Of a stretch of DNA of 45,573 nt, positions 1 through 45,573 are shown piece after piece. A program made the translations under genes and the position numbers. This stretch comes from a virus, in IMG/VR virus record IMGVR_UViG_3300027365_000002. One strand, 5' to 3'. The notes beneath the pieces were generated by a model that was given only the letters and a program-made list of their open reading frames with translations, made no database searches and was not told the origin of the DNA. Every line of letters starts with the position of its first letter. Position 1 is the stretch's first letter.

Positions 1-922
1 GGCCCAGCAAGATAGCGCACAATCGTCGCTTATCAGCACGCTGGAGTCACTGCAAGCCGAAGCCGAGGCCCAGCAAGATAGCGCACAATCGTCGCTTATC
101 AGCACGCTGGAGTCACTGCAAGCCGAAGCCGAGGCCCAGCAAGATAGCGCACAATCGTCGCTTATCAGCACGCTGGAGTCACTGCAAGCCGAAGCCGAGG
201 CCCAGCAAGATAGCGCACAATCGTCGCTTATCAGTACGCTGGAGTCACTGCAAGCCGAAGCCGAGGCCCAGCAGGCATCTGCACAGCAGCAACTGCAATC
301 GGCTCAGCAAGCGATGCTCGGCGAGCAGGAGCAAGCGCGGCTGACGCTCGTTGATCAGTTGCAGGCTCAAGTTGATACGCTCTACGGGATCAACAATATT
401 GCCGAGCTGCTTGATGCGCTGCCGGGCAGTATCGCCGATCAGATCAAGGGCGCAATTACATCAAGTGGCTCAGGATCATCAAGCGGATTTGATGAAGCGG
501 CCTATCTCGCAGCCTATCCCGATGTTGCCCGCGAAGTGGCTCAAGGAAAGCTGGATTCCGGTCTGGAGCATTATTTGAAGTACGGCGCTGCCGAAGGGCG
601 CTCGCCCAACGGTTCGCACGCAAGCGGGCTGTGGAACGTGCCGTTCGACGGCTACCGGGCGGTCCTGCACAAGGATGAAGCGGTATTGCCGGCCCGCTCC
701 GGGATTGCTGATGAGTTTCGGGCGATGGCCTCGGGTCAGTCGCAGAAAGAGCTGGTCAGGGAGGTGCAGGCGCTTCGTCAAGAAGTGTCGATGCTCCGCG
801 CCGACCGCTCCCGCGATGCCGCCCAGGCAGCCGATCAGCGCAATCAGCAGATCCGCGAGCAGCAGAAAACCAGCCGCAACGTCAAGCAGCGTGCAACCAA
901 GCAAGGAGTCGGCATGACATGA
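1..922 (+). CDS. Tape measure protein, C-terminal part (continuation of the ORF that runs off the window at 45573)
   Basis: Frame +2 is open from position 2 to TGA 920-922, with the same frame and 66-bp repeat as at 45407-45573. The C-terminal motif GSHASGLWNVPFDGYRAVLHKDEAVLP is typical of TMP C-termini. The track ORF 314..922 is only the Met-initiated tail of it. Confidence 0.85.
   Translation, partial: AQQDSAQSSLISTLESLQAEAEAQQDSAQSSLISTLESLQAEAEAQQDSAQSSLISTLESLQAEAEAQQDSAQSSLISTLESLQAEAEAQQASAQQQLQSAQQAMLGEQEQARLTLVDQLQAQVDTLYGINNIAELLDALPGSIADQIKGAITSSGSGSSSGFDEAAYLAAYPDVAREVAQGKLDSGLEHYLKYGAAEGRSPNGSHASGLWNVPFDGYRAVLHKDEAVLPARSGIADEFRAMASGQSQKELVREVQALRQEVSMLRADRSRDAAQAADQRNQQIREQQKTSRNVKQRATKQGVGMT
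2..265 (+). repeat. Four tandem in-frame copies of a 66-bp unit (22 aa: AQQDSAQSSLISTLESLQAEAE) inside the tape-measure gene
   Basis: Units start at 2, 68, 134 and 200. They are identical except one synonymous C>T at 235. A diverged fifth unit starts at 266. Confidence 0.95.
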
Positions 923-2271
923 CAGACGCTCAATACGCGGCCTGGCTGGCGGATCTGTCGGCCTCGCGCATCGTGTTGTGTGAGCTGGATTACGCGGGCG
1001 GGACGGAGTACATCTCCTCCCGCCCGTTTATTTCCCGGCCCACCGACGCGAATCCGAACCGCATCTACGACGACCTGCTCTCCGAAGCCGTGGACATCGA
1101 GACGCGCATCGACGGGCTGATTAGCTTCGGCGAGATCAGCTTGATCGACGACGGCTCGATTACCGACTGGGTCAACCGGGCGTGGCAGGGGCATGAAATC
1201 CGGCTCTACCTCGGCGATCCCGAGTGGTCGCTGGACGATTTCCGACTCCACGCGCGAGGCATCAACGGCGGTATCACGGAATCCAGGCGCGGTTCGCTGA
1301 CGTTCGAGATGCACGACCAGTCGGCGAAACTGGACGAGGTGATCGATACCGGATCATTGCCCAATGACGGCGGCCCGGTGCCGCTCGCATTGGGCAGCGT
1401 CTACAACGCCCCGGCATTTCGCTCATCGACCACGACGCTGGAGTACACGGCGTCCTATCTCTCCGTCACGTCGCTGACGCCCAAGGACATTGGTAACAGC
1501 GTGCCGAGCACTGATGATCTGGCGAACGGCAAATTCACGCTCGATAATGCCACTAACGGCGAGCTGACGGTCGACATCGAAGAATCGCACAATACCCCCG
1601 CCCAGGTGGTGCAGTGGGTAGCCGATCACTACGGCATCACCGTCAGCGCGACATCGCTGCCTGGGTACGCCGTGGGGCTCTATTACAGCTCGGAAGTCAC
1701 CGGGCGGCAGATCCTCGATGATCTCTGCGACGGGCTTGGCGCTTACTGGTATCTCGATGCCGTGGGCGGGTTGGTCGTACGGCAATCTGTCGAGCCAACG
1801 ACGGCGGACGTGACGCTGTTCGACGATGGCATCGAATACGACCAGATCGGACTCAGTGAAACTCAAGCGCCCTGGAAATCGCTGACTCTGCGCTGGGGCC
1901 GCAATTATTCCCCGCTGCGCACTGTGGCCGGGGTCATCGAGGACAACGACGCGACTGAGGCCGCTCGTCTCAAGCGTAAATGGTCGGAGTCGAACGCCTC
2001 GCAGGCGATGAGCGACTACCCGCTCGCCGAGGAGGTGACGCGGGATAGCTGCATCGCCAACGCCACGGATGCCGCAACCGAGCGCGACCGCCTGCTGGCA
2101 TTGCGCAACGTCCGCCGCAATGTGTTCTCGATTGATGCGTTTCTGCCGGTCGTCGAGGTCGGTCAGTCGATTAGCGTCGAGCATCCACGCATGGCCGGAA
2201 AAGTCGGCCGAATCATCTCTGTCTCCCGTTCGCCGACGCGCGGCATCACCAGTCTGGAGGTATGGGTATGA
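919..2271 (+). CDS. Tail-tip / distal tail protein (function by position, first gene after TMP)
   Basis: The ATG overlaps the TMP stop (ATGACATGA). It is a 450-aa ORF with normal composition. No family was recognised by eye. Confidence 0.7.
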   Translation: MTDAQYAAWLADLSASRIVLCELDYAGGTEYISSRPFISRPTDANPNRIYDDLLSEAVDIETRIDGLISFGEISLIDDGSITDWVNRAWQGHEIRLYLGDPEWSLDDFRLHARGINGGITESRRGSLTFEMHDQSAKLDEVIDTGSLPNDGGPVPLALGSVYNAPAFRSSTTTLEYTASYLSVTSLTPKDIGNSVPSTDDLANGKFTLDNATNGELTVDIEESHNTPAQVVQWVADHYGITVSATSLPGYAVGLYYSSEVTGRQILDDLCDGLGAYWYLDAVGGLVVRQSVEPTTADVTLFDDGIEYDQIGLSETQAPWKSLTLRWGRNYSPLRTVAGVIEDNDATEAARLKRKWSESNASQAMSDYPLAEEVTRDSCIANATDAATERDRLLALRNVRRNVFSIDAFLPVVEVGQSISVEHPRMAGKVGRIISVSRSPTRGITSLEVWV

Positions 2272-3086
2272 GCGCGAACATGCGCCTCATCATCGACAAC
2301 GTGCATGACAGCGCGACGCTGACGGCCACGAGTGAGGCATTGCCGGTCGATTACACGCAGCGTTCTGGACGCTCCTACGTCTGGCGGTCCAGCGACTTAT
2401 CAGGGCAGGTCATAACGGCACAACTGGACTCAACATCATATATCGATGCTGTCGTACTATACCGCCACAACCTGTACACAACGGCAACGGCCAGAGTCGA
2501 ACTGCTTTATAACGGAGACGTTGTCTATGACAGCGGCACACTTCGAACATCGGAACTGATACCGCCTCCCAGGCTACGCATCGGAATTGATTCGTGGGGC
2601 GCTACCTACGATGAGAACATGCCGGTATTGATGAAGCCGATATGGGTTAACCCCACCCGGATTACCGGCTATCGCATCACGTTGAGCGATCCTGACAACC
2701 CTGATGGTTATATGCAGATCGGGCGGATTATTTCGGGAATATCATTCTCACCAGAGTATAATCCGGCGTATGGTCTGCAACTCGAATGGCAGGAATCCGT
2801 AGAGCACCGCAGAACAGAAGCCGGATCGTTGCGCTCGATTGGTGGTGGACTTGCACGACGCTTGGCGCTTGATCTCAACTTCCTGTCAGACGCTGACCGG
2901 ACGAAACTCACGACAGAACTCGTAAAGCGCGGAAAGGGATCGGACGTGTTTATCAGTGTTTACCCAGAGCAAGGCGGGATTAAAGAGGTTGAGCACTCCT
3001 TCCTTGCCCGTCGTGACGATAACTACTCGCACACGCACAACTTTTATGCCAACTGGCAATCCAGTCTACCCTTTGTCGAGGTGTAA
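2268..3086 (+). CDS. Tail-tip / baseplate-like protein (by position)
   Basis: GGAGG lies 7 nt upstream of ATG 2268; the track start 2262 sits too close to the RBS. The start overlaps the upstream stop. GC content drops visibly from about 2380. Confidence 0.7.
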   Translation: MSANMRLIIDNVHDSATLTATSEALPVDYTQRSGRSYVWRSSDLSGQVITAQLDSTSYIDAVVLYRHNLYTTATARVELLYNGDVVYDSGTLRTSELIPPPRLRIGIDSWGATYDENMPVLMKPIWVNPTRITGYRITLSDPDNPDGYMQIGRIISGISFSPEYNPAYGLQLEWQESVEHRRTEAGSLRSIGGGLARRLALDLNFLSDADRTKLTTELVKRGKGSDVFISVYPEQGGIKEVEHSFLARRDDNYSHTHNFYANWQSSLPFVEV

Positions 3087-3088
3087 TA

Positions 3089-4078
3089 ATGGCGACATTC
3101 CCAACGATTGATTTCTCGCAATACCAGTGGGTGGTCGATGACCAGAACTACCTCGATAAATGGAACTCGATGCAGTCTGCACTGAATACGCTTCAGGGCA
3201 ATATCGACACTTTCGGCACGGACATGAACGCGCTGAACGCCAGCGCTACTCAGTCAGCTAACGCTGCCAGCGCATCGGCTGATACGGCGACGCAAAAAGC
3301 CAGCGATGCCTCCACCTCTGCAACCAATGCTGCATCATCTGCATCCGCAGCGGCGACTAGCGAAAGCAATGCCGCATCATCTGAATCGAATGCGGCGTCA
3401 TCAGCCTCTGCTGCATCCACCTCCGAGACGAATGCAGCCAGCTCGGCATCGTCTGCATCCGCCTCTGCAACCAATGCCGCCAATTCGGCGCAGGCGGCAG
3501 CGACCAGCGAATCCAACGCCGCCGACACGCTGACCGATTTTCTCAAGCGCTACCTTGGGGCGAAATCTTCACCGCCGACCACCGACAACAGCGGCAATCC
3601 GCTGATCGTCGGCGCGCTCTACTACAGCACTGCAATCGGCGACGAGGGGATGCGGCAGTGGACCGGAATGCAGTGGGAGAACGCCTACGCGACCATTGAT
3701 GGTGTGACGTGGTCCGGGGTCAGCGGAAAACCAGAGACGGCGACACGCTGGCCGTCAACCAGCGAGGTCACCGGGCTCTCGACAGCATTTGGCGCCAAAC
3801 GGGACACCCGGGAGACGGTTGTCTCTGTCACTACCAGCAGGACACTGACGCTTTACGCCACCCATGCACTGCTGGCCGAGGTCAGCGTCTCGCTGCCCAC
3901 CGGGCCTGCGGCCGGTGACTGGGTGTACGTGATCAACCTATCAGGCTCAGAGGCCTGCACGGTGACGACCAGTGACAGCGTGATCCAGGGCGGCGACAGC
4001 ACCCTGACGATCGACAAGTTGAACGCGGCACTGACCCTGATCTATATCGACGCGACCCGCGGCTGGGTCCTGGCATAA
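3089..4078 (+). CDS. Tail fibre protein with N-terminal Ala/Ser/Asn-rich degenerate repeats
   Basis: GAGGTG RBS. Residues about 50-150 are degenerate S-A-x-x-S-x-x-N-A-A repeats (TSESNAASSESNAASSASAASTSETNAASS), as in many phage tail-fibre shafts. Confidence 0.75.
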   Translation: MATFPTIDFSQYQWVVDDQNYLDKWNSMQSALNTLQGNIDTFGTDMNALNASATQSANAASASADTATQKASDASTSATNAASSASAAATSESNAASSESNAASSASAASTSETNAASSASSASASATNAANSAQAAATSESNAADTLTDFLKRYLGAKSSPPTTDNSGNPLIVGALYYSTAIGDEGMRQWTGMQWENAYATIDGVTWSGVSGKPETATRWPSTSEVTGLSTAFGAKRDTRETVVSVTTSRTLTLYATHALLAEVSVSLPTGPAAGDWVYVINLSGSEACTVTTSDSVIQGGDSTLTIDKLNAALTLIYIDATRGWVLA

Positions 4079-4088
4079 GGAGCGAACA

Positions 4089-4892
4089 ATGAGCAACCTG
4101 AGTGATTTTTTTGGGGGTGGTGGGGGCGGTAACACCTCTGTATACGGGATAACGCCTGTTGAAGTTTTGGCATCGTACCCCGGAACCGCATACAACGGCT
4201 TTGGGCATCCAGAAAACACTGGAGGGTCTGTTCATGTAAGTAATTCAAACGCGTCATGGTACTACTATGAGCAAGGGTCACTAGTCTGGTCCATACCCCC
4301 TACCGCTGTTACCACCTCCACTGATATTGTAGGCGTGTGCTGGTATAGCCAGAACAGTTTGTTGTTTGTATTCACAGATGCTGCGACGACATATTTCATC
4401 CGTGAAGTGTCTATAGTCGATGGCTCTTTTTCCGGTGTTTCTGTTGATCTAACAGTAAGTAATTCCAAAATTAGCGCAGATGAAATCAACAATGGGATAT
4501 GGCACAAGGCAGACCTTACCGGGTTCTATATCGGAGGGGCTGATTATTTGGTAGAGCTAGACAACGCCTTTTCTGTCGTAAAGGAAACCAGCGCTAACGG
4601 AAGGATGACGACGCTTGACGGGCTGAGCGTGCTCATACAAAGTAATACGAATGCCTATTCTGACGGTGCAAGTATCTCCATTTCCAATAATGCAAAAAGT
4701 CTTGGCTTAACCTTTTACCGCGCGGAAGGGATTGGTCTAACTCCCAGCGATTACTTCGCGGGTTACCAACTATTCTGCACCGACTATAACGGGTTTGTTC
4801 AGCAACTTGGCAGAGCCCCATTTAGAGCATCAATGGCATCGTTTTCAAAAACTATCAAAGAGGCCTATGTGGCGCTCGGAGGAATCTTGTGA
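4089..4892 (+). CDS. Putative receptor-binding / tail-fibre-associated protein (hypothetical)
   Basis: AAGGAG RBS. N-terminus is MSNLSDFFGGGGGGN. The DNA is markedly AT-richer than the rest of the genome. It follows the fibre gene. Confidence 0.6.
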   Translation: MSNLSDFFGGGGGGNTSVYGITPVEVLASYPGTAYNGFGHPENTGGSVHVSNSNASWYYYEQGSLVWSIPPTAVTTSTDIVGVCWYSQNSLLFVFTDAATTYFIREVSIVDGSFSGVSVDLTVSNSKISADEINNGIWHKADLTGFYIGGADYLVELDNAFSVVKETSANGRMTTLDGLSVLIQSNTNAYSDGASISISNNAKSLGLTFYRAEGIGLTPSDYFAGYQLFCTDYNGFVQQLGRAPFRASMASFSKTIKEAYVALGGIL

Positions 4893-5299
4893 TGCGCACT
4901 GTACAGTTTCTTGTTGAACACATTCCCGGAAGTAGGCTGATAAGCTACCCAGATGACAAGGCACTATTTGCAAACGTGCGTATTGTTGGCGATTACGTAG
5001 TTGCCGATTATGACGGGAGCCTTGCGCTGGAGGATTACGCACCAATCGATACCAGCCCTCGCCACATCACAGTCGGCGCTTTTTTCGACCGCTTCGGCGA
5101 TCAGAAGTACCCGATCCTGTCGAGTGCCGACCCCAACGTGAAAGCGCTGATCACCGACTGCACGGTGCGCGAGTATATCGACCTGGACTCGTCGACGCTG
5201 CCGGGCGGGTTGCAGATGCTGGTCGATGCCGGATTCACCATTGACCCGGATGCGGTGCTGTCGGCACCGGTGCAGGACAGCGAGCGTCCAAGGCGGTGA
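4892..5299 (+). CDS. Hypothetical protein, last gene of the tail operon (possible fibre accessory or assembly protein)
   Basis: ATG 4892 overlaps the upstream stop (TGATG); the track start 4889 is a GTG. An intrinsic terminator follows. Confidence 0.6.
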   Translation: MRTVQFLVEHIPGSRLISYPDDKALFANVRIVGDYVVADYDGSLALEDYAPIDTSPRHITVGAFFDRFGDQKYPILSSADPNVKALITDCTVREYIDLDSSTLPGGLQMLVDAGFTIDPDAVLSAPVQDSERPRR

Positions 5300-5352
5300 C
5301 GTGGGAGAGCCTGGCGGGCTGAGCCCTATCACAACGCGCCCGACATGCAAGC

Positions 5353-5378
5353 GCCCCGGCTCCGGCCGGGGCGTTTTT
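5353..5378 (+). terminator. Rho-independent terminator ending the late operon
   Basis: Stem GCCCCGGC (5353-5360), loop tccg, stem GCCGGGGC (5365-5372), then GTTTTT. Confidence 0.8.
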
Positions 5379-5399
5379 GCGTTCAGCGGCGGGCAGAAA

Positions 5400-5636
5400 T
5401 GTGGTCTCTGTGAGACAGATGCCGATTTTTGAGACTGGCTCCTGTGCAGCATACTGATTCGCAAGAACAAATGGCGGGGGATGAGTTCCATGTGTGAGCT
5501 CACGTAAAAGCGCAATTCCGCCTGTTAAATCAAAATCATGGGGGTTTCTGACTGTCTCACAATTTTCGGCACTTCGCGGGGTTAAGTGCCTGTTTTCCCG
5601 TTTTCGGGGCGAGTGTTGTGAGACAGCTTCTCGGGG
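5400..5636. other. Candidate attP region
   Basis: Non-coding gap between the late terminator and the int stop. TGTGAGACAG occurs at 5409-5418 and 5617-5626, and inverted at 5552-5561. A perfect 10-bp palindrome GTGAGCTCAC lies at 5494-5503. Confidence 0.5.
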
Positions 5637-6647
5637 TCATTTGACGGGCCTGACGGCCTTTGATTTCCGGCGGTAGTGCTGGCGCGTGACGGCGACGCTG
5701 GAGTGTCCGAGCAACTCCTGGGCCCGGGCATCGTTCTCGGCGTCCGAGCCGACCTTGGCGCGCAGATCGTGCTGGGTGAAGCGGGCTTCGAGCTTGGTCT
5801 GGTCGATGGCCTTCTGCATCGTGTCGCGCCACTTGCCGTCCCAGGTCTGGGTCAGCCCGTCGGGATTCACGTAGCATTGCCCACGGTGATTGGGCAGCAG
5901 GTACAGGCTGGCCTTCGGCTTGCAGGCACGGGCCTCGGCGATGGCCTGGCGCAGCGCCTCTGTCAGCACGAATGAGATGCTCTTGCCGGTCTTGCTGATT
6001 TGGACCGTCAGCTCCTTCTCGCCGATGTGGGCATCCATGATCCTCAGGCAGTCGCTCTTGCGGACGCCCGTCAGCATGATGATGGCGGCGAAGGCACGCT
6101 GCTGATCGCTGGCCACGCGCTGCCATTCAGCGAGCTCCCAGTCCTCGATGTAGCGGGTGCGCGCCTTCTTGAGGCCGTCCCGGATCCCGTACGCTTTGAC
6201 GTGCCCCTTGATCGGGTGGCGGTCGATGACGCCCCAGCGGACGGCGAAGTCGAGCACGCGGTTGAGAACCTTCAAATCCTGGTTGGCGACCTGCATGCTC
6301 TTCTTCTGCTGGACCTCGTCCAGGTAGCGGTAGACGAACTTCGGCACGATGACCTGAACAGGGTTGTCGCCCATCACTCGGCGCAGCCGGTCAAGGCTCT
6401 GCCGGTAGTTGTTCTGGGCGCTATAGCTCAGCGTCGGCAGCACCTCGAGCGTGTAGCGGTCGATCAGGCTGGCCAGCGTGTCGCCCGTCTGCATGTCCAT
6501 GCGGTCCGCGAAGGCACGCAGCGCCTCGCCGTAGCTGGTGCCGAGGCGAAACCAGCTCTTACCTTCGAACACCGCGTGCTCGCTCTCCCGGGGCCGGTAG
6601 TAGAACGCGCCATGCTTGTAGGCCCAGCGCTTCGGCATGCCCTTCAT
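5637..6647 (-). CDS. int: Tyrosine recombinase / phage integrase
   Basis: 336 aa. The C-terminal catalytic signature HDLRAKVGS...LLGHSSVAVTRQHY supplies the H-x-x-R, H and Y residues. GGAGAGAGG RBS. Confidence 0.9.
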   Translation of the reverse strand: MKGMPKRWAYKHGAFYYRPRESEHAVFEGKSWFRLGTSYGEALRAFADRMDMQTGDTLASLIDRYTLEVLPTLSYSAQNNYRQSLDRLRRVMGDNPVQVIVPKFVYRYLDEVQQKKSMQVANQDLKVLNRVLDFAVRWGVIDRHPIKGHVKAYGIRDGLKKARTRYIEDWELAEWQRVASDQQRAFAAIIMLTGVRKSDCLRIMDAHIGEKELTVQISKTGKSISFVLTEALRQAIAEARACKPKASLYLLPNHRGQCYVNPDGLTQTWDGKWRDTMQKAIDQTKLEARFTQHDLRAKVGSDAENDARAQELLGHSSVAVTRQHYRRKSKAVRPVK

Positions 6648-6658
6648 CGCCTCTCTCC

Positions 6659-6880
6659 CTAGATCTCGCCGAGGTTCAATATCGCCTCGCGCGGCCCATC
6701 ATCATTCGCGGCGCGGCCGCCCAGCACCTCGATGGCTTTCGAGCGCAGCACTACCGGCCAGCCATCGGCATTTACCCCGTAGGGAATGCCTAGCGCGTCA
6801 AGTTGCAGGCGCTGCGAGGCCCGCTGTGCGCAGCCCGTGACATCCCGCACTTCATCTCGTGACAAAACCAATCCTGCCAT
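6659..6880 (-). CDS. DUF4224-like small protein (excisionase / recombination directionality factor candidate)
   Basis: 73 aa, immediately upstream of int, with an AGGAGG RBS. The pattern LSRDEVRDVTGC...QRLQLDALGIPY...GWPVV resembles DUF4224 proteins found next to integrases. Confidence 0.6.
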   Translation of the reverse strand: MAGLVLSRDEVRDVTGCAQRASQRLQLDALGIPYGVNADGWPVVLRSKAIEVLGGRAANDDGPREAILNLGEI

Positions 6881-6939
6881 GGTCGCCTCCTATGTATCCT
6901 GCCGGCTATCGCCGGTCGCGTGGACCCCGATGCAGTCGC

Positions 6940-7455
6940 TCAATCTCCAACGTGGCGCCGGCCGCCGTGCCCGCGGCCGCCACTTTCCCGCCATTGCTGT
7001 TCCCGCTGGACCCAGTCGGGCGGCTCCTTTCCCTTCTTCTCATTTCGCGCCTTCAATGCCTCCTGCACTTCTGGGAACGCCAGTACCTGGTCCCGCTGCT
7101 CGATGATTCGCTGCTGGCGCCGGATGATGCCGAGGGCGACGTCGGCTACCTCCCATTCGTTGGCGGGCTTCTCGCCGTCCTGGCGGACCTTGCCGAGCCC
7201 GTAGCAGCCGCCGCATGGCTGGCTCTTGTTGCCCTTGATCTGGTCCGTGCCGGTGCCCATGCAGACGGTGCAGTCGTCGGTGGCGATCGGCCGCCAGTTG
7301 GTCTCCCAGTCCTTGGCCGTGGTCGCCGTCTCGGTCTCGTGATCGAGATCCCGATAGACGACGATCATCTGCGACTCGAGCGACATATCGCCGTTGTAGT
7401 GGGCGAGCATGGCGTATCGCCCGCCCTGGGTGACGTGGGTGTGGGTCGGGGTCAC
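6940..7455 (-). CDS. Hypothetical protein with a DnaJ-type CxxCxGxG zinc-finger pair
   Basis: CTVCMGTG and CGGCYGLG are about 15 residues apart. The GTG start overlaps the upstream stop (GTGA) and has a GGAGAGGAG RBS. Confidence 0.6.
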   Translation of the reverse strand: MTPTHTHVTQGGRYAMLAHYNGDMSLESQMIVVYRDLDHETETATTAKDWETNWRPIATDDCTVCMGTGTDQIKGNKSQPCGGCYGLGKVRQDGEKPANEWEVADVALGIIRRQQRIIEQRDQVLAFPEVQEALKARNEKKGKEPPDWVQREQQWRESGGRGHGGRRHVGD

Positions 7456-7835
7456 GCGGTGGGCTCCTCTCCCTGACGAGGAGTCTCTCGGGCCCAGACC
7501 TGAACGGGGCCATCCTCGGTGTCATGGATCGACAGCAGGAACCAGGCTCCGAATAGATGCTGATGGTCCTGAATGATTGAGCGCTCGCCGCGAGAAGGCG
7601 GGCACAGAGCCCAGGCCGTAATATCCCCGCTTCCTTTTTCGAAGTAATCGATAAACGCCTGACTCTCCTCGTCCTCGTATTCGAGTTCGACGATGCATAT
7701 CTCGAGGTGATGCTCGGTGAGCCATTCGTCGACTTCTGAGCGCGGAACACACTCCCGCCCATTGCAGAACTCGTCCCATGCTGAGTGGGTCCAATGACCG
7801 TTAGAGTCGCGTTTCACTTCCTCTGGCTGGATCAT
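7452..7835 (-). CDS. Hypothetical acidic protein
   Basis: The start was trimmed to ATG 7835 (MIQPEEV), which is preceded by AGGAGG. The longer track ORF (to 7925) has an Arg/Pro-rich N-terminus overlapping the upstream gene. Confidence 0.6.
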   Translation of the reverse strand: MIQPEEVKRDSNGHWTHSAWDEFCNGRECVPRSEVDEWLTEHHLEICIVELEYEDEESQAFIDYFEKGSGDITAWALCPPSRGERSIIQDHQHLFGAWFLLSIHDTEDGPVQVWARETPRQGEEPTA

Positions 7836-7843
7836 GATTCCTC

Positions 7844-8119
7844 CTATGCCGCGATCCGGCGCTTTGCCCGGGCGATGTCCGCCAGGCGGTGGGTTGAGAC
7901 GATGCCGACGATGGAGCGGCGCCACAGCTCGTGGGTGAGCTGGCGCTCGCGCTCCATGTCGATCTCTGCGCCCTTCGGCGCGAACAGCGCCATCGAGCGG
8001 ATGCCTTGGCTGGTGAATCGGTACCAGATGATGTCGGCCGGCACGCCGGTTTCCTGAGCGGCCTGCTGGGCGTGGATTGGCCGGTTGGTTCTCGGGTCGA
8101 TGATTGGGCCTAGTGGCAT
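7844..8119 (-). CDS. Hypothetical protein
   Basis: 91 aa, GGAGA RBS, same strand and packing as the neighbouring genes. Confidence 0.55.
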   Translation of the reverse strand: MPLGPIIDPRTNRPIHAQQAAQETGVPADIIWYRFTSQGIRSMALFAPKGAEIDMERERQLTHELWRRSIVGIVSTHRLADIARAKRRIAA

Positions 8120-8544
8120 GGTGAGATCTCCGTCAGCTCGAGGACCGGGTGCCAGCCGTGGTAATCAGGGCTTCGTGGGTCTGGGGAGCCCAAGTAGCGC
8201 TTGCGCTCAATGACTTCGCCGGCCAGCACCAGATAGCGCACATGGGCGCCGATAGGCTCATGGACTTCGAAGGGGTGCTCGATGCCTGCGCGCCGCCTGG
8301 CGTTGAGCAGATCCCCGTAATCCACCGGGCCGCTTTCCAGTTGTTCGCGCACCCAGGCCATGATGGCTGGGTCGTAGGGCGTGAATTCCCAGCTGGCGCC
8401 GGTGTGGCGGTGCCAGCCATCTCGCCATCGCGACTCTTTCTCCCGCTCCGGATGCGAAAAGGTAGGGCCTGTGCACACGCCGCGAGGCGGGGCTGCGGCT
8501 GGCATGCTCTCGAATAGGTCGGGGGTATGGGTATCGGCTATCAC
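8110..8544 (-). CDS. Hypothetical protein
   Basis: 144 aa. The GTG start overlaps the upstream stop (GTGA). Confidence 0.55.
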   Translation of the reverse strand: MIADTHTPDLFESMPAAAPPRGVCTGPTFSHPEREKESRWRDGWHRHTGASWEFTPYDPAIMAWVREQLESGPVDYGDLLNARRRAGIEHPFEVHEPIGAHVRYLVLAGEVIERKRYLGSPDPRSPDYHGWHPVLELTEISPCH

Positions 8545-9212
8545 GCGGCAGCCCTCCCGGGCTCGACCCGCTTGAACTCGACGACCCAGACCCAGGGGTT
8601 GGCGTCCCAGGAGTCGGCGCCGTTGATGGACTGCCAGAGGAATCGGAAGGCGCGGCGCGGCTTGTCATGCCAGCTCAGTCCGGCTTCTGCGGCTTCCTGC
8701 TCCCCAGCGACGCCCTCGGCCAGCGCATCAGCTTCGCTGATCGCCTGTAACCGCTCGACGCGCACGCTGACAATCTCCAGCGTGATGCGGCTGGCCCAGC
8801 GGGGCATGTGGATGGAGGGACGCCATGGGAAGCTGCGCGCCCGGTCGAAGTTCTCGCGATATACGCAGGCCTCGTAGTCGTCAGCTGGGTTGATCTGCTG
8901 ATAGATTCCGGTGCTGCAGCGGTATGCCGGCTCAGGCACGAAAGCGTGAGCCTCTCGCACCCACAGCCGGTCGCCGGGTCGGCCGTAGGGGCAGGGCGCA
9001 AATTCGCTCAACTCTCTGGCGCAGGCTTCCTCGGTGTCGCCGCTGACACCGAAGCCCCACCGCCGGTCGCGTTGGGCGACAGCGAACCACGAACCGTCGT
9101 CCTGCTTTTTGGGTAGCTGCCACGGCTTCACTACCCGCCGCGTCTGCGTCTTGCGGCCGTCGAGCGTGGCGCGGACCATCTCGCCGGTCATGAGGATCGG
9201 ACGTTCCTGCAT
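8541..9212 (-). CDS. ASCH/PUA-like domain protein (hypothetical)
   Basis: The start was trimmed to ATG 9212 (MQERPILMTGEMVRATLDGRKTQTRRV), which has a GGAGGGA RBS. That N-terminal motif is typical of ASCH-like phage proteins. The track extension to 9776 is Arg/Pro junk overlapping rdgC. Confidence 0.6.
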   Translation of the reverse strand: MQERPILMTGEMVRATLDGRKTQTRRVVKPWQLPKKQDDGSWFAVAQRDRRWGFGVSGDTEEACARELSEFAPCPYGRPGDRLWVREAHAFVPEPAYRCSTGIYQQINPADDYEACVYRENFDRARSFPWRPSIHMPRWASRITLEIVSVRVERLQAISEADALAEGVAGEQEAAEAGLSWHDKPRRAFRFLWQSINGADSWDANPWVWVVEFKRVEPGRAAA

Positions 9213-9229
9213 GACTCCCTCCGTTGTCG

Positions 9230-10144
9230 TTATGGCGTCGCAGCCGCGGGCTGAGCCTCGCCGCCCAGGCCGTCGATGAGTTGCTCGATGCACCCGCGCA
9301 GGGCACCAGTCATCAGCGCGAAGTCGGTCTCGAGGCGCAGGGTCGGGTCGTCGCCGGTCTCGGCATCGGCGGCCTCGTCGAGAATGGCGTCGGCGAAGCG
9401 CAGCGACTTGATGGCGAGGTCGTCGTGCAGGACGCAGTGCACGCGCTCGTCGATGGTGATGGCCATGCGGGCGGCCTGGCGGCCGGCTTCCAGCGCGGCT
9501 TGAATGTCGTCGGCGTCGAGGTCCACCTGTCGGCCGGCGATCACGCTGTCGCCGGTGGTGGACTTGAGCTGCACCTGGTCGCCGATCTCCAGCCACACCG
9601 GGCGCTGGCCGGGCTGGCGCAGCCACTCGGTCATGGCGCGGGTCGGCGTCACCTTGGTGGCCAGCGGCGTGACCTTGAGCGAGCCCAGGGTCTGGCGCAG
9701 CAGGTCGAGCACGTCCTCGGCCCGGGCCCGGCTGGCGGCGTTGACGGCGATGAGCTGGCGCTCGGTGTCCCACCACAGGTCGATGCGCTGGGTGCGCAAG
9801 AAGGCGCGGGGCAGCAGTTCCTCGTACACCTGCTCCTTGATTTCCTGGCGCTCGCGCCGACGCAACGACCCGCCTTTGGCGGCGGCGCGGTCCTCGACTT
9901 CCTCGCGTACCACGGAGGCCGGAAGGATGCGTTCCTGACGCAGGGCGGAGAGCAGCCGGTGGCCGTTGATCTCGTGGACGAGCCGCTGGCTGCCGCGACC
10001 GGCCGGGGCGGCCCAGCCGATGCGCTTGGCTTCGCTGCCGCCGAGAGGGCGGTAGGCCTGATCGGCCAGGCAGGCGTCCAGGTCACGGAGCGGCAGGACG
10101 GGAAGGTCGTGGACGCGGTAAAGGTGGAGGGTCTTGAACCACAT
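9230..10144 (-). CDS. rdgC: Recombination-associated protein RdgC homologue
   Basis: 304 aa, collinear with E. coli RdgC: MWFK.L..YR at the N-terminus, LLPRAF, SLGSLKV.PL, TEWL, and C-terminal LMTG.L...I..LI.GLGGE. Confidence 0.9.
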   Translation of the reverse strand: MWFKTLHLYRVHDLPVLPLRDLDACLADQAYRPLGGSEAKRIGWAAPAGRGSQRLVHEINGHRLLSALRQERILPASVVREEVEDRAAAKGGSLRRRERQEIKEQVYEELLPRAFLRTQRIDLWWDTERQLIAVNAASRARAEDVLDLLRQTLGSLKVTPLATKVTPTRAMTEWLRQPGQRPVWLEIGDQVQLKSTTGDSVIAGRQVDLDADDIQAALEAGRQAARMAITIDERVHCVLHDDLAIKSLRFADAILDEAADAETGDDPTLRLETDFALMTGALRGCIEQLIDGLGGEAQPAAATP

Positions 10145-10155
10145 GAGCGGTCTCC

Positions 10156-10497
10156 TTACGACGCGGCGACAGCCTCGTCAGGTAGTCGTGAATATCGAGT
10201 GAGGTGATTCTCGAGCTGGTCGCCGACACGCTTTAGGCGTTCGATTGCCCTACCGGCGTCTTCGCTGTCGTCATCCGCCGCGGGGATCGAAAGCGTCTCG
10301 CGCAGCAGGATCGGCGATCGCTCTGTGGTGTTATCAACCGCCGCCAGGTCGGTCAGCGTAATGCTGAGCTCGCGGCGACGGCCGTCGAGGGTGGTATGCG
10401 TGGAGATGTCCGGGCAGCGGTCCTCGATCGCTAAGGCGAGGCGCTGGATCTGCCAGGCGGCGAGCTTGGCATTCGTGTAGTGGCTGGCTTCGATCAT
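10156..10497 (-). CDS. Hypothetical protein
   Basis: 113 aa, tightly packed in the leftward operon. Confidence 0.55.
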   Translation of the reverse strand: MIEASHYTNAKLAAWQIQRLALAIEDRCPDISTHTTLDGRRRELSITLTDLAAVDNTTERSPILLRETLSIPAADDDSEDAGRAIERLKRVGDQLENHLTRYSRLPDEAVAAS

Positions 10498-10528
10498 GGC
10501 GGTTATCCGTCTTCGGCGATGAGTGGGC

Positions 10529-11092
10529 TCAGAGTGCGCGCGTCAGCATCCGGCTGGCGGGGTTCTGCCGGACTGCCTGGATGCTGGCGGCGATACGCCG
10601 CCGGCGCTTCTCGTCTTCTTTCTGCTGCTTGACCCTCGTGCGCTCCCGCTCCTCCTGTTGGCGCTGGATCCGTGCGGCCTCCCGGCGTTCCTGGCGCTCC
10701 TGTCGGCTGGCCTCCTTCTGGCGGGCCTGTTCGGCGCGCTCTCGGCGGCGTTCCTGGCGCTGGGCCTCAACCTGCCGCGCCCTTTCTTCGCGTTCCTGTT
10801 GGCGTTGTTCGCGGGCTTCTCGCTTCGCCTGCTGTAGCCGCTGCCGATCGGCGACGTTGGCGGCAACGATGCGGGCCTTGAGCCAATCACAGGCATCCGC
10901 CGGGTCGTTGAAAGCGGCGATGTCTCCAACCGCAACGACACCTTCTCCATTCGGTCGCATGAAACCCGGGACATGCCCGGCGTCGTGCAATCCGGTATCG
11001 AGGGCCAGTACAGGAGCGATTGCCGCCTTGTCTCCCGACTGGTCTCGCCATGTCGTGACGATGTGCTGTGCGGGGCAGAGGGTTAGGCTCAT
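10529..11092 (-). CDS. Hypothetical protein with a long Arg/Glu/Gln-rich charged C-terminal helix
   Basis: The start was trimmed to ATG 11092 (MSLTLCPAQ), which has an AAGGAG RBS. The C-terminal roughly 90 aa are QRLQQAKREAREQRQQEREERARQVEAQRQERRRERAEQ... Confidence 0.6.
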   Translation of the reverse strand: MSLTLCPAQHIVTTWRDQSGDKAAIAPVLALDTGLHDAGHVPGFMRPNGEGVVAVGDIAAFNDPADACDWLKARIVAANVADRQRLQQAKREAREQRQQEREERARQVEAQRQERRRERAEQARQKEASRQERQERREAARIQRQQEERERTRVKQQKEDEKRRRRIAASIQAVRQNPASRMLTRAL

Positions 11093-11400
11093 GCGGTGCT
11101 CCTTTCGATCAGCCCCTGCCGCTGCAGAGCGAACAGGGCGTTCATGTCGTCGGCGCTGGCACGCTCGACCAGCTGGCCGCCGCGGCACCACCAGGGCCGG
11201 GGTGTGGTGACCAGGTGCTCGCCGAACTCCATGCGGGCGAGGACGTGGGCGATGTGCTGGCGCTGGTTGTATTCGGCGCTCTCGATCGCGCGGGTGGTGC
11301 TCAACTCATCATTGAGTTGAGCGAGATGGCGTTGGGCATCGGCGATCAGCTGGTGCTGGGCGGCGATGTCGGCCTCGATGGCCTGGGTGGGGCGTCGCAT
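11089..11400 (-). CDS. Hypothetical protein
   Basis: The start was trimmed to ATG 11400 (MRRPTQAIEADI), which has an AGGAGG RBS. Its stop overlaps the downstream start. Confidence 0.6.
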   Translation of the reverse strand: MRRPTQAIEADIAAQHQLIADAQRHLAQLNDELSTTRAIESAEYNQRQHIAHVLARMEFGEHLVTTPRPWWCRGGQLVERASADDMNALFALQRQGLIERSTA

Positions 11401-11410
11401 GGCTCCTCCT

Positions 11411-11436
11411 GAAAACGGCCCGGCGCTGGGCCGGGC
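11411..11436 (-). terminator. Terminator-like hairpin T1 (minus strand), 10 nt upstream of the RBS of 11089..11400
   Basis: GCCCGGC (11418-24) pairs with GCCGGGC (11430-36). On the minus strand it is followed by GTTTTC. Confidence 0.45.
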
Positions 11437-11505
11437 AAACGATCGAGACGCGATGGGTACCAGCGCACCGGTCAGCCTCGGGTGGCTCACCGCTGCACTG
11501 GTGGT

Positions 11506-11531
11506 GGAAAAAGCCCCGGCCGGAGCCGGGG
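11506..11531 (-). terminator. Rho-independent terminator T2 (minus strand)
   Basis: CCCCGGC (11514-20) pairs with GCCGGGG (11525-31). On the minus strand it is followed by CTTTTTCC. Confidence 0.65.
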
Positions 11532-11604
11532 AGTACGCAGGGAACTGAAGGGCGCTGCTGGAGAGCAGCGGGCTGGTGCCGAGGCGGCGACACCCCGCTG
11601 GTCT

Positions 11605-11633
11605 CGAAAAGGGCCCCGGCACGGGGCCGGGGC
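11605..11633 (-). terminator. Terminator-like hairpin T3 (minus strand)
   Basis: GCCCCGGC (11613-20) pairs with GCCGGGGC (11626-33). On the minus strand it is followed by CCTTTTCG. Confidence 0.55.
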
Positions 11634-11886
11634 AATGGCTGCTGAGCGAGAGCATCGCGCCGTGCGGCACGACGTGTGATGCCAGGTGGCATCGGGAAGC
11701 GCCCGCGCCCGATCTTCTTCAAGGGCTTCCGCCTAACGGCGCGGACACGGACGCTTCCCGATGGCCAGCAGATAACGCGCTGCTGGCGCCGCGTTCGGGG
11801 TCCGAATTATTAAAGAGCAACTGCATCCGTGAGCGCCCGAGCCGGACGCTTGCGGTTACAGGCCGGCGTGCGCCGCCGGCGGGCGG

Positions 11887-12177
11887 TTACTGCTTGGCCA
11901 GCTGTTCGCCAACGCCGACGGTGTAGCGCGTGGGCGGGCAGGTGCTGGCGCGGTGGTCGTAGTCCGGGTGGCCGAAGCGCTGGGCGGCCGGCACGCCCCG
12001 GGCTGCCTGGTCCTGCCACTGGGCCACGGCGTCGCAGTAGTCCGCCTGTGCGGCGCGGCGGACCTCGGCGTCGGTCGGCTGGGTGATGGCGGCGTAGCCA
12101 AGCAGCAGGGCGCCGGCGGCGGCCAGGGCGGCGAAGCCGGTGACGACCCCGGCGGATTGACGGTCGATGGCGTTCAT
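11887..12177 (-). CDS. Small membrane-anchored protein (hypothetical)
   Basis: The start was trimmed to ATG 12177 (MNAIDRQSAGVVTGFAALAAAGALLLGYAAI), which has a GGGAGG RBS. It has one N-terminal TM helix. The track extension to 12687 overlaps two better ORFs. Confidence 0.6.
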   Translation of the reverse strand: MNAIDRQSAGVVTGFAALAAAGALLLGYAAITQPTDAEVRRAAQADYCDAVAQWQDQAARGVPAAQRFGHPDYDHRASTCPPTRYTVGVGEQLAKQ

Positions 12178-12461
12178 GCGGCCTCCCGGTAGAGCGTGAT
12201 GTTGCCGTTGTGGTGGAGCTGCTCGAGCATCCAGAACAGCCAGTCGTGGGCCTCGGCGGCGGTGCGGTGCGGCTGGCAGGTGAATATCGTCACCAGGTCG
12301 CCGCCGGGGGCACGAAACGCAGGGCGGTACCCGGCGCGCGGCGAGCCGTCGACCGCCTCGATGGCCATCACCTGGACGTCCGGGTCGGTCACGCCGCCGA
12401 ACTGGGCGTGCTGGCGCCAGGCGTGGGCGATGTCGTGAACGGGGCAGGTGATGATGCTCAT
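12174..12461 (-). CDS. Hypothetical protein
   Basis: 95 aa, with start and stop overlaps on both neighbours. Confidence 0.6.
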   Translation of the reverse strand: MSIITCPVHDIAHAWRQHAQFGGVTDPDVQVMAIEAVDGSPRAGYRPAFRAPGGDLVTIFTCQPHRTAAEAHDWLFWMLEQLHHNGNITLYREAA

Positions 12462-12787
12462 GACGGCTGGCCCTCCTGGCTGTCGGCCAGCAGCTGCTCG
12501 AGGTGTCTGACGATCCTGTCGAGCTCCTCGCGGACGAGCTCATGCGCCAGGGCCTCAGTGAGATTCCCCCAGCCTGGGACGGTGATCCGGCCCAGGGTGC
12601 AGTGGAGCCGCACGCGGCCATCGGCGGGCTGCTCGCTATCGAGCCTCCGGGTGGTGACGTCCAGCACGAACAGAGCGTGGCTGACAATCAGGTCGAGATT
12701 GGCCTCGTACTTGCCGGCCAGGCCCACGTCGATGCACAGGTCGTTGATGGCGGCGATCTCGAAGCGGAGGTGGCTGGGGATTTTCAT
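12458..12787 (-). CDS. Hypothetical protein
   Basis: 109 aa, with start and stop overlaps on both neighbours. Confidence 0.6.
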   Translation of the reverse strand: MKIPSHLRFEIAAINDLCIDVGLAGKYEANLDLIVSHALFVLDVTTRRLDSEQPADGRVRLHCTLGRITVPGWGNLTEALAHELVREELDRIVRHLEQLLADSQEGQPS

Positions 12788-13170
12788 GCGGCACCCCCGG
12801 CAGCGGCGGCGATCTCACGGCGGGCCAGCTTGGTCATGGTCACGGTGCGGGTGCGCGGCTGGCGCACGCGCTGCATGTGAATCTCGGGGGCGAGGGCGCT
12901 GACGGCCATGGCGATCAGCAGCGGGGCGATCCAGCCGCGGCGGATGGCTTCTGACACGGCGGCAGTCACGCGGTAAGCGTTCAGCTTGTGGTAAGCCCTC
13001 TCCAGCCCGTGGCGCACGGTGTTGGGGCTGCGGCCGGTGGCCTTGGCGATTTCCTTGCGGGTGAGTCCGGTCGCGGCGTGCAGCAGATAGGTGGCCTCCA
13101 TCAGTGTGAAGCCGGGCGCGGCACGCTCGTCGTTGGCATAGGCTTTCCAGTTCCCCAGGGTGATTTCCAT
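12784..13170 (-). CDS. LuxR/GerE-type HTH protein followed by a hydrophobic segment; first gene of the leftward operon
   Basis: FTLMEATYLLHAATGLTRKEIAKATGRSPNTVRHGLERAYHKLN matches the LuxR C-terminal HTH pattern. It is followed by WIAPLLIAMAVSALAP. GGAGG RBS. Confidence 0.7.
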   Translation of the reverse strand: MEITLGNWKAYANDERAAPGFTLMEATYLLHAATGLTRKEIAKATGRSPNTVRHGLERAYHKLNAYRVTAAVSEAIRRGWIAPLLIAMAVSALAPEIHMQRVRQPRTRTVTMTKLARREIAAAAGGAA

Positions 13171-13206
13171 GTCTGCCTCCGAAGGGCTGCGTTGTTTGAT
13201 GGCCTA

Positions 13207-13235
13207 AATATAGGCAAGCCTATTTTATCGGTCAA
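13207..13235 (-). promoter_or_regulatory. PL-like sigma70 promoter (minus strand)
   Basis: On the minus strand: TTGACC (13235-13230), a 17-nt spacer, then TATATT (13212-13207). It lies about 35 nt upstream of the LuxR-HTH gene RBS. Confidence 0.7.
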
Positions 13236-13250
13236 CAGGAATACCTATAT
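13208..13250. promoter_or_regulatory. Two operator-like sites (OL) overlapping the PL -10 and -35
   Basis: ATATAGGcaagCCTATTT (13208-13225) and CAACAGGaataCCTATAT (13233-13250) have the same half-site as the perfect palindrome at 14646-14663. Their centres are 25 bp apart. Confidence 0.6.
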
Positions 13251-13264
13251 TTTTGATCGAGACA

Positions 13265-13290
13265 TGAAAAACCCGCCTCGATGGGCGGGT
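13265..13290 (-). terminator. Rho-independent terminator ending the cI operon (minus strand)
   Basis: ACCCGCC (13271-77) pairs with GGCGGGT (13284-90). On the minus strand it is followed by TTTTT. Confidence 0.75.
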
Positions 13291-13312
13291 CATTGGGAAC
13301 GGGGAAGGCGCG

Positions 13313-13525
13313 TCAGCTGCCGGGCAGGAAGCGCATGATGGCGAAGACCAGGCCGCCGGCCGCCAGGATCGTGCCAACGTTCCACTTGATGATGCGAGTC
13401 TCGGTGCTGGCCAGCTCCGCCTTCGTGGCGAAGGCATCCAGCTTGGTCTCTATGCGAGCCAGCGTCGACTTCATGTCGCTTATGTCACGCTCGAGATACT
13501 CAACGCGAGCTTCGATGTTGTTCAT
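13313..13525 (-). CDS. Small coiled-coil protein with a C-terminal TM helix (XhlA-like architecture)
   Basis: The start was trimmed to ATG 13525 (MNNIEARVEYLERDISDMKSTLARIETKLDAF...GTILAAGGLVFAIMRFL), which has a GGAGG RBS. 70 aa; last gene before the cI-operon terminator. Confidence 0.7.
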   Translation of the reverse strand: MNNIEARVEYLERDISDMKSTLARIETKLDAFATKAELASTETRIIKWNVGTILAAGGLVFAIMRFLPGS

Positions 13526-13617
13526 GGGTGGCTCGCCTCCGCCGCCGCCAGTGTGCCTGGGATTATAGCCTGAATGGTCGGCGATGCGTGAAACGGTGGG
13601 GAAAGAGCGCTTTTCCG

Positions 13618-13920
13618 TCATTGGTAGGCCGGGCTCCAGGGGTGGGTCTCGAGCAGCCGGACGACCTGCTCCTTCCAGTACCAGCGAACATGGCCGCAGT
13701 TGCCGCATACCGTGGTGAGGTAGATCATCGGCTTGGCGTCGGGCAGGTTGTCGACGCTCAGATGATGCTCGTAAACCCGCCCCTTGTCGTCGTTCTCCGC
13801 CGGGATGAGCATCGACTCCAGGTTGCAGATTTCGCAGTTCAGCGGAGCCGTGGCGAGGGTCAAAAACCGGTTCATCTCATAGACGGTGATGACCTTCTTA
13901 TCGTGTTCCGTGTCAGCCAT
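13618..13920 (-). CDS. Zinc-ribbon protein (CxxC...CxxC), hypothetical, immediately downstream of cI
   Basis: 100 aa with CEIC and CGNC pairs. GGAGAG RBS. The start is 22 nt after the cI stop. Confidence 0.7.
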   Translation of the reverse strand: MADTEHDKKVITVYEMNRFLTLATAPLNCEICNLESMLIPAENDDKGRVYEHHLSVDNLPDAKPMIYLTTVCGNCGHVRWYWKEQVVRLLETHPWSPAYQ

Positions 13921-13941
13921 TCCATCTCTCCATTGTGGTGG

Positions 13942-14640
13942 CTACGCCATCGCTCCGCCGCGCCACACCACCTTGCCGATGATCGGCACCTGGCAGACTG
14001 ATTCGGCGCCCAGCGCCTCATCAGGGTGGCGCGCCTTGTCAGGATTGTCGCTGGTGATGACCCATTCACCGGTAACCCGTTGGAAAAGGCGCTTGATGCT
14101 GATGCTGTTGTCGGGCCGCCGCAGTGCATAGACCGTGCCGCTGATGGGATGCACATCGTTGTGGTCGATGACCAGCACATCGCCGTCGACGATGTTGGGC
14201 TCCATGCTGTCGCCTTCGGCGTAAATGACACTGAGGTTTTCCGGCTTCAGGTGGTTCTTGTGCAACCAGGTGCGCTTGAATGCCAGCCCGCCGGTGACCT
14301 CCACATGATGGTTCAGGTAGCCATCACCGTTCGAGGCCCGAGCGCTCAGTTGGGGGATAAGCGCGTAGTCTTCCTCCGACGGCGTTCGTGGTTCGACCTG
14401 GTACTGGCCGCCAGCCTCTTGGGCTCCTGGCACCATCTCGCCTTTCCCGGTGGCCAGCCAGCGAGAGTCAACGCCGCAGGCATGCGCAATCTGAATTAGA
14501 TAAGCGCTTGAGCGCGAATCCCCCTTCTCCAGATCAGAGATCGTCGCCTGCTTTACGCCGACTGCTTTGCCCAACTGGGTTTGCGTCAGCTTTGCGTATT
14601 TCCGGGCACGCCTGACACGTTCGCCAATGCTCATACCCAT
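13942..14640 (-). CDS. cI: CI-like repressor (XRE-type HTH plus S24/LexA-like autopeptidase)
   Basis: The N-terminal IGERVRRARKYAKLTQTQLGKAVGVKQATISDLEKG is an HTH. The C-terminal GDSMEP...IKRL supplies the Ser/Lys dyad context. The start is at 14640 or 14634, abutting the operator, so the leader may be very short. The track extension to 14895 overlaps cro. Confidence 0.9.
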   Translation of the reverse strand: MGMSIGERVRRARKYAKLTQTQLGKAVGVKQATISDLEKGDSRSSAYLIQIAHACGVDSRWLATGKGEMVPGAQEAGGQYQVEPRTPSEEDYALIPQLSARASNGDGYLNHHVEVTGGLAFKRTWLHKNHLKPENLSVIYAEGDSMEPNIVDGDVLVIDHNDVHPISGTVYALRRPDNSISIKRLFQRVTGEWVITSDNPDKARHPDEALGAESVCQVPIIGKVVWRGGAMA

Positions 14641-14645
14641 GGAAG

Positions 14646-14710
14646 ATATAGGCGCTCCTATATGCTTGCAAAAAGGAGTTCCTGTAATTACTTTATAGGG
14701 ATTCCTGTTT
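14646..14710. promoter_or_regulatory. Tripartite operator (OR) between cI and cro
   Basis: ATATAGGcgctCCTATAT (14646-63) is a perfect palindrome. AAAAAGGagttCCTGTAA (14670-87) and TTATAGGgattCCTGTTT (14693-14710) are degenerate copies. Centres are 24 and 23 bp apart. Confidence 0.7.
14666..14694 (+). promoter_or_regulatory. PR-like promoter candidate
   Basis: TTGCAA (14666-71), a 17-nt spacer, then TACTTT (14689-94), upstream of cro. The -10 is weak. The TTGCAA hexamer is self-complementary and could also serve a divergent cI promoter with TATATC (14650-14645). Confidence 0.45.
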
Positions 14711-14728
14711 TCAGCGAGCGCGCAGCAC

Positions 14729-14956
14729 ATGGTCTCTCCCATCGAACGACTCATTAAGCATTTCGGCACCCAGGAAAGCGCCGCCGAGGCGCTTGGCGTG
14801 AAGCAGGGGACGGTTTCTGGCTGGGTGCGTGGCAAGCATGGCGTTTCGCCCGCAGTTGCTCTACGTGCCGAGCGGCTGACTGACGGCCGCTTCACTGCTG
14901 CGGAGCTGTGTCCCTCTGTGTTCGGTGCCGAGCAGAGCCACGCCGCCGCCGACTGA
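14729..14956 (+). CDS. cro: Cro-like regulator (YdaS/Cro HTH family)
   Basis: 75 aa, divergent from cI. The motif L..HFGTQESAAEALGVKQGTVSGWVRGKHGVSP..A...E..T.G matches the YdaS-type HTH pattern. Confidence 0.75.
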   Translation: MVSPIERLIKHFGTQESAAEALGVKQGTVSGWVRGKHGVSPAVALRAERLTDGRFTAAELCPSVFGAEQSHAAAD

Positions 14957-14965
14957 TTTCAGCTT

Positions 14966-14988
14966 ACCCCGGTTCACGGGGTTTTTCT
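14966..14988 (+). terminator. Rho-independent terminator directly after cro (tR1-like position)
   Basis: ACCCCG (14966-71), loop gttca, CGGGGT (14977-82), then a T-run TTTTTCTT that overlaps the last stem T (14982). Confidence 0.75.
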
Positions 14989-15060
14989 TCGACACTACAG
15001 GCCCTGGTTGCCCATACAGGTAAATAGAACAGCCCCGCGCAGGGGAAGGGGAACGCACTG

Positions 15061-15351
15061 ATGAAGAACGTCACGCCCGACTACACCGCCTGGCAATACA
15101 TCGACCTGATCGCCGAGACGCACCGGCTGGCGCTGCAAGCCGACCGCGCGTCGGAGACCGGCAACGCCGCCGCCTTCCACCGCCACAGCGAGCACTACCA
15201 CCTGGCCCAGGCCGCGCTGATCGTGCTGGCCACGAAGGGCAAGGGCAACGACGCCCGGCAGACCGCGCAGGCCAGCATCAAACATCACCGCACCCGGGCG
15301 GCCCGCCACCGCGCGGCGCGGCTGGGCACGGGCGAGGCGGTGCCGGCATGA
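15061..15351 (+). CDS. Hypothetical protein (cII position)
   Basis: 96 aa, the first ORF after the cro terminator. Its stop overlaps the next start (ATGA). Confidence 0.55.
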   Translation: MKNVTPDYTAWQYIDLIAETHRLALQADRASETGNAAAFHRHSEHYHLAQAALIVLATKGKGNDARQTAQASIKHHRTRAARHRAARLGTGEAVPA

Positions 15352-15443
15352 GTCAGGCACTGCATACCGGACTGACGCTGGCGCTGGCCGCCTCGCTACC
15401 GGTGCTGGCGTGGATCGGATTTCTTGGGAGGTACGCAGGATGA
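15348..15443 (+). CDS. 31-aa hydrophobic peptide (not in the ORF track)
   Basis: My translation is MSQALHTGLTLALAASLPVLAWIGFLGRYAG. There are ATGA start/stop overlaps with both the upstream (15349-51) and downstream (15440-42) genes. Confidence 0.45.
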   Translation: MSQALHTGLTLALAASLPVLAWIGFLGRYAG

Positions 15444-15634
15444 CACAACTGACACGCGGCCACGGCCGCTACTGGTGCCCGATGTGCTGCCGCACCCGCG
15501 GCGAGGGCGAGATGACCGTATTCGACCCGGCGACGGGCGAGCGCCACGTGCTGACCGCTTGCCGCCGGTGCCAGCTGTCCAGCAGCAAGGCGAATCACCG
15601 GGCGCGCACGGCGTCGTTTGCGGGGAGGTGGTGA
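15440..15634 (+). CDS. Small zinc-ribbon protein (hypothetical)
   Basis: The start was trimmed to ATG 15440 (MTQLTRGHGRYWCPMCC...CRRC), which is preceded by GGGAGG. It has two Cys pairs. Confidence 0.55.
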   Translation: MTQLTRGHGRYWCPMCCRTRGEGEMTVFDPATGERHVLTACRRCQLSSSKANHRARTASFAGRW

Positions 15635-16620
15635 TGATCACGGCAGCAATGCTTCCCGCGCTGCTGGGCCGCCCGGTGGCCTACCAGCCCTCGCTGACGC
15701 TGCTGCCCGGTGTCAGCGTGCAGGCGGCCATCTTCCTGAGCCAGGCACTGTTCCTGGGCAACACGCCGACCGCACAGAAGCGGGGCGGCTGGTTCTGGAA
15801 AGAGCAGCAGGGCGACTGCGACAGCTGGGAAGCCGAGACCGGCATGAGCGCCAAGCAACAGGTGACCGCGCGCCGCCAGCTGGTGGCGATCGGCGTTCTC
15901 GAGGAGAAGCGTCAGGGCGTGCCGGCGAAGACCTGGTATCGCGTCGATTGTGAGCGGCTGGCGCAGCTACTCGCCGAGGCGCTCGACCCCGAAGAAGCGC
16001 CCGCCAGCCCGCATGGACAGCCAGACTCTCCCAATGGGAGAAACTGCAATCTCCCAACCGGAGAAACAAGAGACGCCCAACCGGAGTGCACAGAATCCCC
16101 CGATGGGAGTTTTCTTACAGAGACTACAACAGAGAAAACCCCCTCTCTCTCTGGCGCGGGCGAGGGCTCGAACGAGTCGATCTTCGAGCAGGCCGCACGC
16201 CGAACCGATGACGGCCAGCCGCTGCCCACGACCGAGCGCCATCACCCGATGACGCTGGACTGGCAACCGGACGCTCAGCTGTTCGCTGCCCAGTGCCAGC
16301 GCCGTGGCCTGCCCGCCGGCACCGAGTACACCACGGCCGACCTGGCCGACTTCACCGCGCACTTTGCCGACCAGCCCAAGCGGATGAGCGATGCCGCCTG
16401 GACGAATCGCTTTGCCCGCTGGGTCCACGAGAACCGTCAGCGCCAGCAGCCCGCTCAACCCCAGCAATCCGCCACCGGAGGTGCCCGTCATGGATCTCGC
16501 CAGCAACGTACTCCAGCGCGCCATCGAACAGCCCAGGAAGCACGCGCCGCCGCCCGGGCCGCAGCAGCCGGCGGCGAGGGCGGAGACGTCTTCGACGGCG
16601 ACTGGACCCCGGGTCACTGA
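15634..16620 (+). CDS. Replication initiation protein (N-terminal winged-helix, C-terminal DnaT-like domain)
   Basis: Start at ATG 15634 after GGGGAGG. WFWKEQQ...WEAETGMSAKQQVTARRQLVAIGVLEEKRQGVPAKTWYRV is typical of phage O/DnaD-like wHTH domains. The C-terminal DWQPD...FTAHFADQ...W.NRFARWV resembles DnaT-type domains. Confidence 0.65.
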   Translation: MITAAMLPALLGRPVAYQPSLTLLPGVSVQAAIFLSQALFLGNTPTAQKRGGWFWKEQQGDCDSWEAETGMSAKQQVTARRQLVAIGVLEEKRQGVPAKTWYRVDCERLAQLLAEALDPEEAPASPHGQPDSPNGRNCNLPTGETRDAQPECTESPDGSFLTETTTEKTPSLSGAGEGSNESIFEQAARRTDDGQPLPTTERHHPMTLDWQPDAQLFAAQCQRRGLPAGTEYTTADLADFTAHFADQPKRMSDAAWTNRFARWVHENRQRQQPAQPQQSATGGARHGSRQQRTPARHRTAQEARAAARAAAAGGEGGDVFDGDWTPGH

Positions 16621-17257
16621 GTCGGACATGGATCACCTGTTCAACGCCATGAGCCAGCTGTTCGGCAACAAGTTCACCTCGCAGTGGGGCGCGTTCGACG
16701 AGACCGGCGCCTGGCTGGCCGAGCTGGCGCACCTGCCGCGCCGGGCGCTCGAGCTTGGCATTCAGCGCTGCCGTGAGCAGGTCCGCGACGCGGCCCGCAC
16801 CGGCGACGCCGCCTGGCCGCCGCAGCCGCTGGCCTTCGCCGGGCTGTGTGAGCCCCGCCCGGAGGATCTTGGGCTGCCGACCATGGCGCAGGCCTGGCGC
16901 GAGGCGAGCGGCCATGCCCATGACCCGGCGGGCTGGCGCTGGAGCCACGAAGCCGTGCGTCTGGCCGGTCAGGCGGTGGGCTGGTGGGAGATCCTGCACG
17001 TCCTGCCCAGCCGGGTGGAGCGTCTCGAGCGTCGGTTCGCCAGGGAGTACGAGGCGCTGATCAACCGCGTGATGGCCGGCGAGGACCTGACCCCGCGCCA
17101 TCTGCTCGAGCATGACGGCAACCGCACCCCGGCTGAACTGGCCGAGCGCGCCAGCCGGGAAGCCGGTGCCCGGGCCGCCGAGGCCGCGGGCCTGCCACAC
17201 ACCATGACCGCCGACCAGGGGCTGCGCAGCCTGCGCGCCGCCGTGAAAGGAGCCTGA
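16490..17257 (+). CDS. Lambda P-like replication protein (helicase loader)
   Basis: Collinear with lambda P. LFGNKFTSQWG aligns with LLATFPASL, PPQPLAFAGLC with LPSPGQFVAWC, and INRVMAGEDL with INRGEAI. The start is either 16490 (GGAGG RBS, 131-nt overlap with the upstream gene) or 16628. Confidence 0.7.
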   Translation: MDLASNVLQRAIEQPRKHAPPPGPQQPAARAETSSTATGPRVTESDMDHLFNAMSQLFGNKFTSQWGAFDETGAWLAELAHLPRRALELGIQRCREQVRDAARTGDAAWPPQPLAFAGLCEPRPEDLGLPTMAQAWREASGHAHDPAGWRWSHEAVRLAGQAVGWWEILHVLPSRVERLERRFAREYEALINRVMAGEDLTPRHLLEHDGNRTPAELAERASREAGARAAEAAGLPHTMTADQGLRSLRAAVKGA

Positions 17258-17258
17258 T

Positions 17259-18044
17259 ATGAGCAACGTGATTCCGTTCGACTTCAACAGCCATGCCGTG
17301 CGCGTCCTCGATCGCGATGGCGAGGTGTGGTTCGTCGCCGCCGATGTCGCCGCGACGCTGGAGTATTCATCGGCCAAGGACATGACCCGCCTTCTCGATG
17401 ATGACGAAAAGGGGCGGCAGATTCTGCCCACCCCGGGCGGCGAGCAAATGATGACCATCATCAACGAGTCGGGCCTTTACTCGGCGGTTCTGCGCAGTCG
17501 CAAGCCTGAGGCCCGGGCCTTCAAGAAGTGGGTGACCGCCGAGGTCCTGCCGACCATTCGCCGCACCGGCGGCTACCAGGTGCCGACACCCCAGCCCGCC
17601 GACGACAAGCTGCCGACCATCGCCCGCGCCTCGGCCCTGGCTGGCGCGCTGGACGCCGCGGCCCGGGCGTTCGGGTTCGACGACAACATGCGGCTGCTGT
17701 CGGTCAACCAGGCGGTCGAGAAGCGCACCGGCGTCAACCTGCTGGGCGAGCTCGGCGCGACCCACCTGCTGAGCCCGATGAACGAGCGCTACCTGACGCC
17801 CACCGAGCTGGGCCTGCCGCTGGACATGAGCGCGATCGCCGTCAACCGGATGCTCCGCGACCTGGGGCTGCAGGCTCAGCAGGCCGACGGCCGGGGCAAG
17901 CGCCACTGGGTGCTGACCGAGGCGGGGCGGCAGGCAGGCGGCCGGATGCTGGACACCGGCAAGCGCCACGGCGATGGGGCCCCGGTTCAGCAACTCAAGT
18001 GGCCGGAGAGCGTGGGGCAGATGCTCCGGGAGGATGCGGCATGA
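17259..18044 (+). CDS. Bro-N domain antirepressor-like protein
   Basis: The N-terminal F.F....VRV...DGE.WFVA.DVA..L.Y......M...LDDDEKG...............INESGLY..VLRSRKPEA..FKKWVT.EVLP.IR is the Bro-N/KilA-N-type signature. Confidence 0.8.
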   Translation: MSNVIPFDFNSHAVRVLDRDGEVWFVAADVAATLEYSSAKDMTRLLDDDEKGRQILPTPGGEQMMTIINESGLYSAVLRSRKPEARAFKKWVTAEVLPTIRRTGGYQVPTPQPADDKLPTIARASALAGALDAAARAFGFDDNMRLLSVNQAVEKRTGVNLLGELGATHLLSPMNERYLTPTELGLPLDMSAIAVNRMLRDLGLQAQQADGRGKRHWVLTEAGRQAGGRMLDTGKRHGDGAPVQQLKWPESVGQMLREDAA

Positions 18045-18238
18045 GCCTGAAACCCATCATCCGCATCGTGCTGATCGCCACGCTGATCGGACTGGCCCTG
18101 TACGCCGGCGCGGTCGTGGCGCTGGGCCAGCCCAACCCGGCCGAGTGGTCGACGCGGTCGCAGGCGGGCAGCGTGGTGACCGGCATCGTCCTCGGGCTGT
18201 GCATGCTGTGTTTCCGTCCGGAGGTGGCCGACCAATGA
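18041..18238 (+). CDS. Small membrane protein with two predicted TM helices
   Basis: Start at ATG 18041 after GGGAGGA. The sequence is MSLKPIIRIVLIATLIGLALYAGAVVAL...VVTGIVLGLCMLCF. Confidence 0.55.
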   Translation: MSLKPIIRIVLIATLIGLALYAGAVVALGQPNPAEWSTRSQAGSVVTGIVLGLCMLCFRPEVADQ

Positions 18239-18513
18239 GTATGAAACCCATCGACGTCGAGAACGTGGTGCTGCTGGCGCTGCTGCGGACCTCGGGCACG
18301 CCCAGTCACATCACGCTCGACCTGCGCTACGCCGGCCACGAGGTGGCGGGCTACGAGGTCACCCGGGCCCTGGGCACACTGCGCCGCGGCGGGCTGGTGC
18401 AGGTGCTCGCCGAGGAACAGCCGGCCCGCGGCATCAGCCAACCGATCTACTCACTCACCGCCGCCGGCATCGCCGAGACGCGGACACTGCCGGGAGGGGC
18501 CCAGCATGGCTAA
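18235..18513 (+). CDS. Small winged-helix-like protein (hypothetical)
   Basis: ATG 18235 overlaps the upstream stop. LLALLRTSG...YEVTRALGTLRRGGLV resembles MarR/PadR-type recognition helices. Confidence 0.5.
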   Translation: MSMKPIDVENVVLLALLRTSGTPSHITLDLRYAGHEVAGYEVTRALGTLRRGGLVQVLAEEQPARGISQPIYSLTAAGIAETRTLPGGAQHG

Positions 18514-19117
18514 GGCAACGATCACCGGCGCGGACCTGGTGCGCGCCATCCATGGCGAGAGCCAACAGACGCGCCGGGGCGTGACCGCGGGGATGGCGGC
18601 CACGCTGGTCAACGCGGGCAGCCAGGTCGAGCGCCAGCGAGTGGAGCGGATGCTGGCCGCCCTGCGCGACGAGGGCGCCCTGCGTTATGCCGAGGGGCGT
18701 TTCTGGGCAACCGAGCAGGGGCTGGCTGGCGCCGATCGTCCGTCAGAGAGCCAGACGCCAGCCTGCACGGGGTGCGATAGCCGCCCGGGGCAGTTCCACA
18801 ATCCGGAGTGCCCGGCGGTCAATGCCTTCCAGGCTGGGCGGATTTCGGAGACGCGCGAGCGTGCGGACGGCGCGGACCCGGTCGAGGCCTGCGAGCAGGC
18901 AACCGACCACGACGATCCTGACCTGCAGGATGGCGAGCCGGTCCCCACCCAGCCCCTCGACCTCGATGCCCTGGTGGAGCGCTCGGCCGTCATGTGCGCC
19001 GCACTGCTGGCGCAGGCCCGCCAGGCACCGGAGTCACCCGAGCGCCTGACCGAGCTGGCCTGGCTGCAGGAGACCGGCCGCATGCTGCTGGACGCAGGAG
19101 GTGCCAACCATGACTGA
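18506..19117 (+). CDS. Hypothetical protein
   Basis: 203 aa with a GGGAGGGG RBS, overlapping both neighbours. Confidence 0.55.
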   Translation: MAKATITGADLVRAIHGESQQTRRGVTAGMAATLVNAGSQVERQRVERMLAALRDEGALRYAEGRFWATEQGLAGADRPSESQTPACTGCDSRPGQFHNPECPAVNAFQAGRISETRERADGADPVEACEQATDHDDPDLQDGEPVPTQPLDLDALVERSAVMCAALLAQARQAPESPERLTELAWLQETGRMLLDAGGANHD

Positions 19118-19433
19118 CACCACTCACCGCCCGGGCGGCCCGCAGTCCAAGCGCGCGGCGCTGCTGGGCACCAACCCGCGGTTCCGGCTCTACCTCGACC
19201 AGCGTCGCCGCCACGGCCAGGGACTGAGCCGTGAGCAGCTGCCCGACGGCACCCACACCGAGGCGGACGCCGCGGATTTCATCCGCGATGCCTGTGGTGT
19301 GACCAGCCGGGCCGAGATCGATCACAACCCGGCGGCGCGGGAGATGCTCGACCGCATCGTCGCCGACTACCAGCGCTGGGAGCGACGTCAGCTCGCCATG
19401 CGCCAGCACACGGAACAGCGGAGGGCCGGTTGA
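19110..19433 (+). CDS. Hypothetical protein, paralogue of 19433..19693
   Basis: Start at ATG 19110, 9 nt after AGGAGG. It shares the C-terminal pattern F/W-I/L-R-x-x-C-x-V...I...P.A......IV.....WER with the next gene. Confidence 0.55.
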   Translation: MTDTTHRPGGPQSKRAALLGTNPRFRLYLDQRRRHGQGLSREQLPDGTHTEADAADFIRDACGVTSRAEIDHNPAAREMLDRIVADYQRWERRQLAMRQHTEQRRAG

Positions 19434-19693
19434 TGAGCGAGGCAATGCACCCGGTCGAGGTTGAGGCCCACGACCTGGCCGAGAACGAGCGGTTCTGCGA
19501 GTTCCTGGACGCCTGCCATGCGCTGGACAGCCGGTGGCCGCACAGCACATTCACGGCGGCCCGCTGGCTGCGCGAGCAATGCGACGTCGACACGCTGGGC
19601 CGGATCGGCACCGACCCGGAGGCCGCGGCGGCGTTCGCCCAGATCGTGAAGCGGTTTCGGCTGTGGGAGCGGAACGAGGAGCTGGAGGTATGA
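19433..19693 (+). CDS. Hypothetical protein, paralogue of 19110..19433
   Basis: ATG 19433 overlaps the upstream stop (TGATG); the track start 19430 is a TTG. Confidence 0.55.
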   Translation: MSEAMHPVEVEAHDLAENERFCEFLDACHALDSRWPHSTFTAARWLREQCDVDTLGRIGTDPEAAAAFAQIVKRFRLWERNEELEV

Positions 19694-20217
19694 GCTGGCG
19701 CAGCCAAGGGCAGCCGGGCCATAAGCCGGCACGCCGAAAGCGCTCGCTCAAGGCCGATGGCACGCCGCGCCGCCGGCCGATCGACTGGGAAGGGCAGGAG
19801 CAGGCCGCGCTGATGATGTGGCTCCGGGGTGAGGCGCATCGGGGCACGGCTGTGGCGCCTGCCCACGACAACACCTACGCGGTGCCCAACGGGGGCAGTC
19901 GGCATGGCAAGGAAGCTGGGAAGATGAAGGCGCAGGGCGTGCGTGCCGGGGTGAGCGATCTGGTCATCGCGGTGCCGCGGGGCGGGTATCACGGCCTGTA
20001 TCTCGAGCTGAAGGCCACACCGCCCCATGACTCGGCCCTGTCGCCATTGCAGCGGGAGTGGCTGGCGCAGATGGAATCGGCCGGTTACTGCGCGGCGCTG
20101 GCGCGGGGCATCGATGAGGCGAGGGCGGTGATCACCGAGTACATGAGCCGGCCGGCGACGCAGGTGGTGGGCGAGCCGCTGGCGCTGGAGAACGGAACGG
20201 ACTGGAGGGGCAATTGA
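19690..20217 (+). CDS. VRR-NUC domain nuclease (PD-(D/E)xK)
   Basis: Start at ATG 19690 after GGAGG. The motif GVRAGVSDLVIAVPRGGYHGLYLELKA...LQREWL..M...GY is the VRR-NUC D...ExK core. Confidence 0.75.
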   Translation: MSWRSQGQPGHKPARRKRSLKADGTPRRRPIDWEGQEQAALMMWLRGEAHRGTAVAPAHDNTYAVPNGGSRHGKEAGKMKAQGVRAGVSDLVIAVPRGGYHGLYLELKATPPHDSALSPLQREWLAQMESAGYCAALARGIDEARAVITEYMSRPATQVVGEPLALENGTDWRGN

Positions 20218-20792
20218 TGGGCATGGCAGCACTGGCGATGACGCAGATAGGTGGAGGATTCGTGGACTATCAGGCAATCCCGATCGGCGAGCTGCGCGAA
20301 CTGGCGCGCCAGCAGCACCCCGAGCATACCGACGAGGCGGCCCGGGCGTTCGTCCAGCGGATCCTCGAGATGGAGGTAGAGCGCCGCACGCTCTACGGCG
20401 ACGAGCACCTGCAGGGCTACGCCGCCAGCGCGATCGCCCCGGGAAGCGCCCCGGGCGGTACCGCTATCGCCCGTGAGCCACTGGCAGCGCTGTACGACCG
20501 TGGTATCCGCTATCACGAGGCGCACGAGGCAGCCCGCCGCTGGATCGCCGCAGCCCGGCTGCCGCCGCGCCAGCTGCTTGCGGTGCTGTTGCAGGCTCGC
20601 AAGCTGCACCCGCGCAATGCCGACCACGACTGGACGCGCAGCTATGACCAGATCGCCGCCGCCGGCCCGCACTACGCCCACCTGATGGGCTGGCCGCGGG
20701 AGTTCGGTAGGGGGCTCTACAAGAACGGTCAGGCGGTGAAGGATGCCGCCAAGGCGGCCAAGGTGTCGCTGATCCTGATGGCGAAGGTGTGA
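20217..20792 (+). CDS. Hypothetical protein; last early-right gene, immediately upstream of a regulated promoter (Q-like position)
   Basis: ATG 20217 overlaps the upstream stop (TGATG) and has a GGAGGGG RBS. 191 aa. No family was recognised. Confidence 0.55.
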   Translation: MGMAALAMTQIGGGFVDYQAIPIGELRELARQQHPEHTDEAARAFVQRILEMEVERRTLYGDEHLQGYAASAIAPGSAPGGTAIAREPLAALYDRGIRYHEAHEAARRWIAAARLPPRQLLAVLLQARKLHPRNADHDWTRSYDQIAAAGPHYAHLMGWPREFGRGLYKNGQAVKDAAKAAKVSLILMAKV

Positions 20793-20804
20793 TGCATACC
20801 ATTG

Positions 20805-20832
20805 TTGCGTTATCCGGATAACGTGCTATAGT
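20805..20832 (+). promoter_or_regulatory. Sigma70-like promoter with a perfect 14-bp palindrome in its spacer
   Basis: TTGCGT (20805-10), a 16-nt spacer, then TATAGT (20827-32). The palindrome GTTATCCGGATAAC occupies 20809-20822. Confidence 0.6.
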
Positions 20833-20862
20833 GAAGCCATGGACGGCAGAACAGCCACCACC

Positions 20863-20897
20863 GCGCCGGCGGAACCCGGTAAATCTCGACAGGAGAT
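20863..20897 (+). repeat. 35-nt leader element, copy A (ends 6 nt before ATG 20903)
   Basis: GCGCCGGCggaacCCGGTAAATCTCGacAGGAGAT matches copy B at 29 of 35 positions. Confidence 0.8.
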
Positions 20898-20902
20898 CGA
20901 TC

Positions 20903-21169
20903 ATGGATACCCAGCCTAACGCAAACGACATCGCCATCACTGAGTTCTACAGGGCATGGATTGTTCAAGTGTTGGGTGAGCCCGAGGCCGCCAAGATGAC
21001 TCGAGCCATCCGAGAACTGAATGAGCTGGCGCGCTGTGGAGATCCGATCCCGAGTGCCGAAGAACTCAAGACGGCCGCCAGCGCCAAGATCCTGATTGAC
21101 CTCATCGCGAAAGCGACCGGCGATGATCGCAAAGAGCTTGCCTACCTCGAGCACAACGAAGGTCAATGA
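20903..21169 (+). CDS. Hypothetical small protein
   Basis: Start at ATG 20903 after AGGAGA (MDTQPNANDIAITEFY...). 88 aa. A terminator follows. Confidence 0.55.
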   Translation: MDTQPNANDIAITEFYRAWIVQVLGEPEAAKMTRAIRELNELARCGDPIPSAEELKTAASAKILIDLIAKATGDDRKELAYLEHNEGQ

Positions 21170-21176
21170 ATCACTG

Positions 21177-21198
21177 GCCCCGCTTTGTCGGGGCTTTT
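21177..21198 (+). terminator. Rho-independent terminator
   Basis: GCCCCG (21177-82), loop ctttgt, CGGGGC (21189-94), then TTTT. Confidence 0.7.
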
Positions 21199-21233
21199 GC
21201 GCCGGCATGATCCGGTAAATCTCGCAAGGAGAT
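21199..21233 (+). repeat. 35-nt leader element, copy B (ends 8 nt before ATG 21241)
   Basis: GCGCCGGCatgatCCGGTAAATCTCGcaAGGAGAT lies 336 bp downstream of copy A. Confidence 0.8.
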
Positions 21234-21240
21234 ACTCACC

Positions 21241-22464
21241 ATGGCAAAGACCACCCGCACCTGCCCGGCCTGCAATGAGGCCACCATCACCTTCACCGCC
21301 CGCAACCGCAAGGAAGTCGAGCGCTACGCCGACTGGAAGATCGAGCATGGCCACGTCTGCGACGCCTGCCTGAAGCGTCAGCGCGAAGCTGAGGCTGCCA
21401 AGGCAGCAGAAGCCAATGCCGAGGCAGGTCTGCCTGCCCTGCAGGGCACCGAGAAGCAGATCGCCTGGGCGGAGAGGATCCGGGCCGAGATTCTCGGCAT
21501 CGTCGAGTCGCTGGCCAAGGCCACCGCGATGTTGCGTGAAGGGGATGTTGATGCTGCCCGTGCGGCTTATCGCCAGGTTCCGGCCCTCTGGCATCCCCAG
21601 CACCTGGACTTCTCTGACTTCAACGTCGACAAGGACGGCCAGGCCGAGATCGTGCTGGCGCTGGCCAAGCTGATCCGTCAGGTGCGTGATGCCGGGTGGT
21701 GGATCGACAACCGCGGCCTGAGCTTCACCCAGGCGCTGCGTGAGTTCCGCCAGCCGACTCTCGATGCCCTGCAGGGCGAGTCGGTCGACGAGGTTGTCGA
21801 TGACGTGACGATCAAGCCAGCCGATCCGGTGACCCAGGCGGTGGTCGAGATTCATGTCGGGCAGGGGTATATCACTGCCAAGCTCCCGGAGCGCCGTGAT
21901 GACTTCCGTGATGTGGTCTACCCGCTGGGCTATCGCTGGGACAGCGCCAGCCGAACCTGGGGCTTGTCGGTTGGCGCTCATCTCGGTACGCCGGAGGACC
22001 GAGCCGCCGAACTGATGCACAAGCTTCTCGCTGCGGGGTTCATCGTCAGCTGCCAGCGGTCGGCGGTGCGTGAGAAGGCGATCAGCGCCAGCTTCGAGCC
22101 GGTCTATCCACGCTGGCTGGTAGCGATGACCCGCGGGCGGTTCGCCGGCTGGGTGCGCCTGCTGGCAACCGATGGCCTGAACCTGAATGCCGACCTGGCA
22201 AAGCTGGATGCGCGCGAGGACTACTACCGTCAGGGCAGCTGGTACGTGCGTCCGGGGCATTACGAGGCGCTGCGCGACCTCGCCGAGATCCACGGGTTTC
22301 GGGTCAGCCGGGGGGCCGATGATCTGCTGACCCAGGCGCAGCGCCAGGACGAGGCCCGCCTGCTGGCCGATGACCTGCCGGAGGCACCGAGCGCCACTGC
22401 GCAAAGTCAGGAGCCGGAACGCCATATCCCTGACGGCATCGATCCGGAGTTGAGCGATGACTGA
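21241..22464 (+). CDS. Zinc-ribbon protein with two HARP-like repeats (putative partner of the SNF2 helicase)
   Basis: N-terminal CPAC...CDAC. YPLGYRWDSASRTWGLSVG...LMHKLLAAGFIV and a second ...YYRQGSWYVRPGHYEALRDLAEIHGFRV resemble HARP-domain patterns. The stop overlaps the helicase start by 8 nt. Confidence 0.45.
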   Translation: MAKTTRTCPACNEATITFTARNRKEVERYADWKIEHGHVCDACLKRQREAEAAKAAEANAEAGLPALQGTEKQIAWAERIRAEILGIVESLAKATAMLREGDVDAARAAYRQVPALWHPQHLDFSDFNVDKDGQAEIVLALAKLIRQVRDAGWWIDNRGLSFTQALREFRQPTLDALQGESVDEVVDDVTIKPADPVTQAVVEIHVGQGYITAKLPERRDDFRDVVYPLGYRWDSASRTWGLSVGAHLGTPEDRAAELMHKLLAAGFIVSCQRSAVREKAISASFEPVYPRWLVAMTRGRFAGWVRLLATDGLNLNADLAKLDAREDYYRQGSWYVRPGHYEALRDLAEIHGFRVSRGADDLLTQAQRQDEARLLADDLPEAPSATAQSQEPERHIPDGIDPELSDD

Positions 22465-23926
22465 GGTGGCCACCATCCCCCAGCACCCGGCGGCGATGCC
22501 GCCGGTCTCGCTGACCAGCACGCCGATGCGCCACCAGCAGGCGGCGTTCGAGAAGATGCTGCCCAGCCGGGTCGGAGCCCTGTTCATGGACATGGGGACC
22601 GGCAAGAGCCTGGTGGTGATCATGCTGGCGCTGGCGCGCCGCGAGAAGATCAGCCGGGTGGTGTGGTGCTGCCCGGTCTCGCTCAAGCGCAACACGGCGC
22701 GGCAGATCCTGACCCACACCGATGCCACCGAGGATGACGTGTTCCTGTTCGACGATCGGGTGACCGATGCCGCATTGCCCGCCGTCGGGTGGGTGATTGT
22801 CGGGCTGGAGAGCATCGGCGGAAGCGACCGGGTAACCATGGCGCTGAACGCCCTGGTCGATGAACGGACGATGGTGGTCTGTGACGAGTCGAGCTACATC
22901 AAGGGCCATCGCGCCAAGCGCACCCGCCGGCTGACGCTGATCGCCAACCGCGCCCGGTATCGGCTGGTGCTCAACGGCACGCCGATCAGTCAGGGCGTCG
23001 AGGATCTCTACGCTCAGATGCGGTTCCTGAGCGAGCGCATCCTCGGCTACCGCTCGTGGTATTCGTTCCAGCGTGCGCATCTGGAGTGGAGCGAGAAATT
23101 CAAGGGGCGCATCGACAGCCGCCGCGGCGAGGACTACCTGACCGCGCGCATGGCGCCCTACGTCTACCAGGTGACCAAGGACGAGTGCCTCGACCTGCCC
23201 GAGAAACTGCCGGCATCGGCGCGCTATGTGAGTCTGACGCCCGAGCAGCAGGACCTCTACGAGGCAGCGAAGATCCGCTTCGAGAACGAGGTGATGAACC
23301 TCGAGGAAGAGGACATGATGGGCGTCATCGTCTATCGGCTGTTCGGCGCGCTGCAGGCAATCGCCAGCGGTGTGGTGCCGGCCGGCTTCGAGGGCCACGG
23401 CCAGCCGATCGCCAACCGCAAAATCGACGAGCTGATCGCCGCGCTGCGCCAGATCGAGGATCGGCACGTCGTCGTCTGGTGCCGCTACCAGGCCAACGTC
23501 GAACAGATCGAGGCGGCCCTGGCCGAGGAGCGCCCTGAAATGCCGGTGATGACCTACTACGGCGATCTCAACGAGCGCCAACGCGATGCCAACCTGCAGG
23601 CGTGGGTCGAGCGCGGCGGGGTGTTCCTGGCCACGGCCAGCTGCGGCGGTTACGGGCTCAACGAGTTGGTCGAGGCCCGCTACGCGTTGTTTTTCAGCAA
23701 TGCGTTCAAGTACAGCGAGCGCCTGCAGGCCGAGGATCGTCTGCACCGCCCGGGCCAGACCCGCAACGTCGGCTACGTCGACCTCTGGGCCCGCTGCGGC
23801 ATCGAGGAGCGCATCGAGTCCGCGTTGTACCGCAAGGGCGACGCGCTGGAGACGTTTCGCCGAGAGCTCGACACTGCCCGCCACCGCGGTAAGGGCGCCG
23901 TTGAAACCCTGTTCAGGAGCCTGTGA
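22457..23926 (+). CDS. SNF2-family helicase/ATPase
   Basis: Motif I is DMGTGKS, motif II VVCDESS and motif III LNGTPISQG. C-terminal motifs are LATASCGGYGLN and QAEDRLHRPGQ. Confidence 0.9.
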   Translation: MTEVATIPQHPAAMPPVSLTSTPMRHQQAAFEKMLPSRVGALFMDMGTGKSLVVIMLALARREKISRVVWCCPVSLKRNTARQILTHTDATEDDVFLFDDRVTDAALPAVGWVIVGLESIGGSDRVTMALNALVDERTMVVCDESSYIKGHRAKRTRRLTLIANRARYRLVLNGTPISQGVEDLYAQMRFLSERILGYRSWYSFQRAHLEWSEKFKGRIDSRRGEDYLTARMAPYVYQVTKDECLDLPEKLPASARYVSLTPEQQDLYEAAKIRFENEVMNLEEEDMMGVIVYRLFGALQAIASGVVPAGFEGHGQPIANRKIDELIAALRQIEDRHVVVWCRYQANVEQIEAALAEERPEMPVMTYYGDLNERQRDANLQAWVERGGVFLATASCGGYGLNELVEARYALFFSNAFKYSERLQAEDRLHRPGQTRNVGYVDLWARCGIEERIESALYRKGDALETFRRELDTARHRGKGAVETLFRSL

Positions 23927-25218
23927 TGGCCACGCACACGCTACCCATCGATGTTTACCAGGCCGCCATGCAGCGTCTGGACTACGTGTTCACCCACTTC
24001 GACAACGTCTATGTGTCGTTCTCCGGCGGCAAGGATTCCGGTGTGCTGCTGGAGCTGGCGCTGGCCTACCTGCGTGAGCATGCGCCGCATCGCCGGCTCG
24101 GTGTCTTCCACATCGACTACGAGGCCCAGTACACGGCCACCACCGAGTACGTCGACCGTACCTACCACCGCCTGGCCGGCGAGATCGACAACCTGCGCTG
24201 CTGCGTGCCGCTGAAATGCCCGACCTGCACCAGCATGCATCAGATGCATTGGCGCCCCTGGGATCCAGAGCAGCGCGAGGTGTGGGTGCGCGACCTGCCT
24301 GATGAGTACCTGGGCCCCGAGGCGTTCGATTTCCTGACGCCCGAGATGAGCGACTATGACTTCCAGGAGCGCTTCTCGACCTGGTACCACCAGCGCCAGC
24401 AGGCGACCCGGACCTGCGTGCTGGTCGGCATCCGCGCCGAGGAGAGCCTTGATCGCTGGCGCACGATCGTCAGCGACCGCAACATCAACAAGTTCGAGGG
24501 ACGCGTGTGGACCACGCGGGTCGGCGAGGGCGTCTACAACGCCTACCCGATCTATGACTGGTCGACCGAGGATGTCTGGACGGCCAACGCCCGGTTCGGC
24601 TGGGACTACAACGTGCTCTACGACCTGATGCACTACGCCGGGGTGCCGCTGCATGCCCAGCGCGTCGCCTCGCCGTTCCACAACGCCGCCAAGGCGAGCC
24701 TGAGCCTGTACCGGGTCATCGACCCGCAGGTGTGGGGCAAGATGGTGTCGCGGGTTAACGGCGTGAATTTCACCGCCATCTACGGAAGCACCACGGCGAT
24801 GGGCTGGAAGAACATCACCAAGCCGCAGCACTTCACCTGGAAGCAGTACGCGCTGTTCCTGCTCGACACCCTGCCGCCGGAGACCGCCGAGGCGTTCCGC
24901 CAGAAGCTGGCGACCAGCATCAAGTTCTGGCGCGAGCGGGGCGGGGTGCTGGGCGAGGCCGCCATTGCCGACCTGCGTGATGCCGGCATCGAGCACGAGG
25001 TGGGGTCGTCCACCAACTACAAGACCGATAAGCTGCCGGTGCGCATGGAGTATGCCGACGAGGTCGACAGCAAGGATTTCCGGCTGATCCCGACCTGGAA
25101 GCGGCTGTGCGTGACCATCCTGAAAAACGACCACGTCGGCAAGTACATGGGCTTCAGCCAGACCAAGGCCGAGATGGCCAAGCGCAAGGCAGCCCTCGAG
25201 AAATACAAGGATCTGTGA
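23926..25218 (+). CDS. PAPS-reductase-family PP-loop ATPase (IbrA/DndC-like, with a long C-terminal extension)
   Basis: ATG 23926 overlaps the helicase stop (TGATG) and has an AGGAG RBS. The PP-loop is VSFSGGKDSGVLLELA. The roughly 430-aa length and conserved WxxxW/Y-rich C-terminal half resemble DUF3440-type IbrA proteins. Confidence 0.8.
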   Translation: MATHTLPIDVYQAAMQRLDYVFTHFDNVYVSFSGGKDSGVLLELALAYLREHAPHRRLGVFHIDYEAQYTATTEYVDRTYHRLAGEIDNLRCCVPLKCPTCTSMHQMHWRPWDPEQREVWVRDLPDEYLGPEAFDFLTPEMSDYDFQERFSTWYHQRQQATRTCVLVGIRAEESLDRWRTIVSDRNINKFEGRVWTTRVGEGVYNAYPIYDWSTEDVWTANARFGWDYNVLYDLMHYAGVPLHAQRVASPFHNAAKASLSLYRVIDPQVWGKMVSRVNGVNFTAIYGSTTAMGWKNITKPQHFTWKQYALFLLDTLPPETAEAFRQKLATSIKFWRERGGVLGEAAIADLRDAGIEHEVGSSTNYKTDKLPVRMEYADEVDSKDFRLIPTWKRLCVTILKNDHVGKYMGFSQTKAEMAKRKAALEKYKDL

Positions 25219-25220
25219 CC

Positions 25221-25658
25221 ATGGCGATCAAGGAATACGTCCACGGCGGCGGCAAGGACTACCAGCTGTGGGGCAATGTGGGGCGGTTCGTGATGGACCG
25301 CAAGATCCAGCAGCTGATGGGCAACTGCATCTCGTCTGACCCGGGCGACATCTGGTGGGTGTCGCTGACCCACAAGAGCGAAACGAAGGGGTTCGCCGCC
25401 GCGCGGCCGATGAAGAACGGCACGCTGTACCTGCGCTACTTCTACAGCGCCGAGCAGAACGCCCTGGGGCTGAGCGAGGAGGTGCTGGTCCGCAAAGCCA
25501 TCAACCACGCCCGGGAGAAGGGCATGCCGCTCGTCTACACCTACTGGCACCGTGATTCCGAACTGCTCGCCAAGCTGGGCTTCACCGCCAAGCCCGGGCC
25601 GAAGAACAAGGGCCACTTCATCCGCTGGGAGCTCAACCTCGAGGAGGGCAAGTCATGA
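25221..25658 (+). CDS. Small hypothetical protein, possibly a GNAT-like fold
   Basis: Start at ATG 25221, 2 nt after the upstream stop. LYLRYFYSAEQNALGLSEEVLVRKAINHAREKGMPLVYTYWHRDSELLAKLGF loosely fits the GNAT motif A/B layout. This assignment is weak. Confidence 0.35.
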   Translation: MAIKEYVHGGGKDYQLWGNVGRFVMDRKIQQLMGNCISSDPGDIWWVSLTHKSETKGFAAARPMKNGTLYLRYFYSAEQNALGLSEEVLVRKAINHAREKGMPLVYTYWHRDSELLAKLGFTAKPGPKNKGHFIRWELNLEEGKS

Positions 25659-26203
25659 CCAGCCCCGTCTACAACGTCATCGCCGTGCCGGTCGACAAGG
25701 TCCAGGCCAACGCGTACAACCCCAACGCCGTGGCACCGCCGGAGATGAAGCTGCTGGAACTGTCGATATGGGAAGACGGATTCACCATGCCAGTGGTCTG
25801 CTACTACCTCGAGGACGAGGACCGCTACGAGATCGTCGACGGCTACCACCGCTACACGGTGCTCAAGACCAGCCAGCGGATCCACGAGCGCGAGGGCGGC
25901 ATGCTGCCGGTGACGGTGATCGACAAGCCGATCAGCGACCGCATGGCCTCGACCATCCGCCACAACCGTGCCAGGGGTACGCACGACGTCAGCCTGATGC
26001 GCGACATCGTCGGCGAGCTGGTGGAGTCGGGCATGTCCGATGCCTGGATCATGAAGCACATCGGCATGGACGCCGACGAGCTGCTGCGACTCAAGCAGAT
26101 CAGTGGCATCGCGGCGCTGTTCAAGGACCGCGAGTTCAGCCAGGCCTGGGCGAAGAACGAAGCGGATGCCAAGTGGTACAACGAGGAGGTGTCCGATGCC
26201 TGA
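25655..26203 (+). CDS. ParB/Srx-like nuclease-domain protein (IbrB/DndB-like)
   Basis: ATGA overlap with the upstream gene. V.VDKV.AN.YNPN......EMKLLELSI.EDGF..PVV........YEIVDGYHRY is the ParB N-terminal-domain pattern. Confidence 0.8.
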   Translation: MTSPVYNVIAVPVDKVQANAYNPNAVAPPEMKLLELSIWEDGFTMPVVCYYLEDEDRYEIVDGYHRYTVLKTSQRIHEREGGMLPVTVIDKPISDRMASTIRHNRARGTHDVSLMRDIVGELVESGMSDAWIMKHIGMDADELLRLKQISGIAALFKDREFSQAWAKNEADAKWYNEEVSDA

Positions 26204-27263
26204 TATTCCTCGTCCACGCGAGCACCTTGCCGCTGCCGGGAGGCTCTACAAAGGCGCCTGGAAGCGCATCGACCACTTCCGTGCTGGTCGCGCCCGGGAG
26301 TACCCGGACTGGCCCGACTGGTGCTTCATTCCCATCGCTGCCACCTATGGCATCGTCGCCGATGATGCCGGGGTGGATGGCAGCATGCTGGCGCTGACCC
26401 ACCCCGAGCGGCTGGCCGACCCGGCGCGCCTGGCAGCGTTGGCAAGCTGGCGCATCACTCAGGGCATCTACCGGTTCGACCCGGCGCTCTATGCCAGCGT
26501 GGTAGACACGCCCGTGGAGCGTGACCTGCCTTGTGATGTGCTCTACCGGATGCCGGAGTGGTGCGTCTACGTTGAGACGCCTGATAGGGAGTGGCTGGGC
26601 AGTCGCCTGTATGGGTTCTGGGCACACCTGGAGTACGACATCAATACGGGGCGTCATGAGCTGCGCCTGCTGCTAGACAGCGAAGCGGATCTGACGCCAT
26701 TGCCAGTGCATCTGGGTGACTGGCCGCTGTTCGAGGCGCTGGAGCGTGCGCAGAAAGAAGCGCTGCGCCAAAGCATCGACAAGGGGCTGACTCGCTGGGC
26801 CGAGGGGCTGGCCAAGAACGACGTGGCGACCGGGATTGAAGCCGAGGTCGGGCCGTTGATCTCGCTGCTGCTGTACTTGTGCAGCCAGCCCGACGAGATC
26901 GGTGCCGAGGGTCGTCGGCCCGGTAATCCGCGGCCCAAACGGACAAAGCAGGGCTGGCGCCTGTTCCCGGCCGACAAGCCGTCAACTTGGGATGTCGGTG
27001 TGCGGATCGGCAATGCGCTGCGGCGTGCCTATCACCAGGCAGAAACGGATCAGCAGCCGGTCGGCGAGGGTGGTCGTTCGCGGCCTCGCGCACACGTCCG
27101 GCGGGCGCATTGGCACGGCTACTGGAAGGGGCCACGCGATCCGGAGCGCGCCGAGGAGCGTCGCTTTGACCTGCGTTGGCAGCCACCGATCGCGGTCAAT
27201 GTCGTGGACACCGACCGGCTGCCGGCCGTGGTGCGGCCCGTGAAAGGAGGTGAGCAGTCATGA
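26196..27263 (+). CDS. Hypothetical 355-aa protein with a basic C-terminal region
   Basis: Start at ATG 26196 after GAGGAGG, with an 8-nt overlap on the ParB-like gene. The C-terminus is RPGNPRPKRTKQGWRLF...RPRAHVRRAHWHGYWKGPR. No family was recognised. Confidence 0.65.
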   Translation: MPDIPRPREHLAAAGRLYKGAWKRIDHFRAGRAREYPDWPDWCFIPIAATYGIVADDAGVDGSMLALTHPERLADPARLAALASWRITQGIYRFDPALYASVVDTPVERDLPCDVLYRMPEWCVYVETPDREWLGSRLYGFWAHLEYDINTGRHELRLLLDSEADLTPLPVHLGDWPLFEALERAQKEALRQSIDKGLTRWAEGLAKNDVATGIEAEVGPLISLLLYLCSQPDEIGAEGRRPGNPRPKRTKQGWRLFPADKPSTWDVGVRIGNALRRAYHQAETDQQPVGEGGRSRPRAHVRRAHWHGYWKGPRDPERAEERRFDLRWQPPIAVNVVDTDRLPAVVRPVKGGEQS

Positions 27264-27457
27264 CTGAGCCAAAGTCCACATACCGGCGCGTCGCCAAGCA
27301 CCGCGCCAAGCTGTCCGAGACCGGCGGCCGACGGCTGGACCTGCTGTTGTCGCCCGAGGCCAATGCCGCCGCCGAGCATCTGATCGAGAGTGGCGTTGCC
27401 AGCAACCTGACCGCGCTGATCAACCAACTTCTGATTGAGAAGAATCAGAACAACTAG
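27260..27457 (+). CDS. Small ribbon-helix-helix-like regulator (YbfE/CopG-like pattern)
   Basis: ATGA overlap with the upstream gene. YRRVAKHRAKLSETGGRRLDLLLSPEANAAAEHLIESG...LTALINQLL resembles LexA-regulated YbfE/CopG-type proteins. Confidence 0.5.
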   Translation: MTEPKSTYRRVAKHRAKLSETGGRRLDLLLSPEANAAAEHLIESGVASNLTALINQLLIEKNQNN

Positions 27458-27460
27458 ATG

Positions 27461-27494
27461 TTGTGCTGACTCCACAGTTGATCTACCATATATG
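27461..27494 (+). promoter_or_regulatory. Candidate promoter(s) upstream of the terminator-tRNA-lysis unit
   Basis: Either TTGTGC (27461-66) plus 17 nt plus TACCAT (27484-89), or TGACTC (27467-72) plus 16 nt plus TATATG (27489-94). Neither is close to consensus. Confidence 0.3.
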
Positions 27495-27531
27495 TAGCTT
27501 GGCGATTGTTCCGCCCAGCGCCACTCACACA

Positions 27532-27566
27532 ACGCCCTGCCGGCCTCCCGGCGGGGCGTTTTCGTT
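27532..27566 (+). terminator. Strong rho-independent terminator
   Basis: A 12-bp stem, ACGCCCTGCCGG (27532-43) with CCGGCGGGGCGT (27548-59) including one G-U pair, has the loop cctc and is followed by TTTTCGTT. Confidence 0.8.
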
Positions 27567-27568
27567 GC

Positions 27569-27643
27569 AGCGGGTGAGTCAGACGGTCAAGACGCCGGGC
27601 TCATATCCCGGAGAAAGTGGTTCGACTCCACTACCCGCTACCA
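27569..27643 (+). tRNA. tRNA-Met (anticodon CAT), initiator-like anticodon arm, genomically encoded CCA
   Basis: Hand-folded, 75 nt. Acceptor AGCGGGT pairs with ACCCGCT. The D arm is GTCA-gacggtca-AGAC with one A.A mismatch. The anticodon arm is CCGGG-CTCATAT-CCCGG and the T arm is AGTGG-TTCGACT-CCACT, followed by A-CCA. Position 8 is G rather than the usual U. Confidence 0.7.
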
Positions 27644-27721
27644 GTAAAGCCGCCCGGCAGCGTTCCCCGCGCCCGTAGCCCATGTCCCGCCGGGCGGCCC
27701 CTATACCCCAGAGGCCTCGTC

Positions 27722-28258
27722 ATGACTGCCTATGCACCCCGCAACTGGCTCGGCGAGGCCGAGCTGGTGCCGTTCGATCCGCCTGTTGATCCCGCCGCCG
27801 ATGATGCCGGCAACCTGGCCGCGTTCTTCGACATGCTGGCGCACAGCGAGGGCACGGCCCGGTTCGGCGACCAGGATGGCTACAACGTGCTGGTCGGCGG
27901 CAGCCTGTTCCACAGCTATGCCGATCACCCCCGCCGCTCGGTCTGGCTGCCGGCCTATGGCATCCACAGCACGGCGGCGGGCCGCTACCAGTTCCTCGAG
28001 TCGACCTGGGACGACCTGGCCAACCGGTTCGACCTGGTCGACTTCACCCCGGCCAGCCAGGATGCCGCTGCCATGCAGCTGGTCCGCCAGTGCAAGGCGC
28101 TGCGGCTGATCTACGACGGCCACATCCGCGATGCCATCCATGCCTGCCGCTCGATCTGGGCGAGCCTTCCCGGTGCGGGCTATGGGCAGCGCGAGGTGGC
28201 GTTGGCTGAGCTGATCGACGTGTACCGCCAGGCCGGCGGCCACGTCGCAGAACGATAA
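27722..28258 (+). CDS. R: Endolysin, lambda R-type lytic transglycosylase
   Basis: Collinear with lambda R. FFDMLAHSEGT aligns with FLDMLAWSEGT, GYNVLVGG with GYDVIVGG, AAGRYQFL with GAGRYQLL, and IWASLPGAGYGQ is identical. The start was trimmed to ATG 27722 because the track start overlaps the tRNA. Confidence 0.95.
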   Translation: MTAYAPRNWLGEAELVPFDPPVDPAADDAGNLAAFFDMLAHSEGTARFGDQDGYNVLVGGSLFHSYADHPRRSVWLPAYGIHSTAAGRYQFLESTWDDLANRFDLVDFTPASQDAAAMQLVRQCKALRLIYDGHIRDAIHACRSIWASLPGAGYGQREVALAELIDVYRQAGGHVAER

Positions 28259-28295
28259 CCCTACCGGTACGCGGGCAGCTTGCGAGGTGCCCAAC

Positions 28296-28646
28296 ATGAA
28301 CCGCAAACACGAGAAACGCGCCATGCAGGAACGTGACCCGGAACTGTGGAAGCGGGCGATCGAGTATCTGCCCAACCTGCTGGCCGCACTCCTGACGTTC
28401 GCCATCGCATTGTTCCGCGGCATGCAGGACGGTGGGCCGTGGCGCAAGGCGCTGCTGGGTGCGCTGGTATGCACATTCTTGACCGTCGGCCTGTTCCCGT
28501 TGTTCCAGGAGTTGGCCGGCCGCTATGACCTGGCGCCATCGGTGGCGCTGGCGCCGTGTGTGTTCCTGGGATTCCTCGGGACGGAGTGGATGCGCAACAA
28601 GGCGGACGACATCTACGACATCGTCATCGGCCGGTGGCGTCGGTGA
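28296..28646 (+). CDS. S: Holin, lambda S family (three TM segments)
   Basis: Start at ATG 28296, 6 nt after GAGGTG. FAIALFRGMQDGGPWRKALLGALVC...VFLGFLGTE aligns with lambda S [25 protein letters not shown]...VFIGYIGTD. Confidence 0.85.
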   Translation: MNRKHEKRAMQERDPELWKRAIEYLPNLLAALLTFAIALFRGMQDGGPWRKALLGALVCTFLTVGLFPLFQELAGRYDLAPSVALAPCVFLGFLGTEWMRNKADDIYDIVIGRWRR

Positions 28647-29095
28647 TGGGCCTGCTGCGCCTGGTGCCGGGTTGGCTGTGGCTGACGCTGCTGGTCGCCG
28701 CGGCCGGTGCCCTGGGCTGGTGGCGCATCGAGGCGGTCACCGCCCAGCGGGATGCTGCCCGCGCCCGGATCGAGACGTCCGAGGCTCGGGCCGCCGCGCT
28801 GCAGAGCGCGCTGGACTACCGCCGTGCCGAGGCCAAGCGCCTGAGTGCTGCCCTGGCTGACCGGGAGGCGGCGCTGGCCGATGCCAACCAGCAGATCGCC
28901 GGCGCCCGCCGCGACCTGCGCCAGCTGGAGACGATCGATGCGGAGACTCGTGACTGGGCTGATCAGCCTGTGCCTGACGCTATTGATGGCTGGGTGCGCC
29001 GCCTCGGCCAAGCCGGTGCCAACGGCCATGATGCCGACCGTGCCGGCCAGCCTGACCCGAGCTCTGCCGGCGCCACAGCTGCCCGTCACGAGTAA
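28646..29095 (+). CDS. i-spanin (Rz-like)
   Basis: ATG 28646 overlaps the holin stop (TGATG). It has an N-terminal TM (LVPGWLWLTLLVAAAGALGWW) followed by an Ala/Arg/Glu-rich coiled coil. Confidence 0.8.
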   Translation: MGLLRLVPGWLWLTLLVAAAGALGWWRIEAVTAQRDAARARIETSEARAAALQSALDYRRAEAKRLSAALADREAALADANQQIAGARRDLRQLETIDAETRDWADQPVPDAIDGWVRRLGQAGANGHDADRAGQPDPSSAGATAARHE

Positions 29096-29207
29096 CCGCG
29101 ACTTGCTCGAGCTGCTGGCTCAGTACGAATCGCTGCGCCGCCGGGCCAATGCCGACCGCGCGGCCGTGGTGGAGATCCTGCAGAACGATGTCGGCGGGGA
29201 TGAGTGA
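28938..29207 (+). CDS. o-spanin (Rz1-like lipoprotein), overlapped architecture
   Basis: ATG 28938 lies in the +1 frame inside the i-spanin gene. MRRLVTGLISLCLTLLMAGCAAS carries a lipobox (LMAGC). The gene extends 112 nt past the i-spanin stop. Confidence 0.8.
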   Translation: MRRLVTGLISLCLTLLMAGCAASAKPVPTAMMPTVPASLTRALPAPQLPVTSNRDLLELLAQYESLRRRANADRAAVVEILQNDVGGDE

Positions 29208-29353
29208 CGCCGCGTGCTGGCCGACCAGCGCCCAGGCCCGGCGCGGCGGGTCCTCCCGGGGCACCCCAAGGCAGGCCACGGGGACGCGCAGTCGCGGAAT
29301 TCGACAAATTTTCGGCGCCCCTGGGTCGTCAGCAGCACCGCCCTCGAGCCCGC

Positions 29354-29412
29354 ATGGTGCCTGACTTCCGGGGTGCCGATGGTGCCGAAATCGAAAGGGG
29401 TGTGGTGCCGAA
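29354..29412 (+). repeat. Four direct GGTGCC(GA) repeats upstream of the small terminase gene (candidate terminase-binding / cosB-like sites)
   Basis: GGTGCC occurs at 29356-61, 29372-77, 29381-86 and 29404-09. The last three read GGTGCCGA. They lie in a 222-bp non-coding gap. Confidence 0.4.
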
Positions 29413-29429
29413 CATAGGATGACCAACGT

Positions 29430-29933
29430 GTGGCAGAGATCAATCGCCTGGAAGAGGCCTACAACTGGAACATCACCAGGCTGGCCGACGCGTTTGGTCT
29501 GCACCGCGACACGGTCCGCAAGCGCCTGAAGGAAGCGGGTGTAGTGCCAGCGGGTAGCCGCAACGGCGCCAACGTCTACGCGCTCAAGGATGCCGGCCCG
29601 GCGTTGTTCGGCGAAACGATGGCAGCCTCGGGCTACGACCCCGACGATCTTCCGCCGCAGGATCGCAAGGCCTGGTTCCAGTCAGAGAACGAGCGCGTGA
29701 AGCTCGAGAAGGACATGCGCCTTCTTGTGCCGGTGGAAGAGGCTCACCGCGAGATGAGTCGTCTGGCCAAGGCGGTGGCGTCCGGGCTCGACTCCCTGGC
29801 CGACATGCTCGAGCGCGATGCCGGCCTGGCGCCGGAAGCGATCGAGATGGTCGAGCAGGTGACCGATAACCTGCGCGAGCAGATGTACCAGACGATCATC
29901 GATGACGAGGGCGGCGAGGTGGCCGATGGGTAG
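29430..29933 (+). CDS. terS: Terminase small subunit (Nu1/DUF1441-like winged HTH)
   Basis: GTG start. The N-terminal NITRLADAFGLHRDTVRKRLKEAGVVPAG.RNGANVYALKDA parallels lambda Nu1 KKQLADIFGASIRTIQNWQEQGMPV...GNEVLYDSA. It lies immediately upstream of the gpA-type large subunit. Confidence 0.7.
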   Translation: MAEINRLEEAYNWNITRLADAFGLHRDTVRKRLKEAGVVPAGSRNGANVYALKDAGPALFGETMAASGYDPDDLPPQDRKAWFQSENERVKLEKDMRLLVPVEEAHREMSRLAKAVASGLDSLADMLERDAGLAPEAIEMVEQVTDNLREQMYQTIIDDEGGEVADG

Positions 29934-31995
29934 CTATGCCAGTGCCGCCGCCATTCGCCGGGATGTCGCCGAACTGATCCGCCCGCCGCGCCGCATCCGG
30001 GCCAGCCAGGCCGCCGCCGAGGTGATGAAGGTGGTGGGCGGCGACGGCACGGTCCGTGACTGGAGTGCCAGCGCCACGCCCTACATGGTCGAGCCGCTGG
30101 ACTGCATGGGAAGCCGCCGCTATGACGCGGTGATCTTCGTCGGCCCAGCGCGGACCGGGAAGACCAACGCCCTGGTGGACGGCTATGTCGCCTACAAGAT
30201 CGATTGCGACCCCGGCGATGGGCTGATCATTCAGATCTCCGAGGACAAGGCTCGCGAGTTCTCGAAGAAGCGCATCGACCGCATGCTGCAGAACTCGCCG
30301 CGGCTGATCCCCCGGCTGAGCCCGCGCGGCCACGACAACAACGTCCACGACAAGACATTTCGGGCTGGCAACTACCTGGGTATCAAGTGGCCGTCCAAGA
30401 ACGTGATGGCCAGCTCCGACTACCAGTTCGTGCTGATCACCGACTTCGATCGCCTGGGCGATGACATCGACGGTGAGGGCGACCCGTTCACCCTGGCCAG
30501 CAAGCGCACACAGACGTTCGGCTCCACTGGCATGACGCTCGCCGAGAGCTCGCCGGGGCGCGAGATCACCGACGCCGACTGGGAGCGCCCGGCCGACGCC
30601 CCGCACATGGCGCCACCGACCACCGGCATCCTCGACCTGTTCAACCAGGGCGACCGTCGCCGCTGGTACTGGCAATGCCCGGAGCGGGTCTGTCGCCGCT
30701 GGTTCCAGCCGGTGTTCGAGAACTTCCAGCTGGCCTCGCGGCGGGTCTTCTGCCCGCATTGCAGTGCCGAGATCGACCCCAAGGCAAAGCGGGCGCTCAA
30801 CCTGGCCGGCCAATGGGTGCCGGAGGGCTGCGAGTTGAGCGCCTCCGGCGAACTCACCGGCCAGCGCCGCGAGACGCGCATTGCCTCGTTCTGGATGGAA
30901 GGGCCCGCCGCGGCGTTCCAGTCGTGGGCCAGCCTCGCCGACAAGCTCAAGCGTGCCGAGGAGACCTACGCCCAGACCGGCAGCCAGGAAACGCTCAAGA
31001 CGGTTATCAACACCGACTGGGGCCGGCCGTATCAGTTCCGCCGCCGCGACGTGCAGCGCTCCAGCCAGCGGCTGATCGATCGCGCCGAGCAGCTCGAGCA
31101 CCGCACCGTTCCGCACGGCGCTCGCTTCCTGACCGCGGCGGTGGACGTGCAGGGCGGCAAGAATCGCCGCTTCGTGGTGCAGATCCACGGCTGGGGGCCG
31201 AATCGCGAGATGTGGGTGATCGACCGCTTCAACATCCGCGAGGACCGGGGGCCGGACAACGACCAGTCGCCGCGGCCGATCAGCCCCGCCACGCAGCCCG
31301 AGGACTGGGATCTGCTGACGCGCGACGTCCTGCACCGCACCTACAAGCTCGCCGATGGCAGTGGCCGGCGCATGCCGGTGGCAGCCATGGCCGTCGACAC
31401 CGGCGGCGAGGGCGACGGGGCCGAATCGGTCACCAGTCAGGCCTATGAGTGGTACCGGCGGCTGGCGCTCGACGGCCTCCAGGGTCGCGTCTACCTGGTG
31501 AAGGGCGGCAGTAGCAAGACCGACAACCGGGTCCGCAAGACCTGGCCGGACAACACTGGGCGCAAGAACCGCAAATCCACGGCGCGCGGCGACGTGCCGC
31601 TCTACATCCTCGGCACCGACCTGCTCAAGGACACCGTCGCGGCGATGCTCGACCGCGAGAACCCCGGCGCCGGCTACATGCACACGCCGGCCTGGCTGGG
31701 GCGCTGGTGGTACGACGAGCTGACCTACGAGGTCCGCGACCCCGCCACCGGCAAGTGGAGCCGGCCTGGCAAGCGCCCCAACGAGGCGTTCGACCTCTGC
31801 GTCTACAACCTCGTGGTGTTCCTGTTGCTCAAGGCCGACCGCATCGACTGGGCGGCGCCGCCCGCCTGGGCAGCCGAGTGGCACGAGAATCTTCTGATCA
31901 GCCATCCGGACAACGTGTCGCCGGCGGCTCCCAGCGCCAAGGCCAAGAAGCCCCAGGCGCGCCGTCGCCCGAAAGTCATCAAGCCCCGTCTGTAA
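29926..31995 (+). CDS. terL: Terminase large subunit, lambda gpA family
   Basis: ATG 29926 overlaps the terS stop. The Walker A motif is FVGPARTGKT. It is about 690 aa with gpA-type layout, including a CPHC zinc motif and the AVDVQ nuclease region. Confidence 0.9.
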   Translation: MGSYASAAAIRRDVAELIRPPRRIRASQAAAEVMKVVGGDGTVRDWSASATPYMVEPLDCMGSRRYDAVIFVGPARTGKTNALVDGYVAYKIDCDPGDGLIIQISEDKAREFSKKRIDRMLQNSPRLIPRLSPRGHDNNVHDKTFRAGNYLGIKWPSKNVMASSDYQFVLITDFDRLGDDIDGEGDPFTLASKRTQTFGSTGMTLAESSPGREITDADWERPADAPHMAPPTTGILDLFNQGDRRRWYWQCPERVCRRWFQPVFENFQLASRRVFCPHCSAEIDPKAKRALNLAGQWVPEGCELSASGELTGQRRETRIASFWMEGPAAAFQSWASLADKLKRAEETYAQTGSQETLKTVINTDWGRPYQFRRRDVQRSSQRLIDRAEQLEHRTVPHGARFLTAAVDVQGGKNRRFVVQIHGWGPNREMWVIDRFNIREDRGPDNDQSPRPISPATQPEDWDLLTRDVLHRTYKLADGSGRRMPVAAMAVDTGGEGDGAESVTSQAYEWYRRLALDGLQGRVYLVKGGSSKTDNRVRKTWPDNTGRKNRKSTARGDVPLYILGTDLLKDTVAAMLDRENPGAGYMHTPAWLGRWWYDELTYEVRDPATGKWSRPGKRPNEAFDLCVYNLVVFLLLKADRIDWAAPPAWAAEWHENLLISHPDNVSPAAPSAKAKKPQARRRPKVIKPRL

Positions 31996-32005
31996 GGAGC
32001 CCTTC

Positions 32006-32236
32006 ATGGCCTACACCGCCGAGCAGCTTGCCCAGGTGCGGCAGGCCATCATCGACCTGTCGTCCAACAAGACAGTCGCCAGGATCACCAAGGACGGGCG
32101 AACCGTCGAGTATGCCAAGGCCGATCTCGAGGATCTGCGCAGTCTGGAGCGCGAGATAGCGGCCGATGTCGCGAATGCCGGGGCTGCTAGACGCCGAACG
32201 CGCACCCGCATGGCGATCACCAGCAAGGGGCTCTGA
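32006..32236 (+). CDS. Head-tail joining protein, gpW family
   Basis: 76 aa, lying between gpA-type terminase and the lambda-type portal. It has the motif YT.EQL..VR.AI..L.....V......GR.V.Y..ADL..L..L. Confidence 0.75.
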   Translation: MAYTAEQLAQVRQAIIDLSSNKTVARITKDGRTVEYAKADLEDLRSLEREIAADVANAGAARRRTRTRMAITSKGL

Positions 32237-32237
32237 C

Positions 32238-33734
32238 ATGACCAAACCCCGCATGAGATTCCGCGGAAACCAGCGGATTCAGGTGCGCGCCCAGGGCAGC
32301 AGCTATGAAGGGGCCTCGACCAAGCCGCGCATGGCCGGCAAGGGCACCGTGCTCAGTGGCCCTAACGGACCCATCGAGCGCTCGCTGCCGATGCTGTGGT
32401 CGCGCAGCCACAACGCTGTCCGCAACAACGCCTACGCCGCCAAGGCCCGCGAGGCCTATGTCTCCAACCTGGTGGGCACCGGCATCAAGCCCCAGTGGGG
32501 CGACCCGACGATTCAGGCACTGTGGGATCGCTGGGTGCGCGAGTGCGACGCCGACGGCATCGACGACTTCTACGGCCTGCAGTCGCTGGCAGCCGGCTCT
32601 CAGTTCGAGGCCGGCGAGGCGCTGGCGCGGTTCCGGTACCGGCGGAAAAGCGATGGCCTGTCGGTCCCGCTGCAGCTGCAGGTGATCGAGGCAGAGCATC
32701 TCGACCCGAACTACTCGCAAGCGTTCGGCGGCCGGCTGGTCAAGATGGGCATCGAGTTCAACCCGATCGGCTGGCGCACCGCCTACCACCTGTGGCGCTA
32801 CCACCCTCACGAACGTGTGACCGCGCAGATCAACGAGCGGGTGCCGGTGCCGGCCGACAGTGTCATCCACATGTACCGCCGGACGCGCCCGGGGCAGCTG
32901 CGCGGCGTGCCCGAGCTGACGTCGGTGATCGTGCGTCTCTACGAGATCGACGAGATGCAGGACGCCACGCTGGCGCGGCAGAAGCTGGCCCAGCTGTTCG
33001 GCACTTTCGTGCGCAAGAAGTCCACGGCCAACCCCGAGGATGACGGCCCGGACTTCGGCGCGCTGGTCTCGATGCCCAATGAGTCGGGATCCGAGCCGCT
33101 CAGCGAGTTCACGCCCGGCGGCATCCACTACCTCGAAGCCGACGAAGAGGTCACGTTCTCAACGCCGCCGGACATCCAGAGCCAGTATACCGAGTGGCTG
33201 CGCACCGAGCTGCTTGCCGTCTCGGCTGGCGCGGGCATCACCTACGACCAGCTGACCAACGACCTGAAGGGCGTCAACTACTCGTCCATCCGTGCCGGGC
33301 TGCTGGAGTTCCGCCGCCGGGTCGAGGCGCTGCAGGCCCACCTGATGGTGCACCAGTGGTGCCGCCGCGTCGCCGCCAAGTGGCTCGATGTCGCCGTGAC
33401 CTCCGGCGCCCTGGTCATTACCGACTACTGGTCCCGCCGCGAACAGCTGCTGGCGATCGACTGGATCGCGCCGAAGTGGCAGTGGGTCGACCCGCTCAAG
33501 GAAGTCACCGCCGATCTGATGGAGGTCCGCGCCGGCTTCAAGCCGCGCAGCGAGGCCGCCGGCGAACGCGGCTGGGCGCTCGACCAGCTCGACGCCGCCA
33601 TCGCTGCCGCCAACCGCAGCGCCGACGACAACGGCCTGTTGCTCGATTCCGACCCGCGAGTCACCGCGAAGAACGGCAGCCTCCAGCAGGCGCTGGACAT
33701 GCTCGCCGCCAACGATGGGGGAAACACTCAATGA
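32238..33734 (+). CDS. Portal protein, lambda gpB family
   Basis: Start at ATG 32238. About 498 aa, in the gpB position. It has the motif LWSRSHNAVRNNAYAAKAREAYVSNLVGTGIKPQ. Confidence 0.9.
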   Translation: MTKPRMRFRGNQRIQVRAQGSSYEGASTKPRMAGKGTVLSGPNGPIERSLPMLWSRSHNAVRNNAYAAKAREAYVSNLVGTGIKPQWGDPTIQALWDRWVRECDADGIDDFYGLQSLAAGSQFEAGEALARFRYRRKSDGLSVPLQLQVIEAEHLDPNYSQAFGGRLVKMGIEFNPIGWRTAYHLWRYHPHERVTAQINERVPVPADSVIHMYRRTRPGQLRGVPELTSVIVRLYEIDEMQDATLARQKLAQLFGTFVRKKSTANPEDDGPDFGALVSMPNESGSEPLSEFTPGGIHYLEADEEVTFSTPPDIQSQYTEWLRTELLAVSAGAGITYDQLTNDLKGVNYSSIRAGLLEFRRRVEALQAHLMVHQWCRRVAAKWLDVAVTSGALVITDYWSRREQLLAIDWIAPKWQWVDPLKEVTADLMEVRAGFKPRSEAAGERGWALDQLDAAIAAANRSADDNGLLLDSDPRVTAKNGSLQQALDMLAANDGGNTQ

Positions 33735-34906
33735 AATGGTTCACTGCCCGGGCGCTCGCGGACAATCCGCGCGCCGCCCACATCGTCATCGACAAGCCCA
33801 TCGGCAGCGACTGGGCGCCTGACTGGATCAGCGACTTCACCGGCGAGAAGCCGGCCCGCGACTTCATCGACGAGATCGAGTCCCTGGGCGAGCTCGACGA
33901 GATCAACCTCGAGCTGAACTCGCCCGGTGGCGACGTGGCATCGGGCATCCGCATCTTCAACTACCTGCGTAACCATCAGGCCACGGTGCACATCAGGGTC
34001 ACCGGAACGGCCGCGAGCATCGCCACCGTGATTCTGATGGCCGGCGACACCCGCACCATGGGCGTCGGCGCGACGATCATGACCCACCGGGCAGCCTCGC
34101 TGATGATCGGCTTCTACACCGCCGCCGAGATGAAGGAGTTCGCCAAGAACATCGACGTCATCGACGCGGCGATCGTCGATGCCTACGTGGCCGCCACCGG
34201 CAAGACGGCGGACGAGATCAGCGCGCTGCTCGACCAGGGCGACACCTTCATGGGCGCCGACGAGGCCATCAACTGGGGCTTCGCCACCGACAAGGACGCC
34301 AAGCTGCAGGCCGTGGCCAGTGCCGACCCGAAGCTGTTCATGAAACAGCTGCAGCAGGAAGGCAAGATTCGTGAGCTGCAAGCGAAGCTCGGCGGCGGCA
34401 ACCGGCCGATGACCGCCGCCGATGCGCTGGCGCTGGCCTTCGACATCACCCCCGAGGAGGCCGAGGCGCAGGCCGCCGACCTGGGCGACCAGATCATCGC
34501 GATGCGTCAGCAGGCGCCGGGCGATGGCGGCCAACAGGCCCGCGCGGTGGCCGAGCCGATCGCTCAGGCGCTTGGCATGGAAACCGATGCGGTGCTGGAA
34601 GACCCAAAGGCCGCCGCCGATCGACTGAAAGCCAAGGTCGACGAGGCCGGCGAATTGGCCGTTGACCAGGACCGCACCCGCATCACCGCCATCATCAAGG
34701 CCTGCCAGACCACCGGCCAATCACAGCTGCTCGAGAAGCTGGTCGAGAACGGCATGCCCGAGGCGCAGGCCAGCGACTACATCTACGACGTCGCCGCGGC
34801 CAGCGGCAACCGCCACTCGATCCACAACTCGCACTCGCCGGAGGGCGGGCACCGTGCCGGGATCGACTACCAGAAGATCTATGACCGGCAGAACCAGCGG
34901 GCCTGA
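33731..34906 (+). CDS. ClpP/S49-like head maturation protease fused to a scaffold-like C-terminal region
   Basis: ATG 33731 overlaps the portal stop. It has LNSPGGDVASGIRIFNYL...VTGTAASIATVILMAGD.R.M...A.IM.H. The C-terminal roughly 200 aa are Ala/Glu/Gln-rich and helical. Confidence 0.85.
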   Translation: MKWFTARALADNPRAAHIVIDKPIGSDWAPDWISDFTGEKPARDFIDEIESLGELDEINLELNSPGGDVASGIRIFNYLRNHQATVHIRVTGTAASIATVILMAGDTRTMGVGATIMTHRAASLMIGFYTAAEMKEFAKNIDVIDAAIVDAYVAATGKTADEISALLDQGDTFMGADEAINWGFATDKDAKLQAVASADPKLFMKQLQQEGKIRELQAKLGGGNRPMTAADALALAFDITPEEAEAQAADLGDQIIAMRQQAPGDGGQQARAVAEPIAQALGMETDAVLEDPKAAADRLKAKVDEAGELAVDQDRTRITAIIKACQTTGQSQLLEKLVENGMPEAQASDYIYDVAAASGNRHSIHNSHSPEGGHRAGIDYQKIYDRQNQRA

Positions 34907-34971
34907 GGCTCGCGCCTTCCTGAGCGCATCCCGCGCTCGCATCCTCTGAAATCAGCCACAGGAGATACCCC

Positions 34972-35604
34972 ATGGCGACCTTCACCGAAGGCCGGCACGC
35001 CGGCGAGCACGTCCTTTCCGAAGCCAGCGGCTCGCGCTCCCGCGAACAGGGCATGCTGGCCAGCGGCAACCTGTCGGCCGGCACCGTGCTTGGCCTGAGC
35101 AACGTGGGTGCTGCCACCACCGCCGCGGACGCCGCCAACACCGGCGACGGCACGATGAGCGCGGTCACCGTCGGCACCGGTGCGACGCCGGGTGACTACC
35201 AGATCGTCTACGTCTCGGCCTCCGACTTCGAGGTCGAGGACCCCGAGGGTGTGAACCTGGGCACCGGCGAGAACGGCGTCGAGTTCAGTGCCGGCGGCAT
35301 CACCTTCACCGTCACCGCCGGGGCCACGGCCTTCGCGGCCGGCGACACCTTCACCATCACCGTCGCCGCGGGCTCCGGCAGCTATGCGCCGCTGGACCTC
35401 GCCGCCACTGACGGCAGCGACCGTGCCGCCGCGGTGCTCTACGGCGCCGTCGATGCCAGTGCCGGTGCGGAGCCCTGCACCGTCAACGTGCGCGACTGCG
35501 AAGTCCATGGCGAGGCCCTGACCTGGCCGGATGGCATCACCGCCGACCAGAAGGCCGCCGCCATCGAGCAGCTTGCCGCCCGCGGCGTGATCGTCCGCGA
35601 CTGA
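34972..35604 (+). CDS. Head decoration protein, gpD-like, with a central Gly/Thr/Ala-rich insertion
   Basis: It sits between the protease and the major capsid gene. The C-terminal AAAVLYGAVDAS...V..RD.EV....L.WP fits gpD-family conservation. Confidence 0.7.
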   Translation: MATFTEGRHAGEHVLSEASGSRSREQGMLASGNLSAGTVLGLSNVGAATTAADAANTGDGTMSAVTVGTGATPGDYQIVYVSASDFEVEDPEGVNLGTGENGVEFSAGGITFTVTAGATAFAAGDTFTITVAAGSGSYAPLDLAATDGSDRAAAVLYGAVDASAGAEPCTVNVRDCEVHGEALTWPDGITADQKAAAIEQLAARGVIVRD

Positions 35605-35664
35605 TCCTCGGCCGCCGCCAGCGCGGCGCGCCACCCTCCGAATCCATTTCCAAGAGAGGCCACC

Positions 35665-36657
35665 ATGGGCATCTTCGAATCCGACATCTTCTCGCTGTCG
35701 TCTCTCACCGCGGCGATCAACGAGGTGCAGTACGTCCCCAGCCAGATCGGCGCCATGGGCCTGTTCGAGGCCGAGGGCATCTCCACCACCAACGTGGTGA
35801 TCGAGAAGGACGGCGACACCCTCGGCCTGGTCGAGAGCAAGCCGCGCGGCGCGCCCGGCACCGTGGTGGGTGGCGGCAAGCGCACCGGCATCAGCTTCCA
35901 GACCGCGCACCTGCCGACCACCGCCACCGTGCTGGCCGACGAGGTGCAGAACGTTCGCGCCTTCGGCACCGAAGGGCAGGAACAGGCCGTGCAGACCGTG
36001 GTCAATCGCCGCCTGGCCAAGATGGCGCAGCGCCTCGACATGACCCACGAGTACCACAAGCTCGGCGCGATCATGGGCAAGGTGCTGGATTCCGACGGCA
36101 CCACGGTCATCTACGACCTGTTCCAGTCGTTCGGTATGACCCAGAAGACCGTCGAGATGAAGCTCGACACGTCCACGACGGACGTGCAGGGCGTCACCCT
36201 CGACATCCACGAGGGCATCGAGGATGCGCTGGGCGGCCTGTCCTACACCGGCGTGACGGTCGTCTGCGGCAAGACATTCTGGCGCAAGTTCATTACCCAC
36301 AAGGCGGTGAAGGACGCCTATTCACGCTGGGAGGCGGGCGCCCGTCTGCGTGCCGACCCGCGCGAGGCCTTCCTGTTCGGCGGCATCTACTGGGAGCGCT
36401 ATCGCGGCGGCGGCAAGGTCAAGGTAGCGGACAACGAAGCATATGCCGTGCCGAGCGGTGTGATGGACCTGTTCATCTCCCGGTTCGCCCCGGGCGACTA
36501 CATGGACACCGTCAACACCCTGGGCCTGCCGTTCTACTCCAGCTCCAAGCTGCTCGACCACAACAAGGGGGTGGAGCTCGAGGCGCAGTCCAACCCGGCG
36601 CACCTGTGCACCCGGCCCAAGGCGATCATCAAGCTCTACGAGAACACTGCCCCGTAA
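35665..36657 (+). CDS. Major capsid protein, lambda gpE family
   Basis: 330 aa. The N-terminal F......SL.SLTAAIN.V.YVPSQIG.MGLFE..GI.T is typical of the gpE family. Confidence 0.9.
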   Translation: MGIFESDIFSLSSLTAAINEVQYVPSQIGAMGLFEAEGISTTNVVIEKDGDTLGLVESKPRGAPGTVVGGGKRTGISFQTAHLPTTATVLADEVQNVRAFGTEGQEQAVQTVVNRRLAKMAQRLDMTHEYHKLGAIMGKVLDSDGTTVIYDLFQSFGMTQKTVEMKLDTSTTDVQGVTLDIHEGIEDALGGLSYTGVTVVCGKTFWRKFITHKAVKDAYSRWEAGARLRADPREAFLFGGIYWERYRGGGKVKVADNEAYAVPSGVMDLFISRFAPGDYMDTVNTLGLPFYSSSKLLDHNKGVELEAQSNPAHLCTRPKAIIKLYENTAP

Positions 36658-36673
36658 GGGGTGGTGATCCCGC

Positions 36674-36976
36674 ATGAGCTTCGGTGATCAACTCGACCGC
36701 CTGGATGCGGCGGTCGAATCCCATCTCAGCGACGGCGCCTGCCGTTACGTGACCGCCGGTGGCACAGTGATCGACAACGTGCCGTATCTGCTCGATCGCG
36801 ACTTCGAGGTCCAGGAGGACGACCAGGTGGCGCTGCGCGTCACCACGATCAGCGTCCGAGTCAGCCGGGTCTCGAAGAGTGGCCGGGGCGACACGATCAC
36901 CGCGGCGGGCCGCACCTGGAACGTGCAGCAGACCCTCGAGGACGACGGCAGTTGGCGCCGGCTCTACGTGACGTGA
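36674..36976 (+). CDS. Head-tail joining protein, FII-like
   Basis: Collinear with lambda FII. FGDQLDRLDAAVESHL aligns with FDNLFDAAIARADE, and RGDTITAAGRTWNVQQTLEDDGSWRRLYV aligns with RGDTLTIGEENFWVDRVSPDDGGSCHLWL. Confidence 0.7.
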   Translation: MSFGDQLDRLDAAVESHLSDGACRYVTAGGTVIDNVPYLLDRDFEVQEDDQVALRVTTISVRVSRVSKSGRGDTITAAGRTWNVQQTLEDDGSWRRLYVT

Positions 36977-36984
36977 GGTGAATC

Positions 36985-37575
36985 ATGCTCGATGTCCAGT
37001 ACGACATCCGCGACCTGCAGACGCTCAAGAAGCGCTTCGACCCCAGGAAGGTGGAGCGAGCGCTCAACTGGGCAGTCGACGCCTCGGCCCGGAAGGCAGC
37101 GACCCACATCTCGAAGGACGTCCGCCAGACCTACGCGATCAGTGCCGGCGACATCAAGCGCCGGCTCAAGATCCAGCGCGTCCGGCGAGACGCTACGCGG
37201 GCGCTGCTCTACACCGGGCGGCGCCTGCCGCTTGAGCAGTTCAAGCCCAAGACCAAGTGGGTGCCGGTGAACCCGCGCCGCTCGGTCAAGACGGGTCCGC
37301 GCAAGGGCAAGCAGGCGCGCCGCCGTGGGGTGACCATCCGCGTCCGCAAGGACAAGGGCCGCCAGCTGGTGAAGGGCGGCTGGTACGCCAAGGACCATGT
37401 TCTGCGCCGTGCCGACAAGGGCGACAACGCCAGCCAGCCGCGCCTGCAGTATGGCCCGTCGATTCCCGGGATGGTGGCCTACCCGGAAACCATCGCCGGT
37501 GCCCAGGAGCTGGTGCGCAAGGATCTGCCGCAGCAGTTCAACGATCGCCTCGACTACCTGCTCAACAAGGACTGA
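36985..37575 (+). CDS. Minor tail protein Z-like (tail completion)
   Basis: 196 aa in the gpZ position, with a basic central region. The N-terminal ...L.KRF.P.KVERALNWAVD..ARKA.T.ISK.VR..Y.I...DIK..L fits the gpZ family. Confidence 0.7.
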   Translation: MLDVQYDIRDLQTLKKRFDPRKVERALNWAVDASARKAATHISKDVRQTYAISAGDIKRRLKIQRVRRDATRALLYTGRRLPLEQFKPKTKWVPVNPRRSVKTGPRKGKQARRRGVTIRVRKDKGRQLVKGGWYAKDHVLRRADKGDNASQPRLQYGPSIPGMVAYPETIAGAQELVRKDLPQQFNDRLDYLLNKD

Positions 37576-37578
37576 TCC

Positions 37579-37977
37579 ATGGCCTATGACGTCATCGACG
37601 CGGTAATCGCGCGCATCAACGCCGAGTGCCCGGTGTTCGTCACCGTCGACGAGGCCTGGTTCGCCCAGCCGATCGACGACCTCGGCGCCGAGACGCCGGC
37701 TGCGCTGGTCTACCTGGCCAACGACAACGCCGCCGGCGAGATCGAGACGTTGCGTCCGGTGCAAGCCACCACGCTCAGCTATGGCGTGTGGATCCTCGCC
37801 CCGCGCGCGCAGTTCCGCGAGGCCCGCCGCCAGGTGCGCGCCGCGCTGTTCGGCCACGCGGTCGACGCGGACCACAACCCGTTCGGTTTCGCCGGCGGCG
37901 AGACCGCCGACATCCGCGGCGAGTTCGTCTGGTGGCGTGAGTTCTGGACGACCGATACCTGGCTGCGTGACGCGTAG
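37579..37977 (+). CDS. Tail terminator-like protein (gpU position)
   Basis: 132 aa, lying between the Z-like gene and the tail-tube gene. No clear motif was seen. Confidence 0.5.
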   Translation: MAYDVIDAVIARINAECPVFVTVDEAWFAQPIDDLGAETPAALVYLANDNAAGEIETLRPVQATTLSYGVWILAPRAQFREARRQVRAALFGHAVDADHNPFGFAGGETADIRGEFVWWREFWTTDTWLRDA

Positions 37978-37999
37978 CCGCCAACACAGGAGCCACCCC

Positions 38000-38188
38000 A
38001 TGCCCAAGCAAGGCGGCCGTTACGAGATCCGCAACGGCAAACCCGTGCGCGTGCAGTACACCCAGCCCGCGCCGGATACCCAGCCCCAGGCCAAGGCGCC
38101 CGCCAAGGCCCCCGAGCCCGCCGCCAAACCGGCGCCGGCGAAACCCAGCAACGTGAAGGAGAGCGGCGATGCCGATCACATGGCGTAA
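38000..38188 (+). CDS. Small Pro/Ala/Lys-rich protein (hypothetical)
   Basis: Start at ATG 38000 after CAGGAG. 62 aa. It overlaps the tail-tube gene start by 20 nt. Confidence 0.45.
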   Translation: MPKQGGRYEIRNGKPVRVQYTQPAPDTQPQAKAPAKAPEPAAKPAPAKPSNVKESGDADHMA

Positions 38189-39125
38189 GCGCCTGGCGGT
38201 GGTCAAGATGGAGACCACCTACGGCCAGGCCAGTGCAGACATGACCGGGGCCACCATCCTCGAGGTGGTGGCCATGGAGGGCGGCAGCCCCTACGCCGGC
38301 AATACCGTGGACCGCGAGCGCATGCGCGACGGTCTCGGTGCATTCGAGCAGGTCAACACCGGGCCCTACGTGGAGCGCACCATCCGCGTGCCGCTGGCCG
38401 GTTCCGGCACCAAGGGCGAGGCTCCGGCCTACGGGCCGCTGCTGCGGGCGTGCGGTCTCTCCGAGGCCATCGACACCACGACGGTCGGTAGCGAGAGCGT
38501 CACCTATGCCCCGGTCAGCGACGCGTTCGAATCGCTCGAGATGTGGTGGGTCGAGGACAGCCAGCAGCAGCACATGACCGGCGTGCGTGGCACGGCGTCG
38601 ATCACCACCGATAGTCAGGGCCTGCCGTACATCCAGTTCCAGCTGCGCGGCCTCTACCAGCGGCCCGAGGCAGCCGGCGATGCCAGTGTCGCCACCAAGG
38701 GCGCCCAGGCCAAGGAAATTCCGGTCAACAAGCAGAACAGCCAGTTCAGCATCGACAGCAAACCGGCGCGCCTGTCCTCGTTCTCGCTGGATCTGGGCAT
38801 CGAGTATCCGTACCGCGGCCTCGTCAACTACGAGGGTATCGAGATCACCAACCGCCAGGTCTCCGGGTCGGCCAACATCGAAGCGCCGGACCTCGCCACG
38901 GTCGACTACTTCGCCAAGGTCGAGAGCCACTCCGGCCAGACGCTGGTGCCGGTCACGCTCACCCACGGCACCACCGGAGGCAACATCGTCGAGATCAGCG
39001 GCCAGCAGGTGCAGCTCAACAGCATCTCGCCCAGCGAGAACCAGGGCATCATGCACTACGACCTCGGCCTGCGCTTCCTGCCCAGCGCCGCCGAGGATGA
39101 CGACGTCTCCATCACGTTCACCTGA
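38169..39125 (+). CDS. Major tail (tube) protein
   Basis: 318 aa with an AAGGAGAG RBS. It lies immediately upstream of the G/GT chaperone pair. The call rests on position and size. Confidence 0.7.
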   Translation: MPITWRKRLAVVKMETTYGQASADMTGATILEVVAMEGGSPYAGNTVDRERMRDGLGAFEQVNTGPYVERTIRVPLAGSGTKGEAPAYGPLLRACGLSEAIDTTTVGSESVTYAPVSDAFESLEMWWVEDSQQQHMTGVRGTASITTDSQGLPYIQFQLRGLYQRPEAAGDASVATKGAQAKEIPVNKQNSQFSIDSKPARLSSFSLDLGIEYPYRGLVNYEGIEITNRQVSGSANIEAPDLATVDYFAKVESHSGQTLVPVTLTHGTTGGNIVEISGQQVQLNSISPSENQGIMHYDLGLRFLPSAAEDDDVSITFT

Positions 39126-39205
39126 TCCGGCCGCGCCGCCGGCCGCCTGACACCGCGCCGCCCCCCGGGCGGCGCCGTTCGTTCCGATCACCGCAAGGAC
39201 ACCCC

Positions 39206-39547
39206 ATGTTCCAGATTCAGGACATCACCGACATCGTCGTCCCCGTCACCATTCAGGTCCCCGGCGCCGAGGAGCCCAGCACCATTCGTGCCCGCTGGCG
39301 CCTGCACCCGGTCAGCAAGAGCCAGGAGATCATGCAGTCGCAGCGCAACGGCGAGCTCACCGATGAGCAGCTGGTCGAGCAGGATCTGCTCGGGCTCGAG
39401 GACGTGACCGACGCCGACGGCAACCCGGTCAAGTTCGGCAAGAAGCTGGTGGCCCAGCTGATGGACATTCCATATGTGCGCCGGCCGCTGGTGCTCAGCT
39501 GGTTCCAGGCCCAGCAGGGCCGGGGCGAGGCCGCGGCAAAAAACTGA
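39206..39547 (+). CDS. Tail assembly chaperone, gpG-like
   Basis: 113 aa, ending at a slippery A_AAA_AAC immediately before its stop codon. Confidence 0.8.
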   Translation: MFQIQDITDIVVPVTIQVPGAEEPSTIRARWRLHPVSKSQEIMQSQRNGELTDEQLVEQDLLGLEDVTDADGNPVKFGKKLVAQLMDIPYVRRPLVLSWFQAQQGRGEAAAKN

Positions 39548-39897
39548 GAGAGGCCGGCCGGTACTGGGCGGGCGGCGGCATCAAGGACACCCGCGCAGAT
39601 GACGCCGCCGCCTGGGGGCTGGACGACTATGCCCCCGAGGACGTCGAGCCCGAGCACTGCGACGTCTGGCCCGAACACTGGCCGGCCCTGGAGCTGTTCC
39701 TCGCCGTGCAGACCCAGTGGCGCGTTGCCGTCGGCATGGGCGGGGCCCACTACCAGGGGCTCGACTACGCCGCCGTCTATGGCCATCCCCGGTTCGCCCG
39801 GCTCGACTACGACGACCAGGACGAGCGCCTCGCCCAGCTGCAGCACATCGAAGCCGGAGCGAGGGAGGCGTTGAACGAGCGGCAGTCAGCTGGGTAG
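39206..39897 (+). CDS. Tail assembly chaperone GT-like fusion made by -1 programmed frameshift at 39538-39544
   Basis: The -1 frame is open from the slip site to TAG 39895-97. It encodes ...WPEHWPALELFLAVQTQWRVAVGMGGAHYQGLDYAAVY..., a gpT/DUF1799-like pattern. The track shows only its GTG-initiated piece, 39706..39897. Confidence 0.75.
39538..39544 (+). promoter_or_regulatory. -1 ribosomal frameshift slippery heptamer A_AAA_AAC
   Basis: The zero-frame codons are gcA AAA AAC TGA. Frame +2 shifts to +1, which matches the downstream open frame. Confidence 0.75.
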
Positions 39898-39955
39898 ATG
39901 GATAGTTCAGTTGGCGCTAAAGTTGCCTTTGCCAATAACGCAAGGGAACAACGCA

Positions 39956-40357
39956 ATGTGGAAGATCGCTATGGGGGCAGCAGTGCTGGCATTGCTGTCT
40001 GGCTGTGCCACGTCGTCAGACGTGATGAATGCCCCGTTGACTGCAGGGGTTTCCAAGGATTTCAAAGCCCCGTATGAAACCACCAAGCGGCTGGCACTGG
40101 AGAGTGTTCAAGGGCTAAATGTCGACGTAAAATCGACACAGGAAACCGACGACGTCTACACCATCATCTTTGCCAAATCAATGTCAGCTTTCAGCTGGGG
40201 CGAGGTTGGACGCGTCAATGTCATGGACCTTTCCCCGAAAAGCCGTGTATCCGTGATTACCGAGAAGCGTGCGAAATATCAGTTGACCGGCACAGATCAA
40301 GGTGATTTCGCGCAGGCTGTCTTCGATGGTATCGAGCATGCGTTGGATCGTCGCTAG
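39956..40357 (+). CDS. Lipoprotein (moron) between the tail chaperone and tape-measure genes
   Basis: Start at ATG 39956 after AAGGGA. MWKIAMGAAVLALLSGCATSS has a signal peptide plus lipobox. The DNA is AT-richer than its flanks. Confidence 0.7.
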   Translation: MWKIAMGAAVLALLSGCATSSDVMNAPLTAGVSKDFKAPYETTKRLALESVQGLNVDVKSTQETDDVYTIIFAKSMSAFSWGEVGRVNVMDLSPKSRVSVITEKRAKYQLTGTDQGDFAQAVFDGIEHALDRR

Positions 40358-40736
40358 TCTCGTGGCTGTTGCGCTTGCCGGGTGTGGCGGGCTGGAGCGA
40401 AAAAGCTATCCGTCATCCATCACGTCCAATCGCCTCGTGGGAACCGTTGCCCATGTGCAGCCCTATACCGGTGAAGCCAGCGAGAGCAACCTCTCCCGTG
40501 CAGGCTGGGGGCTTCTTGCAGGGGGAGTCGTGGCGAGCGCGTTTGCCGGTTTCTCCGAATCTGATATTGGCGATGTGGATGCCTACAGCTATATCGTCAA
40601 ACCGGTACCTGATGGCGAATCACAGCTCGTCAATGCCTACAATTATGTGCCGAAAGGCGCCTGTGTGGCGGTTTACGACTCCGTGTCGAAGGGCATGAGA
40701 TCCATCGAAAGACTCGGCCCTGATTCCTGCCGCTGA
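40338..40736 (+). CDS. Second lipoprotein (moron)
   Basis: Start at ATG 40338. MRWIVASLVAVALAGCGG has a signal peptide plus lipobox. It overlaps the first lipoprotein gene by 20 nt. Confidence 0.65.
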   Translation: MRWIVASLVAVALAGCGGLERKSYPSSITSNRLVGTVAHVQPYTGEASESNLSRAGWGLLAGGVVASAFAGFSESDIGDVDAYSYIVKPVPDGESQLVNAYNYVPKGACVAVYDSVSKGMRSIERLGPDSCR

Positions 40737-40763
40737 ATAACGTCTTCTCTTCACAACATCGAA

Positions 40764-40786
40764 CCCCGCCACGGCGGGGTTTTTTA
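40764..40786 (+). terminator. Strong rho-independent terminator inside the late operon, 22 nt upstream of the TMP start
   Basis: CCCCGCC (40764-70) pairs with GGCGGGG (40773-79), followed by TTTTTTATT. Confidence 0.8.
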
Positions 40787-40807
40787 TTGCCTGCATAGAG
40801 GTGGTCC

Positions 40808-43800
40808 ATGGCCAAGCAGTATCGTACAGCGGTCATCATCGAGGGTGACGCCAAGGGCGGGATCCGCGCGATACAGGCCACCGATGAACAGCTGACAAAG
40901 CTGAACCGTCGCTTCGACGATGGCGGCAAGCGCTCGCGGAAGTTCGCCAAGGACATCGACGGCACGAGCCGTGAGCTGGAGTTCCTCAAGAATACGGCCA
41001 CCGGCGTCGGCGCGGCGCTGGCCGGGGCATTCGCGGTCAACAACCTGGCTGGGCAGGCGCAGATGATCGCCCAGACAGATGCGCTGGCGCGCTCGCTCAA
41101 CGTCAGCACCCAGACGCTGCAGCAGTGGCAGTATGCCGGCCAGCAGGTGGGGCTCGAGGCCGACAAGGTCGGCGACATCTTCAAGGATGTCAGCGACAAG
41201 ATCGGCGACTTCGCGGCCACTGGCGGTGGCGAGGCCAAGGATCTGTTCGAGAACCTGAACCTGAACATCCGCGAGCTCGTCAGTCTCTCGCCGGATCAGC
41301 AGCTGCTGCGCATCGCCGATGCGATCAGTCAGGTGGAAGATCCCAGCCAGCGCACGTTCTATTTCGAGTCGCTGGCCGACGACATGATCCGGCTGCAGCC
41401 GCTGCTCGCCAACGGCGCAGCCGGACTGCGTCAGGCCGCGGCAGAGGCGGATTCGCTCGGCGTCGCCATGTCCGACATCGACACCCAGCGGGCGGTCGAG
41501 GCGGCGACAGCCATGGACCGCCTGAACGGCGTTGCCACCGGCCTGAGCAACACGCTGGTTGCCGACCTGGGTCCGGGGCTGGCGGATGCGACCCAGTCTC
41601 TGGCCGACTGGATCGACATGCTTGGCGGCGCGGATGAAGCGCTGTCCGATCTCATGGGCGTGGTGACCACCTTCGGCGGTGTCATGCTGGCGCGCCGGTT
41701 CCGCGCTCAGCTCGCAACCGCCGGTGCCGCCGGCCTGACGATGGGCCGGAACATTGCCACGGGGCTGTATGCCGCCACTGGCGCGGCGGGTGGCCTGAAC
41801 CGCGCCCTGGTGATGACTCAGGGGCGCATTGCCGCCACGGCAGCGGCTGGCCGGGCGCTCAGCGGTGCGCTGGCGCTGGTCGGCGGCCCGGTGGGCGCGG
41901 CGATTCTCGCCGCCAGTGCTGTCTATCATTTCCGCGACGAGCTGGGCCTGACGGTACCCAAGATCGAGGCGAACAGCGAGGCCGTGGCCACGCTGACCGG
42001 CAAGCTCGACGATATGAACCGGGCCACTGCCGAGCTGCAGCTGACGCAGCTGGTCGGCAAGCTGGCGCAGCTCAAGGCCGAGGCCAAGTCTGCCGGCGAG
42101 GCGTACCAGGAGGCGGCGACCGTCGGTGCCGATGGCGGTGGCTTCCTAGGCGTCGATGTCGGCGCGCAGACAAAGGCGATCCAGGACGTCGGTACCGCGT
42201 CGCGCGAAACCAGCCAGGAGATGGCCAACGTCGAGGCCGCGGTGTCTGCCGTGCGTGGCCGACTCCAAACGCTCAAAGACCAGGGCGAAGACACTACCCC
42301 GACGATCAAGCAGCTCGGCAACGCCAGCGATGAGGCCGCCAAGGCGGCCGAGAAGTACGAAAGCAGCCTGCAGTCACTGCTCGACACGCTCTACCCGACG
42401 CAGAAATCGCAGCGGGAATACCAGCAGTCCGTTGACCTGCTGACCACGGCCTACATGCGGGGTGACATCAGCCAGCAGCGCTACCTCGATGGCCTCGACA
42501 AGATCGACCAGCAATTCCAGAACAGCGGCTACTGGGCCAAGGAATACGGCCTCGATGTTCAGGACGCCGGCGGCCAGGCGGAAGAAGCCTTCGTCTCACT
42601 GCAGGACGTCGCGGTCGACTCAATCGGTCGAGTTGGCGAGCAGTTCAGCAACATGCTGACCGACTTCCTGTCTGGAGCTGAGGTCACGATTGATGACGTC
42701 AAGGGCGTCTTTGCTCGCGGCCTCGCCGAGATCGCCACCCAGGCGACGCTCAATCCCATCATGGTCGGCATACAGGGGTCATTGACTGGCCAGACTGGCC
42801 CCAATGGTGAGGCCACGTTCTCCAATGGTCTCAGCCAGTCCTGGGACAACATCTCCAGCCTTGGCAACTACGGCTCCAAGGCATGGGACTACGGCAAAGG
42901 CCTGATGGGGCTCGGCTCGGTTTCCCAGGGAGCCGCGCTGACCAGCGGTCTGACAGGAGGCGTCACGGCTGCCGGCATCAACGGCGCAATCGGTGCCGCC
43001 GGCGTGGGCTATGGCACCGCGGGCTGGGCGGGGAGCGCCTCGACCGCGGCTGCCCTGGGCGGCACGGCCTCGACCGGCATGCTCTCCAGCGCGATGGGCG
43101 CCGTGGGTACCGCGATGCCCTACGTCGGCGCCTCCATGCTCGCCGATCAGTTCCTGTTCGACGGGGCTATCTCGGGGGCGATCGGCGGCCTTTTCGGCTC
43201 CGGCTACACCCCGTTGTCGCTGGCGCTGACCACCGGCGACCAGAAGGCCGGCTCCGACTACTGGGACCGCGGCACGGCATATCAGTCGGCTTTCGGCAAC
43301 GTGGGCTACCGCGACCGGGGCACGAGGGAGCTGTACGACCATTGGGGCCAGCAGCCCGCCGAACAGTTCCTGCAGAGCATCACCCAGACTGATAACGCCT
43401 TCGCGCAGATTGCTGACTCAGCCGATCAAGTGCAGGCGATGGCCGAAGCTGTGCAGGGTATCGTGCTGTCCGGCGATGGCCCCGAGGAGATCAAGAACCA
43501 GCTCGACAAGCGCTACAAGGCCGCGTTCAGTGTGCTCGGCAATGCGTTCGATGACGTGATGCAGCAGTTCAGCGGCGGGGTCGATCAGATCACACCGCTG
43601 GCGACGGCGCTGGATACGCTCGAAGCGTCACTTTCTGGCAATGCCAAGGCAATAGCCGATGCTCAGGCAGCGCTGGGCTCCAGTGATGACGTGCTGGCGA
43701 CCGCGCAGGCTCTGGCGCAGTCGTCACAGGCGCTCAACATGCTGGGTAGCAATGCGGATCGGTTGAACATCCAGTTCTCCGCCACGGCACAGGGAGCGCT

Positions 43801-45573
43801 GGATGCCGCTGGAAGTCTGTCCGAGCTTGTCGGCGGCATCGACAATCTCTCGGCTCTGCAGTCGCGCTACTACGACGCATTCTTCACCGATAGCGAGAAA
43901 TTCGCGAACCTGTCGAGCGATCTGACGGATCAGTTCAACGCGATGGGCCTCGCTCTTCCGGACACGCGCGAGGGCGTGCGCTCGCTGGTCGAAGGGCTGG
44001 ATCTGATGACCCAGTCCGGCCGCGAGCAGTATGCGCAAATCATGCAGCTCGTGCCGTTGCTCGATCAGTATGTTCAGGGCGTGCAGGCGCAGCGCGATGC
44101 AGTGCAGTCGGCGATACTCGATCAGTATGAGAGCATCACCGGATTTCGCCCCGAGGCTAGCGCCGGAGCCATCCAGCTATACATGGAGCAAGTCTCTAGC
44201 GGCGCGCGCACGCTTGAGCAAGTCCTGCAGCAAATAGCCGATCAGGTCGGGTCGGCACATGACGCCCTCAGCGGCTATATCGTCACATCCGGTGGTTTTG
44301 GAGCGGCCAATGACGCTCTGGATCAGTATCGCGATGCGATTGACGCCGTCAGCTCCAGCGCTGTCAACGCGGCTCGGAATCTGGTCGATAAGTACGGCTC
44401 GGCGCTCGATCAGATCAACTCGACTATCGAGCGGTACGTAGGATCGGGCAACTCCGGTCTCGTTGGCCGGATGAATAGCGCGCTGACCCAGTATCAGTCT
44501 GCGCTGTCGGATAGCGGTCTCGATGAGATCACCCAGACCCTGGGGCAGTACCAATCGACCACCAGTGGCCTGCTGGGTGAGATGCAGGCGGCGCTGACCC
44601 AGTATCAGTCTGCGCTGTCGGATAGCGGTCTCGATGAGATCACCCAGACCCTGGGGCAGTACCAATCGACCACCAGTGGCCTGCTGGGTGAGATGCAGGC
44701 GGCGCTGACCCAGTATCAATCGGCGCTCGACGCATCCGGCTTGAGCGAGATCCAGAACGCTCTGTCGCAGTACAAAGGATCTTCTGCTACCGGCATTCTC
44801 GGCGATCTTCAATCTGCCCTTTCGCAGTACCGATCGATTATCGATAATTCCGGGTTGAGCGAAGTTCAGAACGCTCTATCGCAGTATGGCGAGTCATCAC
44901 GCAACGGAATCCTCGGCACTCTCGATGACGCTATCGCGGCGTACAACGATGCCGTCGACAAATCGACCGAGGCTCAGCGTGCGCGCAACGAGCAACTGGA
45001 CGCCGAAAAGCAGGCTGTCGAGTCGCTGAAGGATATTTACGACTCGCTGCTACTGTCGGATCAGTCGATCCTCAACCCGCTCGAACGGTTGCAAGAGGCG
45101 CAGAGCCAGTTCGCTGCACTGCAAGTCCGTGCGGAGAACGGCGACACGTCGGCGGTCTCGCAGATCCAGGGCGCGTCTCAGTCGTATCTCGATGCGGCTG
45201 CCTCGTACTACGGTCAATCCTCATCGCAGTACGCGTCGATTTTCGGCGACGTGACCGGGGCAGTGACGGATCTGCAGGCCCAGTACGGGCAGTCGATTGA
45301 CGAGATCGGTAGCGTTGCCGACATCACTCAGCGTGCCGCCGAGGCTCAGGCTCAGGCGCATGACGAGCTGATGGCTCGCCTGGGAGCGCTGAAGGATCAA
45401 GCGTTGGCCCAGCAAGATAGCGCACAATCGTCGCTTATCAGCACGCTGGAGTCACTGCAAGCCGAAGCCGAGGCCCAGCAAGATAGCGCACAATCGTCGC
45501 TTATCAGCACGCTGGAGTCACTGCAAGCCGAAGCCGAGGCCCAGCAAGATAGCGCACAATCGTCGCTTATCAG
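40808..45573 (+). CDS. Tape measure protein, N-terminal and central part (3' partial at the window end; continues at 1..922)
   Basis: Start at ATG 40808 after GAGGTGG (MAKQYRTAVIIEGDAKGGIRAIQATDEQL...). No frame +2 ORF with a stop is listed anywhere in 40808-45573, which fits one open frame running off the window. The gene follows G/GT. Confidence 0.85.
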   Translation, partial: MAKQYRTAVIIEGDAKGGIRAIQATDEQLTKLNRRFDDGGKRSRKFAKDIDGTSRELEFLKNTATGVGAALAGAFAVNNLAGQAQMIAQTDALARSLNVSTQTLQQWQYAGQQVGLEADKVGDIFKDVSDKIGDFAATGGGEAKDLFENLNLNIRELVSLSPDQQLLRIADAISQVEDPSQRTFYFESLADDMIRLQPLLANGAAGLRQAAAEADSLGVAMSDIDTQRAVEAATAMDRLNGVATGLSNTLVADLGPGLADATQSLADWIDMLGGADEALSDLMGVVTTFGGVMLARRFRAQLATAGAAGLTMGRNIATGLYAATGAAGGLNRALVMTQGRIAATAAAGRALSGALALVGGPVGAAILAASAVYHFRDELGLTVPKIEANSEAVATLTGKLDDMNRATAELQLTQLVGKLAQLKAEAKSAGEAYQEAATVGADGGGFLGVDVGAQTKAIQDVGTASRETSQEMANVEAAVSAVRGRLQTLKDQGEDTTPTIKQLGNASDEAAKAAEKYESSLQSLLDTLYPTQKSQREYQQSVDLLTTAYMRGDISQQRYLDGLDKIDQQFQNSGYWAKEYGLDVQDAGGQAEEAFVSLQDVAVDSIGRVGEQFSNMLTDFLSGAEVTIDDVKGVFARGLAEIATQATLNPIMVGIQGSLTGQTGPNGEATFSNGLSQSWDNISSLGNYGSKAWDYGKGLMGLGSVSQGAALTSGLTGGVTAAGINGAIGAAGVGYGTAGWAGSASTAAALGGTASTGMLSSAMGAVGTAMPYVGASMLADQFLFDGAISGAIGGLFGSGYTPLSLALTTGDQKAGSDYWDRGTAYQSAFGNVGYRDRGTRELYDHWGQQPAEQFLQSITQTDNAFAQIADSADQVQAMAEAVQGIVLSGDGPEEIKNQLDKRYKAAFSVLGNAFDDVMQQFSGGVDQITPLATALDTLEASLSGNAKAIADAQAALGSSDDVLATAQALAQSSQALNMLGSNADRLNIQFSATAQGALDAAGSLSELVGGIDNLSALQSRYYDAFFTDSEKFANLSSDLTDQFNAMGLALPDTREGVRSLVEGLDLMTQSGREQYAQIMQLVPLLDQYVQGVQAQRDAVQSAILDQYESITGFRPEASAGAIQLYMEQVSSGARTLEQVLQQIADQVGSAHDALSGYIVTSGGFGAANDALDQYRDAIDAVSSSAVNAARNLVDKYGSALDQINSTIERYVGSGNSGLVGRMNSALTQYQSALSDSGLDEITQTLGQYQSTTSGLLGEMQAALTQYQSALSDSGLDEITQTLGQYQSTTSGLLGEMQAALTQYQSALDASGLSEIQNALSQYKGSSATGILGDLQSALSQYRSIIDNSGLSEVQNALSQYGESSRNGILGTLDDAIAAYNDAVDKSTEAQRARNEQLDAEKQAVESLKDIYDSLLLSDQSILNPLERLQEAQSQFAALQVRAENGDTSAVSQIQGASQSYLDAAASYYGQSSSQYASIFGDVTGAVTDLQAQYGQSIDEIGSVADITQRAAEAQAQAHDELMARLGALKDQALAQQDSAQSSLISTLESLQAEAEAQQDSAQSSLISTLESLQAEAEAQQDSAQSSLI
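44480..44923 (+). repeat. Four tandem in-frame 111-bp (37-aa) units in the TMP; the first two are 100% identical
   Basis: Units start at 44480, 44591, 44702 and 44813. Units 1 and 2 both encode ALTQYQSALSDSGLDEITQTLGQYQSTTSGLLGEMQA. Units 3 and 4 are diverged, and more degenerate copies flank the array. Confidence 0.9.
45407..45573 (+). repeat. 2.5 copies of the 66-bp TMP unit at the window end, identical to 2-168
   Basis: Units start at 45407, 45473 and 45539; the last is truncated by the window end. Confidence 0.95.

What the first reader, a model, noticed from the sequence alone, without database searches (positions are those of the whole stretch)
23926..27457. Translationally coupled PP-loop (IbrA/DndC-like), small GNAT-like, ParB-like (IbrB/DndB-like), 355-aa unknown and RHH module: candidate DNA-modification or late-regulation system
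Five genes run head to tail with start/stop overlaps or a 2-nt gap: TGATG at 23926, ATGA at 25655, an 8-nt overlap at 26196 and ATGA at 27260. They are coupled upstream to an SNF2 helicase. The first has an SGGKDS PP-loop of the PAPS-reductase family. The third has a ParB/Srx N-terminal domain (NPN...DGYHRY). A PP-loop enzyme paired with a ParB-like protein is the DndC/DndB logic of phosphorothioation. It is also the IbrA/IbrB pair of E. coli prophages, whose biochemistry is, as far as I know, unresolved. The pair here is joined by a possible acetyltransferase-like protein, a basic 355-aa protein of no family I recognise, and an RHH regulator. The module sits just before the late terminator, tRNA, lysis and packaging genes, where lambda carries Q. 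No Q-like gene is recognisable in this phage.
Basis: partly seen in the sequence, partly recalled or inferred. Interest (0 to 1): 0.82.

Follow-up and report, generated by a model that had tools for sequence, protein, structure and literature searches.

The report
IbrAB cassette beside AcrVA2-like gene
The five tightly packed phage genes are two neighbouring cassettes, not one machine: a widespread, highly conserved enzyme pair of unknown chemistry (IbrA/IbrB, here with a dedicated GNAT-fold third subunit), and an AcrVA2/FinQ-type anti-defence gene with a small regulator.

Summary
The terminator, tRNA, lysis and packaging genes follow.

The single-module interpretation fails its own co-conservation test. 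IbrA (PAPS_reduct + DUF3440) and IbrB (ParB/Srx) are adjacent in all 32 informative IMG/VR loci. They have either an SNF2 helicase (16 loci) or an unnamed ~140-aa protein (15 loci) beside them. The 145-aa protein has a confidently predicted GNAT fold. Its family was found only between IbrA and IbrB (16 of 16 contexts), so it is a true third subunit.

The "unknown" 355-aa protein is an AcrVA2/FinQ homologue (PDB 7CI1, E=8.5e-20; Pfam PF26125). All five functionally important residues are conserved. It travels with the 65-aa RHH-like gene. It sits next to IbrAB only in the two closest relatives, and in one of those two extra genes lie between them.

IbrAB is not a general Q substitute. It coexists with Q in an E. 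coli phage and lies elsewhere in Streptococcus, Lactobacillus and Mycobacterium phages. Its chemistry remains unsolved; a DNA-directed nucleotide-dependent enzyme is my best guess.

Verdict: known families, with one new three-subunit variant. Interest is moderate.

The parts
21241..22464 (+). 407-aa protein with an N-terminal zinc-ribbon-like motif, overlapping the SNF2 start by 8 nt. It partners the SNF2 gene in this lineage.
   Evidence: ORF. Only weak family hits (DUF6276 E=0.0026, phrog_16123). A homologue lies directly upstream of SNF2 in L006-L010, L036, L049, L052 and L054.
22457..23926 (+). SNF2-family helicase/translocase (489 aa), coupled to IbrA by TGATG.
   Evidence: PF00176 E=1.9e-17, PF00271 E=1.1e-7; phrog_62 E=9.6e-89. 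It is directly upstream of IbrA in 16 of 34 IMG/VR loci. The same holds in S. thermophilus phage CHPC877 and Lactobacillus phage AQ113.
23926..25218 (+). IbrA: PP-loop ATP-pyrophosphatase domain of the PAPS-reductase fold plus a C-terminal DUF3440 (430 aa).
   Evidence: PF11922 E=4.5e-79, PF01507 E=1.4e-14; phrog_2302 E=3.1e-100. FSGGKDS, D64 and E66 are invariant and C93 is conserved in 42 of 43. In the AF2 model (pLDDT 81), the aligned ~225-305 columns match CysH, APS reductase, FAD synthase, CysD and TilS; nothing in the PDB covers the whole protein, so DUF3440 is apparently unmatched (per-residue ranges were not returned). At least 7,904 homologues exist.
25221..25658 (+). 145-aa GNAT-fold protein, a dedicated third subunit of a subset of IbrAB cassettes.
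   Evidence: No Pfam, PHROG, NCBIfam or PADLOC hit. AF2 gives pLDDT 88 and pTM 0.83 with the topology b1-a1-a2-b2-b3-b4-a3-b5-a4-b6-b7. Foldseek finds 431 PDB hits at E<=1e-3; the 50 listed are all GNAT-superfamily or putative acetyltransferases. Family members lie between IbrA and IbrB in 16 of 16 contexts. The family has 148 representative clusters.
25655..26203 (+). IbrB: ParB/Srx N-terminal domain with a DGYHR motif, plus a small conserved C-terminal helical domain (182 aa).
   Evidence: phrog_2159 E=2.3e-81. PF02195 E=6e-5, 23.5 bits, just under the 26.3-bit cut-off. PDB matches are Noc (E=2e-4) and SbnI (DGVHRYT). Motifs ANxYNPN, VDGxHR, RxNRARGxH and GMxxDExLRLKQ are invariant across eight IbrB sequences from proteobacterial and Firmicutes phages. 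It is 72-74% identical to the IbrB of Streptococcus and Lactobacillus phages.
26196..27263 (+). AcrVA2/FinQ-family protein (355 aa), a separate anti-defence-type cargo gene.
   Evidence: phmmer against PDB 7CI1 AcrVA2 gives E=8.5e-20 over residues 76-335. Precomputed Pfam PF26125 AcrVA2-like is recorded on the identical protein. W85, D95, H300, R302 and H305 correspond to AcrVA2 W79, D89, H286, R288 and H291. phrog_6160 E=3.5e-55. Outside the two nearest relatives it is not linked to IbrAB.
27260..27457 (+). 65-aa probable ribbon-helix-helix protein. It travels with the AcrVA2-like gene and sits in the position an Aca-type regulator would take.
   Evidence: Homologues (42-44% identity) directly follow the AcrVA2-like gene in L049 and L052, although L049 has two genes inserted between IbrB and the pair. 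RHH_1 E=0.0078 in 2 of 4 homologues. PF10723 RepB-RCR_reg (weak) is recorded on the L049 homologue. There is no PDB sequence hit.
27461..27489 (+). Candidate weak sigma-70 promoter (TTGTGC, 17 nt, TACCAT) in a conserved intergenic block.
   Evidence: Read from the sequence. Aligned positions in the relatives read TTGTAT-17-TACTAT (L049) and TTGACT-17-TAGGAT (L052). The consensus scanner did not call it. This is an inference only.
27534..27566 (+). Intrinsic-terminator-like hairpin (10-bp stem GCCCTGCCGG/CCGGCGGGGC, 4-nt loop, T-tract).
   Evidence: The stem is almost invariant in L049 and L052, although the flanking protein is only 42-44% identical.
27569..27643 (+). tRNA with anticodon CAT. 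It is an insertion specific to this phage.
   Evidence: ARAGORN and Rfam RF00005 at 55.8 bits. It is absent from the aligned intergenic regions of L049 and L052.
27722..28258 (+). Endolysin, the first late gene downstream.
   Evidence: phrog_90 E=8.2e-45. Holin, DUF1441 (TerS-like) and GpA-type TerL follow.

Best explanation
The region is a composite of two cassettes at the distal end of the early-right operon of a lambdoid, Halomonas-type temperate phage.

(A) The first is a horizontally mobile IbrA-IbrB cassette. IbrA is a PP-loop ATP-pyrophosphatase with a DUF3440 domain. IbrB is a ParB/Srx nucleotide-binding domain of the DGxHR type with a small helical C-terminal domain. Here the cassette is a rarer three-gene form, with a dedicated GNAT-fold subunit between the two genes, and it follows a 407-aa/SNF2 helicase pair.

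I infer that this is a nucleotide-dependent enzyme complex that works on DNA. In this model IbrB binds an NTP and targets the complex to DNA. IbrA adenylates a substrate through its intact SGGKDS loop, possibly relaying through the near-invariant Cys93. The GNAT-fold subunit adds or transfers a group. SNF2, or in other phages the alternative ~140-aa protein, gives access to the substrate. The likely output is a covalent mark on DNA, which would protect it or change its expression. That would fit the only genetic phenotype known for the family: ibrA and ibrB together switch on silent prophage eib genes in E. coli ECOR-9.

(B) The second is an independent anti-defence-type pair. Its AcrVA2/FinQ-family protein is expected to bind the nascent N-terminus of one host or rival-element protein and trigger loss of its mRNA. 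The target here is unknown. A small RHH-like DNA-binding protein is inherited with it.

Both cassettes sit in a variable cargo slot just upstream of a conserved promoter-terminator cassette and the late genes.

Shown: family identities, gene order and co-conservation. Inferred: the substrate and chemistry of IbrAB, the target of the AcrVA2-like protein, and the role of the RHH protein.
For: Evidence for splitting the region in two:
- IbrA and IbrB are adjacent in 32 of 32 informative IMG/VR loci, while the 355-aa and 65-aa genes occur in 0 of 34.
- None of 9 genome loci and none of 5 phage loci with 355-aa relatives carries IbrAB.
- In the close relative L049 two genes separate IbrB from the AcrVA2-like/RHH pair, which stays together.
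- The cassettes diverge at different rates in L052 and L049. IbrA is 91/86% identical and IbrB 92/88%. The AcrVA2-like protein is 78/66% and the 65-aa protein 42/44%.
- In another lineage the slot after IbrB holds an Aca2_YdiL-like gene.

Identity of cassette B:
- PDB 7CI1 AcrVA2 matches at E=8.5e-20, and W79, D89, H286, R288 and H291 are all conserved.
- PF26125 is recorded on the identical protein.
- The mechanism, and the wide distribution of homologues without Cas12a, come from Marino et al..

Cassette A as a self-contained, DNA-linked enzyme unit:
- The PP-loop, D64 and E66 are invariant.
- The fold matches adenine-nucleotide alpha-hydrolases.
- IbrB matches Noc and SbnI, and its motifs are invariant across eight IbrB sequences from proteobacterial and Firmicutes phages.
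- IbrB is 72-74% and IbrA 45-55% identical between this phage and the Streptococcus and Lactobacillus phages. This argues for a universal substrate.
- A helicase lies directly upstream in about half of the loci, and the cassette lies inside the replication module of mycobacteriophage Gaia.
- The IbrA-GNAT-IbrB triple stands alone in a bacterial chromosome between pntAB and recG/spoT.
- The GNAT family was found only between IbrA and IbrB (16 of 16 contexts).
- ParB-like proteins partnering DNA-modifying enzymes (DndB with the Dnd machinery, DpdB with DpdA) are established.

My own knowledge: the eib phenotype comes from Sandt, Hopper and Hill, J Bacteriol 2002. I saw the reference only in reference lists.
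Against: - No datum here shows that DNA is modified. The substrate could equally be a small molecule: IbrB's DGxHR motif is closest to the serine kinases SbnI and SerK. It could also be RNA or a protein.
- The GNAT-fold protein does not conserve the Q/RxxGxG/A CoA-pyrophosphate loop, so it may not be an acyl-CoA transferase.
- The CC..C..C cluster that suggested an Fe-S or sulfur chemistry is specific to this clade, not to the family.
- Chromosomal IbrAB islands have no obvious restriction partner.
- The only experimental phenotype in the family is transcriptional.
- In this phage the AcrVA2-like gene has no promoter region of its own. It overlaps IbrB by 8 nt, so the classical Aca autoregulation logic cannot be shown. 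The RHH protein could instead act on the conserved intergenic region just downstream.
- The RHH assignment is itself below threshold.
Confidence: 0.55

Rival explanations
1. IbrA, IbrB and the GNAT protein are this phage's late-gene switch. They would fill the Q role, allowing transcription from the conserved promoter to read through the conserved terminator into the lysis and packaging genes. Alternatively they activate that promoter.
For: In the window and its two closest relatives the cassette ends the early-right operon, just upstream of a conserved candidate promoter and a near-invariant hairpin with a T-tract that precede the late genes. No Q-like family was found among ten early-operon proteins. 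The family's only known phenotype is joint activation of prophage genes in E. coli (own knowledge: Sandt et al. 2002). Many IMG/VR contigs end within a few kb of IbrB, or have a terminase shortly after it, for example L019 and L021.
Against: The position is not conserved. The cassette lies between lysin and cro in S. thermophilus CHPC877 and Lactobacillus AQ113, and inside the replication module of Gaia. It is convergent with tail and lysis genes in L050, L051, L054 and L055, and stands alone in a chromosome in L053. E. coli phage PhiR5_2 has a bona fide Q-like gene (phrog_753 E=3.3e-68) at the nin/Q position and carries IbrAB in a distant accessory arm. IbrB is 72-74% identical across phyla, which is hard to reconcile with recognition of phage-specific late promoters or of host-specific RNA polymerase surfaces. 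In L049 two unrelated genes and the AcrVA2-like pair lie between IbrB and the promoter-terminator block.
Confidence: 0.18
2. All five genes, with SNF2, form one DNA-modification system of Dnd-like logic.
For: The genes are tightly coupled translationally. IbrB and the 355-aa gene share the same 8-nt overlap in the closest relative, L052. There are weak PP-loop-level hits of IbrA to DndC, BrxP and SspD models.
Against: The 355-aa and 65-aa genes are not co-conserved with IbrAB beyond two near relatives, and they are separable even there. The 355-aa protein belongs to a family with a different, experimentally described activity. The DndC equivalog scores 19.7 bits against a 290-bit cut-off. No DndB, DndA, DndD or DndE equivalents were found. 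Overlapping starts and stops are generic in these operons.
Confidence: 0.05
3. The IbrAB cassette is a defence or superinfection-exclusion module that prophages and islands carry for the benefit of the host, for example a nucleotide-depleting or abortive-infection system.
For: Stand-alone chromosomal islands exist: L053 and E. coli ybdNM, which is kept repressed by the adjacent LysR regulator YbdO. ParB/Srx proteins have been proposed as NTP-degrading or nicking effectors in conflict systems. A 2026 preprint lists untested operon clusters that pair a YejK-like nucleoid protein with a PAPS reductase, some also with Arc and ParBc proteins, near defence genes. IbrA hits BrxP, DndC and SspD models only weakly, and only over the PP-loop region.
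Against: The cassette is present in strictly lytic dairy phages (the Moineauvirus CHPC877 and relatives), where a host-protective module makes little sense. PADLOC finds no match beyond the PP-loop region for IbrA and none for IbrB or the GNAT protein. There is no YejK-like gene next to it here. Its neighbours in this lineage are anti-defence-type genes, namely the AcrVA2-like and Aca2-like genes.
Confidence: 0.12
4. IbrA is an auxiliary metabolic gene: a real PAPS reductase that boosts host sulfur assimilation, as many phage annotations state.
For: The Pfam PAPS_reduct hit, the PHROG label and the Foldseek top hits to CysH and APS reductase.
Against: The CysH model scores 17.6 bits against a 154-bit cut-off and the CysD models are far below theirs. 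The SGGKDS PP-loop is of the canonical ATP-pyrophosphatase type (established knowledge of the PP-loop motif). The obligate partner is a ParB/Srx protein, and the frequent partner is a helicase. DUF3440 is absent from metabolic PAPS reductases.
Confidence: 0.02

Closest known systems
IbrA/IbrB of the E. coli ECOR-9 IbrAB island, with E. coli K-12 YbdN/YbdM
   Same: The two-protein architecture is the same: PAPS_reduct + DUF3440 followed by a ParB/Srx protein, as overlapping or adjacent genes. The annotated IbrA/IbrB of E. coli phage PhiR5_2 are 34% and 48% identical to the window proteins. Like them, the pair occurs both in prophages and as chromosomal islands.
   Different: Here a GNAT-fold gene is inserted between the two and an SNF2 helicase precedes them. 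The window proteins belong to a much more conserved subgroup (63-91% identity among the top 120 hits). The activating function shown genetically in ECOR-9 has not been tested for this subgroup.
DndB/DndC (DNA phosphorothioation) and DpdB/DpdA with DpdE (7-deazaguanine in DNA)
   Same: The logic is similar: a ParB-superfamily NTP-binding protein (DGQHR in DndB, DGYHR here) works with a nucleotide-dependent modification enzyme. In Dpd an SNF2-like helicase also belongs to the system. IbrA and DndC are both PP-loop enzymes of the PAPS-reductase fold.
   Different: There is no membership. The DndC equivalog scores 19.7 bits against 290, no DndB or DpdA/B/C model matches, and there are no DndA, DndD or DndE genes. 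The SNF2 hits to DpdE and ZorD are generic helicase-core hits. DUF3440 is unique to IbrA.
AcrVA2 (Moraxella bovoculi prophage; PDB 7CI1/7CI2) and FinQ (E. coli plasmids)
   Same: Homology is clear over about 260 residues (E=8.5e-20) and Pfam PF26125 applies. The HxRxxH motif (RAHVRRAHWHGYW here, RPHIRRGHWHGYW in AcrVA2) and the W and D residues whose mutation weakens AcrVA2 are conserved. Like most family members, it sits in a mobile-element cargo position.
   Different: Identity is low and the N-terminal ~75 residues do not align. [quoted passage not shown] The target is therefore probably not the same. Whether the host has Cas12a is unknown. The gene is embedded in the early operon with no promoter of its own.
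Phage lambda NinC and the nin region
   Same: NinC is a PAPS-reductase-family protein of unknown function, encoded between the replication genes and Q in a lambdoid early-right operon. It is dispensable in lambda.
   Different: NinC lacks DUF3440 and has no ParB/Srx partner. Lambda has Q, whereas this phage has no recognisable Q.
Phage Mu Mom (GNAT-fold DNA-modifying enzyme)
   Same: Mom is a precedent for a small phage GNAT-fold protein acting in DNA base modification (own knowledge: Karambelkar et al., NAR 2020).
   Different: No sequence relation was detected. The window protein does not conserve the CoA-binding loop, and it is always sandwiched between IbrA and IbrB, which Mom is not.

Membership tests
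IbrA/IbrB (YbdN/YbdM) pair | IbrA architecture: PAPS_reduct PP-loop domain plus C-terminal DUF3440 | tested here: met
   PF01507 E=1.4e-14 (54.9 bits, cut-off 22.5) and PF11922 E=4.5e-79 (264.9 bits, cut-off 25). SGGKDS is invariant.
IbrA/IbrB (YbdN/YbdM) pair | IbrB: a short ParB/Srx-domain protein of the IbrB type | tested here: met
   phrog_2159 E=2.3e-81. It is 48% identical to the annotated IbrB of phage PhiR5_2 and 72-74% to the IbrB of CHPC877 and AQ113. Pfam ParB_N scores only 23.5 bits against a 26.3-bit cut-off.
IbrA/IbrB (YbdN/YbdM) pair | The two genes are adjacent or overlapping, with ibrA first | tested here: met
   The order is IbrA then IbrB in 32 of 32 informative loci. In the window and 16 other loci one GNAT-fold gene is intercalated.
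IbrA/IbrB (YbdN/YbdM) pair | Both proteins together activate expression of prophage genes | not testable with these tools
   This needs genetics. It is known only for ECOR-9 (own knowledge: Sandt et al. 2002).
Dnd phosphorothioation (DndBCDE with DndA) | DndC equivalog | tested here: not met
   TIGR03183 scores 19.7 bits against a 290.4-bit cut-off. PADLOC DndC E=1.9e-6, over the PP-loop region only.
Dnd phosphorothioation (DndBCDE with DndA) | DndB (DGQHR) plus DndA, DndD and DndE partners in the neighbourhood | tested here: not met
   There is no PADLOC hit for IbrB or any other neighbour except generic SNF2 hits. Pfam and PHROG scans of the neighbours show none of these.
AcrVA2/FinQ family | Sequence homology to AcrVA2 and the Pfam AcrVA2-like domain | tested here: met
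   7CI1_A E=8.5e-20, residues 76-335 against 71-317. PF26125 is precomputed on the identical protein and on relatives. The local Pfam copy gave no hit.
AcrVA2/FinQ family | Conserved functional residues (W79, D89, H286, R288, H291 of AcrVA2) | tested here: met
   W85, D95, H300, R302 and H305 align with them. The residue roles come from Marino et al..
AcrVA2/FinQ family | Inhibits Cas12a by translation-dependent loss of its mRNA | not testable with these tools
   The host genome is not available. The paper notes that most homologues occur where Cas12a is absent.
Aca-type (anti-CRISPR-associated) regulator | A small DNA-binding protein encoded directly downstream of the acr gene and inherited with it | tested here: inconclusive
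   Position and co-inheritance are met. The DNA-binding fold is only weakly supported: RHH_1 E=0.0078 in 2 of 4 homologues, PF10723 weak, and no PDB hit. There is no promoter with inverted repeats upstream of the acr-like gene, because it overlaps IbrB. hhalign against the small ORF after the Moraxella homologue is not significant.
GNAT acyl-CoA N-acyltransferases | GNAT fold | tested here: met
   AF2 pLDDT 88 and pTM 0.83 with canonical topology. Foldseek gives 431 PDB hits at E<=1e-3 with TM about 0.55-0.68; the 50 listed are all GNAT-superfamily or putative acetyltransferases.
GNAT acyl-CoA N-acyltransferases | Conserved Q/RxxGxG/A pyrophosphate-binding loop between b4 and a3 | tested here: not met
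   The loop (residues about 77-85) is variable across 26 family members. The invariant residues cluster in HG..DYQLWGNVGR and LRYFY instead. No Pfam GNAT model matches.
Lambda-type Q antiterminators | A recognisable Q-family protein at the end of the early-right operon | tested here: not met
   No Q-like PHROG match in ten early-operon proteins or in the module. As a positive control, phrog_753 E=3.3e-68 was found in phage PhiR5_2.

The most novel reading that the evidence does not exclude
IbrA-GNAT-IbrB, helped by SNF2 or by the alternative ~140-aa protein, is a previously unrecognised nucleic-acid hypermodification machine. In this reading a ParB/Srx NTP-binding subunit places a PP-loop adenylating enzyme on DNA, and the dedicated GNAT-fold subunit transfers a group to the activated position. 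The mark would both protect phage DNA from host defences and relieve silencing, which would explain the old 'co-activator of prophage gene expression' phenotype.
Probability: 0.2. Interest if true: 0.8.

Novelty: new variant of a known kind. Interest (0 to 1): 0.45.

Why it matters
IbrA/IbrB is one of the large "known unknowns" of phage genomes. The search returned at least 7,904 homologues. Identity reaches up to 74% for IbrB and 55% for IbrA between phages of Gammaproteobacteria and of Firmicutes. Copies occur in industrially important dairy phages, in mycobacteriophages and in E. coli K-12 itself. The family is routinely mis-annotated as a sulfur-metabolism gene or as a partition protein.

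This analysis does not solve its chemistry, but it sharpens the problem in four ways:
- It separates IbrAB from an unrelated AcrVA2-type neighbour.
- It shows that the conserved unit is [SNF2 or a ~140-aa protein] + IbrA + IbrB.
- It identifies a GNAT-fold family found only inside the cassette.
- It shows that the cassette is not a general substitute for Q.

These points name tractable systems for testing: S. thermophilus, Lactobacillus and Mycobacterium phages, and E. coli ybdNM. The AcrVA2-like gene adds another case of this mRNA-knockdown family in a host group where its target is unknown.

Tried and rejected
- Megablast of the 5-kb module against 50,697 phage records found no match. All comparisons had to be at protein level.
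- Ten literature searches found no mechanistic study of IbrA/IbrB or YbdN/YbdM. The original 2002 paper and the ParB/Srx paper of Maindola et al. are not held.
- The Fe-S or sulfur-relay idea from the CC-x4-C-x2-C cluster was rejected as a family feature. Only C93 is conserved across 43 diverse IbrA sequences.
- The profile of 36 IbrA sequences found no solved relative in the PDB. Foldseek alignments span only ~225-305 columns of the PAPS-reductase-type fold and none covers the whole protein, so DUF3440 remains structurally unplaced.
- For the 65-aa protein, the profile search against the PDB gave only a chance-level match to the uL18 N-terminus. The word-indexed protein search found two sequences only. 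hhalign against the small ORF that follows the Moraxella phage AcrVA2 homologue gave a probability below 1%. A common origin for the small genes downstream of AcrVA2-like genes is therefore not shown.
- The upstream-neighbour family c3 and the neighbours c5, c9 and c13 gave no informative Pfam or PHROG match.
- The repeat search across 20.7-27.8 kb found no parS-like array or convincing operator near the module, only chance-level repeats and one 35-nt duplication upstream of two other genes.
- The consensus promoter scan found no sigma-70 site in 19-30 kb. The promoter I mark is below its threshold and rests only on alignment with two relatives.
- The Rfam scan of the window found only the tRNA.
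- The 144-aa ORF between IbrA and IbrB in L032 is not a member of the GNAT family.

Full report
**Observation**

The five genes and their junctions are exactly as described:
- SNF2 (22457-23926) and IbrA (23926-25218) share one base (TGATG).
- A 2-nt gap precedes the 145-aa gene (25221-25658).
- ATGA links the 145-aa gene to IbrB (25655-26203).
- IbrB overlaps the 355-aa gene (26196-27263) by 8 nt.
- ATGA links the 355-aa gene to the 65-aa gene (27260-27457).

The SGGKDS loop and the NPN...DGYHRY motif are present. Downstream lie a strong hairpin with a T-tract (about 27534-27566) and a tRNA with anticodon CAT (27569-27643). The endolysin, holin, a DUF1441 TerS-like gene and a GpA-type large terminase follow.

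The window as a whole looks like a circularly permuted lambdoid genome. It has tail genes, an integrase, a leftward operon, O-like, P-like and Ant genes, a VRR-NUC gene, then this region, then the late genes. Start/stop overlaps are generic in these operons (for example), so they say little about functional unity.

**Identity of each protein**

IbrA. It matches DUF3440 (E=4.5e-79) and PAPS_reduct (E=1.4e-14), and phrog_2302.

IbrB. It matches phrog_2159 (E=2.3e-81). It matches ParB_N just under the Pfam threshold.

The 145-aa protein. It matches no library. With an alignment of 26 homologues, AlphaFold gives a confident model (pLDDT 88, pTM 0.83) with the canonical GNAT strand-helix order. Foldseek returns 431 PDB hits at E<=1e-3, and the 50 listed are all GNAT-superfamily or putative acetyltransferases. 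The family does not conserve the CoA pyrophosphate-binding loop. Its invariant residues lie in HG..DYQLWGNVGR and LRYFY.

The 355-aa protein.
- tblastn finds relatives in Moraxella catarrhalis phages and in a Shewanella phage gene annotated AcrVA2.
- phmmer finds the AcrVA2 crystal structure 7CI1 at E=8.5e-20 over 260 residues.
- The identical protein in the public contig carries a precomputed Pfam PF26125 AcrVA2-like hit.
- Marino et al. (bioRxiv 10.1101/2022.11.29.518452) showed that AcrVA2 binds the N-terminal polypeptide of Cas12a and causes translation-dependent loss of its mRNA.
- They also showed that H286, R288 and H291 are needed and that W79 and D89 contribute.
- They report that homologues, including the plasmid fertility inhibitor FinQ, are widespread on mobile elements, mostly where Cas12a is absent.
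- All five residues are conserved here as W85, D95, H300, R302 and H305.

The 65-aa protein. It has only sub-threshold support for a ribbon-helix-helix fold. RHH_1 gives E=0.0078 in two of four homologues, and a weak PF10723 hit is recorded on one relative. There is no PDB match.

**Co-conservation**

A scan of IMG/VR with IbrA returned 34 loci. The results were:
- IbrB follows IbrA in all 32 loci that extend far enough.
- An SNF2 helicase lies directly upstream in 16 loci.
- In 15 others a ~120-195-aa protein with no family assignment (here called c3) lies beside the pair.
- The two accessory proteins never occur together.
- The AcrVA2-like and 65-aa genes occur in none of the 34.

Conversely, none of nine genome loci with AcrVA2-like relatives has IbrAB nearby. 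That set includes a 61%-identical protein in Vreelandella rituensis. None of five phages with such relatives has IbrAB nearby either. There the gene sits in accessory regions near integrases or attachment sites.

Only the two nearest relatives share the window's arrangement:
- In a metagenomic contig (L052) the AcrVA2-like gene overlaps IbrB as it does here.
- In the Halomonas sp. Mc5H-6 prophage (L049) two unrelated genes are inserted after IbrB. The AcrVA2-like gene and the 65-aa homologue stay together in front of the lysis genes.

Identities to L052 and L049 fall from 91/86% (IbrA) and 92/88% (IbrB) to 78/66% (AcrVA2-like) and 42/44% (65-aa). In a further lineage the slot after IbrB holds an Aca2_YdiL-like gene.

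I conclude that genes 4 and 5 are a separate, faster-evolving anti-defence-type cargo pair in a variable slot. They are not part of the IbrAB system.

**The GNAT-fold gene belongs to the cassette**

Every member examined lies between IbrA and IbrB, in 16 of 16 loci. These include remote members at profile E-values of 1e-23, 6e-17 and 5e-9. The family has 148 representative clusters, against at least 7,904 IbrA homologues. The three-gene form is therefore a minority variant.

In one case the triple IbrA-GNAT-IbrB stands alone in a bacterial chromosome, between pntAB and recG/spoT. This shows that the cassette is self-contained. It parallels the ECOR-9 IbrAB island and E. coli K-12 ybdNM, which the neighbouring LysR regulator YbdO represses.

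**What IbrAB might do**

Family-wide features of the proteins:
- IbrA keeps an invariant FSGGKDS PP-loop, D64 and E66, and one nearly invariant cysteine (C93). The CC..C..C cluster seen in the window is specific to its clade.
- In the IbrA model the N-terminal domain resembles CysH, APS reductase, the FAD synthase PAPS domain, CysD, TilS, NcsA/TtuA and LarE. The listed Foldseek alignments span only ~225-305 columns and none covers the whole protein, so no solved structure appears to match DUF3440. No PDB sequence matches the family profile.
- The curated DndC, CysH and CysD models are far below their cut-offs. PADLOC gives only PP-loop-level hits.
- IbrB aligns with the nucleotide-binding N-domain of Noc. 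It shares the DG(V/Y)HRYT motif with the ParB/Srx kinase-regulator SbnI.
- The IbrB motifs ANxYNPN, VDGxHR, RxNRARGxH and GMxxDExLRLKQ are invariant across eight IbrB sequences from proteobacterial and Firmicutes phages.

Conservation is extreme. IbrB is 72-74% identical and IbrA 45-55% identical between this Halomonas-type phage and the Streptococcus thermophilus and Lactobacillus phages.

The genomic position varies:
- At the end of the early operon before the late genes, in this lineage.
- Between lysin and cro in the lytic dairy phage CHPC877 and in AQ113, again with SNF2 upstream.
- Inside the replication module of mycobacteriophage Gaia, with c3 two genes downstream.
- In an accessory arm of the E. 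coli phage PhiR5_2, which has its own Q-like antiterminator (phrog_753, E=3.3e-68) at the usual place.

Four observations fit an enzyme complex acting on a universal substrate, most plausibly DNA:
- the mobility of the cassette;
- its conservation across phyla;
- its helicase linkage;
- its neighbourhood of anti-defence genes.

They fit a late transcription factor tailored to one phage less well. The analogy with ParB-like partners of DNA-modifying enzymes (DndB, DpdB) points the same way. It is a resemblance, not membership.

The one experimental phenotype in the family is joint activation of silent prophage eib genes (own knowledge: Sandt, Hopper and Hill 2002, cited). It could be a downstream effect of such a mark. 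I put this model at about 0.4 on its own. The decomposition into two cassettes I put at about 0.85.

**The late-switch rival**

It is not excluded for this lineage. The intergenic DNA after the 65-aa gene is conserved in the window and both close relatives, far better than the adjacent protein. It contains a candidate weak promoter and a nearly invariant terminator hairpin ahead of the lysis genes. This resembles the lambda pR'-tR' arrangement, which needs an antiterminator. No Q-like protein is detectable.

The antiterminator could be IbrAB, the 65-aa protein next to the site, or one of several unassigned early proteins. The cross-phage evidence above makes IbrAB a poor general candidate, and I give this rival about 0.18. 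A defence or exclusion role (about 0.12) is suggested by chromosomal islands and by untested PAPS-reductase/ParBc/Arc operon clusters in a 2026 preprint. It fits poorly with the presence of the cassette in lytic phages. The sulfur-metabolism annotation is not supported.

**Comparison and novelty**

Both cassettes belong to named families: IbrA/IbrB (YbdN/YbdM) and AcrVA2/FinQ. I found no description in the searchable literature of four points:
- the GNAT-fold family restricted to IbrAB cassettes;
- the mutually exclusive SNF2 or c3 accessory;
- the degree of cross-phylum conservation;
- the evidence that the cassette is not tied to the Q position.

The finding is therefore a new variant of a known, mechanistically unsolved kind, sitting next to a new member of a known anti-defence family. 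It still marks a worthwhile, testable open problem.

Noticed in passing
L018 7407-7832; L019 2537-3031; L059 (Mycobacterium phage Gaia) 6543-6941; 15 IMG/VR loci in all; absent from the window: An unassigned ~120-195-aa protein family ('c3', motifs N..AWIGHAAC and CPEDxTRxAW..L..Q..AN..A; alignment A5) lies next to IbrA/IbrB in 15 of 34 loci. It is never found together with the SNF2 helicase, which occupies that place in 16 loci. The two look like alternative third components of IbrAB systems. There is no Pfam or PHROG match.
   Followed up: partly
L025 7890-8186; L026 7765-8004; L028 10132-10395 (5 loci): Free-standing 80-98-aa genes next to IbrA encode only the last ~40 residues of DUF3440 (PF11922 positions 139-176, E=4.6e-6). 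The motif P(S/T)(Y/W)(K/R)..C..ILKND....LGFS is also invariant at the C-terminus of IbrA. It may be an interaction module.
   Followed up: no
L053 8715-11093 (ENA ERZ26859048 contig_26, 1.79 Mb): IbrA, the GNAT-fold protein and IbrB stand alone as a three-gene island in a bacterial chromosome, between pntAB and recG-spoT-rpoZ. No phage genes lie within 10 kb on either side.
   Followed up: partly
window 27457-27570, aligned with L049 11860-12100 and L052 12225-12405: The intergenic DNA between the 65-aa gene and the lysis genes is better conserved than the flanking protein. The conserved block includes TAGCTTGGCG.TTGTT and a nearly invariant terminator hairpin. It looks like a lambda pR'-tR'-style late control cassette in phages with no recognisable Q. 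The factor that overcomes the terminator is unidentified.
   Followed up: partly
window 27569-27643: The tRNA with anticodon CAT (Met, or Ile2 if lysidine-modified) is inserted between the terminator and the endolysin in this phage only. It is missing from the two closest relatives.
   Followed up: no
window 20863-20897 and 21199-21233: A 35-nt direct repeat (83% identical, GCGCCGGC..CCGGTAAATCTCG..AGGAGAT) ends 5-7 nt before the ATG of two consecutive genes, at 20903 and 21241. It includes their Shine-Dalgarno sequences. It could be a shared translational or transcriptional control element.
   Followed up: no
L049 9044-10623 (Halomonas sp. Mc5H-6 prophage): Two genes (118 aa and 408 aa) are inserted between IbrB and the AcrVA2-like gene in this relative. 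Neither has a PHROG match, and the larger has only a faint Cas_Csy2 Pfam hint. They may be further anti-defence cargo in the same slot.
   Followed up: no
L001 6873-7067 (Shewanella phage Y11); L005 5728-5928 (Moraxella phage Mcat5); L042 9038-9262 (Vreelandella rituensis): AcrVA2-like genes in distant phages and genomes are often followed within 75 nt by a 64-74-aa gene. Those of Shewanella and Moraxella have the same length and charge pattern as the window's 65-aa protein, but homology could not be shown (hhalign probability below 1%). The Vreelandella one is HTH-like.
   Followed up: partly
window 4001-5000 and 39900-40750: Two low-GC patches (0.48 and 0.56, against about 0.66 for the window) hold a 267-aa ORF after the tail-fibre-like genes and two small lipoprotein-like ORFs. 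They are probably recently acquired morons.
   Followed up: no
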